Positions 1 to 64,000 of a DNA stretch of 64,000 nucleotides are shown piece after piece. The translations under genes and the position numbers were made by a program. The stretch is from Lytechinus pictus (lineage: Eukaryota), in contig NC_087245.1 in assembly GCF_037042905.1 (NCBI RefSeq), positions 1,550,001 through 1,614,000 on the forward strand, read 5' to 3'. Every line of letters begins with the position of its first letter. Positions within the stretch are counted from its first letter, which is position 1. Under the pieces are notes generated by a model. The model did no database searches. It was not told where the DNA came from and saw only the letters and a list, made by a program, of their open reading frames with translations.

Positions 1-524
1 GCAAGGCAGGCGGCAAGGACGAGTCCAAGACGCCTAGCTTTGCTGTTGTTAGCGTTCGTGCAACCGCGCCGGCCGACTTCGTCTTCGATCTTCGAGCAAA
101 TTCCCCACCTGGCTGGGCCTTGGGCCCGTTTCCCAACACTGTCAGAAAGTCTAACTTCTTCTAAAGAACTAGGCATTGTCGCCTATACTTTTAGGCATTA
201 CATTGCAAAAGCCAAGGACAAGCAAGAAGGAATATTAGAAGAAAGGTTGATTTGAAGAAAGAATTAATTAGGAAAGAAAAGACCCCCAAGGCAAAACACT
301 TGGATGTCTTTTTAAAGATAGTGCACATTACATACTTAATGTAATAAGGGTGTCAAAAACACTAAAATATTGAAAAAAGGGTATCTATTTTCGCTAGGAA
401 AGCTACGTGTCGAGTGTTTAGGTCAAATTTGCGAGGGTCTAAAAATTAAGACTAAATTTTTTTGTAAAGGATGTACTTTTTGCCCCAAGTGTTTAGAGTA
501 TGATTTGTGCAAGGTGTGGGGGGT

Positions 525-1216
525 GAGTGAGCATAAACAATGTGAAAAAAGGATACCAAAAACTAATTTGGCGGGGGGTATCTGTATTTCAAATAGAAAA
601 TCACATGTCTAAAAAGTTCAATATCTGCTCTTTTATTTGATACCTCAATCACAGAAAATGGTGAAGAAGTAAAAAAATGCTGTTCCCTCAAAACAATGCT
701 TGTATTTCCATAATTTCATTAAATAAACGTGTTTTTACCGGTTTCCCTCAGAAGATCTCGCACGGTTACCAAAAGAGATTTAATGCATGGCTGATCGTCA
801 ACAAAAAGGAAATAAGTGAGTCTGAAGTTCAGACTCTGAACGCTAGCCTGTAAAAACTCTTCATTTTATGAAATTATTGAAATTCAAGCCTTATTTCAAA
901 TAAGCAGAACTTTGTAATTTCTTGACCATTTTCTGTAATTTAGTTATCAAATTAAAGAGCAGATATTGAACTTTTTAAAAATGTGGTTTTCTTTTTGAAA
1001 CCCAGATACAGCCCGCCAAGTGACTTTTTGGTATCCCCTCTTCAAATTGTTTTTGCTCACTCATGCGTGAATGAGAAATAATGTAAGCAATTTCAATTGA
1101 AAGAAGAGATTCTAAGCTTTACATTGGTAGGTCATTTGTCTATTGTATTTTTGATTAAGTTATGATAAAGTTAAACCATTGATAAATCTCGGTTTTTTTT
1201 TTAGTGGGACGCACTG
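525..1216. mobile_element. Truncated copy of the 59790-60603 MITE
   Basis: Colinear similarity ending GTGGGACGCACTG|TA. Confidence 0.8.
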
Positions 1217-4156
1217 TATACATGTACACCTATGCATACAACATACATTGTGTATCGAGGGCATGCAAGGCTGGGTGGAATTAAAACTTTCTGACCTCTT
1301 TTAGGTTGGTGTTTAATTGTGAATGTGATACATTAGTTTATTTTTGACAAATTATCTCGGTAACATTTTTTAAAACTGTATCAAGTATTTAAAAACAATT
1401 TTTATCATTATTATCTTGTCATTTTGTTACTATCACTTGCGTAATCGAGTTATCCCAAGTGTCTAATCGGGATCTGCTGAATATTCGATCAGTGTAAATT
1501 TTGCTAATAGATTTAATAGCGATCGGCGGCAAGCCATTCGATCAATCGATGTTTACTCCCAGGCCTAGTCTATATGAAACAAAGTATATCATAAATGAAT
1601 TTAAATCGATACTCATTAATCAAATGGGAAAATATGCAAAATACATGTAAATATGTACCTAATGTGTTACCATGATCATTTTAGATTTTTCATTTGTAAG
1701 AAATGTGTCAATTTATACCCAATATTAGATTGTAAAAAATAATACAATAATATAGGTTTAAGTGAGTGTGTTTGTAAAGAGAGACCGATAGAGCTGGGAG
1801 ATGGAATATGAGACGTAGAAGAAAAAGAGGAAAGCAAGAAAAAGGCAGGGAGGGGGAGATAAAAGAAAAAAGGGAAAGAGAATAGGGAGGAGAGAGAGAG
1901 GGGGATCATACCCGGCTATGCTTGAACAGTGTCCTAATGATTTTTGTGACAAATGGCAAGGCATGATAACTTAGAATTATAAAAATTACATGCATATAAT
2001 GTTCACATTTATTAGCTAAGAATAAACTTATCCGAACTGAGATGAGTGGATACAGGAAATGAATTGGAAAGCAGATAGGAATAGAAATAGTGGAAGAGAG
2101 AGAGAGAAAGAGAAGTAAAGATATTGATGGTGGAAGAGAAACAGAGAAAAAGGTCACATTTTTTCATACATACTGCAGTAATACATATTTTGGCAATTTT
2201 TGTGATTTCAATTGAAATTTTAAATTAATTGAGCATCAGTGAATAATTGCTCATATGAAAGAAAAACGTTTTGATTAACAAAGGCAAATCAAATGAAATT
2301 TGAGTTTGCCAACATAAAAAGACCACAACATCAGAATCATGTAATCGGCATTTTACAAAAACAACAATCTTCTAATGATAATAACTTTTTTTCAATTTTG
2401 GATGCAGGCCGCACTCATTAAGGGTATAAAAAACACCAATTTAAAAAAAAGGGTGGTTCTGAAAGAATGGTCAATCGCGGGGTCAAATGTATTGAGGGTA
2501 TTTTTTTTTTAAGACTAGCCAAATGTGTTTCGAGTATGTTTTTTCTCCAAGCTTTTGCCCCGCGGCTTTTCCTCTTGTTTCTGGAAAGTATTTTGTTTCT
2601 TCCCGATTGTACAAACCTTGTTTAGGGGCCAAAATGTGTAAATGAAGCCCGCGAAAAACTTGTTTAGGGGGTTATTTTGCACACAGAGAAAAACTCGTTT
2701 AGGGGGTGTTTGGATATAATTTGGTCACACATGTGTACAGCAATACATTTGACTGGCCCCCGGGAATCGTCACGGCACACAGTACACAAACGCACCTTTT
2801 TTTTTAAAGCTAGCTTTCTTCCCACTACGTATAAGTTTGCACCAATCACAACAAGACTCAAAACAAAGGCTGAAACAATTAGATGTGAAAACTCAATAAC
2901 TTGCTCCTCCGATCACATCAGCAAATCAGTACGGTAATCTGAAAATCAATATAATTAAAAATATCTCCTGCCGATTTTGTGATTATTTTGGTGGATAAAA
3001 TATTTTTTATGTGAGATTGTTCACTCTGATTCAGAGTTTGATCATTGTGCCGATGCAGTATTGAGAACCAATCAATTTGCTCCTGCCTGCGTGGCAGGTG
3101 GGAGTTCCGGCCATCAGCTACATGTATGTATGCTGACTTTGTGTGTAGATCAAAGGAAATGGCGCAAACTGGCGTGCAATTTGAATTGAGGAAAGTTGTT
3201 AACTTTGTTTTTTCTCTCTCTCTCTTCTGTATTTTTTCTTTTTGAAATTTGGGAAAACTTTGTAAAATTTCTTTTAACATTGAGAATTTTGCTTGCCAGA
3301 TTTGGGCAATTAGTTTTTGTCTTTACTACAAAACACTTGCCCGACTTTAATTTTTACTTGCTCTGGGCAATCGGGCAAGCGCTCATGTCACACCCTGTTT
3401 TAGGGATATATGCTTGATTATTTTACCCTGTCTGTTTCTATTATTAGAGAAACGCAACCGGAATTCGACATGTGCCTCCATTCGACATGGCAAACCCATT
3501 TCACAATCCAGCACATTCCTTCACCACAACACCCTCAAAAACACACTCCAAACACATTTTTATAACACAGGCACTTTCACTTACCCCATGAAAGTCCGGA
3601 TTTTAACTCCAAAATCCCCTTTAAAAATTTAAATATTTCTGTTAAAAATAAGGAATTTTTGCCATATTCCAGAGCATGCGTTGATTTAACTCAGATTAAA
3701 GAAGCGGGGTTGCCGAAAAATGTGCTAAAAAGGGAAAAATCTATTTTTTTGTTCTAAGCTCGCAAACGTCTTCGCAAATTTAGGATCGCATCTCCAAAAT
3801 CACTTATCAAAAAATAAAAATGGAGAAAGGGTAACACATTGAATTTGCACAGAAATCAAGTTAACAGCAGACTAGTGACAGGCACAGGCCTCTATTCAAC
3901 ATGGGGTTAGAGCATGATGGGGGAGTGAATGGATGGCAGGTCTTATGACATAGTGATTATAGTAATTAGAGAGCTAAAGGTATTTCAAATAGGCACAATT
4001 AGCAATGTCAATGATGTGTCATCGTACAATTTCCTCCAGATTTATCATAAAACTGATCCCTACTCAACGAAGATTTGTATTGTATATGCTTGCATTTTCT
4101 GTGGAATTGAGGCATTTATGAACTTTTAAACCTTGACTATTTCCTCTATATCACAG

Positions 4157-7100
4157 TATTGTCTGTCTGAGCAACCTAGTGCACCATGTCTTCTATTGAC
4201 TTTCAAAGGGACAACGATTCTTCTAGACTGTAGTCTAGACCTTGGCAGTCTTCAGCATTTCCTTCCAATGCCTCTGGTTCCAAGGTAATTTTAATCATCC
4301 TCATCTCTGATTATATCTTCATCATATGGGGATGGATCTAGGATTTTCCAAAGTGGAAAGGGGCACTTTAAGAAAAGAATCAACAATAAGGGCCTGGGGG
4401 GACACATGCCCCTTTTGCCACTCCCTGGATTATATATATCCTGATATCATCATCTCAAGAAGAAAGCCATCATCTATATTCAAAATGTTTATTCTGAAAA
4501 TGACAATCAACTCATGCATTCATTGGTCTGCATATTGAATAGAAAAGCAAAGCTGCAATGCATACTTATGTGTCATGATGCATAAAATGAAAATACCTAC
4601 ACATCCAAATACATATGCACTGTAATACCAAAATATTTTATCACCAGTGTAGATGAGATAATTGCTGAAGTCAATATCTGATTGACTGAATTCCCTCATC
4701 GAGCAACATGAAGTTTATTGATTTCATTTTATAATAATTTCTTCTCTCATCCCTTTATTCTTGTAGCACCCAGTTTTCAAAAATGCCAAATTGGAAGCCA
4801 AGTGAGAAAGGCCATGGACTTGCACATTCAAAGGTATGAAGAATTAAAGAGGAAGGGAAGGGGGAAAATGAAATAAATAATTGTGAATGATATATAATAA
4901 TGTTCAATTTTTATTTTGAGGACTAACAATATTTAGTTTTCAACTATTAAATGTAAATCTTTGATACTAATGCATGTATCTTTTGTACTTTGTTGAAAGT
5001 GAAAGTTGGATTGTCATTCTTAAAGCTAACAAACTGAAAGGTTCTCTTGGTGAAAAATAACAAATTTAATGATTGAACTTTATTTTGTCTCTACCAAAAT
5101 GATTTGCTGATCACTTTGTACAGGAGCTGAAGGAGTGCAGTGGACGGGTGTTTGTTGATGCCACACCAGAAGTTTGTACTCCAGAGGTAAATATACATCT
5201 GTTGATACATAGAAAAGTATTGGAAAGATATAGTGATGGATTAACATGCAGTCTACTAGAACAGAATGAGCATTCTATAAAGCCTACTAGAAAAGCAGAA
5301 TTCAGTAGCCTACAAGTTATATAGTAAAGGTGAATTATAAACTTGACATCAGGAATAATAAACAGGATTTAAAATGATACCAGGATGTAAAGATTTTTAA
5401 CTACAGACATAGAATGGGAATAAATATGCATGCAATGTGGTGATTTATGTTTCACTGGAGGGGTGTCAAAACCTTGTATCTCAATATATTTCACCTTCCA
5501 CCCAAACCAACAGTAAGTCACCCAAAATGATTTTTTAGATTTTTATTGTTTTTATATAAAGCACATTCTAAGATTTTAAATGGTATAAGTTGTCAAAGTT
5601 GAACAACAAACCAATACTTTGAAATTTCATGGATCTAGTTCCTGAAACTTGGACATAAGAGCAATCAAGTATCCCTGAGCACCCTATGCGAGTTTCAGGT
5701 CACATGACCAAGGTTAAAGGTCACTTATGGTTACAAACTTTGGCCATGTTGGGGCTATTTGTGGAATTGTCATTATGGATCTAGTGCATGAAACTTGGAC
5801 ATATAGGCAACAATGTATCCCCAAATATCCTGTGCGAGTTTCAGGTCACATGACCAAGGTCAAAGGTCATTTAGAGTCAACAACCTTTGGTAATGTTGTG
5901 GGTATTTGTGGAATTGTCATCATAACTTGAAAAGTTTATGGATCTAGTTTATGAAACTTGGACATAAGATAAACGATGTATCCCTGATTATATGACTATG
6001 ATAAAAGATCATTTAAGGTCAATGAACCTTGGCCTTGTTGGGGGTATTTGTTGAATTAGCATCAAAACTTTAAAAGTTTATGGATCTATTTCATGAATCA
6101 TAGACATACTGTACATGTAATCAAGTGTGAATGCTTGTTTTGCACACGTTTTAGGTCACATGATTATGGAAAAAGATCATTTTGGGTCAATGGACATAGT
6201 ATAATATTATATTATGAACGTTTTCTTTTGTGAATAATTATTGAATAGCTGTTTTCAAAGTCAGCAATGCTGCTATATCGAATCGTGTAATGCAGGTGAG
6301 ACTGCTAGAGGCGTTACACTTGTATATTTTGTATATTTTGTGATGCAAGATTTTAACAGCCCAGAAAGGTGAATTATTGTTCGGATGTTTATGAGTGTGT
6401 TTGTTTTTTGTGGTTCCTACTGTGCTCAAGATATGGATATGCTTTGCATCATTAGAGATGATGGTTAATTTGTGATATTTAATATACAAGAGATGTACAA
6501 ATACTACATTTGAATTATCATTTTACCTTTAATGTACAAATCAATCCCTTGTTATTCATTTTATAAGTTTCACATGTTATGAACAAGTTTCTGAGATTTG
6601 ACTGCTTTTATCTAGTGAACTTTGTATGAAAAATTGTAACATTAAGACAATTTTAATTTTGATCTTTTTTTTATTCATAGTTTGGAATGATTGACATGTC
6701 AACGGTAGATGCCATATTGATTTCTAACTATCATTGTATGCTTGGACTACCATTCATTACAGAGGTAAGATACACCAAACCTTTTGAACTGTAGTATGGT
6801 GTAGTGTTATAGAGGTAAGATACACCAAACCTTTTGAACTGTATAATATGGTGTAGTGTTATAGAGGTAAGATACACCAAACCTTTAGTATGGTGTAATG
6901 TTATAGAGGTAAGATTTACCAAACCTTTAGTTCTGTAGTATGGTGCAGTGTTATAGAGGTAAGATACACCAAACCTTTAGTATTGGAGTATGGTGCAATG
7001 TTATAGAAGTTAGATACACCAAACCTTTAGTACTGTAGTATGGTGTAGTGGTACAGAGGTAAACCTTTAGTACTGTAGTATGGTGCAATGTCATAGAGGT

Positions 7101-10100
7101 AAGATTCACCAAACATTTAGTAGTTTAGTATGGTGCAGTGTTGCAAAGGTAAGGTACACCAAGCCTTTAGTAATGTAGTACAGTGCAGTGTTTTGGATCT
7201 AGGTTAGATACACTAAACATTTAGTACTGTAGTATGGTCTAGTGTTATAGAGGTAAGATTGACCAAATCTATAGTACTGTACTGTAGTATGATGAGGTGC
7301 TATAGAGGTAAGATACACTAAACATGTAGTACATTCGATGCAGTGTTTTAGAGGTAACATCCACCAAACATTTAGTATTGTGGTATGGTGCAATGTTTAA
7401 AAGAGCTAAGATATGCCAAATATTTTTACTGTAATTTAGTGTATGTTATAGAGGTAATATTCACTAAACATCTAGTTGTATAGTATAATACAGAAATAAG
7501 ATACACCAAAATTTTAGTTCTGCAAATGACTTAGTGATGGTTAATGTTTGTTATTTCTCTGATTTCTAAGAAGCATTATTGCTTGTTTATAAACAATCAG
7601 AGGTCGAATAGCTTCATTTCCTATCCGAGGGACCTGCTATTAGGATCAGTACCTTGCCAAAGGACACTTACGTATTGCGCTTAACTCCCACTTTCTCTCA
7701 ATATCTTGACAAATTTCAACATCTTGAACAGTATAGATATGTAATACTGTATTTAATTTATATTTCTAGTTTTTGGTGATTAGTAGTAATGGACAGGATG
7801 TGATGTGAAGTGAATTCCTAACTACAATTTTTCTATGTTCTCTACTTATTCTACTCACCAACTGTCTGACTTATGATCCAAAATGGCACACTTGAGTTGA
7901 TTCACGGAGTCCATGAATTAAGCTTCAAAGATAATATGGAAGCTAGCGATTGCGATGGTATATGAGCGATTTAGTCCGTTGAGGGCGTGCAACGAATCGC
8001 GACTAGAGCTCTAGTTGATGACCGAACCGCGGAAGATATTAATCACTGCGAAAGTGAAGTCCAAAGTTATTGCACAATCCCAACACAATTAATAGAAAAC
8101 TTGTCGCGCTATCTTGTCCGCGAAAAAGAAGAAAATGAAGTTGAAGCTCCTCTATGGCACACGGAAAACGCGAATAAAATAATCCACAGGTATGTCCACA
8201 GATGAAAAGTTGAACTCAGAAATGCAGAACTATATAACTCCAATATATAGATATCCAAGTGTATAAATCCAGTTATGGGTGTATATAAAATCCAAGAATG
8301 GTCTAATTGTAAAACCACGAGGTTTAGCGACTTTCTTCAATAAACGCGTGACCACGAAGTTGACTCCTCGAGATCAAAGGTAGAAGTGAGGCAAAAACGT
8401 TTCCACAGAAAATGCTCCGAGATAAGCCACGCCTTGAACTGAAATGATTGGTTGAATAAAAGTTTGTTGACCATAAACAAAAGCTGTCATTCGTTGATGG
8501 ATTGTAAACAAAACTTGATTGGCTGTTCAGAAGTCTACAAGGCATGGAGCTTTGGAATAAGCGTACATGTCAAAAAGTATTACAAAACATGAAATGTTCG
8601 TACGCTTACTAATATGTGAAAACACATGATTTACAAAGGTGAATGGACTTTATAGAAAATTAAGTTCTGTATAATTTGACGAAAATGTGAAGTTGCTACA
8701 GGTGTATTTCTTGTTGTGCTATCTAATGTTATTTTTTATCATTATATATAGTGTATAAATTATCAATATAATTACAAATCTGACAATCTGCTTCTATTAT
8801 TATGTTAGTTATACTGCATGATATTTCAATTTTCCAAGTAGAATAAGAATATTATTAATGATAAATAACGGATTATGCTCTTTTCTTGCAATTGTCTCAA
8901 AATTAAAATAGATTATATGATATCCTTATCATTCAGTTTACAGGTTTCAAAGGTGTCATATATGCAACAGAACCAACCATTCAAATTGGCAGGTACAGAG
9001 TAAACTTTTTTTTCTTTTTGACAAGTGCACACACATTATTACCAAGAATACTTTCTTGTATTTTCATTTATTTGAATATAGGATAAAAGAGCACAGTTGA
9101 TTAAATAGCTTGTTCTAGGGCACAGGTGCCGTGGCAGGGTATTGAACCACAGACTTTCATGTGTCAAAGTCTTATACATATACCTCTGGGCCCAGGGCAT
9201 TTCTACTTCAGAGTGAAGTGAACAATTCAAACTGTCATAGAATTCTCTAGGAAAGATGCAACAAGAATAACCATGTAAGGTTAATGTAAAGATGATTTAG
9301 AGTATTTCTGTGCTTTATATGATGAATGCACAATATTTGTGAGCGGGATGGTGCTATTCAGTGCTATGATAGCAACACTTTGACTTAAAAAACCACTGTG
9401 ATGATTCAGCAGACTTCTGATAATCTGCTGACCATGTGAGAATCATTGTGAAGGAATGCTCCCATGGGAGTGGAGAAGGTGCATAAATTGTGTGTGGGCA
9501 AGTCAGAATTAAATGACCAGGTTGATAATATACATGTGTCTGTAAAGCACTTAGAGAAATTGCTCTGATTTATTATGGAATATTATTATTATCAAACAAA
9601 AGTAATGTAATTCCTGCTTTTTATTCACCAAGAAACTGCCTATTTCCAAACAAAGTTTACTGAGTTGATTTGTCAGTTGTCTTTCTTTTTATCCTCCAAA
9701 TGACTCTATTATGGATGATGATGATGATCCACAGCTTTTATATTGTGCCATATTTCTGTTAAAAAACATTCATGGGTGCAGGCTACCGGTAATCCATTTT
9801 AAGCTTATTACTGCACATATTTCAATGATATAGGCAAATGATGGAAGAGCTTGTTGAGTATATGGAAAGAGTTCCCAAGAAGCAATCATCCTCCCCCTGG
9901 AAGAAACCAGACTTACTGAAATCACTCCCTGCTCCGCTCAAAGATGTTAAATGGCTTGGGTGCTGGAAGAAGTGCTACAGTAAACATGATGTGAATGCCT
10001 GTCTATCTAAAATTACCAATGCAGCATTCTCAGAAAAGCTGGTTAGTGTTTTATAATTCATTTATCAATTTCATTTCCATTCAACAGGGAAGCCCCATCA

Positions 10101-13100
10101 GCAATACTGTTATACAAAAGGGCCTTGAAATTGGATGTGGTTTTAATAAAGTCAAAATTTTGCAATGGAAGCACCATTAGTATTAAAAAGCATTCACTTT
10201 GATAGATTGACAGTTTGATGCTATTAAATAGGTTTATGATTCCTTCCTTACAACGTATATTCTGTCCTGGAAAGTGATTATATTCAATTGACTCTCATGC
10301 TCATTCAGTTTGAATGCTTGCCTGGCTTGTAACATCTTGGAATAGTCTTAATACTTTAGATCAAGAAAATATGTTGAAGAAACATTGAACAAGTTTACAA
10401 TATTTTAATTCTTGGTAGTGGTTCATATCAGAATCTCTTTGAATCTATCTCGGATTCCATCTTACAAATATTAGTGCTTTATCAATTAAATCAGTTGCTT
10501 CTTTAAGACTAGTTTTGTAAACTTTTTGTTATACTGTAGAGACAGGAGTTGATAGTGATTGATCCGAATTATACCTTACCATGTATCAAGACTCTACCAT
10601 GTCATGGCAATGTTTGTCAGTGGGATATCAATGATACCATTTACATAATGATCTATTTGTGTCAACTTGCCTACATTTCCAATATTACTGCTTCTATTAT
10701 GATGTTTGTAGAAAATTCAGACCCTTTTTGTTTTTCTAATTTCTTTATTTGTTAAATGTGCTTTGTATTCTTATAAAAAGCACTTTATAAATGAAATGTA
10801 TTATTTTGCATTGTTATTTGTTTTGTGTTTATATTAGAGTTTATATGGAGCCCTGACGTTAGTTCCATTGAGTTCTGGTTTCTGTCTAGGAAGTTGTAAC
10901 TGGATCATCAGCTCAGCTTATGAAAAGGTGAATCTATCCACAAGATATGGACCATAGTCCCTTCTATTGATCCGTATGAGGACGGAAGAAAATAATTCAA
11001 CCTGATTTCTTGAAATATCCATTATGATGCAATGTCTGTAGTAATATTAACTCATATTATGAATGTCACCATATTTTGAAACTTCTGCATAATTTTACAT
11101 TATATTTAATTCTGTCCATCGCTTGTTATGATGGCAATTTTTTTAATGAAGAATGTTTATGTGATACTGTACACAGTGCCTTGTCTTGCTTTGGATTAGT
11201 ACAACAAAAGACTTACCAGTATTGCATATTTATACAACTGTCTTGTATAATATCATGTCTGATCATATTTAGATGATATTAAATAGATTTTTAAAATTCT
11301 GAATATTATTTAATTGAGGTTGTTATCTGAGTTGCTATTCAGAGAGAGTGGACCATAGCCCCTTGGTCAGTGATGGCAACCATTGGTTAGCCCTTTCTAG
11401 TTATCTGACCTTTAACCTTTGTTATCTGATAGGTATCGTATGTATCGGCATCGTCCTTTCTCACCACACATTCTATGCCCATCAACCAAGACCCATTAAA
11501 GAACAGTGATGTCATTGTACTGACAGGACTCACACAGACTCCAGCACACAATCCTGATAGCATGTTGGGAGAGTTCTGCAGCACACTCAGTAAGTCTAAT
11601 ATCAGCCAATCAGATGCATGGATATCAGTAGCTTATAACAGTTGTCAGTGAAAATCATTGAATATTTTTGTCTTATACAATGCTCCTTATATATCTCCTG
11701 GTTGTCTGCAGCTGACCATGATGGACTAAAGATGTTGATCAGTCAAATCCTGCTTCCTTTCTGTCTTATCATGGATATGCAATCAATTGTTCATTCAATC
11801 AACATACTTTATGAATTAAAAATATAAAAACCTGGAAAAGTACCTTTCTTATAATATCTGTGAATGGAGTTTAGGTTATACTGTCATTGACAACAGAGGA
11901 GTTCATTAAATACTGAATTTGAAAAATGCCATAAACTAAAGCTGTATGTCAGAAATTAATTTTTCTCCATTTTACATAATTTTATGGATTGATTGAGACA
12001 TATTGATGCATCAGAACAGAATGTTCTCAATGTTCATTTCATTTCAAATTTATTATTTTATAATTATTATTCTATGTCATGTGAGATAATGATACCCATT
12101 GTCTTTACCCCTATCTAGCCATGACAATCAAGAGTGGAGGAAATGTCTTAGTCCCATGCTATCCTTCTGGTGTGATCTACGATCTATTTGAATGTCTTGC
12201 CGGTTACATGGAGAGTGTAGGTTTGATGCAAACACCTCTCTATTTCATCTCACCTGTAGCAGACAGTTCCTTAGCTTTCTCACAGATACTCTCAGAATGG
12301 TATGCATACCTGCCAACCATTCCGATTTTGGCGGAATTATACCGATTTTTTAGCCTCCATTCCGAATTCCGAATTTTTAAACCGAAATTCCGATTTTTGG
12401 GTCAATCAATATAGTGTTGAAATTATTGAAACGGCTGTATGATGCGAATAACGCATAAGCGGCTGTAACATACGACTAACGCATAAACAACTGGAGCGCA
12501 CGGCTAAGTGCTAAGTGCACAGTTCCATTGCAATTGCATGTGAAAATTACGAGCAGCGCGCGGCCGATATTAGCGTTGACTTCCGGAACAAAATGGCGGC
12601 TGACATCGGCTCGCGAAAGTGCCAGTTTTCAGTGAGGACACGTTTTCAAAATCCACGAACATCGGAAAAACCGTGAAAAATTCACTTTTTTAGACCCCTT
12701 GTTTCCTAACTACGATGTATAGAATTAACGATGGTGATATTTTTGACGCGAAATATGGTGATTTAGTAAGAAAATTTCACTTTTTATTCGAGGTTTTGCC
12801 CTTTTCGCCGGATGATTTTGTATTGTGGAATGAGTTAGTGAATGAGTCGTGTTTTGGTGTCTAGAGTGTGTTGGTAATATCATTGATGAGTCTGCTGACC
12901 GGCTGCTTAAATTACCCGGCCGCTCGGCCGGCCGCGCCGTGCACATGGGGAGGCTCTGCTGCAGTTACTCAAGTTAGATCTATCCCTACGCAATGTTAAA
13001 ATTGATCTGTACTTTATTTTTTCGAATAATTGTCAAATTTGTGAGAAAGAAAGGAAATTATCAACTTTCGAGTCAAGTTGAGCCATCGGAGCTGAACGCC

Positions 13101-16100
13101 AAATCTACTTGCTTCGCTTGCCTAAACTCCCGGCGCCCGAGTTGCTGCGCCTCAGCCTCCCAGTCTCACCGGCGCACCGCAAGTGCAGTGGTGGTTGCGG
13201 GTCGGGCGTATGCCGCCGTAAGCTTCGGCTCCGTTTTTGTCATGGCTGAAAATCTGCTTTCTTATGCCAACAAGCACTTATCTAATAAAGTTTATGATAT
13301 AACCTTGTCCTCAGTCACTACTCCTGTGTGGTGAAATATAAACATGAATAAGATGACAATGTTTGGCTTATTTTGATGCATATGATAGACTTGATATAAA
13401 TGATAAATAAATGTTAGATTTTTTTGCACTCAGTTTTTAATACAGTAGGCCAACTTGAATCTGAATTAATGATACAAAATATCCCTTGGCCCAAAACTCA
13501 ATTGTATTCTTGAAATTATTTTTTTTCTGATTAAAAAGAGAATCTTTCCAGAAACTTTCCAACAATAGAGGGCCTCACAATTTATTAAAAAATTAAATTA
13601 TTCCTAAGTCTATATAGATTTCAATGAAAACAAATCACACCTGAATGAAACTGGGTGTATTTTTTGTCACAAACGTGATATCTTCAAGACCTTTGTTTTA
13701 ATGTTTAATTGACAAATGATATTATATTACATATAAGTAGACTAACGTTACATGTAGGTCATCCTGTGGTATGGTAAATAGGGTAAATTTGCTTTAAAAG
13801 GGGTAGAGAAATGCTAATTTTACATGCAGAAAATGCAGAGTCCCTACCATGGGAGGGGGAAACCATCTCGCGCGCGACCCGTTCGGGGCCCTCGTGGCTT
13901 TGATACTGATTTTTTATTATCAAAGGTTGGCAGGTATGGGTATGTAGTAAAAACATTGGTAAATTGCCACTTGGTCTACTCTCAGTGGCCCACATTCTGA
14001 AGTCATGTTTAACTAAGACTACGGTCCAACCCTGTCCTAAAATTAAGGAAAGCCAAAACTGTCAAAATTGTCCTTACATTGTATGTTTCTTATGTTTACT
14101 GTGTTCTTTTGTAACTTGTGAAGGGTGAAGAAAGCTATCTTATTTATCCTTCTGAATGATTTGAGAGAAAATTAGCTGATATATTGAAATACTAGTGTTA
14201 TACTGTAAAAGTGGAAATTTTCGCGGATTTCGCAGCAAGATCGGCGAGCGCGAATTTATGGGCATCTATTTTAATGCAAGTTTTGAGCCGCGGTTCAATT
14301 GTGTGTATCGTTTTGAAAAAAAAAATGCATAATTTGACCTATAGAGGGCAACATTCATGCAAGCAAGCTTGAGCTCCAAAATCGTATGCTTTGCGAGAAT
14401 TTGTTCCAATGCGATATTTTTTTTTACAGTCACAGATCGGTATTGAAATTATGATTTTGCTTAAAATATAAGTTGCTTTTGCTGTTTGATTGGTGAGTGT
14501 TCAGACCTGTTTAGTTTTTTTAGAAGACGTCTTGTCGATCGCCCAGGTTTGTTGATTGATCCCATGCACTTTGAATAGCCGTAATCCCCCGGTCCTTACC
14601 CAGTGCTCGGCCGTCCATACCAGGCCAGCAGCGCCTCTGTTTTGCCTTCCCCGATGTCCACCCTGCAAAGAAAAGTTGCGCTAGATGTCACAAAAGCTCA
14701 TGATTGGACCAAAACAATGCTGAATTACGCCGCTTTAGAGCTAAAATAATGATCAGAAAATACAATTTCGTTGCTGAAATGTTAATTAAAACCATTCACA
14801 GATGGGGAAGGAGGAAGTGACTTTGTGATTATGGAGTGTGCAGCATGGATTCAAGAATTCGCGAATATGTTTTGAAGTCGCCAAGCGCGAAAAAATTAAT
14901 CCTGCGAAAATAACAGCGTTTACAGTAGATGTATGCCTGTATTGGCTATCCATAGTTAAACCACATATTTAAACCAGAGTTTAAATTAAACCTGATTTCA
15001 GAATATGGGCCACTTTGACTACCTTTGGTTTGTTCTCATTCCACGAGGTCTAATCTTAGTTTGTCTACAACTAGTGTGTATACTTACCATTTGGTCTGAG
15101 CCCATCCATTTATTGTTTGAAATAGATATCTGAAATGCAGATACTCTGAAATTCATTTTACCCAGTCGATCATGGGCCCAGCAGCTACTGTTCAGTGCCA
15201 GATTGACGTTGCTCTATCCCTTAAATCATTGAACGTCAAACAGGTTAGCAGCAACTTCCATCTTTAACCTCTTTTGGTCTGACGTGGCTTGGGTTTCAAC
15301 TCCTGAGCTGCCAGTTGTGAGACGGACACTCTATCAAGTGCAATATAAATTCTGTGGATTTTCATTCAGATATGCTTTACCCATTCACCCTGGCCTAACA
15401 CAACCTTGGTCTATGTAAATAGATGAACTGTTTATGAACCAAACTTTCATTTGACAAAGTGCAAAATGATATTAGATAAAGTGGAAATTAGACCAACTGG
15501 GTTTTAGTCAAAATGATATTTAGAACAAGTGATAATTGAAACAAACTGTAACTATACCAAGTCATAATAGACCAAGTGGGTTTGGCCATTATGGTATTAA
15601 ATGATCAGAGAATTAGTTCATCTGCATTTTCTTTTTTTTATTTATTGTTCATGTGTGGCTTATTATATGTATGACTATTTGAAGATCTACTTCACATGAA
15701 TAACAAAGTTGTTTTATATCCATATTATACTGACGGCCCTTTCCACTGCATTTCTTTTTTAATACAAGTCAAGATGAATTGGTTATCATGAATGTTATAC
15801 GTACTGAAGTAATAGTTGTATGAGTGACAGGTCTTGATTATTTTCGCCCATGTTCTGTGAGCGGAAAGAATCACAATATTTCAATTCTAACTTTTATTCT
15901 ACTTAACAAGGAAATATGTTTGATTGTGTTTGAAGCCTTACCAAAGCTAGACTTTGCATTTAAAACTTAAAATTTAATGCTCTCTCTAATTCTCTCATGG
16001 TGCCCGTAACACAAAGTTTTGAGATTGTTCATACAGTTGATATGTATTGTATAGAATGATCAATGTAAATTATGCAAATGAATCACTAAATGCTAAACTT

Positions 16101-19100
16101 GGTGATACAGGGTCAGGACACTAATTGCTTTGACTCAAAATATAGGACAAGTGTGAAACCTTTTTTCTCCCCCACCCTCTATCTTTCTATCTATTTCCGA
16201 TCAGGCTATGTGGATCGAAGCAATCCAGGGTTTATCTACCAGAACCTCCATTTCCACATGCAGAGCTGATTAAGAATGGCAGGTTAAAACACTTCCCAAG
16301 TGTGCATGGTAAGTTGCTTTTGATTGTACTATTACTATACACATAATGTACTCTTGTAATGCTTTTCACACTGTATTTCCTTAACCCCATACTATATTTT
16401 TTTTGGTTTCACACTGTCTTTCTTTACCCCATACTATTTGCTTGGCAGGGGGTTAACGCCTTAACCCCGGACTATCACGCAGCTCATGAATATTGATGAT
16501 TTTACCATACAGAGCATGATTAACGTGAGATTAGACTTCTTTGATTGGCCAATGCTTAGCCCCACTTTTCCTTAGCCCAGTTTCGTTTGTTTCACACTGT
16601 TTTAGTACCAAATGGTTCCGTCAAGTTGGCCCTCATTGTCAAATCTGTAATAAATGAAAAATGGTATAATTCAAACAATAAAAAACAAAAGAAATAGTGA
16701 GTGAGGGACATCATCGACTGTCTCATTTGCATGTCACTGTTTTGTGAAAGAAAGTGAAACTTTAAAATGTCATTACTTTCTTATTTTACATCCGATTTTG
16801 ATGAAATTTTCAGCATTATGCTACTTTGATTTTTCTCTATTTATTCATGTCAACATTTTTCTGGGGTTGACTTGACCTTTAATTGATGTTTGTCATAGAT
16901 ATGCATGGACAGGGTGCATAGCAATACATAATTCATGAAGCCCATATCTTTATTGTTGAATTACAAATATCAGAGTTTGTTTATGTATTTACAAAGAAAA
17001 TGTGCTCTGTGTTAAACCAAGAATTGAAAAGGAAACCGTCTTTGTTCCAGGTATGTCTTTTTTGCATGAATATGTAAAATTAAGCTGTTGAACTATCATA
17101 ATGCCTTTTGAATTCATTCAATGTAATAAAACTTTTTTAATTGATATCAAACATAATAGAACTGGATTACATCTGATTCAGATTGTATATTTAGTTCAAA
17201 AGTTATCTTCATTGTCTATTCATGCAGGTGAATTTAGCAACCAATTCAAAACACCCTGCGTTGTGTTCACTGGACACCCCTCTCTAAGAATGGGAGATGC
17301 CGTTCACTTCATGGAGATGTGGGGCAAGAATAGTAACAATACAGTCCTCTTTATTGGTGAGTTGGATATGGGCAATTCCAGCGTAACGGACATGACGTTC
17401 AGACAAATTTTTGTAATTCAAAGGTTTATACAGTAGAATTAGCAGTCTTTTGATAATTGCTACTGAGCTTATCAGACACATTTAAGTATCAGTTACATAC
17501 ACATGAAATTTCAAATCGTTTCGTTGAACAGTTGCGAAGAAATTGCACTCTTTGTCAGCGTAACGGACATGACACGAAATGGACGAAGCATTTTTACCTC
17601 CTATTGCTTATCAAAATTCCTGTGAATTCTTAGATTGCATGCACCTGACGCTGGTGTTAATTTAACCTTAAGATCATGCTCTATCCATAAAATGGTGTTT
17701 AACAAAAGTTTTACAGTGCATTCTGTATTCATAGCTCAAAATGTAGCGTAACGGACATGACACATGAAGCGTAACGGACATGACAGTTTCGTCCACTTTT
17801 TGTAAGCGAATATAATTATTTTATTACAAGATATGGTACAAGTCTAATTGGTTACTTGTTAAGGCTAGAGGTTAGAGACACACATCATAACTGGTAATCT
17901 GTAATATCTCCTATTATTTTGCAATTTGAGAGGGGGGCTTTGCGTACAATATTTATAAAACAAAAAAATATTTGGAAAAATTTCTTTTACACCAGTTAAC
18001 AACAGTTAATGATTATTTTCCAGTTACTACCATCCGCCACATCTAATTAAAAGAGAAAAAGTTGACAGTAAAGATTATTTTTTATTCATGGCTTACTATT
18101 TGACAATATACACTAGCGTAACGGACATGACACCCTTCCGAAGTGAACTTCATCAGCACTTCTTAGTTGCAAAATGAAAGAAATATGAATAATGAATGTA
18201 ATTATGTAACAGCAAAGTACCTTTCCTAACATTCTTAAGAAAAAAATGTAGATATTATTGGCACTTTTGGCAGGTATTATTAATTTAATAGCTATAGCCC
18301 ACATGATAATTTTATATAGAATACAATGCTTTAATAGTACCATAGGCACACTGAGAAGAGCAAATCAGATTTTTTGTGAGAAGAAAACAAAATGTACCAG
18401 ACCTGATTAAATCCAAGATGAACATACACCTGTATTATAAAATGTATTTTATGATAAAGAATATGTACTAGTATTAATGTCAAATTCAAGATTAAAAAAA
18501 TTATATTAAAAAGTATTTTAAATTTTAATAGCAGTACCTGGAAACCAGTCTTTCATTATCAATTATGTACGAGTTATAAGGTAATCGGAATGTTTGTAAA
18601 TCGCTTCTGAGATTTTTTTCATTCAAAATAAAGATCCTTGGTATAATCATCCTTTCATCAAATCTTGGATGTACTAAATCTTACGATCTTGCTTGCTGAC
18701 AAATGTGGCTGTATCTAATTTCATTGTATTGTCTGCGCTGCTTGTGTACAAACGAAGATACATCATTCAAATCATGATTATGGCTGACCAAAATACTATG
18801 ATGACATAATTTATTGATCGCGCCACATTCCTTCCACAGCCTCTTTGCTTTGTGATATGAAGAAGTGCCACTGTAGATTCATGGATTCATAGAGCTACAT
18901 CATGTAACACAGATATCTGAATATTTACAAACTTGTTTTAAATGTGAGCCAGTGCCATCACTGAAGAAGTTGAGGGTTGGTGAAAGTCAGATACTTTGAA
19001 GCAATGTCATCAAAGATCTCATGAATTCACAAGTTGGAGTTTTATCATGCTCCAAACTGTCAGTGCAAACACCTAAAGATAATCAATTATTGTTCAAACA

Positions 19101-22100
19101 CAAATGATGCAGATTGTGATCTGAGTATGTTGCCAGATTTAGCTGCATCTTATCCTAATATTATGTGGCAGACCGTTAATTCTCAGAAAAATATACCAGA
19201 ACAAGAGCTGAACTTTCATCATTTACCAACTTCTAAAAATAGCTAGAATGACATGCAGATTCTAGGAGTTATTACATCCAGCTATCCTCAAGCAATTGAG
19301 ACTGACCACAGTCTGTGACACTGAGCCTAATATTTTGTTTTTGTGAATGCTGCCTTTTGTCATATATTAGGTGTCATGTCCGTTACGCGAATTGTCATGT
19401 CCGTTACGCCATTTTTATGAAAATGAGAAGTGGTCAGGGAAAATGATTGCTACACATGGTAGGGGGTTTAATTCTAACATAGAATCTGAATCTGCAGTAC
19501 CTTCAGACAAATTTCCTGTAAGCTGTGAAAACTTTAAGTGAAAAACGTAACGGACATGACACTGATAATGGTAAAGAAATCACATTAATCTGAAGATCGA
19601 TTTCTCTAAAATTGATGAATGGCATGAAATATAACAATGATTTTCTGTTGATTTAAACATTAATCATCGATACAAAAGTTAAAAGAGACCTGTGGGACCT
19701 TATTTGCTTTTAGTAGAGACAGGAAAGATGAATTGTTTAAAAATAGCCACATTTTTTAGATTTTGCAATTTATTATTTTATTTTTTTGATGATGGAAAAA
19801 CACAAAATTTTATCAATATTGTGATTTTTCTATTGGAAATTGAAACTTTATAGATTACTTTTTAAGAAAATTTGACTGCTTAAGTGAAATCTGAAACTTC
19901 ATTTTTTCTCGAAAGTGAACATTTTCCATGGAATTGCCCATATACAGTACGATATACCTTTAGACTAGCTAGGATGTTCTAAGGATTACCTGCCTTTAAC
20001 ATTTGCCATGCTGCTTTTGCCATCATTTTTTCAAATGTCACTCATAAATCCCATAGATCTGCAGTTTAACTGGCACATCAAGGGTTAAAGACTAAATTTG
20101 TTTAAATGTAGTTTAATTGGAGAATTTGCGAGTGGATGCTCGTCCAGTAAGATCAGCAGCTGAAGACTACTTTTGTTGTTCTTTGAGAGATCTATGATAT
20201 CTTTACACTGGTTTTTACAATATTTTGGGATATAATTATAAGTTTTCAATATATCGCATGCCTCTAAGTGGAAAGCGATCACTTTTAACTGCTGAACCAG
20301 AGAAGAAAGATGGTTGTTATTGAAAAATCAATCCCACAAATGTTGTAAAGAGTTTGGTCATCTATACATGTAAACTACTCTAATAAACTGATAATATTCT
20401 GATCTTTATAATTGTTTCAATTTAAAAGTGGTATTTATTGATATAACAAACATGACATACATATTTGGCAATTGCACATAAATAGAGAACCGTTTACAGA
20501 AAGAATGTTCTGTTTACATGTTTATTAGGGCAATAATATATAGATAGAGTAGCATTCTTGACATGTGCATGTGATGTAACTATTTGTGAATACTGGATTT
20601 TGAAACAGAAGGGGCGCAAATGGCTCATTTGAACATAGAGGGGGCAGAGATTAAATTTTTTTTAGATTTAGCTATAATATAAAAATGTATGTTGAATGGA
20701 TGATGCTTGAAATATAGAGGGGCATGCTCCGCCTTGATCTGCCTTTGATGTACATGTAACTATACCCTAAAATAATCTTACATATTCATTGTTGAATAGA
20801 GCCTGAGTTTGCCTACCTGGATGCTTTGGCCCCGTACCAACCGTTAGCAATGAAGGCTTGCTACTGTCCTATTGATACAGCTCTTACCTTTCCTCAGGCA
20901 AACAAGTTGATTAAAGATCTCAAGGTAAGAACAAAATCAACGTATTAGTTTAACACCCCCCCCCCCCCTCTAGTGATCTGATAATTATCCATCATCAAAT
21001 GTGATATTACTGACAGTGTTGTAAAATTGAATATGATTTTATTTGCCTTTTCATTGTCATGAATATCATCAGAGTTAATCAATTATCATCATTAGCAGAA
21101 AAATTAGCTATAATAGTGATTGGATTTATATAGAACTTTTTCCAAAGGATACAAAGTGCTGTTTGAGGCATAAAGCAAGTTAAGATTTATAATTTCATAG
21201 GTGTTTTTTTAGACGCTTTTTGATAAGAAGCTTTGGGAAGTCTATCAAAAATAACAGTTATGATTTTACAGCTTGAAGTTTTAATTTTGTAATTTCACAT
21301 GCAAGCACCTACCCAATGTTTTTATATATGCCATGAATTTCTGCATAATGGTTTTTGGGTTTTGATTTTTTTTAAATAGAATCATGTATAACATTGTTTG
21401 TCTAATTATGTATGAAATGCAGCACTTTTCTGAGAAATGAACAATATTTGAAAGTAGGTATTACATGTATATTGATATTGGTACTGTTTTAATGTATTAT
21501 ATTAGGGAGCTGCTGGCATTTAACATCACATAATATATTTCATACAATTTCTCTTAGTTTCCATCTTTTATAAAAACTAATTGATTTAAGAGTGAAGAAT
21601 TCAGAACAAAAATGTCATTTTTTTAGCAGATATCACCAAATTATCTTCTGACGGTTTATTTCAAAATTAATCTATCATTGAAGAGTTTTAGTGTTTCATC
21701 TAAATTTTATCTTATTTGACAGCCTCTACAAGTGGTCTTACCTGAATCTTACACCAATCCACCAGAATCTCATCCGTTGAGAACAGATCTTGTTGTAGAA
21801 GTGGTATGTAGTAATCTAACAATGTTAGTCCTTTGGGTGACAAGGCCACATAAACACATAAAATGCATAAGCTTTTTACCTCGGGGAAGGTATTTTGTTC
21901 TTGACAAACGTTGTGTGACGTTTTGGCTAGCAATATCATCTGACTTAAGAAAAATGTTCTAAAGCTTATAGAATATCATTGGGGAAGATTCCTTAGACGA
22001 TCACAATTCTAAGATAAATGCTCAAACTCTTGCAAAAAGCTTATCTTGTTTATGGAATACAGGCCCTGATTTTGTCAAGAAACCATTTATTGAAAAGAAA

Positions 22101-25100
22101 CATGCCCCATAATTGATGGAATGATACCTACCTTTCCAATAAATACCATGCTATTGTGAATTTTTCATTAAAAAGATTGATATATATATTTTTCTGTGTG
22201 ATAGGAGCCTGCAGCTACACCATACAATCGTGATGATGTCATTGGGTTACTAGTGAAGAGGAGATATGAGAAGGTTGAGATTACACCTGAGGTAAATATA
22301 GGGGATACCTGAAAATAATAATAAAGTGATTTGGGTGCTGCTCTACACAGGATGGATAGTTATACGAAAACACTGTGTAATGAACTGTACATTGTTTCAT
22401 ATGGTAAAGTTATTATCTCACACTCCATCCATGGCTGAAGATACGTTGTTCTGAGATGAAAACTATCTTTAACTGCAACATCAAGTTTGGCTGATGTAGT
22501 TACTGATAAATTTCTATTTATTTTTACTACTGTGGTGTTAGCAACATACAATCATCTCTATATCAAATTTTCATAAACCTATTTATATATGCTAAATTGC
22601 CATAGCTTGCATTCAGACAAGGCCTCATGTCTGATATGATGTGTATATAAAGCAAGTGACTTATAAAAAGACTAGTCGCCTAAGCCCTAAAATGCCATCC
22701 ACAGATCCTTTAGGAACCTGGCTGGATTTCTTGTGTTAATCATCGTTTCCAGTTTGAATCTCCTACCACAGATGCCGGCGTCAAGCAACAAATGTATCAT
22801 TGCATCAATGAACCCCACATCACAGAAGTGAACATACTGGGTCTCGTCTTACAAAGAGTTACGATTGATTAAATCAATCTCAACTGTGTGGAAATCCAAG
22901 AAAACAAACAGAATCACACTGAATCCTCAAGAGAACGATGAATGTATGAATATACATCATGTTTAGAAAATATTTTGAACAAATTTGCTTTGTAAATGTT
23001 GACGTTGCTGGTCGACCATAGTTTCGGTTGATCAGATCAATCGCAACTCTTTGTAAGAGGGGGGCCCTGGTTGCATGAAGTCATCAGAATTGACATTGTG
23101 GAGTGGCACATTGGCATGTACTCTTGAATAATACATACCTTCACTGCCAGAATCTAAAAGGTCTTGAGACTTTCACTGGGTCAGATAGTGTACTGGCCTG
23201 GCCTGTCTCAGTGTGGCTTGGAATATAAGAAGAACCAAACCCATGAGGCCTTGTCATAAGAATGATATAGTGGGAAGTTTTTCAGCAGTGGATCCAGAAT
23301 TTGGCAAATTCAAAGCAGTGATATTCATCATGTTTTCTCATGTCTTTCATCGTGCAGGTTGCCAGCAGTCTATCTCCAGTAGAACTTCAACCAGGTGTCT
23401 TGGTGTCTACTGTCACTGGTCAACTTAATCTCCATGACAACAAGTTTATTCTAGAGGTAAGAAACAGTACTTTTTATCTTTTTCGCCATGGAAAGCTTCA
23501 GAAGTTACAACAAGTAATATGTTAGGGTTTTTTGTCTCACCTGCATAGCAGAGTGAGACTAAAGGCGCCGCTTTTCCGACGGCGGTGGCGACGGCGGCGG
23601 CGGCGTCAACACCAAATCTTAACTGAAGGTTAAATTTTTTAAATGACAGCATAACTTAGAAAGTATATGGACCTAGTTCATGAAAAGGTCATAAGGTTAA
23701 TCAAGTATAAGTAAACATCCTGCCTGAGTTTCATGTCACATGACCAAGGTCAAAGGTCATTTAGGGTCAATGAACTTAGACCATGTTGGGGGAATCAACA
23801 TCAAAATCTTAACCTAAGGTTAAGTTTTTGAAATGTCATCAAAGGTTAATCAAGTATCACTTAACATCCTGCATGAGTTTCACGTCACATGACCAAGGTC
23901 AAAGGTCATTTAGGGTCAATGAACTTTGGCCGAATTGGGGGTATCTGTTGAATTACCATCATAACTTTGAAAGTTTATGGATCTGTGCATGAAACTTAAA
24001 CATAATAGTAATCAAGTATCACTGAACATCCTGTGCAAGTTTCAGGTCACATGATTAAGGTCAAAGGTCATTTAGGGTCAATGAACTTTGGCCAAATTGG
24101 GGGTATTTGTTGAATTACCATCATACCTTTGAAAGTATATTGGTCTAGTTCATAAAACGTGGACATAAGAGTAATCAAGTATCACTGAACATCCTGTGCG
24201 CATTTCAGGTCACATGACCAAGGTCAAAGGTCAATGAACTATGGCCTTAATGGGGGGTATCTGTTGAATTACCATCATAACTTTGAAAGTTTATGGATCT
24301 GACCATGACGAAAACTTCCGTTTGAGAACACTATACCCCAGTTTCCCTTCTCATCAATTCTCTTCTCCAAGTATGACAAACCCTAACTGCCCCAAGCAAG
24401 CAATTTAAGTATCAAAACACCTGTTCCTTGACGTCGGTCCGAAGATAACACAGCAGGGGGCCACACACGATGGGATGCATGCGCAGCGCTGAGATCGGTC
24501 CCAGCAAAGCATGCCGTCATTTTTATTCGCTTACTTTCCTTATTTCGAGGTCGATTTTCTTCGTTCGAAATTGAAAATGGACTAACATTGGATTACTGAA
24601 TACAATATGCCTTTGAAAACGTGATTAAATATCGAATACAATAATTTCATTCTGAAGGTCCTACTACAGGCAGAGAAGTCTTACGTAATAGCACAGCTGT
24701 TGTTTATCTTTTCGTCCTTTGCTCAACGCTCATATACTGGCCTGTGGAGGTGAAATTGAGACAGCGGGGATTACCCCAGGATTACCTGGCCAAGCACGGT
24801 TGATAAGGGCTTGGAAATGATTTTTGGGAGATCCAAATGGAAAATGGGGTATAACACCGCAGTTTGCAATCTGAACTGCGGTCTTTCTCCAAACGGGGGT
24901 TTGACGTTATGCTCATGAAACTTGGACATAAGAGTAATCAAGTATCACTGAACATCCTGTGCGAGTTTTAGGTCACATGTTCAAGGTCAAAGGTCATGTA
25001 AGGTCAATGAACTTCGGCCATGTTGGGGGTATTTGTTGAATTACCATCATATCTCTGTAAGTGTATTGGTCTAGTTCATAAAACGTGGACATAAGAGTAA

Positions 25101-28100
25101 CCAAGTATCACTGAACATCTTGTGCGAGTTATAGTATTTTTCAAAGTCAGCACTGCTGCTATATTGAATCACGTGACGCAGGTGAGACCGCCAGAGGCAT
25201 TCCACTTGTTTTATCATAGTTCCTGTTTTTGTCAAATGCTTTAAAACTTTCAAAAGGGTTTAAAAGCAGTGTCTGGTGTTATATTTTGAAGAGGGGGAAT
25301 GCCAGATATTGAAAATAATGAATTTATCACTCAAATTTAGAATTCTCATTAGCTTATACGGAATTGGGTAAACTTTAAAAACTCACTCATCTTCATTAGG
25401 ATAAGGATCATTTGAAATATTCAAGTAAATAAACCAGATGGTTACGTTCTTATTTCTTTTCTTTTTTGTTTGAAGGATAAGGCAGTTTCTTTTTTGGGGG
25501 GATTTCCTTATGACAAACTACCTCACAACTCTTGGCCTTCATTAGAAATTCATATAATCATGAAGCAGATAGTGATTTCAGTGTTGTAACATCTAGATAA
25601 TGGTGAGATGATTGATTTTGGTGTTATTGGTTGACTTAATAGCAATGTTTTCTATTTTCAGGAGCTGCCTTCACCTCAAGCCAGCCTACAGCTTGGCCCT
25701 GGTCAACCTCAGAGAAAGAGAAAACGAGAAGAAGAGACCACACCCAAAGTGTTTACCTCTCATCCTAAGAACTATGTCTATGGTAACATTGACATGGAGG
25801 AATTTGTCCAGAGTCTTGCCTCGGTATGAATGCCTATTGATCTCATTGATCGAACCTTTAAGAATTTTTTTTACTCAACTTGTGTACTTGCTTTAAATCA
25901 AAACAAAAATAGTATTTTGTTTTCATAATTCAATTCAGGTCAATTTACTTATTAGATAAAAATCACACGAGAAAATATATACATTGTAAAATGTGAGGAT
26001 TAAACACCCTCGAAAACCAGTGGCTTGGAAAGCATGGGGTTCCATAACAAATAAATGAAAGTTATACAAATACAGCAAATGAATACAGTTTGAATAAAAC
26101 ACAAGTACAATATTCACAATACATGACAAAACAAGACAAAACAATAATATATCATGAAACTAATTCTCAGACATTTTCAGGATTGTAGTATCAGGATGAT
26201 GAGCAATTTGCAAGCATGCAGATGAAGTAGTGTATGCGCATGCACCATATAAATGAAATGTCTCCAAAGTACTGTATCTCGGAAGAACTATTATCAACAT
26301 GTTGAAAATCATTAACAATTTCCTTGAAATTATGAATGTGTCATGTTTATTTTAGTGTTTCAAGTTTGTATATATCGTTCTAAGATTACCAACATGAATT
26401 CATATATATTTATTAATTAAAAAAGTATTTCCCTTTTGTATTCTCATTTCCTTTTGTGCCCATCCAAAAGTATTGATGAAGATTTGTCCTTGAGATGCAA
26501 AATTTTGCAGATCAATGCCCCCCTACCCCACATACACAAACATTTTCTGGAGAATTAATAGTTGTCTGATATGTTAAATCTCTTTCTTTATAGAATGGCA
26601 TTGCTGATGTTAAGGTAGAAAGCACTGGATCAGGTCATATAGTTCACTTGGTAAGACAATATTGCCTCCCATATGCAATTCATCATACAGTTCATTTGAT
26701 CAATATAATCAAGCATGAAAGTCATCAATTTGTATTACAAAGCCCAGAAGCTTTACCATTTGCAGGATTGTTAAAGAAGAAAAAAATCCTACATTTAACC
26801 CTAACTAGGCCGGGCTTTTTTGGCTGTTCTTTGGCCGGGGGGGGGGGGGGGGGTTGATTCAACCCCCCCCCCCCCCCCCCGAGATCTCGGCCGCCGATCG
26901 CGCGAGCGCCGCAAAAATTTGCACGCTGGTAGTGTGCGATGTAATCTACAAGGCTGTAAAATTTTCCAAAATAATGAGATTTTATTTTATATGAATTAAT
27001 TATGCAAATTTATGCATAAATCATACTTTTTGCTCTAATTCACTAAATAAAGCTCCTAGAATGCTAATTTTTGGTAAAAATATTCTTTGTAGCATTCTTA
27101 ACAATCGCAATTGAAAAAAACTTCGGTTTGGAAATCGATTTCTATTGTATTTTATTGTTTTATGAATTTCTTATGTATTTCTTTGTTTTTCAACCTTTTG
27201 TTTTACTTTGTTTTTTCACCAGATTTATTGCACAACCTTTTTGAAGCATAATTATGCTAAAATCAATTGATTTCAGCTGTTTAAAGTAAAAATAATCATA
27301 TCTTTATGAATAAGATGAGAAAACTCAATTTGCATTGACTTTGTACACAAAATCACGTTTTGGAACAATTTTTGGTCTAACATGCACTTACGAAATGTTG
27401 CGTAATTTCGGAACCGCGTACCCGGGCGTCGTAAATTTGGTCTCAAAAGATGCGAGACTTAAAAGTATAAACTCTGCGAGTGGCGCGGTCAAAAAAATTC
27501 GCGCGGCGGAATGATCGCAGAAAATGTTGAGGGGGGGGGGTTGATTAATCAACCCCCCCCCCTGCCTGTTTAGGGTTAAAGCAAATTTTTTACTGATCAA
27601 TTTATAAAAATCATTTTACATTTTTTTTACAAAGTTGTTTTTATTTTGGTTGGGTTGAGTTCATTTCTGTCATCTTTTTGAGGAACGAAGTCCTGTTTTG
27701 AATATTTTAATATAGTTGCTGTTTTGATTGTCAGTTGCATTACAATAAATGACTTGTCTGAGTGCCAAAATTTAAATAATAGTAATAATTATAATATTAA
27801 TAACAATTTTCTACACCTGCATGGAGAGAGGCAAATATAAAAAGACACCTTGCCAAAGAGCATGAGTACTGCAGTGGGATTCGAACCCTGGACCTTGTGG
27901 TTCATAGTCCTCAACACCTCTGCAAAGGTCCTGAAGACAAAATAATTTTGTAATAATAATTTGAATGACTTGGTCAATTTTAGGCTGAGTATGATGCGTT
28001 TTCCTTGAGAGACAGGTTCCATTTATTAAAATGTGATGTTTCTTTCATTATTTTATTGCATTATTTTGTAGCACAATATATGAAGAAGTCTAATTACTCT

Positions 28101-28233
28101 CCCAATCACACAGGAATCGGAAGATACCATTATACAACTGGAAGAGGGGTCAACACACATCTTTTGTGAGGGGAATGAAAAGCTGAGGAAACAGCTGAGA
28201 GATGTGCTCATCAGTTGCTTAGGAAGATTTTGA
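4157..28233 (+). CDS. INTS9: Integrator complex subunit 9 (metallo-beta-lactamase/beta-CASP fold, catalytically inactive), 18 coding exons in window; short first exon not found (probably upstream of window)
   Basis: Exons read by hand with AG/GT boundaries and consistent phases: 4157-4284, 4767-4833, 5124-5186, 6681-6764, 8937-8992, 9834-10041, 10838-10927, 11433-11589, 12119-12299, 16205-16308, 17228-17356, 20800-20924, 21723-21803, 22205-22291, 23358-23456, 25662-25823, 26594-26650, 28114-28233 (TGA). Sum 1998 nt, open frame. Peptides [102 protein letters not shown] match INTS9 as I recall it. Confidence 0.96.
5620..6323 (+). mobile_element. 5'-truncated copy of the same HINE-like family
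   Basis: Same core repeats; same 3' end GCAGGTGAGACTGCTAGAGGCGTTACACTTGT. Confidence 0.7.
6758..7520 (+). repeat. ~50-bp minisatellite (~16 units) containing the exon/intron junction AGAG|GTAAGATACACC
   Basis: Unit GTAAGATACACCAAACCTTTAGTACTGTAGTATGGTGYAGTGTTATAGAG; GT positions 6765, 6815, 6867, 6909, 6959, 7009, 7059, 7099, 7149, 7203, 7253, 7308...; decays toward the 3' end. Confidence 0.92.
12305..13938. mobile_element. Non-autonomous DNA transposon with 6-bp TSD (possibly hAT6-like)
   Basis: 14-bp TIR CATACCTGCCAACC / GGTTGGCAGGTATG; TSD GGTATG at 12299-12304 and 13939-13944. Confidence 0.8.
13985..15013. mobile_element. PIF/Harbinger-like MITE carrying a nested TA-flanked MITE at 14203-14925
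   Basis: Outer TIR GTGGCCCACATTCTGAA / TTCAGAATATGGGCCAC (TSD unclear); inner TA|CTGTAAA...TTTTCGCG and GCGAAAA...TTTACAG|TA. Confidence 0.6.
15160..15340 (-). mobile_element. tRNA-derived SINE, diverged copy
   Basis: Reverse complement resembles 29640-29820. Confidence 0.7.
17370..19939 (-). mobile_element. Sola-like DNA transposon with decayed transposase remnant
   Basis: TIR GGGCAATTCCA / TGGAATTGCCC; ATAT duplication at 17366-69 and 19940-43; 8 copies of (G)CGTAACGGACATGAC in both orientations; - strand remnants DSLEHDK, FFSDG and WHFF...KEAVEG at ~18820-19070 with stops and frameshifts. Confidence 0.72.
22840..23066. mobile_element. PIF/Harbinger-like MITE
   Basis: TIR including TCTTACAAAGAGTT.CGATTGAT; CTG duplication at 22837-39 and 23067-69. 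Confidence 0.65.
23530..25212 (+). mobile_element. Helentron-associated (HINE/Pearl/Tsp-like) element with internal tandem core repeats
   Basis: 5' GTCTCACCTGC + (CGG)n tract, tandem cores containing GACCAAGGTCAAAGGTCA and TCATGAAACTTGGACATAAG, 3' GCAGGTGAGAC...CACTTGTT; T-rich insertion context. Confidence 0.72.
24304..24911. mobile_element. ~608-bp TIR element inserted in a HINE core repeat
   Basis: Interrupts GGATCTGA..TCATGAAACT; imperfect TIR CATGACGAAAACTTCCGTTTGAGAA / TTCTCCAAACGGGGGTTTGACGTTATG. Confidence 0.65.
26799..27575. mobile_element. piggyBac-like MITE
   Basis: TTAA|CCCTAA...TTAGGG|TTAA; subterminal poly-G/poly-C hairpins. Confidence 0.82.
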
Positions 28234-28461
28234 TAAAAGCCAATGACTTTGACAAACTGTTTGTTGAATGCAACATCCTGACCGATGGACAATGGCCCTG
28301 GATAGTCAAGTATTCTTGAAGGAACACTAACTTGGAGATCACTTGGATTTGAATATTGCAATGTGAAAGTTTTCTATCTTGGGTTGGTGAAGAATAATAC
28401 CAAAAGAACCAACTTCAAACTTGCCTCATTTTGCATGTTGATTTGATGGTGATCTGATCAG

Positions 28462-28620
28462 AGGTGCAATAACTCAGTCGAAAGAGCGGGGGTTTTGTAT
28501 TCCGGTAACCCGGGTTCGATTTCCACTTGGTGCGCTAGTGCCCTTTGGTAAGGCATTAATCCTCATTACCAGGTCCCTTGGAGAGGACCTTAAGCCGTCG
28601 GTCCTCTGGTTGCTTGCTTA
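28462..28620 (+). mobile_element. tRNA-derived SINE (second family) in presumptive INTS9 3' UTR
   Basis: Degenerate A box, B box GGTTCGATTTCC, core GTGCCCTTTGGTAAGGCA...GACCTTAAGCCGTCGGTCC. Confidence 0.6.
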
Positions 28621-29623
28621 CAGGGTTAGAATTCATGCTTTCTTAGCAATTAAGTTAAAATTCTCTACCTTTTACCATTTGGGTCGTGAGATCAAAGGTA
28701 AATAAAGAGGTAAATTTATACCTGAATATAGATCTGTCTCTCAAACACTTGTTTGAAGGATCAGCTTCTGGCAGTGGTTGAGAAAATAAATTTAATTGCA
28801 TCCAGTGATGTATCCATGTAGTTCTTTTTTCTTTGAAAGTGATTGTTATTGAAGGAATTTTAGATGAAGCAAACAGCCATCAAAAGATTTTATTATAAGT
28901 AAAGATATGGGTTTAGAGCAATAATTTATTGATATCAACTCTGCTATTTCTGCTGTATTTTAAACTGAATTTAAAAAAAAAGACAGATACTGTGGGTTTC
29001 ATGGAAGAATACTGCTGTTCTAGAAATTGCATTGCTAGACAGGCCCATTGCAGAACAGGTTAAAGACCTTCTAAATTTGTATGACATATGTAATAAGTGT
29101 TAATAATAATATCTGAATTACTGATTAAAAAACAGTCTAAATCTACCACCATTGCAAGTTAGCTGAATGAATCAAAATCACGTTGGGTTGCAAAATTGTG
29201 GTTTAAAAAGCATTGGAAAGCACTTTAAAACCACTAAACGTGAGAATTCTATTAAACATAACCAAATTGTCAATTATTCAGCTTGCTTTTTTTTTCACTT
29301 ATGCCCCCCCCCCACCCCCAATACAACACATGGATCAACACCCCAAGATAACAATATTTTTACATATGAAACAAATATGTAAAACTGGAATCATGATAGG
29401 TGCTAGAGCCAAAGGTGACATATTATATCCTGATAATGATATATCTTTGTAATGTCATGTGTTTGATAATATTGGGTTGAATTTCCCTTCAAAACAATGT
29501 CAAGTTATTGGTTTCTGTTATTTCCATCCCATGGCCCATAAAATTAAAATCCCATTTGTTCGGTTCGATTGTAATTACTTTGGAAGTCTTGATTCTGATT
29601 TATTTTAGATGAAGCTTTCCATT

Positions 29624-29900
29624 ACCGGTGTGTTGGCTCAGTTGGTAGAGCGTCCGTCTCACAACCGGGAGGTCGGGAGTTCAAACCCCGGCCGCGTTAG
29701 ACCAAAAGACGTTAAAAGATGGGAGTTGCTGCTACCCTGTTTGGCATTCAACGATTAAAGGGATAGAGCCTGGTCGATCTGGCGCTGCACAGCGGCTGCC
29801 AGGCCCACGATCAATTGGGCGAAGCAAATTTTCGGAGTATTTCCTTTCATGTCTATTTCGAACAATAAAATACGGATTTTCAACATTTTTTTTTTTTTTC
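29624..29900 (+). mobile_element. tRNA-derived SINE
   Basis: A box TGGCTCAGTTGG, B box GTTCAAACC, followed by non-tRNA body; diverged inverted copy at ~15160-15340. Confidence 0.8.
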
Positions 29901-32506
29901 ATTTAACATTAATTGCAAATTTGCCATCAATAATTATTTTTTATGCAACTGGACTCTGGGATACAGTGACTCAAAGAGACAGAGAAGTTGATAATGATTT
30001 AACAATTAACATAGGTTTCTTCACAAGTATTTCTGTATTTGATACATGTTAAACCTGCTGACTCCTGTGTATTTTGTAATTCCCATAAGTTTGTATCTTG
30101 ATCACCAGGGCCAGCTGGAAAATGGCTTGAAACAAGATGATATGATATATATATGTTCTGTATATATGTGAATAAAGACAGCTCCAAATGATATCTATAA
30201 AATGCATTTATGTTTGTTTATTGGAAGAGAGAAATATGAACAAATGTGCAATGATTGTGATGTGGGTAATACAAATTCTAGAATAATGACATTCATGAGA
30301 GCATTGACATACTTGGATTGTTTTCAGAGCTTAGAAGACAATTTAAAGTTATCAGCATTTAATTAAAGGACCAATCAACCTTGCTAATGAAATGAATATG
30401 TGGAAGGAAAACATAACAGATTAGAATGGTGAAAGTGTGAAAAAATGGACGTGGCATAAGAAAGTTAACAAAGGTCAATTCCACCAGAGAAAAATGTTGA
30501 TTTGAATCAATAGAGAAACCTCAAACAGCATAACGCTGAAAATTTCATTAAAATCGGATGTAAAGTAAGAAAGTTATGACATTTAAAGGTTTTGTGTATT
30601 TTTCATAAAATAGTTATATTCATAACTCAGTGATATACAAATAAGAGAGTTGACATTGTTCCTTACTCTGTATTTCTTTTGTTTTGTATTGTTTGCCTCT
30701 AAAATATTTCAATTTTTTACGGGTTTTGTAATAGTGACCAACTTGACTGAAGTATAATGTGTTAAAACAATAATTCCACATGTTTATGGATGAATTTTTT
30801 TTTTTACATGACACAGGAAAAAATCTAAGTATATCATAAAAATAAAATACAAAAGAAATAGGGAGTGGGTGATGTTACCAGTCTCTTCATTTGAATACCG
30901 TTCATGATGTGCATGTAACTTGTTTGTGAAATTGACTGAGACTTTATCATAACTTTATTATTTTACATCTAATTTTGATGACATTTTCAATGTTATGGTT
31001 TTATGGTTTTTCTCTTTTTGTTAAAATGAACTTTTTGTTTGGATGGACTTACCCTATAATGTTTGAAAAATGAGATCACTGTGACTGTACAAATTTCAAA
31101 TTGGCAATTTGATGAGTAGATTGAAAAGTGGCAAGAACAATTTTCATTTCGAATGGTCTTAAAAAGCAGAAGTTGGAGATTTTCGCTTTTCCCTCTGTGC
31201 AGTAATAAAACAAACATTAAAACGCATTGCCATATTTTTACTTGAGTAATAACTTGAGAAAAAAAGAAAGCAAATGGAGGGGGTGGACTTCCCTAAAATA
31301 TCATGACATCGACGAGGGGGGGGGGGGGGCGAGGGAGGAGGTAAGAGATCCGCTGGTCGGAATTAGGGCTAGCTGTCACTGAACTCCCTTTGCCCAAATG
31401 GAGAAGAAATATGTATAGTAAGATCCGGGAATAAGATCTCTTTTAGAAGACCGAGGTTGGGCTATATTCCTGTTTCAAGAAGGCTGCATGTCAACATACC
31501 CTTTGATGGTTGGATATGAAATGCCAGATATATGTTCTGGAAGTAAACATATTAGTCCTAAAGTAATCCTTATTTTTGCTTACTGCTATGCAAGGAAAAT
31601 AATTATGTGGTCAAAATATGAAGAAAAAAGTAAAATGATATAAATCACCAGAAAGAGGGATTCATTCGCTTTCTATTCAAGTATTCATCTAAGAAAATCG
31701 AGCTGTGTATCAGAAATCGTGATAGAATAGTAGTATTTTTATTTTTTAATGAAAATTTAGGCATAAAAAAAATTTGTTAGGTTTAATCATATCTAGCAGA
31801 TTTATATATTTAGAAAATCAAGTGATGTGAAATCTACCCAATCTAATTAAAATCATGCTTTGAAAGGAACCCTCCTTGACTCTTCATTGTAAAAAAAAAA
31901 AACCTTGGGGAAAAAATCCTTTTCAATTTTGCTTTTTGACGTTACCATAAAGTCTGTACATCCGTCGATAAACCTTTTTTTTTCGTGGTCGTAAAACTCG
32001 ATCATCCCCACACCACTTTGCTCTTTCCAGTGGTACTCTGATTTTGTGGGTTGTTACTGAATCACTGTCTGGGTTTGTTAAGTGGCATTTCATCGTCTGG
32101 AGAACGCATCGCTCCAGTGCCAGAGGCAGTACCGTAATATAGTAAGTCACCAAAATCCCGTATCAAAAATTCTGACGACAAGTTAGACTGACAATGCAAT
32201 GACATCGCGCGCGTTTGCATGAGGGCGTATGTCACCGCAAAGGATCACGGGAATCAAATAGGGGGCCTAACGCAAACGTTAGAGGCAAACGCAACATTGG
32301 TATCGATCACAGACACAGGCCTAATTCCCATGGCCATACATACCGGTACTCGTGTGTTATTGTTTTAAAGTCATGAAAGTGGCACTTTTCAAAAATTCAT
32401 TTTAGTTTTTACTCTGAGTCTGACAATCATAAAAAATAAGAATGAAATTCGAGGGTTGTTGAATGTTTAGTGGCAGTAACTATACCGTACTATACTATAG
32501 ATCTAG

Positions 32507-33077
32507 CCCGGGGGGGCCACTTCCATTGGCGAGTGGATACCATGCGCGACCATGGGGTCTCGAAAAGCACCCTAAACACGTAATTTCCATATGCTGAAAA
32601 TGCACCCCTTAACAAGTATTGGCGTGTGAAACCCTACCCTTAACAAGTATTGGAAACAAAACGATACTCTTTGGCTTTGCAAATATTCCCTGAAATGAAC
32701 CCCTAAACAAGTACAGAAATATTTTAATGTAACGGGTCCTACGGTCGTCGGTTTTACCTTTATACACATCATTTGGTTATTAAAGTACGACGCCACCTTC
32801 TACACCTCGTGCAAATCGGACTCTAAACACGTAGTGTTGGGGCAAAAGGGACATCCTTTTTAAAACATTTTAATTTTGTTTTATCATCCCCGCAAATTTG
32901 ACCCTAAACACGTAACTTTCTTAGCGAAATAGATACCCTTTTTTCATTATTTTTGTGTTTTTGATACCCTTATCACGTTACGTACGTAACGTGCCCTATC
33001 GTGAAAAAGACATCCTTTTTACGTGTTTTTTTGGTCGCGCATGGTATCCACTCGTCAATGTAAGTGGCCCCCCCGGG
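32507..33077. mobile_element. MITE with CCCGGGGG... TIRs and 8-bp TSD
   Basis: ~47-bp TIR (CCCGGGGGGGGCCACTT.CATTG.CGAGTGGATACCATGCGCGACCA); TSD AGATCTAG at 32499-32506 and 33078-33085; related fragments at ~300-500, ~2400-2765 and 43227-43342. Confidence 0.88.
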
Positions 33078-33482
33078 AGATCTAGTCACGTATTGTATTA
33101 ATTACTGGACACTATCATGATTCCCGACGCACATATTACTGCGTACGAAAACAATTTCGTACCGTAAGGCTTCTGCAGTTCAATTTCACAGAGCAATAGT
33201 ATACTATAGTGAGTGATTGTATTAGTATTACCGACCGGCCTTGTAAGTTGTATTACCGTAAGGGTACTAGTATTCAACCCGTTTGAAGAGTTTCCTCAAA
33301 TATATAGAAATATAGAATTTACCTGAATTTCAGACCCGTCTTATTTCCAAGAGCAAATGCTGGTTATTCTTTTTCCGTTATCTTTTTCTTCAACCAGTTG
33401 ACTGTGTGCGCGGGCGATCGAATTATACGGCGACGGATTTTGGTACTAGTATTCAACCCGTCGGTACTAGTATTCAACCTAG

Positions 33483-34025
33483 TGTTGTAAAAATGAAAGT
33501 TGTGGGTTACAGATATGTGATGGCACGAGACACATACGATTATGATGGGCGAGTGGTTTAAACTTACAATTACAACACTGACAAGGATTAGGACTCACTA
33601 ATACACAAATGGGTTACCGACGGTACGAGACAGTGACAACAACTAATACTCACCTGACACTTGTACAGACGATGCCACACGGTAGATAAACAGGTATACT
33701 AATTCTATGTTGCTTCTATGTTACTTGTAGACCATGGCGCCTGGTGGGGAACAGCTGGGATGCATGTCCACACTCGATGGCGTCTCTGGGTCTTCTCTCT
33801 GTGGTGTCGGGATTCAATCTCTCAGCACCAGCTTGTGTACGTGCTGTGCAACGCACACACGTAGCAGGCGTAGGAGCATATAAAGGCTCCTCCAATCAGG
33901 AGCGCTCCTCGCATACACACAGCACATACACAGACTTAATATACATGAACATAGATCAATACATATATACTAATACACAGACTAATACATATATGGTACT
34001 ACAGGTACATGGCAAATTTACTACA
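33483..34025 (-). repeat. 3' LTR (543 bp)
   Basis: Differs from the other LTR at about 7 positions by eye; preceded on - strand by the polypurine tract at ~34026-34033. Confidence 0.93.
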
Positions 34026-35068
34026 TTCCTCCCGGTTCCATCAGATTGCGACATATATTGACAAATCTATGAATTGACTATATTGTGCAATCTCAATAGA
34101 AAAATACAGATATGAAGAACTCTGACAGAGGAATGTAATATATGCCTATATGATTAAAACTGATTAAATACATGACATCAATAAAATACCTCAAATACAT
34201 AAAAAGTGTGATCTGAGGACATAAACTTGTTTCTATAATAACTTGTTCATTTAAAAAGGTTGCTGGTCCAGCAAAATCAAATATCTTATCGCTTGAGACC
34301 AGCAAATATACACTTTGAGAAACAAGAACAAGTTAATGGTAAGTAATCCGGCCAGTCTGGCCCAGTCTTGTCTATGTATTGATAGTTGAAACAAAGAATA
34401 TATTCTTATTTAGTGCAAGTCTAAAAGACTGAAAGAAGGTGTGTTCATCCTTCAAAGTGCACTTCTTTACATATAGATTGTTCAGGTTGACTCTTGGTCA
34501 GTGCTGTATATCAAGTTGTATATTGTACTATTAATAAGCATAACAATGAAATAAAGCCAATTTGGCTGGAGCTCTGTTACCAATATATAGGCCTGTACAA
34601 TGTGACCTTTACAAATATGATATATGATTGGTAATATGTTTGAGCTCTTAAAAGCATGTAAAGTAATGATACTTCAACCAGATCTGGTGCAAATAAATAT
34701 AACAACCTGGACTTGACATACATACATAGTATTTTCTCTTTGAGAAAAACTACTACTATTTCAACATCCTGTATGACAATATTTCCAGGGTTGTTTATAT
34801 TAGCCTTTGCAAACAAGGTAAAGGATCTATGGTTGAAATATCTATATATCTTTTATGAAGTATAAAATATATACAAATATGATAAAAGAATTATCTATTG
34901 CATAACCAGTGTTTGCACCAATTACTTCATATGTCACCTGAAGAGGTAAAAACTATTGAAAAATAAGAAGTGTGCCTTCACCTTCAGTGACTATTAAAAG
35001 AAATACAACGTATAACAGAAATTTCAATTGCAGGACTTTCAGCAACTGATCAAGGAGATACTACTCCA

Positions 35069-37015
35069 TTATTGGGGTGGTGGCCAGGGAGGAAGGAGCC
35101 ACGGACAAGGTATAATAAATGGGTCATTACTTAAACTACAGACATATCTCTGGTTCCACCAGAGAAGAGAACTGAGGAATTCAAGGATGGACAGCTTAGG
35201 AGGGGTACTTCCCCAAAGCATTTGCACAAGATAACTCTGCCCATGCTTGGCATCCTCAGTAGAGGCTCGACTGTCCTCTGACACAGTTACAAAACTTACA
35301 TTATCTACACCTATGGTATTAGCTGTAACATCACTTACACATGTAGTATTGACAGTTATATCGTCTACACATGTGGTATTTACAGTTACATCATCTACAC
35401 TTAAGATATCTACACGTTTTACTGCTACACGTTCTGGACAGTTCCTCTTAATGTGTCCAGATTTGTTACATGCAAAACAAACATCACGACAAGACAACTG
35501 GGATTCAGTGTCTTCTGTCGAAGGAGAATGTGTATGCCTATTCAGCTCTGGGACAGCAGTTACCGATCCCTGGACTGAGGACTGGAAGGACTTCATCTGT
35601 GCCCCTGGAGCAGATTGAATATCAACCTTCTTCTCCAGATTGGGCACTCGGTCCTCCAGACTGTTCTGACCGGAGGACTGCTGAGCATTAGAGGCATGCC
35701 CGGAAACACCCATACGGTTAACTCTGGGATCCTCCTCGACAGTATCGTAAGACCTTTGTCTTGCATACTTTAGCCGATGCTGAAACCACCGAACTAAGTA
35801 AATGGCATCATCGAGATTCCGAGGACGTGATTTGATAGCGTATTTTCCCGCTTCATGGTCTAATAAACCCTGACAAAACTTTTGCACTATTTGCCTCTCA
35901 AAAATCTCCTCAGGCAATCCGTCAAAGACGCGTGAAGCGTAGGATAGGACACGGTCGGCCCATTCCCCCTTTGTTTCGGTTGTTGCCTGCTGCGCAAAAT
36001 CAAATTGCAATTGTGCGACAGGAAATTCTTTGGAAGCAAATCTTTGCTCAAGCTTCTTGATAACATCTGTATAGGGAATGTTTAGCTTGGAAGAAACAAT
36101 AATTGATGCAAAATATTTGATTGCGCTTCCCTCAAGACAGAAGCAAAGTTCATTGAGCTGTTGGGCTTGACCCCAACCGCGATCTTCCGAATATAGCTGG
36201 AAATTACGTATAAAAGTGTGCCAACATCCTCTACCATCGAAGGTCACGTACTTGGGCAACGAGGACACTCGCGGACCAGTACACCCACGAGAATAAGATC
36301 TCAGGGCATCGCAACCTCGATCTAAGGACGGAAGCCTTGAATCTAGAGTAGATGAATGCCGAGATGATTTCAGTTCTTCTGACAATGATTTCATTTGAAC
36401 AGCCATACAGTGCATCATCATTGCTATATAAGCATCATCTTTGGAATGATCATTAGAAGTATGACAAGAAGATTGTGGATAAGCATCATATTCATTTGTA
36501 ATCTGAACCCTACTATTTGATCTGGATTCACACTGAGTATAAGATGATTGTTTGGAATCCTCACTAATATAGGGAGTATTAGGAGCATACATGTATCTAG
36601 AGTGCTCAGTATATTGTGAATGTCTATCCTGATCAACGTTGGAAGAACCATATGACCTATGACCAAAATTCCTGGAACAATCTCCATAATGATCAGTCCT
36701 AGAATAACAAGATGCATCAGGATGCAAATTATGAGCCAGAGGCTTTCTACCAGTATTGGGTTCAGCATATTTATATTGGCATTTATCAGCACATTTATAT
36801 ACAAGATCTGTTAAATCGAGATCAGATAAATAATGTATCCTTGAACAATCAAACCTCTCATAAACAAATTCATCTACAAAATTTCTTGGATAACCAAGCT
36901 TGTACAGATTATTTGCCAGTGAATACTCATATAAGTATCCCCTACTAGTATTACGACTGTCTATAATGTCTTCAACTAATCCTTGTCTTGCTCTGGCGAT
37001 TTCACTTTGCATCAT
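35069..37015 (-). CDS. Gag-like polyprotein (capsid-like domain + CCHC zinc knuckle), 648 aa
   Basis: Uninterrupted ORF inside LTR element; capsid-like block FDGRGCW..F..NF...RGW....L...L.G.A...F...Y..VI..LEQRF....Q...ET..EWADRV....F.QGL....RPRNLDDAI; knuckle CFACNKSGHIKRNC (CX2CX4HX4C). Confidence 0.88.
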   Translation of the reverse strand: MMQSEIARARQGLVEDIIDSRNTSRGYLYEYSLANNLYKLGYPRNFVDEFVYERFDCSRIHYLSDLDLTDLVYKCADKCQYKYAEPNTGRKPLAHNLHPDASCYSRTDHYGDCSRNFGHRSYGSSNVDQDRHSQYTEHSRYMYAPNTPYISEDSKQSSYTQCESRSNSRVQITNEYDAYPQSSCHTSNDHSKDDAYIAMMMHCMAVQMKSLSEELKSSRHSSTLDSRLPSLDRGCDALRSYSRGCTGPRVSSLPKYVTFDGRGCWHTFIRNFQLYSEDRGWGQAQQLNELCFCLEGSAIKYFASIIVSSKLNIPYTDVIKKLEQRFASKEFPVAQLQFDFAQQATTETKGEWADRVLSYASRVFDGLPEEIFERQIVQKFCQGLLDHEAGKYAIKSRPRNLDDAIYLVRWFQHRLKYARQRSYDTVEEDPRVNRMGVSGHASNAQQSSGQNSLEDRVPNLEKKVDIQSAPGAQMKSFQSSVQGSVTAVPELNRHTHSPSTEDTESQLSCRDVCFACNKSGHIKRNCPERVAVKRVDILSVDDVTVNTTCVDDITVNTTCVSDVTANTIGVDNVSFVTVSEDSRASTEDAKHGQSYLVQMLWGSTPPKLSILEFLSSLLWWNQRYVCSLSNDPFIIPCPWLLPPWPPPQ

Positions 37016-39540
37016 TATGAATTCCAGATAAATTCAGGAAAGTATTATTGATGATCACCTTGGTGATTCAAAGGCATATTCTTAAACATATTTTAAATGA
37101 TACTTTCATTTATTCAATGATCTACAGTGTATTAAACTTAGCAGAATAAAGCTTGCAGATCAGTGAAAGAACTTAACTAGGTTTGTTTATACTTGTGTCA
37201 CTGAACACACTTACTGCCAAGGAAAGAGTGAAGTACTGCAATACTTGTACTGCTAAGAACAAGCGTCTGACTCTGAATATTAATAATAAATGTACACACT
37301 CCTGTAGCAATGGATGTATTCAGTGAAAGTATATTTACAAAGTACAGTGCAGCTTCAAGTTTCAGAAACTACACTTGTAGAATAGAATATCAAACTTCTA
37401 CTACTCTGAGTAATCGCAGAAGTGTCAATAAGTTTTACTTACTCTACGACTATTAAAAGAACCTAACAAGGATTCAACTTATCGAAGCCTCAACGATTTA
37501 CAGGAGTAGCATTCAATAATAATTGTTTATTTCTGATGAATGCAATATATAAATGCAATATATAAATGTTTATTTCTGATGAATGCAATATATAAATGTC
37601 AAACACACATTTATCCCACATCCAATTTTCTTTCTTTTTTTTCCTCTTTTTTTTTTTTCTTTTTTTTTAGAATGGGGATAAGTTACCAACTAAAAAATGA
37701 TGAGACTACTATTTAGAAATCAACTTGCGCAAAATGACAGCAGTGAATTTTGTACTTCACTGATGAATGGGATTCTAGAGCCTGAATAGAAATTTGCAAA
37801 TTTTCAGCGCAAGAATGATGCTCCAAAAATACAAAAGCAACTATATGAAAAAAATAATTTCAAAGAATGTTGATATCAATTATTCTGATATCAAAGATCA
37901 ATAGTATCTGTACTTTTCACTTAAAATCAGAATCAAGAGTTGATTGAATTAAAATAAGTATTTTCAAGAACCTTATTAAAATTTATTCAGAACTTTTTGA
38001 CCTTTACTTGAGAACAATCTTTCTTTTAAAAATATAGAAATTAAATCTCTCATATAGGAATTAAATTTACAAGCAAGAATTATTCCAAAGAAAAATTCCT
38101 GATCTAACAATGCTTGTTAAAAAGTAATCTACTAAGAAAACCTGAATTTCAAACAGACAGAAAGACAATCCAGGATAACCTCCTAGAAAAATTTCCTACA
38201 AAGAACTAAGGGCCTGAAATTAAATTCCAAGTCCTCGTTCAAACAAGTGTACACCGAGTCAAAAGGCAAAGCAAAACAATTGCACTTGTTGGCTCCAGGT
38301 ATACACGGTCAGGAAATTACAAACACCTGAAAGATGAACAAGATTATCTGCAACAGAAAATTCCCTAAACTATATGAAGATACTAGATCTATTCGGGATT
38401 TATTAAATTCTCACTTTGGAATTCTTCTGATCCAATAAAACGAGTATTTTTATGGTTAAATTTCGAGCTAGTTTTACAAAAATCAGAAGTGTCACAAAGA
38501 TCTGAAATATATTTTAGGTAAAAAACCAATTCACTGCTCTAACTCAACTGATAAGCTCAAATTCAAGAGGTTAAAGGAATTCGAATAAATTATTTTAATT
38601 CCCAGTAAGAGTCGAATTGACATCAAACAATGCAAAGACAAAGTAGTGATAGTGCTGCCTACAGCACAACACCTACACGTGAGATAGGCACACGCTATTG
38701 CCGTTGGCTGGTGGAGATCTACTTGATCGACACCGTCACCGGACAAAGCTGAAAAAAGTACAAACGAGAATATGGCAATATGGGAACAAGGAACTTAGCT
38801 CAATTCACGTAAATATTGAGTCAAGAGACAATTGGCAGCTAAATCCAGCAAATTGTCAGTAAAAACTGACGAAAAGGAAACTCGTTCAAAATTTGCCTTC
38901 ACGGAAACGATAGCCGGCTCGTGAACGTTACCCCTGCCTGGAGCTACCGGCCAGACGGAGAGGTGCGCTGCGCTGGTGTTGGTTGGAAACCGCGCGACGT
39001 TAAATCTAAAATTAACTAATAAAGAATGATCCAATTACAAAATCAACTTCTAGTTCTACGAGTTCCTACTTAGAACTAATCTTTAAAATAAATCAACGGC
39101 CAATCACTATAATAGTATAAAATCAGAGTTTCGCAAACTCTAACTCTGATCGACTGTTGTGTTTACGAGTCTCGATCAAGTGAAAAATATAAGTTAGAAG
39201 TCACGTGATTCGGCTCGGCAGTGCTTCACCGAGCGAGCTAGGCGATCGAGGGTAGATTGTCAATTTTTGGTCAAAACAATCTTATTACTTTTTGACTGGC
39301 AAATCAATGGAAATCAAAATCAGCACATAGATTTCTCAATAGTGATGATTCAATTTATTTCGAATCAAACCGAGACGACATATAAACATGTAACATGAAG
39401 AACATAGAGAATAATATATCTAAGTTATCAAGAAATTAATAGCCTACCGGTTTCTCTGCAAAACTACACAATTTCAAAAAATTATGGAGCCTACACCCAA
39501 CCAGCCCAAACTACCAATTATTTGATAGGGAAGATAAAAT

Positions 39541-39760
39541 TATTCAGACTTCTCTTTCTCAGTCCCAACGGGTCTGACACTGGTATTGACAGAAGTCTAT
39601 TCACATAAATATTTCAGACTTCTCTTTTTCCAGTCCCAACGGGTCTGACACTGGAATTATTATACAGAAGTCTATTCACACAAATAATTCAGACGTCTAT
39701 TTTTTCCAGTCCCAACGGGTCTGACACTGGAATTATTTATAGATGTCTATATATTCACAC
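39541..39760. repeat. Three tandem ~71-76 bp stem-loop units with invariant 24-nt core CAGTCCCAACGGGTCTGACACTGG
   Basis: Cores start at 39560, 39631, 39707; each is enclosed by an outer inverted repeat AGACTTCT...AGAAGTCT (AGACGTCTAT...ATAGATGTCT in unit 3). Confidence 0.9.
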
Positions 39761-40992
39761 ACAATTCTACCGAGTGGGTGAACAATTAGCAACAATGAAT
39801 AACAAATAACTTTTATATTTAGACAATGACAATTTATTATTACAAGAAAGTGAAGAAACAATCACAATATCATATGTGGTGAATGAAATGCACTGAAGAA
39901 AATTCACAAAATGTGTATTAAGAACAAAATTCAAGAGTATATTTTCAAGTTACAGGTAAGATGCGAAGCTCAGAAAACCCACCTATTTTCTAGTAACAGG
40001 TAAGATCTGAAATTCAGAAAAACCCACCTCTAACGTACCACCGACACAAGTGTAATTTCGAGTTGAGTAAAAATTCAGATTATTACTCAACCCGGCAACC
40101 AGGAGTATTAGAACTTCTAACACTCTTTCTGCCACTCAATGTGTACAGAACTGGCTGTAAAAACACTTGCCAAATGTCGATAGAAAATATATACTGGAAA
40201 TTTTATAGAAATGTATGAACAACTCTACGCCCTCAAAATATTGGTGCACTGCCCGATATGCAAGAATATGAAATTGTAGGAAACTTATACCATCTGGAAT
40301 AATTACTGAGGATCGAGAGAAAATTTCAAGTTCAAATTAACTTTTCCAATCCAATAAATCCACCAAATACTCACACCCGACTTTTTTTTTGGAAGTGGTG
40401 TGGTGTGAATGTTCCAAATTTGAAAGAAAGCTTATAAAGACAATGGCGGACTAAAAATATCCTCGCCTAGAAGCAGATCTCAAAGAATTCACAAACAAAA
40501 GCAACGAGATGGTAAGCGACGCAAAAATATGCAAGGAACGAAATTCTCGACGGCGAGCCAAACAATAGCAGAGACTCGCGAAGAATGCGATAAGAAATGC
40601 ACGTGCAACCAAACAATGAAGGGCGTGTGCACCTTTGGTGTGCACAGAGAATAAAATGCAACGTAGTGGACATGAAATAATTTCCTAGATATGGTAAATA
40701 TATATCAAAATCCACTTGTATCAAACTAGAAATGATATCATGTACGGAAAAATGATAAAACTTAAACAAGATGTGTACGAGATGCATGCATGTAAATCCA
40801 CGCAATCACGGCACGCAAATTTACAATTAACGGTAGAGAGCGGAAAACTTCCCACTCACTCTCCGTTCGTTATACACTTCAAAATCACTCACAAATGACT
40901 TTCATGAGCAAATATGAAGTATGAACGGACATGAAATGATAAAAATGAAAATGACAGGCGCACAGGACGATCCGAAAACTCGCAATCGCCAA

Positions 40993-41535
40993 TGTTGTAA
41001 AAATGGAAGATGTGGGTTACAGATATGTGATGGCACGAGATACGATACGTTACGATGGGCGAGTGGTTTAAACTTACAATTACAACACTGACAAGGATTA
41101 GGACTCACTAATACACAAATGGGTTACCGACGGTACGAGACAGTGACAACAACTAATACTCACCTGACACTTGTACAGACGATGCCACACGGTAGATAAA
41201 CAGGTATACTAATTCTATGTTGCTTCTAAGTTACTTGTAGACCATGGCGCCTGGTGGGGAACAGCTGGGATGCATGTCCACACTCGATGGCGTCTCTGGG
41301 TCTTCTCTCTGTGGTGTCGGGATTCAATCTCTCAGCACCAGCTTGTGTACGTGCTGTGCAACGCACACACGTAGCAGGCGTAGGAGCATATAAAGGCTCC
41401 TCCAATCAGGAGCGCTCCTCGCATACACACAGCACATACACAGACTTAATATACATGAACATAGATCAATACATATATACTAATACACAGACTAATACAT
41501 ATATGGTACTACAGGTACATGGCAAATTTACTACA
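40993..41535 (-). repeat. 5' LTR (543 bp)
   Basis: Near-identical to 33483-34025; termini TGTAGTAAA...TTTACAACA on - strand; ATTGG and TTTATAT boxes near 41388-41406; CAG|GTGAGT donor at 41166-41158. Confidence 0.93.
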
Positions 41536-42559
41536 CTAGCGATGAAAGATGGCCCTGTCTCTCAATCTGCCCTTGTCCCATCCGACTATGGACTAGACCA
41601 TTTGAGATGAGACCAAACAGGGAATTAATCAAACTCAAAGCCAGAGACTTACATAGATCTAGATCTAATTTAGCAATCTAAACCCTTTTGAGATTTGCTA
41701 TCAATCCTCACTAGGTTGAATACTAGTACCATTCAGTGCAAAAGGCCATCGCCGCATAATTCGACCCTCCGCGCATACAGTCGACAGATTGACAAAGAAA
41801 ATATCGACAACAGATTACCCTGGAAATAACAAAGGTGTGAAATTAAGATAAATTCCCCATTTCTAAATATTTTGGGGAATATGTCAAAATCTTTGAATTA
41901 TGCCAGGTTGAATACTAGTACCCATACGGTACCGAACGCGCGCATCATACGCATCAGAAAATAATTTTATACGCTCAAAATTTTGCAACATCCTTCCAAA
42001 GAGAACTTGAATAGAAAGATGATGAAAAGTTGTAAAAAACACATTATCAAAGTCTTAATATTCTAAAAATAACAAAAATATGGTCAAAATAGCTCATCAG
42101 TGATTTTGTTGTTTTTTCAACTTTTCCCATAGAAAACACACGTTCGGTAATACGATACCTTTTCATGTGACCAAAATATTTCACATGCGAAGAGGGGTCC
42201 GATTGGAAGCTAATATCGTAAAAAGGACTAACGATTTCGGCAAAATTTTTACATATTTATATTTTGTAGGTAATTGTGTATTTATTGTGAAAGTTTGGTG
42301 AATTTTATGAGAATAATGTGTTTGATATGATTGAATTCATGAAAAGTGTTCGGTAATACGATCCACTACCATACCGGTACATAAAACAACATGAACAAGA
42401 ACAAGATTGCAAAAACAAGTCAAGCCTAAGGCAAAAAATTCAAACTTTTACCTTATGTATCTCTAAAATCATAAAATGACAGAAAATGCTTAAAATATCA
42501 TATAACATAGGAATTGCATTGACAATTGATATATTTTCTGACGGATATATGGGCCTATA

Positions 42560-42760
42560 TATTATAATTTGCTGAATTTCAATCTCGTCCACTCCTTCTG
42601 TCGAATGTTCAGCTCGAGGTGTGGTATACTGGTGATCGTCGACGGCGCGTCTACATGTAGTTCTTAAGGTACCGTGCGTGTGCGAAGTTTACCGTGATTA
42701 GAGCCATCGACAGCGCATCGATAAACTTGATGAGCGTCATGATACGAACGAGCATAATAT
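42560..42760 (+). promoter_or_regulatory. CpG-rich putative promoter / non-coding first exon of the ZMYND8-like gene
   Basis: Local CpG enrichment not explained by a TIR element; possible donor AAG|GTACCG at 42668/42669; the ATG-containing exon has an acceptor at ~45522, implying an upstream exon. Confidence 0.4.
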
Positions 42761-44149
42761 TGGAAAGTGCCATGGAACATGCAGTTAAAAAGAAAAAGAA
42801 ACCCAGAAAATTTGCAAACACAAATTTATTACCAACATCTGCTCAGATTCTATAAAAAAACAAACTAAAACTCAGAATTTTCTCATGATATATAATGAGA
42901 AAAAAAATCACACAAATTCTTTCTTACATCATTTAAATCAAGAATAAGTACCCGTCTGGCGCGCGTCCTGAATCATGATGTAATTTGGCATGCACAATTT
43001 TTTTGTGGAGGGGTATCTGGCAAGTGCGATGCTAAGAAAACGGTTGAAATAATTTTATCATATTCATAATTTTCATAATATTTGGAATAGCAAGTGCAAA
43101 ATTTTCTTGTTTGTATTTTCTCTAGTTGTCATTATTAAAGCACTGAAATAATGGTGTCTGGCTGTAGGATACACTGCCATACTCTGGTCTGCTGGTCGAC
43201 TCTAGACCTATGTCTGACCATTTGCTCCCGGGGGGGGGGGGGGCACTAACATTGACGAGTGGATACCATGCGCTACCAAAAAAACATGTGAAAAGATGTC
43301 TTTTTCAAGATAGAGCATGTTACGTACGTAAATAAGGGTGTCTAGGCTCATATAATTTGGTGTGTATGATACTAGCATGGATCCCAGGGAGCCTATTGAT
43401 TTTGAAGTCAAAGGTCAAGATCACAGTGACATGTTTTCATCTTACCCTTCTGAAGTCCTTGTTATAACGCGATAACTTTAGTTGTACATTTATCCTAGGT
43501 TCATAATTGGTGTGTTTGATACTAGCATAGATCTCAGCAATTTTATTGATTTTGAGGGCAGATGGTCAAAGGTGATGTTGCCACCTTCCACTTTTCTTGC
43601 TTGACCAATAACTCAATTTTCCGTGTTACATGTGGGCGTATTATGTGCACGCCTCAGCGACACTCTTGTTTTTCATGATTTCTTCTTTTTATTTAGGTCT
43701 GTTTCATTTTCATTTCATAACATTTGATTTTGTATTCATTAGCCATTATCAGTATGTTTTTCCTTTGGGGTTAGTGAAGGTTTCTTTACTCATGCAATAT
43801 TCACATCATCAAATATAAGAAGTGCAAACCACAATCTCAGAGGCCAAGCTGATGATTATGATACAACCATTTCGGTCTTATTATACAATTTTACCACATT
43901 CACTCAAATTTTACATCATTTAATCAGTCATGTACACTTTTCAAAATCCAACCACCACAATTGCATCAGATCAACTTTACACCAATTTCATCTCAATCGG
44001 ATCACAAGCAAACAACAGAATTATAAACACAATCGAAAGAAGTCTCACTTAGTGAATACTTGAATAAAATTGGAGCAAGATAAAACTGTTCATTTTATTG
44101 ACATCTAAAGACAAGGCTGTAGTGATGAAATGAATGTCACGGTGAGTTA

Positions 44150-44290
44150 TTTTTTCATATTTACATTATAAACATTCACATCTTTAATTTTTTTACATAT
44201 CTATATATTTATATATTTACATATTCACATATCAAAAATATTTACATGTTTATATATTTATATATTTACATATTTATATATTTGCATAAT
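44150..44290. repeat. AT-rich simple repeat (ATATTTAC/ATATTTAT)n
   Basis: Visible 8-mer periodicity. Confidence 0.7.
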
Positions 44291-44446
44291 CATCGTGAAA
44301 CATCATTCACAAAATATAGTGAAATATAATGACTAAATAATAAGTTTCAGCAAAACAGAATTGGCAAATGTGATAGAGGCTAGAAAGTGAAAGGCGAAAT
44401 GAGATGAGAATGATAGAATGAGACAAAGTTGGAATGTAACAGCGAT

Positions 44447-45400
44447 TTATGGTTCATTCACACAACATTGACAGACAAATCTTTCATCTCTTCCTACGTG
44501 AATGACTGGTGAGCAGACCTTAAGATGAACCCAATGATGGCACTTGTCACACTGGGCCTAGTTGATGATGAAGTCCCCTCCATCTAAGAGGTGACGAGTT
44601 GGCGAATGTTTACACTGGCAGCATGGTTCGTCGTCGTCTTCGCTCAAACTCATTGGAGTTGGTGGTGGAGGTGGTATTGGACGTGGATGGGTTCGACTAG
44701 GTCCTGCTTGTTGACTGTTTCTCTGATGGTGCTTATCCTGCTGCTGGAGTCTTCTGAATATCTTCAGGAATATGCTGCTTTCAGTTACTGCCACCCCACC
44801 TGACTGGTATGAAGGTGCTTCCCTTTTTCTTGTAGTGGTAGATGGTGATGGCCTCACTGGTCTCTTCAACAGAAACTTCTCTGATGGTGATTTGTCTGTT
44901 ACTAGCTGAGAATCTCGAGTATCTTGAGTTGGATGATTGTCTGGTGGAGTAGTCACCACACTGGGCCTTGTTGCTGTCGCGGTGTCCACCTTAGATGTAT
45001 AGAATGGGCAAACACCAGTCTTTCTGAAGGCCGATTCTAGGTTTGTGTGGGTTATTGATTTCAGGTAAGCGAGCGAGATGAGCCCGATGATGTTGTGCCT
45101 CGAAATCACCATGCCTGGATGTGAAGACAGATATGATGCACATTGCCGGTTGTAATGACACTTCATAGGCACCAAACATCCTACGTCGAGTGGTTGGAGC
45201 AAGTGTGAGGTGTGGGGAGGCAGAAGAAAGAGTATCAGTCTGTTCCTCCTTGCTTCCTCGATGACGGGAACAGTTATATATATGGGATTTGTGTCTGTCA
45301 TACCAGACCAGACAGTACTCCTCGTCCCTCTTGACAGCTGGCAGGAAGTGAATGATTGCTGATAAAGTTTTGGAAAATACTCCCATTGCTCCATCTGCTG
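44447..45400 (-). pseudogene. pogo/Fot1-like DDE_1 transposase with C-terminal PHD finger, truncated and disrupted
   Basis: LVWYDRHKSHI (DGHxSH motif), frameshift, then LFLLPPHTSHLLQPLDVG...SAFRKTGVCPF; after TAG at 44558-60 the frame continues AQCDKCHHWVHLKVC...FVCQCC to TAA at 44447. Confidence 0.85.
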
Positions 45401-45630
45401 TCACTTTACACCTTTCCTTTTCTCTCTTAGTTACACTCATTATTTTTTTTTTCAGGGTTCATTCTCTTAAAATTGGATATTTAATGGAAATTTGAGATAA
45501 AAATTTTCTTATTTTATTCTAGGGTATTTCTCCTTTCGGTGTTCTCATTGGTCAAGTATTACCCAGGAGGCATGTGGTAACAGTTGAAAACTTGAACAGT
45601 AGGGAGAATAAAACAGTGTTTTTGGACAAA

Positions 45631-48600
45631 ATGGATTTCAGTGATGCTGGTCAGATTGTACCAATTGCACTTCGACGGACACATCGGGCCAATGCAGGGT
45701 AGGAATAATTGATAATTTCATTATTAATATTATTTAGGTTTAGCTTCTTATTTTCTTACAAAAATACATGTATACAAAAGACTGATACTTTTCCTCCATG
45801 TTAATGTGGATTTAGTATAGCTGATGAAATATTGAAGGCCCTTTAATAAACAGGGTCTTGGACAGATAAAAATGTAAATGTGTAGTTTCAAATCTGTAGA
45901 AGGAATGAAAAGTTTGGATCTTTATTACTCAAAAGGAAGAAGGAAGACAGTAAATAATATTTTTTTATAGACATGTATTGTAATTTGTGAATAGAACTAA
46001 ACAACAAACCATGTAATGTTTGATATGGTATTTTATAGTTGAACTCAAAGCTGCATGTTTAGGGCTTTTTATGTAATTTATGAAGTGACATACAGCACAA
46101 CAACACAGGTTGATCACATTAGTAGATTTGGAAATTCATGGGGGGTAGCTGAGACTTTAAATAACATGTAAATAAGAATAAACTCATGATTCTGAAAATG
46201 ATGGTAACAAAGATTAAAAACAATGATTAAAAATTATGCTATATATGGTCAATGATGATGATGTTTCTGATGAGCCTGAAGATGTTGATGAGGATGATAA
46301 TGGTGATGATGATGGTTATTAGATAATTATGATGGTGATGATATTAATGATGATGATGAGTAGGGGAGGAGGGGAAGGGGCTTATGATAATTGGCCTTTA
46401 AAATTTGTTGTGCCCCCCCCCCATTTTGTGCTTTACTGAAGAAATGTGCCTGATAATGCTTTATACAAATCCAGATAAATTCCAAGGCCTGCATCGTTTG
46501 TTGTACAGTCTAGAATAATCTACTTTTATTATTTTTTTTACAGAGCCAAAAGAAAGGCAGCTGAGGAAGAGACAGTCAAAGAAAAGGGTAACAGGAATCA
46601 TTAACAACTACTATATATTTTAATTGAGTGCAAGATATCTCAATTTTCTTGCTTCTGTGTATCTGCCTCTTACATTACTACACCATTTCTGTTTAAGCTG
46701 TCTTATTCATTTACCCCCCCCCCCCCCCCCGAGATGGTGCTAAGTTATTGCACAATCTTGGTATGAGGGGTCAAATATGGCAGCCTACTGACGGTTTGAT
46801 TAAGTAATATTTGCTTAATTGGAGGGTCATGAATACAAGCAAGAAAACTTAGAAATTTGGCATGCGAATTGTTTTTTTTTCTATCATTTTAATTTGTAAG
46901 CTTTGAAATTCATTGTCATGTGGAAAGAAATGTGAGAAGTGAAACCAATTTCGATTTCTCAAGTATTTTCTGTGGTATACTGGTTCTGACAAAATCAAAC
47001 TGGGTAACAGGGTAAATGATTGGTGTGTTTGACTATACTGACTTCTCTTGACAAGTGTCATTGACAAATAAAATGCTCTTTACTGACCAGGCTTCTATAT
47101 GTGTTTCCCTTTAGATAAACAAAGAGAGATGAAAAAGAAAAAGAAAAAGAAACTTCCTGCATCACTGAATACTGCAGCAAATTCTGCACAATCTGTAACA
47201 AAGCTGGCAGCTGACTTTATGCGGTCAAAAAACAAGGTTCCTGTTCCTAAGGTTATCAAGAATCTAGTAAGTAGGGAACTTTCTATTTACAAAACTATAG
47301 AGAATATGATTTTCCTATAGAGGATGTCCCTCATGAAGTGGATGATCATACATTACTTTGAACTATTATGACTCTGTTCTCCAGTGATGTCTTGTTGATG
47401 ATATCCTTTTATTTTATTTTCTGTTCTCTGTATTCATTATTTTTTCCTTGTCCTTTCAGTATTCTCTTTTTCATTTCAATTGTCTTTCTTTAAGACAAGT
47501 TCTTCTTTTACTCTCATTCCCTGTCTCTCCTGCAATAATTTAATTTTCTTTCTCCACCATTGCATTCTCTCCCCCTTTCTTTGTTTTCATGTTGTTTCTT
47601 TTTTTTTTCCATAATTTGATTTGGTCATTATTTTTTTACTTTTTGTCTATTCTCGGAGGCTCTTACAGTAATCTGCAATTCCTTGTTCTTGTTTCAATAA
47701 GAAGCTGTTTACACTTATTCACAATTATTATGACAATGCTTACTCTTCAATGGTGTCTTTTCATTATCTGCATCACTTATAATTTGGACTTGACATGATC
47801 TGTTAAATTGACTTCTTAATAGGTATCTTTGAACTATTTAAATCATACCACTCCCTATACTGATATTGATCAATACTTTCAATGTCATTACACAATTGGA
47901 CAGGTCAAATGTCAAAAAGCAAGGCAACATAGTTTCCTTTATGCTCATTTTATATGCATGCATTAAACTATCATAGAAAGTAAGTAGATCAGGGTGATCT
48001 CAGAGTTCATTTGGAAGAGTTTGCCATGTTTTGTGCTTCAAATTTTCACCCTTACCCCTATAAAAACTCTGTTCAGTGTTTTTCTTATGCCAATAGGTTG
48101 AGTTATCTGCAAAAATGCCAGAATGATGGGTCTTAAGTTGCATAGGCTACAAACTGAACCAGAAGATATGTTACCCAAAGCAATGATGATTAATGGTGGG
48201 CAGTATAGCTTACTTGCTGTGTAGAAGTTAGCCTTATCCATCTTTAACATGACTCTCACCAATTACTTTCAGCATCCACACAATGACTTCTACTGCTGGA
48301 TTTGCCACAACCAGAGGTATGATGGTAAATTCTTGTACTGTAATGTCTGTCCGAGGGTCTACCATGACACCTGCGCCAACGTTCCCTGTCCTCAACCAGA
48401 CTGGGTGTGTCTGGAATGTGAGGTAAGAACTTTATACAAATGGAGAAATCACATCTCTTACCCATCCACTCCTAATAGAGAACCAAAGTGATGATGTCAC
48501 AAAAAACTTTTTTGCATTTTAGCTTTTTTTATGCCATATCTCGGCAGGGCACCCACTACCAAAATTTGGTGGGAATCGGTCCATGGGGGCCTTAGATGTG

Positions 48601-51600
48601 ACCTCATGGATACATAATTAGCCCCATTGAAGTCAATGTATTATTGGCCTGGTTCTAAATGTAAGGAACGAGGCCAATAATACGTTGGTTTCAATGGGAC
48701 TGATTATGTATTCATGAGGTCGTGATTATGTATTCTTGGAGCCCCAAGGACTGATTCCTTTCAAATTTGGGTCGTGGAGGTATTTTATCATGCTCTTCCA
48801 AAGTATGGTATCAAAACTGCTGAAATGCAAAAAGTGAGAATTGATGACGTCACACTCCGGAACTCTATGACTGAAGTCAAGGGGAATTTAATAGGTCATA
48901 ATCGCAGTAAAGGCATGTTAAGTCATGACCAAGCAATGCTCAGCACCATTTGCAGATAGCTATTAATGAATCAAACTTACAAAAAGTAATTTTAGAATAT
49001 TATTTCTAGTGGTTGCTTTTGTCACCAAGAACCAACACATCTTTTTATTGCTAATTTGATGCATACACTGTACATTGCATGTTCTTAACTTGAGTTATGT
49101 CTTGTCATATTCGAATGCTGCAAATGTCAGTGTGTCTCTTGAGCTATGTTGCGCCGTTTGTGCACAAGGCCAGGAGAAAAGTATACATCCATGAGCATCA
49201 CCATGTACTACATCAAGTTCCATTTGAGACCATCCACCCCCAAACCAATAATAAGCTGCCATTAACGGTTCTCTCTAAGTAGCCAAAATATAAATTTGGT
49301 CTTCAAAAAGTAAGAAATTTAAAACTACCTCATATGAAAGAGTTATTCGTCTTTTGCATACTGTCAAAATTTAAATTTGTACAGTTTAATAAAAGACGAG
49401 ATAAAGCAGTTTCTTTTTAAACCATTTTTGCGGACAGCTTCAAAGTTTCACCACGATGACACAGTGTGCACATATGCTTGAGTGACTCAGAACTTCAAAC
49501 CTTGTTTTTTTTAAATATATATAATTTCAAAGCTTAGGATATGCTTTTTCAAGCGTAATGAATATATCTCAAAATTCATTTTTGGCAACTTTTGTTGGTG
49601 TGGGGATGGCTGGTCATATTTTATTATAATACTCCAAGTTGAAAATAAACATGTTAACATTGATACAGACGTAGCATTGCATGTGTTTTATGAGCTCTGT
49701 AAAAAGCAGGTCATTATATAGTATCTCTAGGAATGTTTTCGAAAGAACATCTAACTTTCCTTATCTAAACAATTTGTATGTAAAATAAAACTTCATGAAA
49801 AATCTGAGTCAGTTCTGATTTTGGTACATGAGTTATAATTTTTTTTTTTTAATGATTTTTATAGGGATCAGTGCATGGAAGTGCATTTGGGGATAGTTGT
49901 TTGTGTTGTGTGTAATATATTCAAAGCAAAATGTTTTGTTCTTTACAGTGAACTAATATTTGCTCTTATCATGTCAATACAATGTTTAATATCAGAATAT
50001 CACAGATGCAGAATGTACAGAGACACAATCCAATGCTATGGCTTCGCTTTCTCTTGATAAACTGGCAAAGGTTCTACGTACAGCAATCGGAAAGATGAAA
50101 CGATACACAAATGTAAGTTTTTGCTTGTGTTTGAAGACTCCCCTACTTTCTTTGTGCTTGTTGTTTCAATCCAAGTAACAAAACTAAATACATGTTGCCA
50201 TACATACTAACTGATGTCAGAAAGTGCCTTTTTTACGGCTGTGAGGATGATTGCCTTAATTCAAATTGTTGTGTGAAGATTAATCAAGAAGTCAGAATTT
50301 TTATTTATGGTCTATGATATATTTCTTTAGGCTTAAAAGCTTTTAGCTCACAGTTATGAAAAAAATGAAATGAGATTCGTTTCTGAATATTGAGAATAAC
50401 TTGACTCGTTATTATACCTTGAAATTGTGTATTTTGCCCCTAGTCTCTGCTCTTCACACCAATTGATGACCTTCGAGAGTTTCGAGATTACAGACAGTTT
50501 ATCTTCCATCCCATGGACCTATCTCTGATGGAAAAGGTATTAAAGAATGGTGACATAGATCTATTGAAATGATTGGTTGACATATATCATGTGACCAGTC
50601 TTTTGTTTTTATCCAAAGGCAAATTTGCTAATGACGGCCGGTACTAATGACTAGTTCTAGTGACCGGTCAAAATTTGACTTGAGATGAGGATGGTTTATC
50701 AAATGATAAAGATCCATATCACTTTCTTATAAAACCTGTAAAACACATATTTATTTCATGTGCATTCATATACATGTAATTACCCACAGTTGTTAGCTTT
50801 GAAATGGTCCAAATACCCTCAGCTAAGCCTCGGGCATGCTTGAACTATTCCAAAGGTGCCCTGTGCTTTTAATTCTTTAGTGAATCAATGACCTTGATGA
50901 TTTTGCATATTCTCCTTTCATTACATCTATTAGAGTATATTACACATAATCTGTTCATTTGTTCTCTTACAGTGTACTGTAAGTGTTTCCAAAAGAAAAG
51001 GATCTTTTTTATGTTTTGTTATTGATTTCTCCGCTTCTAAATAGCAATGAATTAATATCACCAACACTCCTTTTCATCAGGAAAACAGTAACTTATTCAT
51101 ACAGAATTTGTTACTGGAAAATTACACTTTCCACAATAAGCAGAGCATTTTATGTAATTGTTTTTTTTTTCCACTGACTATCTGTTGTAAGCTAATCCTT
51201 GCATCTGATTGGTTCATAGTAAAATAATCATTGAGAAGTATTGTTTGATTTCATGAACTTTCCCCAGATTTTTGTGAATAGTTCAGCAGGTGTAAAAGTA
51301 TTTCTTTGGAGATATCAGTATCAATCTCATGAACAAGAATGCAAACCACTCACTTGATGCTGTCTTATCCTTGCAGTATAACCATTGTACATGTGCAGTA
51401 TTCATATCATTTTTATCTCGCCTACATAGGCGCCGCTTTTCTGACAGCGGTGGCATCATCATTGAAATCTTAATCGAAGGTCAAGTTTTTTTAATTACAT
51501 CATAACTTTGAAAGTATATGGATTATGGACCTAGTTCATGAAACTTGGACATACGGGTAATCAAGTATTACTGAACATCTTGCTTTGGTTTCAGGTCACA

Positions 51601-54600
51601 TTACCAAGGTCAAAGGTCATTTAGGGTCAATGGACTTAGACCATGTTGGCGGAACCAACATCGGAATCTTGACCTAAGGTTTAGTGTTTAAAATGTAATC
51701 ATAACTTAGAAAGTATATTGACCTAGTTCATGAAACTTGGACAAAGGGTAGTGAAGTATTACTGAACATCCTGCCCGAGTTCTAGAACACAAGACCAAGG
51801 TCAAAGGTCATTTTGGGTTCAATAAACTTTGGCCATGTTTGGCGTATTTGTTGAATTACCCTTGTAACTTTGAATGTTTATTGATCTAGTTCATAAAACT
51901 TGGACATATGAGTAATACCATTATTTCTTTTCATACACTATCCTATTCAGAATGTGCAGAGTAGATCTTATGGCTCCACAGAGTCATTCCTTGCTGATGC
52001 CAAATGGATTGTACACAATGCATTTGTGTATTTTGGAAGTAAGTTTGGTGTGATAAGAAGTTATCAATTTGCTATGTCTTTATTTCTCATATATTTTGCG
52101 GGTTAGGGTGACATTTGTCTCGGGGAATGATAGTATGAGGATTTGAATTTGGGGTAAGCTTAGGTTGATACTGTGTTTATAGGTTTGCTTATAAAAGGGC
52201 AGATTTTCCATCAGAGCTGTTGTTAATGGTACTAATGTCATGAAATTAAAAAAAAGTGCATTTAAGGACATGATGCATAGCATTTTACATGAAAGCTATC
52301 TATAAAGTAGACTATGTCTGCCAAAGCTATCTTTTCAGTTTCTTTCTATTATGACTTGTATCTAAAGCATGTACAAAAGGACACTTTGCTGATTGAAACC
52401 TCTTGTCTCCCTAGAGCAGTAACAAATTGGTCTCTATGTTGCAACAAAAAGGATTTATTGATTTTTTTCTTTTTATTTATTTATTTATTCATTTTTTTTG
52501 GGGGGAGGGGCATTCGGCATGTACAAACACAGTTCTCAATCTCATATTCTCACCTTATTATTTAGCATTATTGTAAAACAAATATTAGATTGTGTACACC
52601 TTGCAGTTATGACATTAATTTTGAAACAAAGTAGTTTGTTATTTAAATAATAATAGATTAAAACGCATTTTGTTGGTAATGTTTTGAAATAATATGTACT
52701 TTTATTGTGTTTTAGTACTAGAAATGAGAGTAAGCGTCTTGACTTTTGAACAACTTGTATGAATATATTTTATTTTTTATGTTTTATTTTGGCAGGTGGA
52801 AATAGGTACAGCAATGCTGCAAAGTCCTTTTTAAAGGCTTGTGAAACAGAGGTAGGTTAAGCAGTGCATCCTTGTTAAAGTAAGATTTCCCCTAGATCAA
52901 AATGGTGTAACTGTTCAAGTGAAATATATGTAGTTTTATAGCAAAATTGCTTAGTCAAAGTGTTCCTATACTTTACTAACTTCTATGTAGGAATCGAAGT
53001 CATCCATTAGCTTAGGTAGGAGTGAGCGCTGTAAATCAAGACAAAGTTGTCACTTTTCAAATTTCAACAGATCCCTTTTAAAAAATATTTTGTAATATTC
53101 TGTGTTCTGGTATATTTATTTATGTGCATTTTGTCGTAGTGTACCTTGCCTGTAATCTAGGCGAGCGATATTTCTGATCTGGCAAAGACAACAAATTTGT
53201 AGAATTCGTAGTCTTCGCCACATCAGACGTATTGCTTATGTTTGGCATAACAGCAAAGACAATAACTGCATCCTCCGCCTAGATTATAGGCTATAGTGTA
53301 CCGGGCACCCTGGTATACTAGTGTTCGGAGGAACCAGACGCAAAACCCTTTTGACCAGGAACAAAATTGTGCCTGGCGCCTGGTTAATAAAAAGCTTGCA
53401 TGAGAATGCCTATTGCGAAGTTTCATAAATGACAATGTTTCCTTAAATTTGTGCCCCTGCATGAATGACAAAATGGATGAACTTCAGTTTTACACTCATT
53501 GCTGAATAAGTGTAAGAATACTTTTACAAAATGACTATGCTCAAAATATTTTCAGTGAAAATTTGTAACATTTTGATTTAGGAGGAACCTTTTTTTAGCA
53601 TTTTTTGTCATTTGCTGAATAATTTCAGATATTTACATTTTTAGATTGTTCCTCCACATCTTTATAAATCTTATCCCATGTTGTTCACCTTGTTAGAAAA
53701 TTAATTAATTTTTTAAAAATTATTTTAGATGGCTGAGGTTGAGTTATGTCCAGACTGTTACCTAGGTGCTGTTTGTAAACAACCTCAGTGGTTCTCTGAA
53801 ATTTGTGTAAGTATCCATGTCTTTTTGGCTCATTGTATGCAGATTATGTGAATATGCACATCAAAAATGATTTCCAATATTTCTAATTTTCTTATTTTCA
53901 TGAAATACTCCTGCAGCATATGATTGATGAATTTGATTAATGGGATTTGTGATATCCAAATTTCAATGCATTTCTACATTTTTTTATTTTCCTATGTATT
54001 TCATTATTTTCTCCAGATTTTGTTATTGATTATGTAATTCAGCATTATGTTCAATTCTTTGATCTGAAGGGAAACTAAGGGGGAAATATTTAACAATATT
54101 CTTTACAAAACACGTGATTTACATGCTAAGCCTTTTTTCTGTAACAAGCATCAACAAAATTAGCTATGGAGTGGTAGACACAATCATCATGAAAAAGGTC
54201 TCAATCTGTGCGAGATGTGACAGCTAAATAATTGTGACATCTTGGGAAAATATGCATTCAGAATTTATCACAAAAACAACTTATTCTAAAAGAAATTCCC
54301 CCACCCATCTTGGAAACTTTTCCATTAAGAATTAATTTTCTTTCTGTGGTTTTTGTTTGCATATTGGAGAACCTCTTCTAAGGCCACAGCACATGTTTAA
54401 TCTACAATATGTTACTATATCATAATTGTTAGCTTCATTATCTGTTGAGCATTTTCAAAAAGATTGTCATTTTTTATAGTCCTTCACAATATCTTTTTCA
54501 GCTAAATGCATACCAGTTTTCTTTGTCGTCTGTGAATTTAGAGTTTATAGCTGCACCTGCTTTCATGATATGTGTTGAGAGGTGTAAAATATTAACCCTT

Positions 54601-57600
54601 TATTTTTGCATCTGTCAAACAAAAATTATTCATTAAATATTTATTATTCATTTCTAAAATTGTGAATTCAAACTTTTGAAATTGATTAATGACTTATTAA
54701 GTTTGCTTTGATATTTCAGACCAAGCCTCATCCACTGATATGGGCCAAGCTGCATGGTTTTCCTTTCTGGCCTGCTAAGGTTAGTATAATGTGTTTGATT
54801 TATTATTTACATATTTTCAGCCATTCTCAACCCCCTCCCAATCATTGAAATAATAATAAATACAATGAATAATAAACAATGTGACATTTTGTCAATTGTG
54901 CTCTCAGCTTCAGCACACTTATCCTTTGTCTTTTGTCTGTCCAAAGTTAAAGTTTCCTATTTTTAACTTTCATCTCTTAGAAACATGTGGCCAAAGAATC
55001 ATTCTGAGGATAGTTGTCAGAACTTGATCAAGTAGATTGCATGTCCTGTTGGCAAGGATTAGCACTGTGAACTGCCTATGTTGCATTGAAATAGAATCAT
55101 TTTAGTTCTGAAAAGTATATTCTAATTTTGTACCAAAACATTTGATTAAACATTCAAAGTTATTTAATTCACTGTAACCGTCCAAAATACTTAAAGGGAT
55201 GGTCCGGGCTGAAAAAAATTCACAGAGCAAAATGCTGAAAATTTCATCAAAATTGGATAACAAATAACGAAGTTATTGGATTTTAAAATTTAGCAATATT
55301 TTGTGAAAACAGTTATATGCACATCTACATGAAAATTCATTTCCTTTTTCTTATGTTATTACATGAAATCATAAATGTTTAAGTTTGTCATACATGTGTA
55401 AATGATGTGTCTTCATTATGATAAAATAAGTTGCGGCAGTAAATAACTAATGCACTTAATCAGTTGTTTAATCCAATTGTTTTAGTTCTTGGTAGAAAAA
55501 TTTGAATTAACTTAATTTAAAATAATAAATACAAAAGAACAAGTGGGGATATGACATCATCAGCCCACCTAATGAATATTTTAAAGACATGCCTAGAACT
55601 ATTTCACCAGAATAATGCAAATCTTTAAAATTCAATATAAACTTATTTGTTATCCGATTTTAATCAAATTTTCAGCATTTTGCATTGTGAATGTTACTCT
55701 ATTTATTGAGATATAAATATCTCCAGCCTGGATCACCCCTTTAAGCTTTCTTAATCAACCCCAGTATTCCTATCATCTGGCCACTGATCATATCTGTGTG
55801 TTTTTGTTTTTAAATGCAGGCAATGAAGGAAGAGGATGGTCTCATTGAAGCTAGATTCTTTGGACAGCACGATAGAGCCATGATCCCAGCTCACAACTGC
55901 TTCCAATACTCTACCAAGATCCCCTTCCCAGCCTCAAAGAAGAGACTAACAGGACTTAATGCTGCCATCAAGGAGGCAGAGATTCATATCAAGAAACTGG
56001 AGGAAAAGCAAGGTCACCCCTTCAAGTATGCCCCTCACCTGACTCCATATGATCCCAACAAGCGCTACACAACTAGCTCTCTGGCAGTCATGCCCGATGG
56101 AAAAGTCAAGAGCCTGACTGATGCAGGAAAGAATGCTGAATTGAAGGCGAAGGCTGTTGAAAATGGTGAAGAGGCGTCTAAGAAGGAGGAAGAGGAAAAG
56201 ACAGATGACAAAATGGATATTTCTGTTGCCTCTAGTGTGGAGGATGATAAGACATATGGGAAAACAGATGCATTGACAGAGATGAAGACAGACTCCTCTC
56301 CAGCATCTAGTCTGGATGGCAATGAGCTTGATGTAACAGGAGACTCATCACAGTCTCCATACCATGTTGATTTGGAGCATAGCTATGCTTCTAGGGAATT
56401 CCTGGCAATGCAAAATGAGGAGGGAAAAGCAGACCAAGAAACAGGGAAGGCCTTTCAAAAGGAGCATAATGATGATTCTAATGAAAATGTGACTCAGTCA
56501 AGAGTGAAGGAGGACGAGGGTGAACTTTCTGATACAGCAGGCAAGGGATACCATAATGACGATGAGGGACAATCCATCGATACTGACAGAAAAAGGAAAG
56601 TCTCTGAGTCTCCTTCTCAACAGCCTGAGAAGATGCCAAGGATGTCTTCAAACAAGGATAGCAACCTATCACCAGGAAGAACAGGACAAGGTACTGTAGA
56701 ACCAGATACCGAAGATCCTGATAAACTTAAAACTTGTCCCAGGGATGTCACAAAAGAAGAAGGTACACACACTGTCGAGACCATTGATTCTCCAGTTTCA
56801 AAGAAACCTGTCGCCAAAGATGGTGACAACTTTAGTATCTTGCCCAGCCGCCTTCCTAAACTTGATGATCTAGAGTCCAATGTGAATTCATCTGAAGCAA
56901 GTTCAAGCATCCCTAAAGAAGAGGTGAAATCTAATCAGTCAACGCCTAGAAAGGACACCTTCCTTCTTAACCTGAGCAAGACCATCGACACCTGTAAGGC
57001 ATCCCTAGGCATTGATGAAGATATGGAAGAGCTGGGAGATGAAGGAGGCAGAGACGAAGAGGATGGTTTGGATGATGCTGATATGACAGGAGATGAAACA
57101 ATGGAGAGTGAGGTTGATGATGAGGAAGAGGAAGCAGAGAAAGGGTCCTTTCAGGCTGCAAGCCATTCCAATGACACAAGCACCATGGATGATGCAACTG
57201 ATGAGTATGCAGGAGAAAATTTGACAGAAAGTAAAGTCAATCAGAAGCTCAAAGATTATCATAAGGTTTTTAAAGAGGTAGTCAAGACACTTGAAACGGG
57301 CGTGGACAGTCCTGTGATATCTGAAAAGGATAGCCTTGCTATGGAGACAGAAGTTGTCAGTGATAGTGAGGAAATCAATTCCAGAGGATTGAGGGGTGAT
57401 GAAAGCAATGAGAAAGAGAAGACAAATGATCAGACTTTGGCAGAGTCTTCTAAGGTTATAGAGAATGATGAGTCTCAATCAGATGGAAAGTTGAAAGACA
57501 TGCCAGCTCAGGCAATGCCAACCCAAGTCATGGATGACAAAGCTTCTATTGATGATGATGTTGAAGATGATGATGAAGATGATGCTGGTGAAGATGATGA

Positions 57601-60600
57601 TTATGATGGGGATTCCTCAGATGGAGTATTACTCATTGATGAAGGAAATGATGAGTCAGGCGATCAAGAGAAGAAAGAAGATGCCACAAGAAAATGCAAT
57701 AAAACAGATGGTGAAACGAAGATAACAAGGGATACAGACGTTACTCCTGCAGACACTAATGACCAGAAGGAAAAGAAACCAGAAGGGATACAATCCAAAG
57801 TCAGTCAGGATATATCTTCTAGTGAATCAACCGAGCCTGAAGCTAAACAAGAAGAAGCAAAGGACAAAGAAAGCAGTCAAGAAGCCAAGAAGATACCAGC
57901 AGTGGGAGACAAGAAAGTTGCAGAACTGTCAAAGAGTTCTAAACAGTTAATGGATGGAACTCCAAAACCTGTGGAAATAGATCCAGACTACAAAATGTTA
58001 ATTGCCAAGGTAAAGATAAATCTCATTAAATGTAGGTCAGCCACACGTTTGTAATTATGTAAATTGCAACTTGTTTCAAAGATATATGAACAGGTAGTTA
58101 TTCATTGTATACAAATCTATGCATGTGCAAGTTGACTAAACCAATTTAACATTGATGTATTATGAGCCACATAGATATGCTTCAGTGATAGTTATTGCTG
58201 CCATGGCATTATTAAACCCAATACCCTATCCATGACTTTCCTGCTCCATATTCAGCCCCAACCGAAGTATTTATGTCTCTTTTTCTAATTGAAGCTGTGG
58301 CAGGTGATATTTGAAGGCCAATACTAAGTGATATGAAAACCTAGGCCCCTTAAAAAAACACTTCTCAGAGTACTGTGCAGTGATACTACAGTGATACATT
58401 AGCCAGATGCCAATTTGAAACAAAAATGAGGCGTTCTAATGTTATTTGATCTACGTCATCTCTTGTTATTGTAGGTTGTTGATGATGCAGTGAAGTCTTT
58501 TAAAGAGCTTGATTCTAGTCTTGAGGATGTTAGTGATGACATCAAGAAGCTGGTCCTTGATCTTAAGAAAGAAGTGATTTCACTCAAAGCAAAGCAAGAA
58601 CTTCAAGAGAAGGAGATGATGCATTGTAATAGTAAGTACAAATTGAGGTTTTTTTAAAAGAATTGTTGCAATAATCAAGTGACCTTCCAGAATTTGGCTT
58701 CAAATCTAATTTTGCAAGCTGTTGAAAGAAAAAAATCCTAAAACATTGTGTGAGCTTTTTACATTATTGAGTTATCTAACATAATTATGCCACCCCCTTC
58801 CAGTTGAATTTCAGTGCAATGGTGCAAAAAATGTCTTTTGAGCCCAATTTGGTTATATCTCTGTGTGCAACAGTTTGTAAAAGTGGATGTGAAACCCCAA
58901 ATCCCTAGCAAATTCTGTTTCCAACCACTATTCATAACTAGATAATTCTTTTTACTTTTCCTAACTAGAATTGAATGAATCGTATGTTATAAGTAAATAG
59001 AAAAGTATCGCTGACAATTTCATCAAAATTCTTGTTTTTTAAGTCGAAAAATAAGGAAATACATATGAAATTAAAAAAACAATGCAAGACAGAGGAAAGC
59101 ATTTTTATACTACTTTTTAATATAAATTTCATCAGAGTCCATCAGAAAGTTTTTTAACAAATGAAAAAATAGCCTTTCAGTGATTTATTTACACACAAAA
59201 TTACCTTTCTGGGCAGAACGCAAAAAAATAATCACTAAAAAATCTTAACTTTTGCAGCACTACAGTCACCTTGATTATCTTTTTTTACTCATAGATCTAG
59301 CTGCAGCAGAGATCCGCCAAGTGATGGAATACAGTAAAGATTGCAAGCTGAATAAGGTGAAGAGAAAGTTTGACCTACAGAGGAGAGATGCTATCTTTGA
59401 CACCAAGGGAAAGCAATGGGTAAGACATAGATAGAGAGCAGCCCTTGCATCAGCCGAGAAGGCATTTGTTTTGGGTTCCCACCTTAACCAGCCTTGCTAC
59501 CCTTGAAATTCTTGTCGGTGGTTCTAAGACAATTTTTTATTATACAAGCATGTGAGTAAATAATGATGGGAGGTTGTTCAATTTTAATGGAAAATAACAG
59601 TCTTCTTAGGACCTCTCTAGAGAAATGTAAATCACACCAAAAATGCAATACTGACAGGAACAATATATCAGTTTTATTAACCAAAGCTCAAGAAATTCTT
59701 AATGTTCAGATTTTCATAGTTTGACAGCTCTAGAACATTGACGGTCTTTTTCCCTTTTGTTGAGTGATATTGAGAGTGGCTTTGCTATACAGTGTGTCCC
59801 AGAAAAAACGAAACCGAGATTTAGCGATGATTTATCATAACTTAATCATAAATAAAATAGACAAATGACCTACCAATGTAAAGCTTAGAATCTCCTCTTT
59901 CATCTGGTATTACTTAGATTATTCCTCATTCACGCATGATTGAGCAAAAACAATTCGAAGAAAGGATGCCAAAAACTCATTTGGCGGGGGGTATCTGAAT
60001 TTCAAAAAGAAAATCACATGACTAAAAAGTTCAATATCTTCTCTTTTCTTTGATACCTAAATCACAGAAAATGGTCAAGTAGTAAAAAAGTTATGATCCC
60101 TCGAAACAATGCTTGTATTTCCATAATTTCATTAAATAAACGTGTTTTCACCGGTTTCCCGCAGAAGCTATCGCATGGTAACAAAAGACTTAATGCATGG
60201 CTGATCGTCAACAAAACGGAGTGTCGAGTGAGTTTGAACGCTAGCCTGTAAAACCTCTTAATTTTATGAAATTATTGAAATTCAAGCCTTATTTCAAATA
60301 ACCAGAACTTTCTTATTTCTTGACCATTTTCTGTAATTGAGGTATCAAATTAAAGAGCAGATATTGAACTTTTTAAAAATGTGGTTTTCTTTTTAAAACC
60401 TTGGCACGCCAAGTGGCTTTTTGTTATCCCCTTTTCAAATTGTTTTTGCTCACTCATGCGTGAATGAGAAATAATCTTATTAATTCCAGATGAAAGAGGA
60501 GATTATAAGCTTTAAAATGGTAGGTCATTTGTCTATTGTATCTGTGATTAAGTTATGATAAATCATCGCTAAATCTCGGTTTTGTTTTTTGTGGGACGCA

Positions 60601-63600
60601 CTGTATAGGGGAAGGCGGGTAAGTTGTGACACTTTTTGCTTTTTGCATGTTAGAATTGATATGATTAATAATTTTGTAAAAATAAGTACCTTGCCATGAA
60701 ATTTAATATTCTTCTGAAATATTTTTCACTTATATTTAACTTTCTACCCCCACAATGAGAGTCATTGCCACCTTTGAAAAAAGCGATGTCAAATGGCTCA
60801 ACTTGCCCCATCTGTGGGGTAAGTTGAGCCCCTTTCTGGGGTAAGTTGAGCCACAAAAACTATGTACAAAATGTATGCGGAAGAACCAGCATGTCAATTT
60901 TTTATTTAAAGTTTTTTCACTTGCTAATGTTCTATAAATACTAACATCCTCTAATACCCTTTTTACACAGGATTTTCTTAGCCCCGGACTATCGCTAACC
61001 CCGTACTATCCTTAACCCCGTACTATTTTTTTTCCTTTTTACACATGCCAAATTGTGATTGCTAACCCCGGATAAGGAATGCTTGCTTTTCACACACGAA
61101 ACTCGCTAACCCCGGACTAGTGGTTTTTGTCGATCATTCGTAGTACAAGTACTTCACTCGTACCTTTTTACACACGCTACAATTTCCTTAACCCCGTACT
61201 ATCGCTCTTAGCACCGCAATTGCTGGGATAACCCTGCTTTTTTGCAGGGCCAAATAATCCCGTACTAAAGGTGGGGTTAGCCCACTTTGCAAAAATGCTG
61301 TGTAAAAAGAAAGTGGGCTAAGCTTAACCCCGTACTATAGGTGGGGCTAAAAGGCAATTTAGCCCCACCTATAGTACGGGGTTAAGGAAATTTTAGCGTG
61401 TGTAAAAAGGGTATTTAAGGAAAAGAACAGTCATGTAAATTTGCTCCTTTCTGCCTGCATATCGCTGACTTTTTATGGTTTGTTTGTTTTTTAAATACAT
61501 TACCATAAGAATTACCATGGCTCAGCTTGCCCCATGTTTGTTGGCTCAACTTACCCCAGTCCCAACTTAATGCGATAATTTCGCATCCACACATTTCTTA
61601 TGCATCCATCATGTAAAAGACTATGACAAGAGTGAAGATCCATACCTGGACTAACAATGTTGTTCTAACATGTATGTCTTTATCATATCTAAAGATGTGT
61701 GTGTGTAGACAGCACTTATCTATTTCATACCCTTTTTTACTTTTTTGGCTGAAATTTGTATTTTTCCCTCTAAAAAGTACATTTTGTTTCATTGTTAAAA
61801 ACAATGTGGTGGGGTCAGGGGTGATGCAATGGGTCATCAATACATGACACCGCAACAATGTCTGACTCATTCATTATTGGCCTGTGGATGGTGGCTCAAC
61901 TTGCCCCAATGCTCAACTTGCCCCTATGCTCAACTTACCCCACCTTCCCCTATGTATTTTCAGAAGGTTTCAAATTACCCATTACTACACATGCTGTGCA
62001 TGATGCTGTAGAATATTATGAACTCGTTATTCTTGTATTTACTTGATGACACACCTCATGTCATTCGGGTGAACTGTGTTTTTCAATAGGGCAATGACGA
62101 TTGAAGGTCACCAAGTCCACCCCCCACCCCAAAAAAAAAGAAGGCTGATATTAATTGACAGTGAAATAAATTGTGCTCCAGTTATGGAAAAAAATATGTA
62201 GGAAAGATATACATACATATATATTCAAATGAAAGGAAATCAGATCTTCATGGTTGCTCAGAGTAATAATAGTCTTTTTTATATTGCACCATTTCCTATT
62301 TCTTTTGCAGTGTGCAAGTTGCCGTCAGGAAGCTAATTACTTCTGCTGCTGGAACACTAGCTATTGTAGTTATAATTGTCAGGAGCGTCATTGGCAAAAG
62401 CATGAGAAGAAGTGTCAGCAGAAATCTGGGAATTTCCCATTTGCCCCTTCTGCAGCTGTGGTAAGTTCAATTCCTGAGAGTTTTTCTCATGAGCGTTCGA
62501 CTTATTTGAATCAATTAAGATGCTATGAGATGTGTGATTTAACCCTGAATAGACTGGGCTATTTTGATGCCTACATGTAAGAAGAGCCCCCCTTATGATC
62601 TTGGTCATCGATCGCGACGAAAATAAGCATGCGCGTTACCCATGGCATAATCTATAAAACTAAGATCAAATTCTGCGAAAAATGTTATTGCAAATTAATT
62701 ATGCTAATTTATGCATAAAATCAATTAACTAAATAATGCCCCTAAAATGCTAATTTTTGGTTCACACTCTTTATAGGAATCTGATCAAATGTACTTTAAA
62801 AAGATTTCAACATCACATTTATTTTCTTATGTATTTCATTGTTTTCTAAATTTCTTATGCATTTCTTTGTTTTTTTACTTTTTGTTTTTTATTGTTTTTT
62901 CAATGGAAATTGTTGGGGACTTTGTTTTGACCATAAACAAGATGAAATCAATTGATTTTAATTAGTAAAAGAAAAAATAATGATACATTTTTTAATTTTG
63001 GATAAAAATACTGTTTGCATTGGATTTGTACACAAATTCACGTTTTTGAGCAATTTTTGGTCTGCATGCACTTACAAAATGGTGCGTAATTTTAGAACCG
63101 CGTACCCGGGGATCACAATTTGGTCTCAAAAGTGGCGCGAGACTTGAAAGCAAATAGTCAGCGATGCGGTCAAAAAAATTTGTGCAGCGAATTTATCACG
63201 AAAAATGTCTTATTAGGGTTAAAATGAAGCTTGTTTTTTCTTGATTTTTTTTCATTACCTGAATATATTGAAATATTTTATAATGAAAACTGAGTGAAAT
63301 CTGATGACGTTGGTTTATTAAATGCACACCTGGGGAGTATTTCATCAACATTTTTTGTCTGACAATTTGTCAGGTCTGAAAATTTCCCTTGATTTGGATT
63401 GGCACAGTTCCCATGGTCATTGTCAGATAAAACAGGACTTGTCGCATAAAACGTCTGACAAGTCTTTTTATGAAATGCTCACCAGAGCTCTGTTAATTCT
63501 AGCTCCTATGAACATGAAATAATAGCGGTCGTAAGCATATATCTTCATTCATTCATTTGATTTTATTCAGGATCCCTATGACCCCTATCGAAAGAAGAAA

Positions 63601-63705
63601 AAGAAGAAGAAGAGGGCAAGAGAGGAAGAACAGGCCTGGCTGAAAGAGTATGGTTTTGGTGGTGAAGAAAGCGACGATGACCCAACATGGGAACCTGACC
63701 CAGAG
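45631..63705 (+). CDS. ZMYND8: ZMYND8/PRKCBP1(RACK7)-like chromatin reader: PHD, bromodomain, zinc finger, PWWP, long acidic linker, coiled coil, MYND; 3' end uncertain
   Basis: Phase-consistent exons: 45631-45698 (putative ATG), 46544-46587, 47115-47266, 48273-48422 ([12 protein letters not shown]...CPRVYH...WVCLECE), 49996-50112, 50444-50536, 51951-52038, 52796-52851 (bromodomain), 53729-53806 (CPDCY), 54720-54779 ([13 protein letters not shown]), 55820-58009 ([10 protein letters not shown] + acidic linker), 58475-58631, 59295-59419 (..TKGKQW), 62311-62460 ([22 protein letters not shown]), 63571-63705 (or stop at 63711). About 1220 codons. The first three exons are less certain. Confidence 0.9.
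48476..48867. mobile_element. Palindromic MITE with TAGAG...CTCTA ends
   Basis: Imperfect inverted arms (GTGATGATGTCA / TGACGTCACAC; CCCATTGAAGTCAATGTATTATTGGCCT / AGGCCAATAATACGTTGGTTTCAATGGG). Confidence 0.55.
51412..51917 (+). mobile_element. 3'-truncated copy of the same HINE-like family
   Basis: 5' TCTCGCCTACATAGGCGCCGCTTTT...GCGGTGGC followed by core repeats. Confidence 0.65.
55195..55740. mobile_element. Kolobok-like MITE
   Basis: TTAA|AGGGATGGTCCGGGCTG ... CAGCCTGGATCACCCCT|TTAA with long inverted arms; related fragments at ~16640-16883 and ~30360-31060. Confidence 0.75.
59790..60603. mobile_element. Tc1/mariner-type foldback MITE
   Basis: TA|CAGTGTGTCCC...GGGACGCACTG|TA; ~300-bp imperfect inverted arms; truncated copy at ~525-1216. 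Confidence 0.88.
60608..61950. mobile_element. TA-flanked MITE with nested element at ~60954-61414
   Basis: Outer TIR GGGGAAGG.GGG..AAGTTG / CAACTTACCCCACCTTCCCC with many GGCTCAACTT(A/G)CCCC motifs; inner TIR ATACCCTTTTTACAC / GTGTAAAAAGGGTAT with many AACCCCG(T/G)ACTA motifs. Confidence 0.75.
62543..63218. mobile_element. piggyBac-like MITE, diverged relative of 26799-27575
   Basis: TTAA|CCCT...AGGG|TTAA; internal similarity (GAACCGCGTACCCGGG...AATTTGGTCTCAAAAG). Confidence 0.75.
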
Positions 63706-64000
63706 GTATAAATCATCTTTATCCCCCGGGGGGTGGGGCGTCATTGTGGAATGTGCATCATCCACATGTATGAATAAACATAAAAAAGGGGGCTTGGGTG
63801 GTTCACCAGTCAGGAAACACATGTGTTGCAGTAACGATATAAACATTCTTTTCAGAGAAAGGGCATCAAATTCAGTGATATCAAGAAAAGGAAGATCTGT
63901 AGAAAGAGTAAGAAATTGATAGACCCAGTCACAACAAAAAGATCCTATCCCTTTGTGAAATGACATGAAAATACACAGGGCAAGGTCACAGGTGAGAAAA

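Follow-up and report, generated by a model that had tools for sequence, protein, structure and literature searches.

What kind of retroelement keeps an intact capsid gene and carries no polymerase, and how did it reach its present site? This question is raised by an element of 8053 bp (33483-41535, sense on the minus strand) in the window analysed here, a stretch of 64,000 nucleotides from the sea urchin Lytechinus pictus. The element is delimited by two direct long terminal repeats (LTRs) of 543 bp with TG...CA ends, the 5' LTR at 40993-41535 and the 3' LTR at 33483-34025 (both minus strand), and is flanked by a duplication of the target site CTAG (TSD) at 33479-33482 on the left and at 41536-41539 on the side of the 5' LTR. 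An earlier reading of this DNA, made without database searches (the sequence-only reading), had reported this TSD and the LTR length correctly; its LTR identity of about 99% was corrected to 98.7% (five mismatches and two gap openings), with the differences concentrated in the final ~70 nt of U5. The priming sites that it had proposed were located as well. A site resembling a primer binding site (PBS), TGGCGATTGCGAG, lies 3' of the 5' LTR (40979-40991, minus strand) and is an imperfect complement of the 3' end of tRNA-Ser(UGA). The polypurine tract (PPT) GGAACCGGGAGGAA abuts the 3' LTR (34026-34039, minus strand) and is the same in 30 family junctions and in an autonomous relative, element A. 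Between them lies a single intact gag open reading frame (ORF) of 648 aa plus stop codon (35069-37015, minus strand), as had been proposed. It is preceded by an ORF-less, A+T-rich leader of 3.96 kb (37016-40978, minus strand) and followed, up to the PPT, by an ORF-less tail of 1.03 kb (34040-35068, minus strand), which had no Pfam, pol or ORF3 match and is collinear across all copies. The leader is family-specific: its matches outside the family loci in the genome search were four short and weak ones on contigs C7 and C6 (72-81% identity, at most 300 nt), and Rfam gave no match to it or elsewhere across 33000-42000.

The protein encoded by this ORF has the features of a retroviral Gag. A CCHC zinc knuckle of the nucleocapsid (NC) type was identified at residues 512-528 (35432-35482, minus strand; PF00098, 23.7 bits) and had profile matches to retroviral NC. 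Residues of about 254-420 (35756-36256, minus strand) are predicted to form a two-lobed capsid (CA) domain, with a pLDDT of 75-93 in the AF2 model. The top structural matches of this model were all CA proteins (dArc1, Z 10.6; PNMA2, Z 9.5; Ty3, Z 8.2), and the model superposed on the Arc N-lobe with an rmsd of 2.0 Å over 67 residues and on the RSV CA-CTD with 2.3 Å over 75. Gag thus combines the retroviral capsid fold with a CCHC knuckle. A phmmer search of Gag against PDB sequences returned zinc knuckles alone, and a profile search added weak matches to PNMA2 and Arc. For the CA-NC core 1921 relatives were obtained at E<=0.001; in the best 150 of these the best-matching stretch lay within about residues 120-556, and P0001 alone extended to residue 648. 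The predicted N-terminal helical domain (residues 1-90) had no relatives in the ESM Atlas, where the best score of 0.79 was at noise level. The window Gag shares 33-52% identity with the gag products of complete gypsy elements elsewhere in this genome. The suggestion of a stand-alone RNA-packaging capsid system found no support. Fragments of the family gag are already present in public gene models of a related urchin, where they are annotated as 'uncharacterized protein' or have been incorporated into a 'G patch domain-containing protein 4-like' model, which makes the family relevant for annotation.

Enzymatic functions are absent from the interior of the element. None of its 38 stop-to-stop ORFs outside gag (at least 45 aa) contained a Pfam domain above noise. 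In tblastn comparisons of 26 family loci with proteins from four autonomous relatives (gag, pol and ORF3), gag alone matched, in all 26. A decayed pol of the RVP, RVT or rve type was thus not detected by Pfam or tblastn, also within 34026-35068. The proposal that the element contains neither a pol ORF nor a recognisable remnant holds for the enzymes; it has to be amended for a tiny non-enzymatic piece of the pol frame, which is fused to gag. The last 12 residues of the window Gag ORF contain the 11-aa motif CPWLLPPWPPP (residues 637-647; 35075-35107, minus strand), which is identical at all 11 positions to residues 118-128 of the element A Pol. Autonomous relatives have this motif in Pol, immediately upstream of the protease. 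At the DNA level 25 of the 33 motif positions are identical between the window and element A, and the mismatches lie in separate codons and are all synonymous. Of the 25 family ORFs that were extracted, 23 have the motif, and the likeness between the window Gag tail and the end of the L049 frame is confined to it. CPWLLPPWPPP is a remnant of the pre-protease part of the ancestral pol frame. The family ORF consists of gag and of the spacer that lies between the frameshift site and the protease in relatives, ending right after the motif, and its product therefore resembles a Gag-Pol precursor cut off just before the protease.

As the sequence-only reading had anticipated, the element is not a unique deletion derivative; it belongs to a pol-less family, which has at least 30 copies. 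An LTR search of the genome gave paired matches 7.0-7.6 kb apart on many contigs, and the exact PPT-LTR junction occurs 31 times, 30 times in the family and once in element A. The 28 junction loci examined (of 30) all lack pol and are built alike, with a 4-kb leader free of ORFs, gag and a 1-kb tail in this order between two LTRs. Collinearity with the window copy over its full length was found at 13 loci and then at 11 more, and the other uninterrupted full-length copies measure about 7.05-8.16 kb. Several observations confirm the claim of recent movement. Of 18 scored copies, 15 have their own matching 4-bp flanking duplications, which differ between copies, and a 16th was recognised by eye. 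In seven full copies the LTR pairs are 100% identical. LTR identity is no clean clock here, since in several of the copies that have matching duplications the two LTRs are only 82-94% alike. Finally, 72 RNA reads from another animal (run X19) join 33482 to 41540 across one CTAG. As reads from other animals cross this precise empty site, the window insertion is polymorphic.

How far is gag itself maintained in this family? Its frame is open in 20 of 28 family positions, with an ORF size of 648 aa (or 514 aa). Among the copies, gag contains nine gap runs, all multiples of three, whereas only ~26-31% are in frame in the flanks (47 of 184 in the leader and 9 of 29 in the tail), and the indel density is tenfold lower in gag than in these flanks. 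Substitution diversity was 0.026 in gag, 0.056 in the leader, 0.043 in the tail and 0.10 in the LTRs. In neutral simulations the 648-codon frame stayed open in only 4% at 4% divergence, and in 0 of 2000 at 0.19 divergence, whereas the two subfamilies, which are separated by a dS of 0.38, both have open frames. Selection keeps the gag frame open. A codon model gave an omega of 0.79 for the whole gag (2dlnL 6.56, p about 0.01) and of 0.58 for the CA region (2dlnL 10.0, p about 0.0015). The expectation that gag does not evolve neutrally across the copies was thus borne out, with weak constraint on residues: in four of five Gag regions omega did not differ significantly from 1 (0.88, 1.15 and 0.82 in three of them), and pairwise dN/dS inside the long subfamily ranged from 0.6 to 1.2, which leaves the greater part of the protein under hardly any constraint. 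These values, together with the ~380 of 648 residues that are predicted to be disordered, would suit a family in which gag is a dispensable passenger, i.e., a non-coding, LARD-like parasite packaged wholly by helper Gag, with a frame still open through the youth of its copies. We consider this improbable, since it is at odds with the in-frame indels and their low density in gag, with the two open subfamilies, with the constraint on CA and with a C-terminal motif that differs from element A by synonymous DNA changes only.

Capsid proteins can also act against retroelements, as exemplified by Ty1 p22 and Fv1. The family Gag might accordingly serve mainly as a dominant-negative capsid against the helper or other gypsy elements, and copies would persist because a dampened helper benefits the host or the family. 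The truncation of Gag exactly before the protease and the excess of at least 30 copies over one helper-like element are compatible with such a role, though not specific for it. The full set of cis signals, the distinct duplications and the identical LTRs indicate that the copies themselves are mobilised; moreover, no sign of a conservation at a single locus, as in a host gene, was found, and omega does not come near the value for a domesticated gene. We regard this role as more doubtful still than that of a passenger. An origin of the window copy through a single internal deletion in a full-length element, or a spread of the copies by duplication at the DNA level, has a negligible probability. 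Nothing was found in its favour, and it is refuted by the lack of pol at all examined junction loci (28 of 30), by flanks and 4-bp duplications that vary between copies and by the reads across a precise empty site with one CTAG.

If the family moves without its own pol, an autonomous relative should provide it. Element A, a single-copy element of 12 kb on contig C5, encodes gag, pol (PR-RT-RH-IN-PHD) and an ORF3 of the TatD type. All three frames are open and its LTRs are 99.8% identical. No second copy of its RT at 100% identity exists in the genome; one fragment reached 95%, and the next family 80%. The search for an autonomous Gypsy element with shared signals, which the sequence-only reading had recommended, was successful in part: element A has the PPT of the family, agrees with it in 12 of 13 nt at the U3 start and also carries a tRNA-Ser PBS and the CPWLLPPWPPP motif, and its gag is the closest to the family Gag (about 50% identity), whereas the U5-PBS junction was found in family copies only (23 of 23 matches) and in no autonomous element. 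Family LTRs could not be aligned with those of element A beyond the first 13 nt (z 2.5 against shuffles), the U5 ends of the two share CA only, and a sensitive blastn in which the window element was compared with element A and three further relatives recovered the gag core and the PPT junction alone. With unalignable LTRs and no autonomous match to the U5-PBS junction, element A is a candidate helper, the best one available. Family B likewise has a PBS of the tRNA-Ser type. An extra PPT match on contig C17 was considered as a helper and rejected; it represents a truncated family copy. With regard to the primer, the tRNA-Ser(UGA) gene ends in TCGCAGCG, to which CCA is added later. A perfect PBS, TGGCGCTGCGAG, matches this tRNA over 12 nt and is present in 2 of 23 copies. 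The imperfect variant of the window is found in 18 of 23, and a search for a tRNA fitting this common variant gave nothing tRNA-like. Sparse RNA reads were detected on gag in all three RNA runs, ~87% of them in one direction, at a depth of only 0-5 and possibly derived from other copies. The tail and the 600 nt upstream of gag had no reads at the 95% cut; this absence was given no weight, as reads from other copies would fail the cut more often there than in gag.

Retrotransposition requires Pol. Based on this established biology and on the absence of pol, we infer that the family is mobilised in trans by the Pol of a helper. Taken together, the window very probably contains a polymorphic copy of a Gag-only family of at least 30 members that derives from Ty3/gypsy and is likely to borrow PR, RT and IN from an autonomous relative. 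In such a cycle, the 5' LTR would drive synthesis of the genomic RNA, which the family's own Gag would bind and package and which would enter particles that also hold helper Gag-Pol. tRNA-Ser at the PBS and the PPT would serve as primers for reverse transcription, and insertion of the copy by helper integrase would generate the 4-bp duplication. Potentially, a Gag that resembles a Gag-Pol precursor cut before its protease co-assembles with helper proteins or is processed by them. Going one step further, and tentatively, the family might be an animal capsid-encoding satellite: its Gag, a mimic of such a precursor with the motif kept, would be needed in cis for RNA packaging and would co-assemble with Gag-Pol from a gypsy-TatD helper that is rare, present in a single copy and outnumbered about 30 to 1. 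If true, this satellite would offer a natural animal system in which a split of Gag and Pol between two elements can be tested.

LARDs, TRIMs and, in animals, ETn/MusD and VL30 are ORF-less elements that are mobilised in trans and keep only the cis signals of the helper lineage. The urchin family differs from them by its selected ORF of 648 aa (or 514 aa), and the lack of coding capacity that defines a LARD does not apply to an intact gag frame kept by selection. Its paired TG...CA LTRs with TSD, PBS and PPT, its Gag, which is homologous to that of elements with the pol order PR-RT-RH-IN, and the lack of its own RT, RNase H and integrase identify it as a non-autonomous Ty3/gypsy LTR element. 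Arc, dArc1 and PNMA2 share the two-lobed CA fold derived from Ty3/gypsy Gag; these are, however, single host genes without LTRs, whereas the urchin family is mobile, multi-copy and weakly constrained and has LTRs and TSDs. A domesticated gag gene would be single- or low-copy, without LTRs and under strong purifying selection, in contrast to at least 30 LTR-flanked copies with an omega of 0.79. As summarised in the TR-GAG paper, BARE-2 of barley lacks a functional GAG, keeps pol and is complemented in trans by autonomous BARE-1 (PMC4350172). This pair likewise joins a defective LTR element to an autonomous partner, which in the urchin is inferred, and its arrangement is opposite to that of the urchin family, which keeps gag and lacks pol. 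The 'semi-autonomous' GAG/PROT-only families of sugar beet and Triticeae are characterised as pol-less derivatives of Ty3/gypsy or copia elements (PMC13570524). Like the urchin family, they retain the structural gene and are larger than the TR-GAG definition allows. They usually have a protease as well, whereas the window ORF stops just before the protease start, and the host kingdom differs. Closest are the TR-GAG elements of plants (Chaparro et al., 2015; PMC4350172), gag-only non-autonomous LTR retrotransposons documented in angiosperms, with a 5-bp TSD and a length of less than 4 kb. As defined there, they have LTRs, PBS, PPT and TSD and a single GAG ORF without PR, RT, RNase H and IN; they also occur in several copies, show signs of recent activity and have no helper that is obvious from nucleotide similarity, all of which resembles the urchin family. 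One GAG ORF, no AP, RT, RH or INT similarity and at least two copies were also found here; the window element differs by its length (8053 bp instead of under 4 kb), its 4-kb leader, its 4-bp TSD, its sea urchin host and a candidate helper that can be named. In the literature searched, no description of a gag-only LTR family in any animal or echinoderm was found. The family is young and polymorphic and comprises two active subfamilies; a helper candidate can be named for it, and a conserved peptide lies precisely at the boundary of the deletion. Owing to its youth, the helper candidate and the boundary peptide, it becomes testable what a pol-less element gains from its own capsid gene. In summary, the urchin family adds a new member, from an animal, to the TR-GAG-like kind.

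The window copy is read on the minus strand and lies between two 543-bp LTRs, the 5' LTR at 41535-40993 and the 3' LTR at 33483-34025, which were delimited by a direct-repeat scan and pairwise alignment. The pair is 98.7% identical (5 mismatches, 2 gap openings), and most differences are concentrated in the ~70 nt at the end of U5. Both ends carry the target-site duplication CTAG (33479-33482 and 41536-41539). Behind the 5' LTR follow a PBS-like site, TGGCGATTGCGAG (40991-40979, minus strand), a 3.96-kb leader without ORFs, the 648-aa gag ORF (37015-35069), a 1.03-kb tail and the polypurine tract GGAACCGGGAGGAA (34039-34026), which abuts the 3' LTR. A CCHC zinc knuckle was the sole Pfam match in the 648-aa ORF, and nothing rose above noise for any of the 38 interior stop-to-stop ORFs of at least 45 aa. 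The near-identical LTRs, the CTAG duplication and the single intact Gag ORF described by the sequence-only reading are therefore borne out. In the left flank of the insertion, window 33000-33461 is transcribed; at 33000-33153 both strands have very high RNA depth and many loose ends occur, a pattern resembling that of a transcribed repeat, and a 20-nt unit (TACTAGTATTCAACC...) is repeated immediately before the insertion site.

The pol-less layout is shared by a family. In the 812-Mb genome, where the window is C1:1550001-1614000, a search with the LTR gave 40 scored matches from 83 candidates, many of them paired 7.0-7.6 kb apart. All loci retrieved for comparison (13, later 11 more) have the LTR-leader-gag-tail-LTR order of the window copy and align collinearly with it at 78-95% identity per block. 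Departures from this layout are secondary events: a nested 8-kb insertion at gag codon 6 (locus L042_43), an internal duplication (L044_45) and truncations (L065, L066, L068 and L069). At L042_43 (G000 C5:44484258-44501286) the family LTRs are 100% identical and the nested insert holds an opposite-strand 1043-aa ORF. A three-copy cluster (L053+L054, G000 C12:22489500-22509499) consists of two short-subfamily copies in an LTR-internal-LTR-internal-LTR tandem and an adjoining inverted long-subfamily copy. The 15-nt junction of the polypurine tract plus TGT occurs 31 times in the genome, versus 0 for the reversed control, namely at 30 family loci and in one autonomous element (element A); 28 of the 30 family loci, including a truncated copy on C17, were looked at. 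Searched by tblastn with 12 gag, pol and ORF3 proteins from autonomous relatives, all 26 retrieved family loci gave only gag matches, so every one of these family members is without pol. The proposal that the window copy is not a one-off deletion thus holds, both by the copy count and by the searches of the interior for pol.

A trace of the lost region was found at the end of the Gag ORF, which terminates in CPWLLPPWPPP-Q. The 11 residues CPWLLPPWPPP recur in the Pol of element A (118-128), ahead of the protease domain at residues 164-247. Each of the five other relatives inspected has a variant of the motif ((C/S)PW..PPWPPP) in the stretch of Pol that precedes the protease. The motif DNA of window copy and A is identical at 25 of 33 positions; each mismatch sits in a codon of its own and is synonymous, since the peptide does not change. 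The adjoining 30-nt stretches agree at chance level, 3/30 and 4/30. By coordinate arithmetic, the spacing from zinc knuckle to motif is 109 residues for the window Gag and about 107 for the Gag-Pol reading of A. The ORF thus consists of gag joined in a single uninterrupted frame to the former gag-pol spacer, and it stops just short of the protease. The earlier statement that no recognisable pol remnant exists is correct for the enzymatic part, of which nothing is left in the window copy, and has to be amended for this short pre-protease motif. Another pol-truncated family, with two 98% identical copies (L049/L050, G000 C10:9585000-9604999), keeps gag and protease only, and its second frame likewise ends in ...PPWPPP.

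A genome search with the Gag protein recovered 12 full-length copies, the window copy counted in, at 86-100% identity and without stops, and eight copies of a short subfamily at 65-68% identity, whose Gag is read as 514 aa from the first Met and which carries an in-frame 426-bp deletion. More distant gag genes, at 33-52% identity across residues about 220-530, belong to complete elements, where they precede pol. The AlphaFold model was built on an alignment of 20 sequences; its mean pLDDT is only 50, with confident stretches at residues 1-80 (helical) and about 255-420. In a structure comparison of this predicted model, residues 250-420 match both lobes of retroelement capsids, and the top matches are capsid proteins throughout: dArc1 (Z 10.6, 153 aligned), PNMA2 (Z 9.5), Ty3 (Z 8.2), the Arc N-lobe (rmsd 2.0 A over 67) and RSV CA-CTD (rmsd 2.3 A over 75). 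An exhaustive HMMER search gave 1921 relatives at E<=0.001. In the best 150 of these, the best-matching stretch lies within about residues 120-556; the one exception is the Lytechinus pictus protein P0001, whose match runs to residue 648. Among these 150, the N-terminal ~120 residues and those beyond about 556 thus match only the family itself. Close matches among database proteins are limited to two Lytechinus pictus models (66% and 85% identity, partial length), so the host is likely a sea urchin in or near this genus. One of them, P0002 ('G patch domain-containing protein 4-like', 85% over a third of the query), is probably a chimeric gene model that took in a family copy.

Neutral evolution of gag was considered as an alternative to its maintenance. 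In an alignment of 10 collinear full-length long-subfamily copies, all nine gap runs in gag are in frame (4.6 per kb; substitution diversity 0.026). The corresponding values are 47 of 184 for the leader (46 per kb; 0.056), 9 of 29 for the tail (28 per kb; 0.043), and 14 of 57 and 8 of 54 for the LTRs (105 and 99 per kb; 0.10). Gag is open from family start codon to family end at 20 of 28 positions (25 loci); in the remaining eight it is disrupted, by stops in L032, L066 and L067 and otherwise by nested insertion, or by rearrangement or truncation. In neutral simulations starting from the window gag, the frame stayed open in 18% of runs at 2% divergence, in 4% at 4% and in 0 of 2000 at 19%; between the two subfamilies dS is 0.38, and gag is open in both. 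By NG86, copies of the long subfamily gave ratios of 0.6-1.2 among themselves, and comparison of the two subfamilies gave 0.54. A codon model fitted to 19 distinct gag sequences gave an omega of 0.79 (2dlnL 6.56 against omega 1, p about 0.01), the choice of open ORFs of at least 500 aa biasing omega little but not zero. Residue-level constraint on Gag is weak. Regionally, omega was 0.58 for CA (2dlnL 10.0), 0.71 for the C-terminal tail (2dlnL 3.3), 0.82 for linker plus NC, 0.88 for the N-terminal domain and 1.15 for the first disordered stretch. Selection thus acts on the frame and the capsid core, and the remainder, which is largely disordered, is for the most part nearly neutral. In three rRNA-depleted RNA runs, of which about 6% each was read, reads over gag were sparse (depth 0-5) and may derive from other copies; about 87% had the first mate on the plus strand, which under the usual dUTP convention would place the RNA in gag sense.

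Recent movement, as had been claimed, is confirmed by distinct duplications, identical LTR pairs and an empty site. Identical 4-bp flanks were present in 15 of 18 copies with both termini scorable, all 15 mutually different, and L033 was judged by eye to be a 16th (TAAA). Seven full copies have 100% identical LTR pairs. RNA run X19, from the same species, has 72 reads that extend up to 33482 and then match window 41540-41569 for 30 letters. These reads cross the empty site with a single CTAG; therefore, the window insertion is polymorphic. Some copies with matching flanks (L067, L035, L064 and L036) have LTR pairs just 82-94% alike, yet their gag is no further than dS 0.03-0.05 from that of other copies. 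This divergence may stem from gene conversion among copies, and LTR identity is no clean clock in this family. The family LTR also contains a hypervariable stretch (diversity 0.146 at LTR positions 251-500).

The family's autonomous relatives, Ty3/gypsy elements of 12 kb, carry three ORFs: a gag that has a helix-hairpin-helix at its N terminus besides a CCHC knuckle, a pol in PR-RT-RH-IN order with a C-terminal PHD finger, and an ORF3 encoding a TatD-related DNase (PF01026, E 1e-35 and 4e-29), for which our search found no literature on TatD in LTR retrotransposons. Several families have open pol frames of 1385-1469 aa. Such relatives were retrieved at L046 with flanks L055/L056 (G000 C5:50253000-50272999), L052 (C4:15089500-15099499) and L048 (C5:24710000-24719999). 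Element A lies on contig C5 at about 50257-50269 kb. Its 479-bp LTRs are 99.8% identical, its target duplication is CTGG, its leader measures 1.6 kb, and all three frames are open: gag, pol (1451 aa) and ORF3 (781 aa). It shares with the family the polypurine tract (14/14 nt), 12 of the first 13 nt of the LTR and the identical CPWLLPPWPPP motif, and it is the only element outside the family with the 27-nt PPT-LTR pattern in the genome. Its gag is the closest: identity to the short subfamily is 50% across 322 aa, and to the window copy 42% across 400 aa. A PBS for tRNA-Ser(UGA), in A TGGCGCTGCGA, is shared as well, as judged from tRNA genes found and typed. The RT of A is unique in the genome at 100%; there is one fragment at 95%, and further families are at 80% or less. 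These shared features make A a candidate helper. However, beyond their start the LTRs of A and the family do not align, their U5 ends have just CA in common, no autonomous element in the genome has the U5-PBS junction of the family, and the related family B also has a tRNA-Ser-type PBS. In 18 of 23 family copies the PBS has ATT instead of CT relative to the perfect complement, and a search for a tRNA fitting this variant found none. For the suggested autonomous Gypsy partner, A is thus a candidate by polypurine tract, LTR start and tRNA-Ser PBS, but not by the rest of the LTR and the U5-PBS junction.

Our literature search found no animal or echinoderm gag-only LTR family; subscription journals and Repbase lay outside its scope, so this is no proof of absence. 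In architecture the family equals the plant TR-GAG elements (PMC4350172), although the size rule of <4 kb stated there does not hold for it. The same architecture is seen in the GAG/PROT-only 'semi-autonomous' families (PMC13570524), and the family is the inverse of BARE-2. In summary, the family belongs to an already known kind of element, the gag-only, pol-less LTR families.

Follow-up and report, generated by a model that had tools for sequence, protein, structure and literature searches.

A triplicated hairpin array in the long leader of a gag-only Ty3/gypsy retrotransposon from Lytechinus pictus: a candidate multivalent RNA signal

Tandem repeats in the 5' UTRs of Gypsy elements and multi-hairpin packaging signals in retroviruses are both already known. 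The former have been described in Drosophila gypsy, ZAM, Tirant and accord, and in the Culex Mag-lineage elements cqgypsy_24/25/66 (PMC8872304; PMC3286476); such complex repeats, placed between the primer-binding site (PBS) and gag, are common in the group and have been characterised as DNA insulators or enhancers. Among the latter, the core encapsidation signal of MoMuLV combines the hairpins DIS-2, SL-C and SL-D with a GACG pair and UCUG sites for the nucleocapsid protein (NC), which has a single knuckle and binds tightly only with three hairpins (PMC7599994). The yeast elements Ty1 and Ty3 offer a third point of reference, with Gag-bound cis signals in a packaging region and segments lying off the PBS that pair with the tRNA primer (PMC4974528). 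It is mainly in these yeast elements and in retroviruses that the signals governing packaging and translation of LTR-retrotransposon RNA have been mapped. If each marine-invertebrate Gypsy lineage evolves its own multimerised leader hairpin, the resulting arrays would constitute a natural test of how Gag distinguishes the RNA of its own family from that of others, and of how gag-only passengers get packaged.

The window analysed here is a 64,000-nucleotide stretch of the Lytechinus pictus genome (NC_087245.1, positions 1,550,001 to 1,614,000), in which an array of three similar units is carried by an 8,053-bp LTR element on the minus strand (Table 1). Judged by its sequence, the element is a young, gag-only, non-autonomous Ty3/gypsy retrotransposon. 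It possesses paired TG...CA LTRs, a PBS, a polypurine tract and a target duplication, and its Gag is homologous to that of elements encoding PR-RT-RH-INT, an order seen in the relatives L004 and L007. The two LTRs differ by 5 mismatches and 1 gap over 542 aligned bases (about 1% apart; about 99% alike). No open frame of at least 120 aa lies between gag and the 3' LTR, no pol frame was found in the element, and its Gag contains no helix-hairpin-helix (HhH) domain. The PBS starts like those of the relatives L043 and L008. CTAG occurs at both flanks of the element and is likely a 4-bp target duplication; on the 5' side, a unique 177-bp piece is itself flanked by two CTAG copies, and an inverted repeat (41536-41731 and 33441-33484) surrounds the element, which occupies its centre. 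The best protein matches of the Gag come from L. pictus (61% over the query; 92% over one third) and Strongylocentrotus, and in a quick tree, made with the careful search still unfinished, it is placed alongside three proteins from echinoids, within a clade of 21 rows that has a support of 99. No relative of the Gag was found in viral contigs. The tail of the Gag (35069-35400, minus strand) contains a 30-bp tandem repeat and ends in PWPPP, and this tail also occurs as a fusion in a G-patch gene model (P0004). Elsewhere in the window, a 746-aa open frame (55814-58054, plus strand) encodes acidic repeats with no Pfam match.

Table 1. Features of the element that carries the array, and hairpin regions in relatives (window coordinates unless a relative is named)
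Feature	Coordinates	Strand	Evidence or remarks
5' LTR	40993..41535	-	543 bp, TG...CA; contains consensus-like splice donor at 41163
Primer-binding site (PBS)	40979..40991	-	adjoins 5' LTR
Leader, ~4 kb	37016..40978	-	sense-strand AUG depletion
Structured domain directly upstream of array	39930..40200	-	folding, repeat and hybrid-site analyses
Array unit 1 (element order)	39686..39752	-	core 39707-39730; has two-sided outer-stem change
Array unit 2 (element order)	39611..39677	-	core 39631-39654
Array unit 3 (element order)	39541..39602	-	core 39560-39583; most diverged; predicted switch between two tips
gag open frame, 654 aa stop to stop	35069..37033	-	one CCHC zinc knuckle
Polypurine tract ahead of 3' LTR	34026..34040	-	sequence
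3' LTR	33483..34025	-	LTR comparison
TGT-N3-ACA hairpin region, L008	leader 186-2006		
TGT-N3-ACA hairpin region, L043	leader 1036-2800		
TGT-N3-ACA hairpin region, L044	upstream 1-1799		

The array had been described as consisting of three units with an identical 24-nt core, spaced 71 and 76 bp apart in a retroelement leader, and each of these points is correct: the three cores are exact copies, the spacings are as claimed, and the array begins about 1,224 nt downstream of the PBS, with 2,526 nt separating its end from the first AUG of gag, i.e., in the segment of the 5' leader, between PBS and gag, where a psi element would be sought. No fourth copy occurs in the window at up to 3 mismatches, and none of 100 shuffles produced a match. 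The units are arranged head to tail every ~73-75 bp and are recovered as a tandem repeat (39537-39750; period 75, 2.9 copies, 88% matches), a form that the array shares with the insulator/enhancer repeats of Gypsy 5' UTRs. It differs from them in that each unit is an inverted repeat with conserved stems, situated in a leader under sense-strand selection. Like the MoMuLV signal, it presents several leader hairpins to a single-knuckle Gag, and UCUG is found at the base of the outer stem of each unit, a weak likeness against a leader background of 6 per kb. Unlike the MoMuLV signal, its units, candidate binding sites for Gag, are tandem duplicates of one type and lie 1.2 kb from the PBS, and their predicted loop, ACCCG, is neither a GACG tetraloop nor self-complementary, so that the paired GACG loops and kissing dimers of gammaretroviruses have no counterpart here; no 7-nt complement of the loop region exists anywhere in the element. 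The signals of Ty1 are not tandem arrays and map within ~500 nt of the 5' end (PMC4974528); the present array is farther from the PBS, so that a psi role for it is no more than putative. Moreover, the partner of the extra segments in Ty1 and Ty3 is the primer that these elements themselves use; the PBS-like match in the array, considered below, concerns another PBS type.

The units differ from each other by 6, 8 and 10 substitutions in ~70 nt, plus indels. As this divergence is about tenfold that between the LTRs, the triplication predates the present insertion. The linkers had been said to vary in length while the core does not, and the changes fall mostly in the internal-loop linkers, where 8 of 14 columns are variable as against 5 of 47 in stem and tip (Fisher P=0.0008, with gap columns that are not independent). 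The invariance of the core is modestly above chance: a 24-nt invariant run has P=0.04 when computed on 14 mutation events and P=0.001 on 21 variable columns. Several of the changes between units sit in A/T runs in the alignment. The expectation that the core would be conserved beyond this element did not hold in the collections searched, which were other than the host genome and included no positive-control genome: exact copies numbered zero in viral contigs (20-mer) and in metagenome contigs (23-mer), and a covariance model (R1) retrieved from 9 sources nothing but the three copies on which it had been trained, with matches in 0 of 3 genomes. A two-copy motif in L003 that resembles the core at 12 of 14 positions was also considered; in three genomes its 12-mer matched 6 times and the reversed control twice, and it was not accepted as a relative of the core, none of the 4 matches outside L003 being shown to lie in a leader.

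In the predicted sense-strand fold, each unit comprises a 9-bp outer stem, an A-rich internal loop and a 7-bp stem, above which, past a G-G mismatch, a tip stem of 4 bp (two of them G-U) closes the ACCCG loop. The outer stem accords with the 8-10 bp that had been proposed. The remainder of the proposed fold, a CAGU/ACUG stem with a GUCAGA bulge and a CCC-GUU-GGG tip, is 3.2 kcal/mol costlier than the predicted tip (-2.7 against -5.9 kcal/mol), and the CCC-GUU-GGG pairs have probabilities of 0.00, 0.00 and 0.29 in the three units, forming in the third with a different lower stem; the mirror image of this fold is the form taken by the antisense strand. Across the three copies, 17 of the 20 sense pairs are invariant, 1 is changed on one side, 2 are broken and none is compensatory, which leaves the claimed covariation unsupported. 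Both bases of one outer pair have changed in unit 1, as had been noticed, but the outcome in the sense strand is an A-C mismatch, pairing (G-U) being kept only on the antisense strand, and three copies are insufficient to order the stem changes. Folding of the array region is more stable than all of 200 shuffles (z -4.4), a value inflated by the tandem inverted-repeat copies and to be set against the 15% of 229 windows of the element with z<-2. The sense strand is favoured over the antisense in unit 2 (-18.7 vs -14.6) and unit 3 (-16.1 vs -14.9), with a tie in unit 1, and likewise in the consensus fold (-19.5 vs -13.9). When the whole array is folded, units 2 and 3 favour cross-pairing, with their own tips at 0.23 and 0.08. 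No Rfam family was found on the array, the one match elsewhere being at chance level (E 1.6). Overall, the original prediction of a structured RNA element bound by Gag gains from the leader location, the hairpins, the concentration of changes in the linkers and the multimerised, covarying leader hairpins of autonomous relatives described below, whereas the specific fold, the claimed covariation and, in the collections searched, conservation of the core outside this element are not supported.

A different line of evidence concerns the leader as a whole. Dinucleotide shuffling predicts 74.9 AUG triplets for its sense strand, which has 22, a count that none of 200 shuffles matched or undercut; the antisense strand has 76 against 73.9 expected, and the depletion is present on both sides of the array. 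The same sense-only depletion is observed in all 8 leaders of relatives examined (L001, L003, L008 and L040-L044; no more than 1 shuffle in 200 had so few) and in none of 3 host pieces; together with that of the window element these leaders span 0.8-4 kb. Because the depletion is confined to the sense strand, the leader behaves like a selected mRNA 5' UTR and not like an intron; removal of the leader as an intron from the donor at 41163 is accordingly disfavoured by AUG depletion along its length, and a spliced isoform may use that donor. Most simply read, the leader is a 5' UTR of several kilobases through which ribosomes scan or shunt, which would place the array in translated genomic RNA. 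The leader harbours further structure: the domain directly upstream of the array folds as a long-helix multibranch with a 44-bp two-copy repeat (39940-40029), a duplicated hairpin whose 3' arms are complementary to the splice-donor consensus, and the most stable local hairpin of the element (37325-37410, minus strand; z -5.2; -24.4 sense vs -11.1 antisense) lies ~300 nt ahead of gag.

The relatives used for comparison are animal Gypsy contigs contaminating three bacterial assemblies and one metagenome, and those long enough for testing are autonomous Ty3/gypsy elements. One of the sources, the bacterial genome bin G001 from which L003 derives, contains 55 Gypsy Gag matches, pointing to heavy contamination by retroelements of an animal host. 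A preprint whose data cover echinoderm Gag-Pol elements and their PBS types may bear on the clade and the PBS (bioRxiv 10.1101/2023.10.26.564294). Repeated sequence amounts to at least 8% of the region upstream of gag in 13 of 21 relatives and in 2 of 12 host pieces; the count includes some closely related elements and perhaps stretches of LTR, and it omits 8 further loci, most of which had too short an upstream sequence. As a class, the repeats show no significant gain in sense-strand folding over the non-repeat leader (9 of 14 elements, P=0.14); a pooled version of the test (P=0.004) drew on overlapping windows and was set aside once the effect was lost in per-element testing. The repeat arrays of L005 and L007 fold poorly and do not form hairpins.

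The subclade of L008, L043 and L044, three autonomous families united with a support of 100 in the quick tree and sister to the lineage of the window element, is of a different kind. Hairpins of the form TGT-N3-ACA number 11, 7 and 5 in these leaders, respectively, against shuffle means of 0.8, 1.1 and 0.6 (0 of 300 as high), counts made after the motif had been noticed in L043 and L008 and including some L008 copies that are tandem kin. Twenty of the 23 fold better in the sense strand, compared with 63 of 124 in the background. Their stems, otherwise unrelated, are paired in 121 of 161 cells, where shuffling of the arms yields 73.6 (maximum 100 in 5,000), and they covary, with G-U pairs on the sense strand. 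These hairpins are a stronger RNA-element candidate than the window array itself. The two share a larger Gag clade, the same region of the element, multiple hairpins and an invariant tip; they differ in that the hairpins of the subclade are dispersed, occur in 5-11 copies, have covarying stems and an unrelated tip, and belong to autonomous elements with an HhH-bearing Gag. The TGT-N3-ACA motif is not enriched in the window element (1 copy vs 1.5 expected). Elsewhere, six CCG-N6-CGG hairpins occur in L001, and L006 bears a set of four located upstream of its PBS; each of these two sets includes one compensatory pair, and the four copies in L003 have none; none of the hairpin sets of the relatives shares the window core. 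In distant relatives, the leader thus contains arrays of predicted hairpins that are distinct from that of the window element. The window array exemplifies this pattern with weak support, and the most convincing evidence comes from the covarying TGT-N3-ACA array and from the clade-wide scarcity of AUG, confined to the sense strand, in leaders of several kilobases. Because the core was found nowhere else and the motif of the sister subclade is not enriched in the window element, the support that stem covariation lends to the window array is by analogy only. Such arrays in this clade are undescribed in the titles and abstract openings searched, a scope outside which lie most subscription journals and Repbase reports.

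We propose that the three hairpins have probably been kept by selection and may act in the manner of a psi element. More specifically, we give about even credence to a lineage-specific, multimerised hairpin with Gag or a host protein as its ligand, which would likely serve packaging or a switch from translation to packaging. Template slippage during reverse transcription would have tripled a hairpin-forming unit, of which selection would then have retained the stems and tip. The copies would constitute a multivalent landing site for Gag, the element's own or that of a helper, or for a host RNA-binding protein. Binding would mark the RNA for packaging and, occurring in a scanned leader, could also block translation, thereby switching the RNA from the one fate to the other. 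The MoMuLV signal, with its three hairpins and single-knuckle NC, provides the precedent for this mechanism (PMC7599994). The lack of compensatory pairs, the event-level P of 0.04 for core invariance and the cross-pairing of units 2 and 3 weigh against this proposal.

The first two of these points, along with the several changes in A/T runs, would equally be expected of a neutral tandem triplication, in which hairpins stall reverse transcriptase, slippage follows, and A/T-rich linkers mutate faster than a G/C-rich core. Repeats are common upstream of Gypsy gag, as seen in the relatives counted above and in Drosophila, where 19 of 49 5' UTRs are tandemly repeated (PMC8872304). On the other hand, the stems have been kept as well as the core, though the outer stem too is A/T-rich, the leader is under sense-strand selection, and the sister subclade displays strong stem covariation in hairpins that are dispersed and non-tandem. 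We regard a neutral origin as a serious but distinctly less probable account than a selected hairpin. A DNA-level function, with three transcription-factor sites forming an enhancer or insulator as in the 5' UTR repeats of gypsy and ZAM, has the merit of a role and position known for Gypsy leader repeats (PMC8872304; PMC3286476), and conservation of the core sequence including its loop is what a protein-DNA site would entail. A short DNA site has no need of the outer inverted arms, which are conserved as well, and the sense-strand G-U pairs of the covarying stems in the relatives point to RNA; an enhancer or insulator is hence improbable in our estimate.

A further reading arises from the resemblance of the core to a PBS. 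The core is similar to the commonest PBS of related Gypsy loci (exact in L069, L070, L072 and L074), a type that we take to be that of tRNA-Leu. It could then be a triplicated PBS mimic that pairs with the 3' end or a 3' fragment of a tRNA, serving either to anchor an additional tRNA or as a decoy that averts silencing by tRNA fragments (tRFs), an idea we hold to be quite improbable. In its fuller form, which we rate just as low, a hairpin-masked second-PBS mimic, tripled and accompanied by a fourth site 300 nt upstream, would capture a non-primer tRNA; the captured tRNA would anchor the gag-only element to a helper particle, or the sites would soak up silencing 3' tRNA fragments, the hairpins being opened by the chaperone activity of Gag. 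In the 8-kb element, the complement of this PBS finds its four best sites at ~40047 (~40022-40047; -23.2 kcal/mol), within the structured domain upstream of the array, and at the three cores, which score -19.0 apiece. On the antisense strand no site is as good as -17; 111 kb of host DNA contains 4 sites at the -19 level, which is also attained by 2 of 5,000 shuffled probes and by 4 of 5,000 shufflings of the core. Precedents exist in the split PBS segments of Ty1 and Ty3 (PMC4974528) and in the targeting of PBS sequences by 3'-tRFs (PMC7472051). Yet the match was recognised post hoc among tens of possible tRNAs, which brings the corrected chance to about 0.01-0.05. Opposite the terminal CA of the tRNA the two bases remain unpaired, and hence the core, which lies 1.2 kb from the LTR, is unable to prime. 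The hairpin masks the site, leaving net gains of -0.9, -0.7 and -5.1 kcal/mol with unit 2 not opened, and the element's own PBS belongs to another type. In the relatives such sites are not enriched, with 5 internal sense sites and 6 on the antisense strand over 27.7 kb, a tally that leaves out 5 sites judged to be the relatives' own PBS. A search for tRNA genes found none in the window and none in 12 PBS-like loci.

Finally, a structure acting on the antisense strand, e.g., in a host transcript, or a self-cleaving ribozyme is very unlikely, as the former draws on the CCC/GGG tip and on the G-U retained there by the two-sided change, i.e., one pair in three copies with a weaker consensus fold, and the latter has neither an Rfam ribozyme nor, in or beside the array, a hammerhead CUGAnGA core in the element sense.

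The relatives also revealed additional domains in their proteins. The N-terminus of Gag is a ComEA-like HhH domain (Pfam HHH_3) in all 5 relatives scanned (L003, L004, L006, L007 and L008). We found no description of such an N-terminal domain in the literature searched. The HhH noted in PMC10309623 belongs to the unrelated CERV protein. The integrases of L004 (2380-6954) and L007 (2407-6918) end in a PHD finger, and a third frame of L007 (6941-9367) ends in a TatD DNase domain.
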